This document shows positions 1-11,406 of a stretch of DNA of 11,406 bases, one piece after another. The DNA comes from Thermoproteota archaeon (GTDB lineage: Archaea > Asgardarchaeota > Njordarchaeia > Njordarchaeales > Panguiarchaeaceae), in NCBI GenBank assembly GCA_024720975.1, contig JANJXX010000017.1, positions 1 to 11,406 on the forward strand, given 5' to 3'. The notes below the pieces were generated by a model. It made no database searches, was not told the origin of the DNA, and worked only from the letters and a program-made list of their open reading frames with translations. The stretch's first letter is position 1; each line of letters opens with the position of its first letter. A program made the position numbers and the translations under genes.

Positions 1-248
1 TTATTCAACCACTCTTGTTGGAGTTCAGTAGCCTTTTGCTGAAGTTTCTCAATGATCTCCTTTGGAATAGATTCTACTGGCACTTCTTTTAGGGCTCCCG
101 ATTCATCCAGCTTATATGCATATGAATATATGAGTGGGCCGCAAACCTTAGCTTTTCTCCATTTTTCAATTTTAACCAGAATTACATATGCAATAAGCAC
201 AATCATTGTCACAAAGAAAGATCTAATCAGCGCCTCAAGCAATTCCAT
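1..248 (-). CDS. Partial hypothetical membrane protein (N-terminal TM helix; 3' end beyond the window)
   Basis: Not in the ORF track because it has no stop in the window. Manual translation from ATG 248 (alternative ATG 254): MELLEALIRSFFVTMIVLIAYVILVKIEKWRKAKVCGPLIYSYAYKLDESGALKEVPVESIPKEIIEKLQQKATELQQEWLN, open to the edge. AGGGGA SD-like motif at 255-260, 6 nt upstream of ATG 248. Confidence 0.75.
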   Translation of the reverse strand, partial: MELLEALIRSFFVTMIVLIAYVILVKIEKWRKAKVCGPLIYSYAYKLDESGALKEVPVESIPKEIIEKLQQKATELQQEWLN

Positions 249-304
249 GTACATTCCCCTAGTACATATTAGAATATTTCATCAAAAAGAGAATTTTTCA
301 AATA

Positions 305-763
305 TCAAGGACAAAACCCGAGCAGTTCGCATAGCTTTAGGCCGACATACATGCACGCTATGGCTACTCCGATGTACAGTATCCAGTATAACACTTTATT
401 GCAAATAGCATAGCAAGGAGGTAGGAACACCATGACACAAAACAGGAATCCAAAGCCCCACGCATAACATATTAATAGCATCGTTGAGCAAACAGCCTTA
501 CAGGCAAGCCATGTGGCAACTCCTTGTGCTAGAAGCACACACAAAAGTTGAACAATAAGCTCACATAGACGGTATCTTAACCAGTCGTCCATCATGATGG
601 CTGAGCTGTTGAGGATGACTTCATCGTATTGCTCCAGGTGCTTCTTTACCAGCTTGGACAAGTACTTAGCTTCTTCTCGCATAGCATAGTATCTCTGTGC
701 AAGCTGCGTCAGTGTTTCGTCTTCGCTTTTCTCATAGATTTTGCTCACTTTTTTAGCGACCAT
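305..763 (-). CDS. Hypothetical protein with a charged helical N-terminus and a Cys-rich hydrophobic C-terminal domain (halocin C8-like/saposin-like pattern); possibly 5'-truncated
   Basis: 152-aa ORF. All 11 Cys lie in the last ~86 aa, which end KLCELLGFCP. No clear SD before ATG 763, and the frame stays open 21 codons upstream to the MFS stop. Confidence 0.75.
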   Translation of the reverse strand: MVAKKVSKIYEKSEDETLTQLAQRYYAMREEAKYLSKLVKKHLEQYDEVILNSSAIMMDDWLRYRLCELIVQLLCVLLAQGVATWLACKAVCSTMLLICYAWGFGFLFCVMVFLPPCYAICNKVLYWILYIGVAIACMYVGLKLCELLGFCP

Positions 764-826
764 GCTTAAGATGGCGTATTGCTGTGATAGAGTGACGAAA
801 GAATTAAACTTCAGTGATAAGTTTTT

Positions 827-2047
827 TCAGGCTCGCCTACGGGTACATTTATGGCTAGGATTGTTTTTGTATTTATAGAGAGCTGTTGTTGGGGCTATTG
901 TTGTGAAGTAGATTATTGCTCCGATAACTAAGACTGTGTTTATGGCTTTAATATTACTTTCCACGCCGACGATGTTTGCTATTATGCCTCCTGTGAGTGT
1001 GCCAATGATGCTTGATATCGTCATTATTATGTTTCCGATGCTTTGGGTTTCTGATTCGTGACCCTCTGTGCTGAAGTCTGTTATTGATGATATTAATGGT
1101 ACATGTATAAAGACCCAAAATGGTACTATTGCAAATATTATTATTGAGACTACATCCCATGTCATTGCTAAATATGTCATGTATAGGCTTCTAGCAATGA
1201 GTCCTCCTATGAGTATCTTTTCTTTTGATGCTTTATCTGCGAGGCGTCCTGCGAAATATGGTGTTATCGTGTTTATAAGACCGGTTATTCCAGTTATGAA
1301 GCCATATGTGGTTTTGGATCCGAGCAGTTTGTACATTTTTATTGAAAAAGGCAATCCGTACAGCGATATACCAAATGAGGATATTGCTGCCGTTAGGTAT
1401 ATTAGTGCTAGGGCTCTCATGTTTCCCGATATCTCGAAGCCCCAGGAGTCCTTGAAGATTTTTCCAAGGGGGACTTTACTGGGCTTAACGCTTTCAACAA
1501 ATAGGGAGCTGAATAATAAGGCTCCCCAAAAATCTAGGACAGCCACTATCAGAGATACTATGGCCATACCATATTGATCTACAAGGTATCCAGATAGAAA
1601 GCTTCCTAAAGCGCCTCCTAGTGAGCTGGAGCCTAGGAAAACTCCAAAGGATGTTCCTGTTTTGTTTCTTTCCATCATTGTTGTTGTGATGGCGAGATGG
1701 GCTCCAGTGCTGACGGATCCAGCAAGACCCAAAATTGCAAATAGTATGGCGAGGTTAATGAAGTTGACTGCATTTGCTTTGAGAATTAGGAAGAAGATAA
1801 AGTATGCTAATGATGCGATTAGTATACCTGCTAGTATGAAACCTTTTCTCCCGCTGATATCTGCCCAGCGACCGAAAAACCTGGAGAGGGTAAAGATCAT
1901 TAAGGCTGAAATAGCGTTCAATATCGATATTTCCAACAGTGTGTACTTAAGGTCTAGTAGATATAGATTAAACACAGTTCCAAATAGGCTACCAGCAAAA
2001 CTAGTTATGATTGAGGTCAAAAGCACTGCCGCAACATTTCTCCTCAA
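827..2047 (-). CDS. Major facilitator superfamily (MFS) transporter
   Basis: 406 aa with about 12 hydrophobic segments. MFS motif A occurs in both halves (FFGRWADISGRK; FAGRLADKASKE). TTG start with GGTG 7 nt upstream. Confidence 0.93.
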   Translation of the reverse strand: MRRNVAAVLLTSIITSFAGSLFGTVFNLYLLDLKYTLLEISILNAISALMIFTLSRFFGRWADISGRKGFILAGILIASLAYFIFFLILKANAVNFINLAILFAILGLAGSVSTGAHLAITTTMMERNKTGTSFGVFLGSSSLGGALGSFLSGYLVDQYGMAIVSLIVAVLDFWGALLFSSLFVESVKPSKVPLGKIFKDSWGFEISGNMRALALIYLTAAISSFGISLYGLPFSIKMYKLLGSKTTYGFITGITGLINTITPYFAGRLADKASKEKILIGGLIARSLYMTYLAMTWDVVSIIIFAIVPFWVFIHVPLISSITDFSTEGHESETQSIGNIIMTISSIIGTLTGGIIANIVGVESNIKAINTVLVIGAIIYFTTIAPTTALYKYKNNPSHKCTRRRA

Positions 2048-2194
2048 GAGTTACACCAATGAGGCGTCGACAGTTGGTAAGTGTAAATTGGATTCATTGT
2101 AGGTTCAAAGCATCTTATATGGTGTTATCTCTTTTGCTCAAATTTATCCTAGGCGATTCATAGGTGATTATGTATGCACTTCAGTGTATTGGCT

Positions 2195-2208
2195 AAAAAA
2201 TAAGAAGA
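2195..2208 (-). terminator. Candidate oligo-T terminator downstream of the structured RNA element
   Basis: Minus strand reads TCTTCTTATTTTTT, preceded by a 6-bp inverted repeat AGGTTT-N6-AAACCT (2212-2229). Confidence 0.35.
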
Positions 2209-2268
2209 TTGAGGTTTTTAATCAAACCTTTTTTACCTAATGATCGATCGAGGTTTTATGGTGGTTGT

Positions 2269-2463
2269 CCGTGTCGTTTATTCGGGTTTGTTTGGGTATT
2301 TTCGAATATCATGGGTATTATTGACACGGGCTTCTCCCTCAGCACCTGCTCATTTGTTGCAGGGTCATCGGGAGCTACATCGACGGGCACCACAGAGCCC
2401 GCCTCAAGGGATAGGCATATTCCGCCTCTGATGGCTATCTCGCCGTCATTGAGGTGAGGGCCT
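2269..2463 (-). ncRNA. Putative structured ncRNA with a K-turn; candidate orphan TnpB omega-RNA / IS200-IS605 right-end remnant
   Basis: Visibly GC-rich island in AT-rich intergenic DNA. On the minus strand: K-turn CUCCC-GAU-GA...CUGA-GGGAG (2374-2334) capped by CCUGC/GCAGG; hairpin GGCGGGC/GCCCGUC (2403-2382); hairpin AGGC/GCCU (2427-2413); 3' stem CCGUGUC/GACACGG (2329-2323 with 2275-2269). A TATA box lies ~25 nt upstream. The overlapping start-less frame IAIRGG...APDDP...LREKPV resembles a TnpB C-terminal tail (from recall, unverified). Confidence 0.55.
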
Positions 2464-2478
2464 AATGTTAGTCATATT

Positions 2479-2503
2479 TGAGGTATAAAAATCTTTATAC
2501 TCA
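2479..2503. promoter_or_regulatory. Palindromic back-to-back BRE/TATA elements (possible divergent promoter or operator)
   Basis: TGAGGTATAAAAATCTTTATACTCA contains GTATAAA-N4-TTTATAC (2483-2500). It reads AAAAATCTTTATAC on plus and AAAGATTTTTATAC on minus. Confidence 0.6.
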
Positions 2504-2594
2504 TTGGTTTCTCTTTTGGTTCTATGCATCTGTAGTAGCTAAAATAGCTTAAAAACGTTCACAAAGAAAACAGTCTAGCTTATTGGTGCTCTGT

Positions 2595-3476
2595 TTGTCT
2601 AGGAGGGCAGCTAGGATTAAGGTCATAACCTCAGCAACTTTGTGGGGATCAAGCTTTCCAATAATACGCATCGGGTTGATGTATATTAGCCCTATCTTGT
2701 TCCTTTTCTTGAGATTCTCGGTCGCGGCAGTAATGCTCCTCTTAATACTGTACATTATAAATGTGAAGCTTAGCCTTCATAAAGTAAATGGTCTAATTAT
2801 AATCTCGGGAATTTTTAACGCCACAGCATATGCTTTTCAGTTCGTTGGTCAGAAGTTTACATATGCCACTAATGCAGCATTAATGGTAAACACAAGCCCT
2901 ATATTCACGGCAATATTTGCACACTTTCTATTGAAGGAAAAACTTACAAAACCTAGAGTTGGTGCAATCGCATTGACATTTTTTGGTGTTAGCATTGTAA
3001 CGTTATGTTCAGGGCAGGTACTTGAATTTCGTATGGTGGGAGACGTGCTCTGCCTTCTTGCGGGAATTTCTTGGGGGTTGTACATGACATTAGCAAAGAA
3101 AATTAGAGGGGATAGTCGCTTTGATGAATTGGAGCTCCTTTTCATCTGGTTCCTCTACACAGCAGCGTTGGGTGGAATAGTTCTACCATTTGAGGGTTTG
3201 CGGATAACTATAAATGTTTGGTCATTGTTTGCTATCTTATACACTGCAGTCATGTGTTCAATAATTCCATATATGCTTTGGTATAAGGCTCTTAAAAGCT
3301 TGGAGGCAACATCTTCAGCGAATTATTTTATGCTTGAGATAATTATTAGTGCTATTATAGAAGCCATGTTTTTAGGCTTGAGTTTTAGCGTATCTTTAAT
3401 TGTTGGAGCTGCACTAGTGGTAGCAGGGGTTTACTTGGTAGATTATTTCTACAGAACCGAAAAAGCGTTGGTTTAG
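2595..3476 (+). CDS. EamA/DMT (drug/metabolite transporter) family protein
   Basis: Two EamA-type halves with typical motifs: LWGSSFPIIRIG, LRFSVA, ATNAALMVNTSPIFTAIFAHFLLKEK, GDVLCLLAGISWGLY, LWYKALKSLEATSS. Start placed at TTG 2595 because GGTG (2585-2588) is 6 nt upstream; the track start is 2583. Confidence 0.93.
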   Translation: MSRRAARIKVITSATLWGSSFPIIRIGLMYISPILFLFLRFSVAAVMLLLILYIINVKLSLHKVNGLIIISGIFNATAYAFQFVGQKFTYATNAALMVNTSPIFTAIFAHFLLKEKLTKPRVGAIALTFFGVSIVTLCSGQVLEFRMVGDVLCLLAGISWGLYMTLAKKIRGDSRFDELELLFIWFLYTAALGGIVLPFEGLRITINVWSLFAILYTAVMCSIIPYMLWYKALKSLEATSSANYFMLEIIISAIIEAMFLGLSFSVSLIVGAALVVAGVYLVDYFYRTEKALV

Positions 3477-3582
3477 AAATCTAGGAGATGCAATTCGCAT
3501 TTCGACTTTCTATTCAGGTTGTTGTTCATTCATAAGGCGTATTTGATTATTGAAATTTAGGCTGTTCCTCCTAGGTGATTGC

Positions 3583-3969
3583 ATGGGGAAAGCAAAGGCT
3601 GCAGCCTATATTTTAATAGTGCTAGTTGTTATCGCAATATACGTTCTTATTCCAATAGACGTTTACAGCAAGAAACTTTCAGGAACAGTGACTGGGACTG
3701 GAAAAATTTTAGAGGACACTTTTAATATCCCTCCGTTTAAGCAAGTGTTAAGAATCCGAATAGCAGGCAATATAACGGGCTATCTCAATGTTACTATAAT
3801 AGATCCGACTACGAATTTAGGTATATTATCGGAAGCTTTCATGGGCTATAAAAGTAGCATCTACGAGGATAGAATAGTTGGCGTTTCTCATATTCATACG
3901 TACAAAATTGTAGTAGAGGCTTCTGGCTCCTATGATATTGCCATAAAACTTACAGTATATCCATACTAA
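3583..3969 (+). CDS. Small N-terminally membrane-anchored hypothetical protein with a beta-rich extracellular domain
   Basis: AGGTGA at 3573-3578 precedes ATG 3583. MGKAK is followed by a hydrophobic helix and then alternating beta-strand patterns. The stop overlaps the convergent gene's stop by 4 nt (3966-3969). Confidence 0.8.
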   Translation: MGKAKAAAYILIVLVVIAIYVLIPIDVYSKKLSGTVTGTGKILEDTFNIPPFKQVLRIRIAGNITGYLNVTIIDPTTNLGILSEAFMGYKSSIYEDRIVGVSHIHTYKIVVEASGSYDIAIKLTVYPY

Positions 3970-4379
3970 TCAGCTTCGATTAATTGGGCTGGCATACTCC
4001 CCTTTGCAATTTCTTCCAGCTTTTCCATTAACTCTCTTTTCAAGCCTACGAAAAATCCGCCATCTTTGATCCCAAGGTAAGCACCACTTTTCTCTCCAGC
4101 GTTAAGAATTTTAAGTCCTATGATCTTGATTTTCCTTATATGCCTTCCCTCGACAATTATAGGTTCACTGGGAATTATTGTTATTCCATTGGGTCCTCCC
4201 ACAATAACTGATGGCACCAATCTTCTTTTGGCTGAAATGTTAAAACCCTCGACATCAAGGTGCGTTACTTTGGCCCGTGAGTAGCCTTTGAGATGTACGT
4301 ATACATTGCATGCTACTTGGTCATTCTCTAGGAAAACCATAGCATCCATGCGTATCTTTCCAGCGCCGGGTCCTGTCAT
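3966..4379 (-). CDS. Archaeal hypothetical protein (GPGAGK...VYVHLKGYSRAKVTHLDVE)
   Basis: 137-aa ORF with ATG start and GGTG at 4388-4391. Globular composition. The N-terminal motif looks like a conserved archaeal uncharacterised family (recall, unverified). Confidence 0.85.
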   Translation of the reverse strand: MTGPGAGKIRMDAMVFLENDQVACNVYVHLKGYSRAKVTHLDVEGFNISAKRRLVPSVIVGGPNGITIIPSEPIIVEGRHIRKIKIIGLKILNAGEKSGAYLGIKDGGFFVGLKRELMEKLEEIAKGSMPAQLIEAD

Positions 4380-4464
4380 ATTATTTGCACCCTAGTTATT
4401 GAGGTAGTATTACATTATTTTACTTTATGTAAGATAAGAGATGTGATATGATGTTAGAGAAGTA

Positions 4465-4480
4465 GAAAAAAGAAGAAAAA
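4465..4480 (-). terminator. Oligo-T terminator of the large surface-protein gene
   Basis: Minus strand TTTTTCTTCTTTTTTC begins ~16 nt after the TAA at 4497-4499. Confidence 0.6.
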
Positions 4481-4496
4481 TTGTTTCGCAAGATGC

Positions 4497-7400
4497 TTAA
4501 GCTCTACGTCTCCTTAATAGGAATGCTGCTAGTGCTGCTAGGCCTACTATCGCTACTATGGCAATTATTGCCGTCATTGTTACTGGTGCTGGGGTGGGTT
4601 TAACATTAATAATTATAGAATCAACAGTTGTTTGATCCAGTTGATCTTTGAATATTATGGTTACATTGTATTTTCTGACCTCGCTAGCAGTGAAGTTATA
4701 TTTAACTGGAATATCACTCAACCATGCTCCGGAGGCACTTAGGTTTCCATCAATGTATAGCTTATAAGTATTTGGAGATGCATCTCTGGCGGTCCAAGAT
4801 AACTCTATACTTTCTCCTACTGTGATATTAATAATCCTTGGTGGAGCAAATACAATCACTGGAGGCTCCATCGGGTATACTATTATTGGTACATCAACCG
4901 AGTTTACGTTTCCAAATTGGTCGCTGGCGTATATTCGGGCTAGATAGTTGCCAGGGGAGTTTATGAAATCTTGGAGAGATATTGTTATTTGAACGCCTGA
5001 GGAATATGTATTTCTTAGAACCTCTGAATCGTTGAGTAAAATCCAGTATTCTTTAGGACTGTCGTCGTTTATAGTGAATATTAGGTTCTTCTCAATACCA
5101 AGTTCGTAAACAATCGGGGTGCTTACTTGAACTGTTATTATTGGTGGTTTCTTGTCCATTTTACAGTATACTCTAAGTGCTTCTATTGTAACATTTTTGA
5201 AGCCAGTTATATTCACTAATGATAGCCCGTAAATGTCTATTATTGCGGATCTTAACTCACCTAGGGTTGTGTTTTCGTAAATAGTTCTTAGAAATGGTAC
5301 ATCTAAACGCGGACCCTGAAGTGAGACAATAGCGTCGATTATACTGTAATGGACATACGTGGTATTTATCGTAGATTTAATTGCATGTAGGTACTCATCC
5401 ATTGGATATATTGGATAATAAGTCCAAGTATGGGTTTCTATGAATTGTACTGATGAATCGTATATAGTTATGTGAGTTGATTCGTAGAGCATTAATTCTA
5501 GTATTGTAGATGTGGTTATTGTTAAGTTAGAATAGATCGCATGTAAGGTGCTTAAAATAGCCTCATTGAGAGAAACTGACGCGCATAAAGTATGCGCGTT
5601 TTCGATGTGCGTGTTTTTGATTGATCCACTAACGTATAATAGACTAGCAAAGTAAGCATCTCCTGTGGATAGGTCAATATAAGTCGTTGGCATAGGTTCT
5701 GGAGGAATTACCCATGGATTCATTATCATCTCAAGGTTAGGAGCACAAAATATGTATTCTACGGAGAAGTTTTGTATTATGGCATTCTCTGCTCCTAGTA
5801 TAAGCAAATGTTGAGCTGTTAGATTATTAATGCGTATTATGTTTCCTTCCACTGCGGCAGCATCAACATAAACATGTGTGAGTTCAACACATTGTGCTTC
5901 AAGTAGACGGAGTACTGTTGCTATCGTCGAGTTAATTACATGAAGAGCAGCGTTTAAGCCCCAAATTGCCACGAAGGAAGAGTTTATTATTGTTAGGTTT
6001 AACGCTGAAACATTCGTCAAGATCACAGGCTCTGTCATGTTTACATTTGAACTAGCATCAACACTTAGTAAACACACGTAGGTTCCAGGAGGTATGTAAT
6101 TTGAATTTATCACGACATTGCCTGTAGCAGTTATAAGGAAGTTCTCCCAGGCAAAATCCACATTAGAGTGATTTGTTATACTTACGTTCGTGAATATAGA
6201 AATTATTGACCCCACAGTTGAATTCGCAATGTGTATTGTCCCTCCAAAAGAGGCTATTCTATCGATTTCTGACCCATCTACAAAGAGTGCTGTAGCTCTA
6301 ATCTTATGAGCTACGAAATAATCCTGGGGCGTACCTAATTCAACCTCGCCGACATTTGAGTGATTGATTCTTACTGAGCCTTCAAGCGCTTCTATTATAT
6401 TGATGGTAGACTCACTTACCTCAATATCTATCTTATCAATAGTTATTCCTGAAATACTGCTCCTATAGATTATACCGTGTGATTCATCAAGACTCAAGTA
6501 GTTCATTGATGAGTTCTTGATTTCAATTACAGCATACTTTCCGTAAACTCCCTCTAGCGATGAGTTCTCGATTTTGATTTCTGAGAAATCATGTGTCACA
6601 ATCCTAATTAGCGGTTTTATATTTGCTTTAATCGTTAAATTAGAATGATCCTGAAGCTCAATCAGGCTTGAAGATAATGCTGAATAGTTTTCAAAAATCA
6701 GGTTGCATCTAATTGCTCCGATAGAATAAATATTGTTCTCATTTATCAGGATATTTGTTTCTCTAGCAAATATACCAGAGAGTATACCATCTAAATTAGT
6801 TGCACTGGTGATAATACCATTCGATATAACGAAGGAACCATTTATCAGTATAAAAGCAACGTATGCGCGTGTGATAGTAGCATTGGAACCCTCAAAAATT
6901 ATCCTTCCATTGATATTCATGTCTTCGATCATAGTGTTTGTTCTATTTAGATATATGTTAGATTCCACTGCGAGGACTCCCTGGGCAGAGATCGTAGCAT
7001 CTTTGAATTCTGCCTCGCTTTTGAGCAATGTGATATTAAGGTAGAGCTGAGAGCTTTCTACAAATATCCTTGAATTAGAAGTTAATACTGATGAATTCTG
7101 AAGAGTTGAGTTTCTGACATGTAGATCTGTATTATCGTACATGAAGAAAGTTCCAGACATTGTTGTATTTTCAACAAAGACGTTGGATTTAAGCGAGGTT
7201 ACCGTAGAAGCATCGTAAATTTTTGCTGACTCTACACCTATAAGTAGAACATCTGCGCTATAGCGATTAATGATCACAAGAGATGCATTATCTGCAACAA
7301 ATTTACTGAGAATGTATGCAGATTCTATGCTACTAGATACGTTTACGAAGTTGTTGTAATTTGACGTGCTAATCACATGTGTTTCGTTGACTATCAACGT

Positions 7401-8429
7401 ACCATTGTGTATTACAAGATATCCCAATATTGAAATTTCTGAGTTTACTAGGTATGTTATTCCTGGAGAATATAGAGCAACTTCAAAAACGGTGGAATTC
7501 ATGATGTAAGCTCCTGAGTATATACTGGGTATGGATGATTCTATGTACATGTTCGTTTGCAAATAATCTATGAATGAACTTATAATCGTAAGATTGCCGC
7601 GGGAGGTTGAATAGACAGAGTAGATTTCATTTCTTTCTATATGAGCTAACGAGCAATCATGCATTTCTATTGAGTAAAGTTCTGAATTCTTAGAGTGTAA
7701 GTAAGCCATGTTGTACAAAAAAACGTACGTTTGGTTTAGATGGGCTTCGGTTAGAGTGATTCTTGAGGAACCATATGCATAGAACATGTTGGAGGAGCTG
7801 TCGCTATAAGTTTTGTTTAATATTGCAACGGAGTGATCATAGGCTTGTATTGTGCAATGAAAGTTTATTTCTGATATATAAGCAGTAGCGTTATCATGGA
7901 GTTTTATTTCAGACATTCTAAGATCCGCTTCTATGTATAACCGACTGTGTTCAAAACATTCGATCCACGCAGTATAGTAGGTATATGGTGCTCTTATGAG
8001 TGCTTTAGAACTTCCGTTCATAATGATGCTTAATGCGCCTAGGGTATCTCCCTCGGCTAATTTAAGGTAGGAGTTATCGAGCAGCATTATCGTTAGTCCG
8101 CCACTCAGCAGCCTAAAGTTTTCCAGGATGACACATGCGTTGTCCCTTACAATTATCAATGGCGAATCGATAAACTCTACGTTTTGAATGAGAACTTTAG
8201 ATTCATTAGCAACCTCTACTATTCCACTTATAGTGCTATCGCTGATGAAGGCGCTGTAAACAGAAGGTACTGTTTCATATCGGCATCCTGACCAAGCAAC
8301 GATAGGTTCTTCGTTAATTAATTCTGTTTGAGAAAAGGTTTTCGTAATGGGTATATTCTCTGCAATTACGCCGGATGCAGAGTATATGGCTACTATTAAG
8401 ATTAGCAATCCGATGAGGAGTCTTCTCAT
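4497..8429 (-). CDS. Large secreted, C-terminally anchored cell-surface protein (~1310 aa): probable parallel beta-helix plus two Ig-like domains, TM helix and Arg tail
   Basis: Start placed at ATG 8429 because a signal peptide (MRRLLIGLLILIVAIYSASGVIA) begins there and AAGGTAAG lies upstream. Short I/N/S-rich repeats (AYDHSVAILN, AYGSSRITLT, IxNSxI). C-terminal DKKPPII and EPPVI...WTARDASPNTYKLYIDG domains, PTPAP linker, TM helix, RRRRA. Many N-x-S/T sequons. Confidence 0.88.
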   Translation of the reverse strand: MRRLLIGLLILIVAIYSASGVIAENIPITKTFSQTELINEEPIVAWSGCRYETVPSVYSAFISDSTISGIVEVANESKVLIQNVEFIDSPLIIVRDNACVILENFRLLSGGLTIMLLDNSYLKLAEGDTLGALSIIMNGSSKALIRAPYTYYTAWIECFEHSRLYIEADLRMSEIKLHDNATAYISEINFHCTIQAYDHSVAILNKTYSDSSSNMFYAYGSSRITLTEAHLNQTYVFLYNMAYLHSKNSELYSIEMHDCSLAHIERNEIYSVYSTSRGNLTIISSFIDYLQTNMYIESSIPSIYSGAYIMNSTVFEVALYSPGITYLVNSEISILGYLVIHNGTLIVNETHVISTSNYNNFVNVSSSIESAYILSKFVADNASLVIINRYSADVLLIGVESAKIYDASTVTSLKSNVFVENTTMSGTFFMYDNTDLHVRNSTLQNSSVLTSNSRIFVESSQLYLNITLLKSEAEFKDATISAQGVLAVESNIYLNRTNTMIEDMNINGRIIFEGSNATITRAYVAFILINGSFVISNGIITSATNLDGILSGIFARETNILINENNIYSIGAIRCNLIFENYSALSSSLIELQDHSNLTIKANIKPLIRIVTHDFSEIKIENSSLEGVYGKYAVIEIKNSSMNYLSLDESHGIIYRSSISGITIDKIDIEVSESTINIIEALEGSVRINHSNVGEVELGTPQDYFVAHKIRATALFVDGSEIDRIASFGGTIHIANSTVGSIISIFTNVSITNHSNVDFAWENFLITATGNVVINSNYIPPGTYVCLLSVDASSNVNMTEPVILTNVSALNLTIINSSFVAIWGLNAALHVINSTIATVLRLLEAQCVELTHVYVDAAAVEGNIIRINNLTAQHLLILGAENAIIQNFSVEYIFCAPNLEMIMNPWVIPPEPMPTTYIDLSTGDAYFASLLYVSGSIKNTHIENAHTLCASVSLNEAILSTLHAIYSNLTITTSTILELMLYESTHITIYDSSVQFIETHTWTYYPIYPMDEYLHAIKSTINTTYVHYSIIDAIVSLQGPRLDVPFLRTIYENTTLGELRSAIIDIYGLSLVNITGFKNVTIEALRVYCKMDKKPPIITVQVSTPIVYELGIEKNLIFTINDDSPKEYWILLNDSEVLRNTYSSGVQITISLQDFINSPGNYLARIYASDQFGNVNSVDVPIIVYPMEPPVIVFAPPRIINITVGESIELSWTARDASPNTYKLYIDGNLSASGAWLSDIPVKYNFTASEVRKYNVTIIFKDQLDQTTVDSIIINVKPTPAPVTMTAIIAIVAIVGLAALAAFLLRRRRA

Positions 8430-8451
8430 ATATCTTACCTTGTCACATAAT

Positions 8452-8497
8452 TCATTCACCTCGACATGTTCTGTGTAGAAATCATGTCGAGGTATGA
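8452..8497 (-). promoter_or_regulatory. 5'-leader hairpin covering a GAGGTGA SD motif
   Basis: Perfect 11-bp inverted repeat ACCTCGACATG (8458-8468) / CATGTCGAGGT (8483-8493), with inner TTCT/AGAA and outer TCAT/ATGA pairings. Confidence 0.6.
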
Positions 8498-8517
8498 TAG
8501 GGAAGGGTAAAAAAAGC

Positions 8518-8538
8518 TTTATAAATATATCTTTTTTG
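8518..8538 (-). promoter_or_regulatory. BRE/TATA promoter of the large surface-protein gene
   Basis: Minus strand CAAAAAAGATATATTTATAAA: purine-rich run followed by a TATA-like box. Predicted start site ~8495-8500. Confidence 0.55.
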
Positions 8539-8625
8539 GCAGTCATATAGAAGTGAATATAAATCCGCAAATGAATTGCATAAGTTAATTTTACGCATGC
8601 ATATGTGGTATCCTACTCAAAAAGT

Positions 8626-9855
8626 TTAAGGTACTTCATTAAGTGGTAGGGGATATTGCTTTAGTGCTTCTTCGTAAAGTCCTAGAACGAAGTACTTGGC
8701 GGCAGCAAAATTGTCGGGAATGTATCTTAGTATGTCTTGTCTTACTTCATTAGTCAGGTATTTCATTGAGGAGATTGATCCTAACTGACTATACACAGCT
8801 GGGTCTTCTTCTGAAAGCCTCTTAATCTTCGATAGATATTCGCTAATGATTTCTTCATGTCGATCGTGATTTGTTCGAAGCTCGATCTTTGTCAGGACGT
8901 AAAGTATTAGGTGGCTCTGAAGATCCTTATATAAGCTCTTTAGGTACTCAGCTGCGAAACTCTCGTCCTTGAATCTGTCTGAGCGACTTAAAAGATCGAA
9001 GACGAACAGGATGCTATTGATAATGTTGATACCTCTGCTAATGTCTTTACTTAATCTTTCAGGCGATGGTGGTATTATAAAATCAAATATACCATATCTT
9101 CTAGTGGCTCTTTTTCTGAGCTCATTCAAACGTAGTAATATCTCCTTGAAGACCTCTTTTCTTCCCAGAAAGTAAATGTTCTTAGCTAGTACTGGAGCCG
9201 CTTGTAAGAGCTCCAAATCGTCAAGGCTCAGTCTCAGACGCTCAAGGAGAGATTCAACTTCATAGCTTGCTATGCCTTTTCTGAAGGCAGAAGAGACTAA
9301 CAAAGTTGATGTAAACGTTTTTCTAAGTATGTCTGGGATCCTTTCATCTCTTCCGTACCTCCTTACGATATCCCCAGTAAAAGGTAGGACGGAATCCATG
9401 CAGTACCTAAATGTCATAAAGTCAAGCAGGATTGCTATTTGAGGTGAACTATGAAGCTTTAGCCTCTCTTCAAGAAGGTTTATGAATAGCCCCTTGTACA
9501 ACTCTTCAGATCCAGTATATCCTATTACTAAAGCTAGGGTATCTAGATGCTTGTATGAAAATATAGTCGCCTTAGCTATCACACCCCTATTAACCGTCTC
9601 GAAGTTGCTGCCGATATAAATCAGGGCGCCTAGTGGGTGAAAGTTTAGTGCCTTCTCTAACACATCGGTATCAACATGCACTTGCGTGTTGGAATTCAAG
9701 TGTATATGCGCCTCAGCTCTGAGTAGAGGACTCTTGATATAGTTAATGTATTCCTCACACCTAAGTATCCTAACGAGGGAAACTAAGAATAGATCGTGTA
9801 GTAGTGGATCACACTGCAGAAGCTTCTCAGCGAAGTTTAGCATCAGGTTTTCCAA
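8626..9855 (-). CDS. Hypothetical soluble, predicted all-alpha protein (409 aa)
   Basis: Long Leu/Glu/Arg-rich ORF. TTG start with AGGTG at 9863-9867. No catalytic motif recognised. Confidence 0.82.
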   Translation of the reverse strand: MENLMLNFAEKLLQCDPLLHDLFLVSLVRILRCEEYINYIKSPLLRAEAHIHLNSNTQVHVDTDVLEKALNFHPLGALIYIGSNFETVNRGVIAKATIFSYKHLDTLALVIGYTGSEELYKGLFINLLEERLKLHSSPQIAILLDFMTFRYCMDSVLPFTGDIVRRYGRDERIPDILRKTFTSTLLVSSAFRKGIASYEVESLLERLRLSLDDLELLQAAPVLAKNIYFLGRKEVFKEILLRLNELRKRATRRYGIFDFIIPPSPERLSKDISRGINIINSILFVFDLLSRSDRFKDESFAAEYLKSLYKDLQSHLILYVLTKIELRTNHDRHEEIISEYLSKIKRLSEEDPAVYSQLGSISSMKYLTNEVRQDILRYIPDNFAAAKYFVLGLYEEALKQYPLPLNEVP

Positions 9856-9995
9856 TAAATAACACCTAATTACAGTCCCAAGAAATAGAGCTTAAAAATG
9901 ATGAATATATTGGAGCTGTTCCTCTGGTGATTCTACAGAAGAGTTCTTAATCTGTGTGGAGCTGAAGTTATTAACGAAGCAACTAGAATTACGTC

Positions 9996-10009
9996 AAAAA
10001 ATGAAGAAG
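9996..10009 (-). terminator. Candidate oligo-T terminator after the repeat-protein gene
   Basis: Minus strand CTTCTTCATTTTTT begins ~30 nt downstream of the TAG at 10042-10044. Confidence 0.4.
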
Positions 10010-10041
10010 TGGATTTGTGCTTTTTAAAGTTGTCTGGCTCC

Positions 10042-11406
10042 CTACTTTGTTTTTAACTCCTCTGAGATCATTCTCGTTATGAACTCTTTTCTATCTGGTG
10101 CTCGGTATTCGAAGATTCCTTTCTCTATCATCCTAAGTATCTTTATTACTTCTCTAACTTGCCATGGTAGCATTAGCCATGAGATTATCCTATAACTACC
10201 ATATGAGAATGCTGCCATGAGAATCACTAGCATCGGATATAGGAACATATTGGCTATGTATATAGGTCCTACCTTAGTTGAGCCTGAGACATAGTCCATA
10301 AATACTTTGATAGTGGGTTTCGTATAGATAATTTTGTCGTAGGGGATCCATCTACCGTATACTTTAACAGACTCTATGTGTACTGTTATTATCCATACGT
10401 ATCCTGGTGGAAAGTCTGCCCAATCAATTGTGACTGAGAAAACGCCGTATCCTAAGGCATTAGCAGTGTAAATTCTTGAGATTCCAGCTTGCTCGCTAGT
10501 TACTATGATTGCGATGTTAGCATCTTCTACCGGAACTCCATTGTGGAGCACTGATAACGTTACCCTCGATATTTTATGCTCATCTATAAGTTGTACCTTG
10601 AATATGCTCTGTGGAGGAGCCTCTGCAACGTTTACGCTAAGTGTTAATTTTTCAACAGTCACGGCCACTGTTACTGTTTGTGAGCGATAATATTGCTTTG
10701 AGAGGTAGATCTTCACCAGTACTGAAAATGGAAGCTCTGCTGCTTCAAACTGCTGCACTAATTCTAATAACTCGAGTGTATCTATACTTAGCCTGAAGGC
10801 GCCTGAAATATCAACTATAAGAGTACCGTGTTTCAATAAGTAGCCCTTATAGTAAATCTCGAATGATGCATCGGCATCAATTATTGGTTGCTGAGTTTCA
10901 TATTCCATGTACCAAACAGCTATATCTGCATACTCTCCATAGGAAAGCTCATACGTATCTTTCGGAACGACTGCATATGTTGGTATTGGGTTAATAATGA
11001 CTGTCACAGTTATCGTTTGTGGTTGATAGTGGACTTTGGATAGGAATATTGTGACTGAGAATGTTCCAATGAAGCCTATGTTTGTCGTTGGTATAAATAG
11101 CAGGTATGTTCCGTTTCCAAGGTCTAGTAAGCTACCACTTGAATAGTAGTTTACGTCCACACCTATCATTTCGTATGATGCATTGGCCCCAGCTACTAGT
11201 CCGCCAAATCCTAGGTCCTCGTAGTAGAATCTGATAGATATATCCTGTCCATAGATTAGAGATAGCTTGGTAGTTTCTGCGACTGCATATGTTGGTATTG
11301 GGTTAATAATGACTGTCACAGTTATCGTTTGTGGTTGATAGTGGACTTTGGATAGGAATATTGTGACTGAGAATGTTCCAATGAAGCCTATGTTTGTCGT
11401 TGGTAT
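10042..11406 (-). CDS. 3' part of a large membrane-anchored surface protein with tandem ~104-aa Ig-like repeats (5' end outside the window)
   Basis: The frame is open to 11406 (IPTTNIGFIGTFSVTIFLSKVHYQPQTIT precedes the track's GTG 11319). Repeated beta-sandwich-like units end in SKxxYxxQTxTVxV. C-terminal TM helix (FLYPMLVILMAAFSYGSY) and a short charged tail. Confidence 0.88.
   Translation of the reverse strand: MPTTNIGFIGTFSVTIFLSKVHYQPQTITVTVIINPIPTYAVAETTKLSLIYGQDISIRFYYEDLGFGGLVAGANASYEMIGVDVNYYSSGSLLDLGNGTYLLFIPTTNIGFIGTFSVTIFLSKVHYQPQTITVTVIINPIPTYAVVPKDTYELSYGEYADIAVWYMEYETQQPIIDADASFEIYYKGYLLKHGTLIVDISGAFRLSIDTLELLELVQQFEAAELPFSVLVKIYLSKQYYRSQTVTVAVTVEKLTLSVNVAEAPPQSIFKVQLIDEHKISRVTLSVLHNGVPVEDANIAIIVTSEQAGISRIYTANALGYGVFSVTIDWADFPPGYVWIITVHIESVKVYGRWIPYDKIIYTKPTIKVFMDYVSGSTKVGPIYIANMFLYPMLVILMAAFSYGSYRIISWLMLPWQVREVIKILRMIEKGIFEYRAPDRKEFITRMISEELKTK
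10968..11406. repeat. Intragenic tandem repeat, period 312 bp (104 codons)
   Basis: 10968-11094 is identical to 11280-11406 (127 bp); the second copy is cut by the window end. Confidence 0.95.

Follow-up and report, generated by a model that had tools for sequence, protein, structure and literature searches.

Positions 2261–2575 (minus strand) of the window, that is, of the whole 11,406-nucleotide stretch of DNA analysed here, form a 315-bp mini-element that joins a transposon left end to the 3′ remnant of a tnpB gene. Judged by its sequence, the element is a non-autonomous derivative of the IS607 family, probably a mini-IS607 with an omegaRNA that a TnpB encoded elsewhere could use.

Origin of the GC-rich island from the 3′ end of tnpB

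The GC content of the window reaches 0.45–0.49 across positions 2201–2500 against about 0.38 in the surroundings. The minus strand from 2463 to 2261 has a folding energy of −63.1 kcal/mol (z = −3.0), which was equalled by none of 200 shuffled sequences. The initial annotation had described a GC-rich island here, and it is indeed a segment that folds well on the minus strand between 2261 and 2463; the four helices, the K-turn consensus, the closing stem ending GACACGG, the TATA-like box and the start-less frame of 71 codons that were listed with it are all present.

The genome searched was the window's own hot-spring Thermoproteota MAG assembly (1.36 Mb, 81% complete). It holds about ten copies of the island with 74–87% identity, and among them there is a single full-length tnpB (C26:52139–53449 in G000; also L009:2640–3950). 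The 437-aa product of this gene, P0001, scores 105 bits with the NCBIfam model guided_TnpB and matches Pfam PF07282 and, by sequence, Cas12f and TnpB structures. Its residues 378–437 align by tblastn with window positions 2471–2295 at 70% identity (E = 1e-16). The window island thus corresponds to the final ~60 codons of tnpB plus a non-coding tail, and the copies other than the full-length one keep only the last 25–77 tnpB codons.

The homology of the window to tnpB begins immediately past the RuvC-III motif. At its other border the homology of the island stops abruptly at 2261 with ...CACGGACAACCAC, and unrelated sequence lies beyond in each copy. These results agree with three points of the initial annotation: a resemblance to a TnpB omegaRNA overlapping a tnpB 3′ end was noticed in the sequence, deletion of the tnpB coding region up to the RuvC-III motif was proposed, and the genome search suggested there for matches at tnpB 3′ ends was positive, with similarity ending at 2261. 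The end of similarity had been predicted at ~2269; the repeat ends slightly beyond, at 2261.

Could the island instead be an ordinary cellular K-turn sRNA (C/D-box, H/ACA-like or of another L7Ae RNP) or a small protein gene that has nothing to do with transposons? Its K-turn consensus, its GC-rich fold in the AT-rich genome of a thermophile and its open 71-codon frame would suit such a gene. We consider this explanation almost certainly wrong, because the island shares homology with the tnpB 3′ end and occurs in multiple copies with transposon ends, because Rfam gave no credible family either at gathering threshold or with E relaxed to 10, and because its frame lacks a start codon and has no Pfam match. 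A search of the island with ARAGORN gave no tRNA.

The stop-to-stop frame (2256–2471, minus strand), which contains the peptide quoted in the initial annotation, was also evaluated as a small-protein gene in its own right. It was rejected as such, being start-less, without a Pfam match when searched alone, and homologous to the TnpB C-terminus.

Architecture of the mini-element

The element and its parts have the following positions in the window.

2261–2575, minus strand: whole mini-element, 315 bp (left end, spacer, and tnpB 3′ remnant with omegaRNA scaffold)
2511–2575, minus strand: left end (LE), ~65 nt, common to the full-length element and other mini-copies
2548–2555, minus strand: TATA-like LE box TTTTTAAG with a purine-rich stretch before it; 19 LEs of relatives conserve the box
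2537–2549, minus strand: LE palindrome AGCTA-TTT-TAGCT, directly past the TATA-like box; conserved across LEs
2464–2510, minus strand: 47-nt spacer specific to a three-copy subfamily
2484–2491, minus strand: second TATA-like box TTTTTATA, a putative promoter ~26 nt upstream of the scaffold 5′ edge (~2462)
2295–2471, minus strand: TnpB C-terminus remnant, an open frame without start codon
2256–2471, minus strand: stop-to-stop frame of 71 codons

The left and right parts of the element each match the single full-length element, and homology ends abruptly on both sides. Along all 315 nt the element is 87% identical to a second copy on another contig; as this twin has the same architecture, transposition evidently took place after the deletion. 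The element contains no ORF that begins with a start codon. The RNA had been taken for a lone orphan, but it is one of about ten mini-copies and has retained the left end of the transposon.

The LE matches C26:51887–51966, which precedes the full-length tnpB by ~170 nt, as well as 10 other genomic places. In metagenomic relatives the same LE lies ~670 nt upstream of tnpB, with tnpA in between. The LE begins with RGACT and the right end terminates with CAACCAC, while the flanks are unrelated in every copy. The bases 5′ of ~30 left ends, inspected for a TAM, showed a purine at −1 and no other clear motif. A search for the empty site in four genomes of the same genus gave none; the flanking genes there are 68–73% identical and lie on different contigs, without synteny.

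Two TATA-like boxes lie upstream of the scaffold. The whole window has only 4 TTTTTAWR sites, among them the LE box TTTTTAAG, which by the archaeal BRE/TATA consensus is presumed to be the promoter of the element. The palindrome that follows it might be a binding site of the TnpA HTH domain or an operator. The second box TTTTTATA, which is the TATA box of the initial annotation, lies in the spacer. The spacer is shared solely with C25:38655–38692 and, weakly, with C23:98894–98911; beyond this three-copy subfamily it has no match in the full-length element, in the genome or in any fetched locus. The TTTTTATA box is conserved in the C25 sister copy and degenerate in the C23 copy. The LE box is conserved family-wide and the TTTTTATA box is not. 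Three hot-spring metatranscriptomes of the same study had 0 reads over 1700–3200, where both flanking genes are equally uncovered.

An EamA-transporter gene adjoins the LE: the element ends at 2575, and the TTG/GTG gene start is at 2583/2586. On the plus strand the LE box reads CTTAAAAA and stands ~28–35 nt upstream of the EamA start (window 2548–2588). Given this position, the insertion may have provided the EamA gene with an outward-facing promoter, from which its mRNA would be near-leaderless.

The parent transposon is of IS607 type

The initial annotation had drawn on the omegaRNAs of IS200/IS605. The element does not belong to a Y1 family of that kind; it is IS607-type, and its parent carried a serine recombinase. 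The intact order is preserved in a Desulfurococcaceae MAG, where the locus consists of the left end, a 219-aa protein with HTH_17 and Resolvase domains, tnpB and the right end. The tnpA ORF of locus L030 matches HTH_17 (E = 1.5e-14) and Resolvase (E = 4.5e-27) and overlaps the tnpB start. The TnpB of the intact tnpA-tnpB relative is 89% identical to P0001. In the window's own genome, the C11 copy has an N-terminal HTH/serine-recombinase piece of TnpA (with YARVSS) fused by deletion to the tnpB C-terminus. An intact tnpA of the family was not found in the 81%-complete assembly.

Parentage by a Y1 transposase was considered too. It was rejected, as the 81%-complete genome contains no match to the Y1 transposase family PF01797.

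At C25:92215–92781 there is a 189-aa HTH/resolvase-like ORF with YARIIDEE in place of the nucleophile motif YARVSS. It is located ~400 nt from a solo left end (C25:93185–93234) in the opposite orientation and, to judge from its motif, may be an inactivated TnpA.

Structure of the omegaRNA scaffold

The scaffold and the segment next to it are laid out as follows.

2261–2456, minus strand: omegaRNA scaffold, with 36 of 39 consensus pairs intact in the window copy
2456–2423, minus strand: P1
2403–2382, minus strand: P2
2389–2393, minus strand: P2 loop GUGGU, complementary to ACCAC (2265–2261) of the 3′ tail; candidate pseudoknot beside the guide
2334–2374, minus strand: K-turn-like hairpin, with C-stem CUCCC/GGGAG, 3-nt bulge GAU, and GA opposite GA
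2331–2323 with 2275–2267, minus strand: P4, the closing stem ending GACACGG, with one subfamily-specific C/A mismatch
2266–2261, minus strand: 3′ tail of the scaffold
2241–2260, minus strand: flank 3′ of the scaffold, presumptive guide of a read-through omegaRNA

In an alignment of 20 copies and relatives, 91% of cells are paired and compensatory change was detected in 16 pairs. For the larger covariation test, 80 metagenomic loci of the clade were fetched and 63 distinct sequences were used. The terminal GCACGGGCAACCAC was found in 66 of the 80 loci, 20–50 nt past the tnpB stop, with unrelated sequence next to it. Among the 63 sequences 95% of cells are paired, and in 26 of 44 pairs both partners have changed; shuffled alignments gave 11.6 ± 1.7 such pairs (0 of 500 reached 26), and slid partners at most 10. 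The RNA structure drawn in the initial annotation is thereby upheld by covariation within the family. All seven pairs of P2 covary. At one position of P2 the most frequent pair is G-U, which is compatible solely with the sense strand of tnpB. Some K-turn and stem positions are eroded in the more diverged copies (C25c, C24 and C23a). By sequence comparison, the island thus has the conserved structure of a genuine omegaRNA scaffold, overlapping the 3′ end of tnpB and reaching as far as the boundary of the right end.

Two further pairings were evaluated. The GUGGU loop of P2 and the ACCAC of the 3′ tail are invariant in 62–63 of the 63 sequences, so that all cells pair and no covariation is possible. 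The analogy with the ISDra2 omegaRNA suggests that these segments form a pseudoknot next to the guide. The alternative long-range pairing proposed in the initial annotation was tested in the family register, 5′ CUUCUCCC with GGGAGAAG. The two segments can indeed pair in 94.6% of cells, but their covariation does not exceed that of shuffles. In the window copy the deletion junction runs through this pairing, which is therefore half lost (4 of 8 pairs).

The K-turn-like hairpin

In the K-turn-like hairpin the GA at 2366–2365 lies opposite the GA at 2340–2339. Past the G-A pairs, the window subfamily has a 1×4 internal loop and then a 5-bp helix, whereas in most relatives the G-A pairs are followed by an A-U pair, a 1-nt bulge and the 5-bp helix (helix 5, 75% paired). 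Among the 63 sequences, 58 have NNNGA on the bulged strand; on the strand opposite the bulge, 62 have A at 1n and 49 have G at 2n. A switch from U-A to C-G in the C-stem was recorded in 11 of 63 sequences.

The genome contains two genes of the L7Ae family, and on the strength of its consensus the hairpin may be bound by L7Ae. We found no literature that links L7Ae to omegaRNA. A possible K-turn was noted earlier in the bacterial IS607 TnpB guide RNAs derived from RAGATH-18 (PMC11061315).

The cognate TnpB clade

If the RNA is used by a TnpB, then we can ask: what kind of enzyme would it guide? In more than 100 homologs the RuvC-III motif has the form FN[ASV][QH]Y[VI]AC[LF]NL without any acidic residue, N-S-H or N-A-Q standing in place of the canonical N-A-D (P0001 and homologs P0002–P0121). 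The RuvC-I Asp (D199), the RuvC-II Glu (E290), E202 and D203 do not vary, and D386 is almost invariant. E202 and D203 are located beside the RuvC-I Asp, and the nearly invariant Asp is found 9–10 residues past the RuvC-III motif. By their position and conservation E202, D203 and this downstream Asp are candidates for a relocated catalytic residue.

Rearrangements of RuvC-III that are conserved, some of them nearly exclusive to archaea, have been described, and the clades were argued to be active (Altae-Tran et al. 2023, PMC10691335). The altered motif of the present clade fits these "rearranged, probably active" branches, because the other catalytic residues are invariant. As in those branches, the canonical RuvC-III Asp is replaced conservedly throughout the clade and the other catalytic residues are retained; unlike the largest His-bearing branch of that study, which lacks the zinc finger, the present clade keeps CxxC...CxxC. 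Homing based on cleavage is not assured in a TnpB clade without the acidic RuvC-III residue, and whether TnpB cuts or merely binds decides the role of the guide.

Presumptive guide and host range

The flank at 2241–2260, which would serve as the guide, is an unrelated sequence in every copy and in the 66 metagenomic loci. The window's 16-mer guide has no second genomic site at 0–1 mismatch. For the 16-nt flank guides of 10 copies, no second exact site was found in the genome and near-matches were at chance level.

Copies of the element were not found in four genomes of the same genus. The genome G019, from another family of the phylum and 95% complete, has four mini-copies (L014, L019, L021 and L023) consisting of left end and scaffold, with up to 84% identity. 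Missing from the congeneric genomes and up to 84% identical in another family, the element must have spread horizontally and be a recent arrival in this genome. The best match in G019 to the cognate TnpB is split and only 39% identical; mini-copies can thus persist as relics, since this genome holds four of them without a cognate TnpB. Sequences of the family are recorded from hot-spring Thermoproteota, namely Desulfurococcaceae, Ignisphaera, Zestosphaera, Acidilobaceae, Thermofilaceae and Bathyarchaeia, and the element has spread across host families at 84–90% identity.

Formation of the element and possible roles

The mini-element 2261–2575 arose by an internal deletion in an IS607-type element composed of left end, HTH/serine-recombinase tnpA, tnpB and right end. 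The deletion took tnpA together with tnpB up to just past the RuvC-III motif, and what remained is the left end with its presumed promoter, joined to the ~200-nt omegaRNA scaffold, which reaches the right-end boundary at 2261. Transcription might start from the LE box (2548–2555) or from the second box of the subfamily (2484–2491), and the transcript would fold into P1, P2, the K-turn hairpin and P4 and run on into the flank 2260–2241 as guide. Because the element lacks a nuclease of its own, the omegaRNA could act solely in trans, on the TnpB encoded on C26. If this TnpB were directed to the vacated site of the element, retention of the mini-element would be favoured.

The distribution of deletion junctions bears on this proposal. 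At least five independent junctions lie within ~10 nt 5′ of P1, and 2 more lie within 80 nt; of the five, three represent forms of this genome and two come from a different host family. Two copies, the truncated ones (C28 and C23), are cut inside the scaffold. The clustering of junctions suggests either that selection keeps the guide scaffold complete or that deletions have a hotspot here.

Alternatively, the element could be an inert fossil, a decaying remnant of transposition and deletion that has no working guide and brings no benefit to itself or to the host. Divergence of the copies by 13–26%, the erosion of K-turn and stem positions described above, the missing family tnpA of the assembly and the G019 mini-copies without cognate TnpB are all compatible with decay. 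Nevertheless, 36 of 39 scaffold pairs and the K-turn consensus are intact in the window copy, and its twin of the same architecture elsewhere means that it transposed after the deletion. Neutral decay, moreover, does not predict that independent deletions halt at the 5′ edge of the scaffold. We therefore regard the fossil explanation as unlikely, though it deserves serious weight.

Another explanation is that the RNA has been domesticated, as the initial annotation allowed. A nuclease-dead, TldR-like TnpB would then work with cassettes kept by the host, guiding DNA binding or transcriptional control. The RuvC-III without Asp in more than 100 homologs agrees with this, as do the cassettes with promoter-like boxes and complete scaffolds, and exapted inactive TnpBs are documented (PMC10691335 and PMC10705468). 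Opposed to it are the invariant RuvC-I Asp, RuvC-II Glu, E202 and D203 with the nearly invariant D386, and the mobility, with both ends intact, across host families at 84–90% identity. In addition, the same-genus genomes do not have the element, and the guides are local flanks for which a second genomic site is absent. Domestication is thus very improbable. With guides restricted to a single site, no copies in congeners and intact ends, a selfish mini-element is favoured over a TldR-like regulator.

A bolder version of the trans-acting model starts from the deletions that stop at the scaffold's 5′ edge independently in two host lineages and from the missing canonical RuvC-III aspartate of the TnpB clade. 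In this version, selection would maintain the mini-elements of hyperthermophilic archaea as a pool of guide genes that serve an RNA-guided DNA binder or atypical nuclease in trans, with the K-turn recruiting the host L7Ae as an additional RNP subunit. We hold this to be very improbable. If the guide pool and the recruitment of L7Ae were both true, the system would be an archaeal counterpart of TldR or of omegaRNA arrays with a host protein as cofactor.

Comparison with known gene-less elements and guide RNAs

Gene-less elements with omegaRNAs that need TnpB in trans are known from Geobacillus stearothermophilus (Meers et al. 2023, PMC10055086). Like these PATE-like IS200/IS605 elements, the window element is short, gene-less and multi-copy, has both ends and an omegaRNA, and relies on a TnpB encoded elsewhere. 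The PATE-like elements are bacterial, and their parents are IS605 transposons with a Y1 transposase and subterminal DNA hairpins, whereas the present parent is a serine-recombinase IS607-type transposon of a hyperthermophilic archaeon. For this reason the present element is PATE-like in its working but, strictly speaking, no PATE. A further difference from the Geobacillus elements is that several deletion forms of independent origin occur side by side in the present family. The gene-less omegaRNA design is already known; the host and the transposon family are new.

The IS607 elements with RAGATH-18-derived guides (PMC11061315) resemble the full-length relatives in gene order and in having the guide RNA at the tnpB 3′ end. 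The window copy differs from them in having lost both genes, and its TnpB clade has an altered RuvC-III. The window RNA gave no match to any Rfam model and hence none to RAGATH-18, to the extent that this family is represented in Rfam.

The omegaRNA of ISDra2 (PMC8612924; structure in PMC10097598) likewise overlaps the tnpB 3′ end, stops at the right-end terminus, takes its guide from the flank and has a 3′-tail pseudoknot, which in our case is a candidate. The present scaffold has no sequence similarity to it, is longer (~200 nt) and carries the K-turn-like motif.

In TldR (PMC10705468), a relative of TnpB without the canonical catalytic residue has a guide RNA encoded nearby, and in this the two systems are alike. 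TldR loci are immobilised and target conserved promoters, unlike the present copies, which are dispersed and recent, have intact ends and carry guides that match only their own flank.

What appears to be a new RNA gene is thus the remnant of a mobile element, and annotators should not label it as a cellular sRNA. The family provides a clean set of natural sequences from which to study the omegaRNA of one archaeal clade of IS607 TnpBs, the clade with the altered RuvC-III site, with the exact limits of the scaffold, a structure backed by covariation, a conserved K-turn-like module and a probable pseudoknot. These are prerequisites for testing whether this thermophilic TnpB could serve as a compact editor or binder. 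Independent deletions that cluster at the edge of the scaffold hint at selection on mini-elements to retain a working guide, in line with the idea of a modular system in which guides serve TnpB in trans.

Other arrangements in the genome and the window

Two mini-elements of different deletion type lie 2.4 kb apart in the same orientation at C25:38599–38919 and C25:41335–41660 (L010). The pair brackets two or three ordinary genes in a composite-like arrangement. At C28 a 5′-truncated scaffold copy (C28:38488–38632) is found ~160 nt from an inverted left end (C28:38276–38326), which suggests a rearranged or nested insertion.

Elsewhere in the window, three minus-strand ORFs of 1357, 409 and 425 aa (4497–8570, 8626–9855 and 10042–11319, respectively) have no Pfam match at E ≤ 0.001. 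The only other TTTTTAWR boxes of the window, at 9891–9898 (minus strand) and 10021–10028 (plus strand), stand back to back in the intergenic region 9856–10041 and are probably divergent promoters of the flanking genes.
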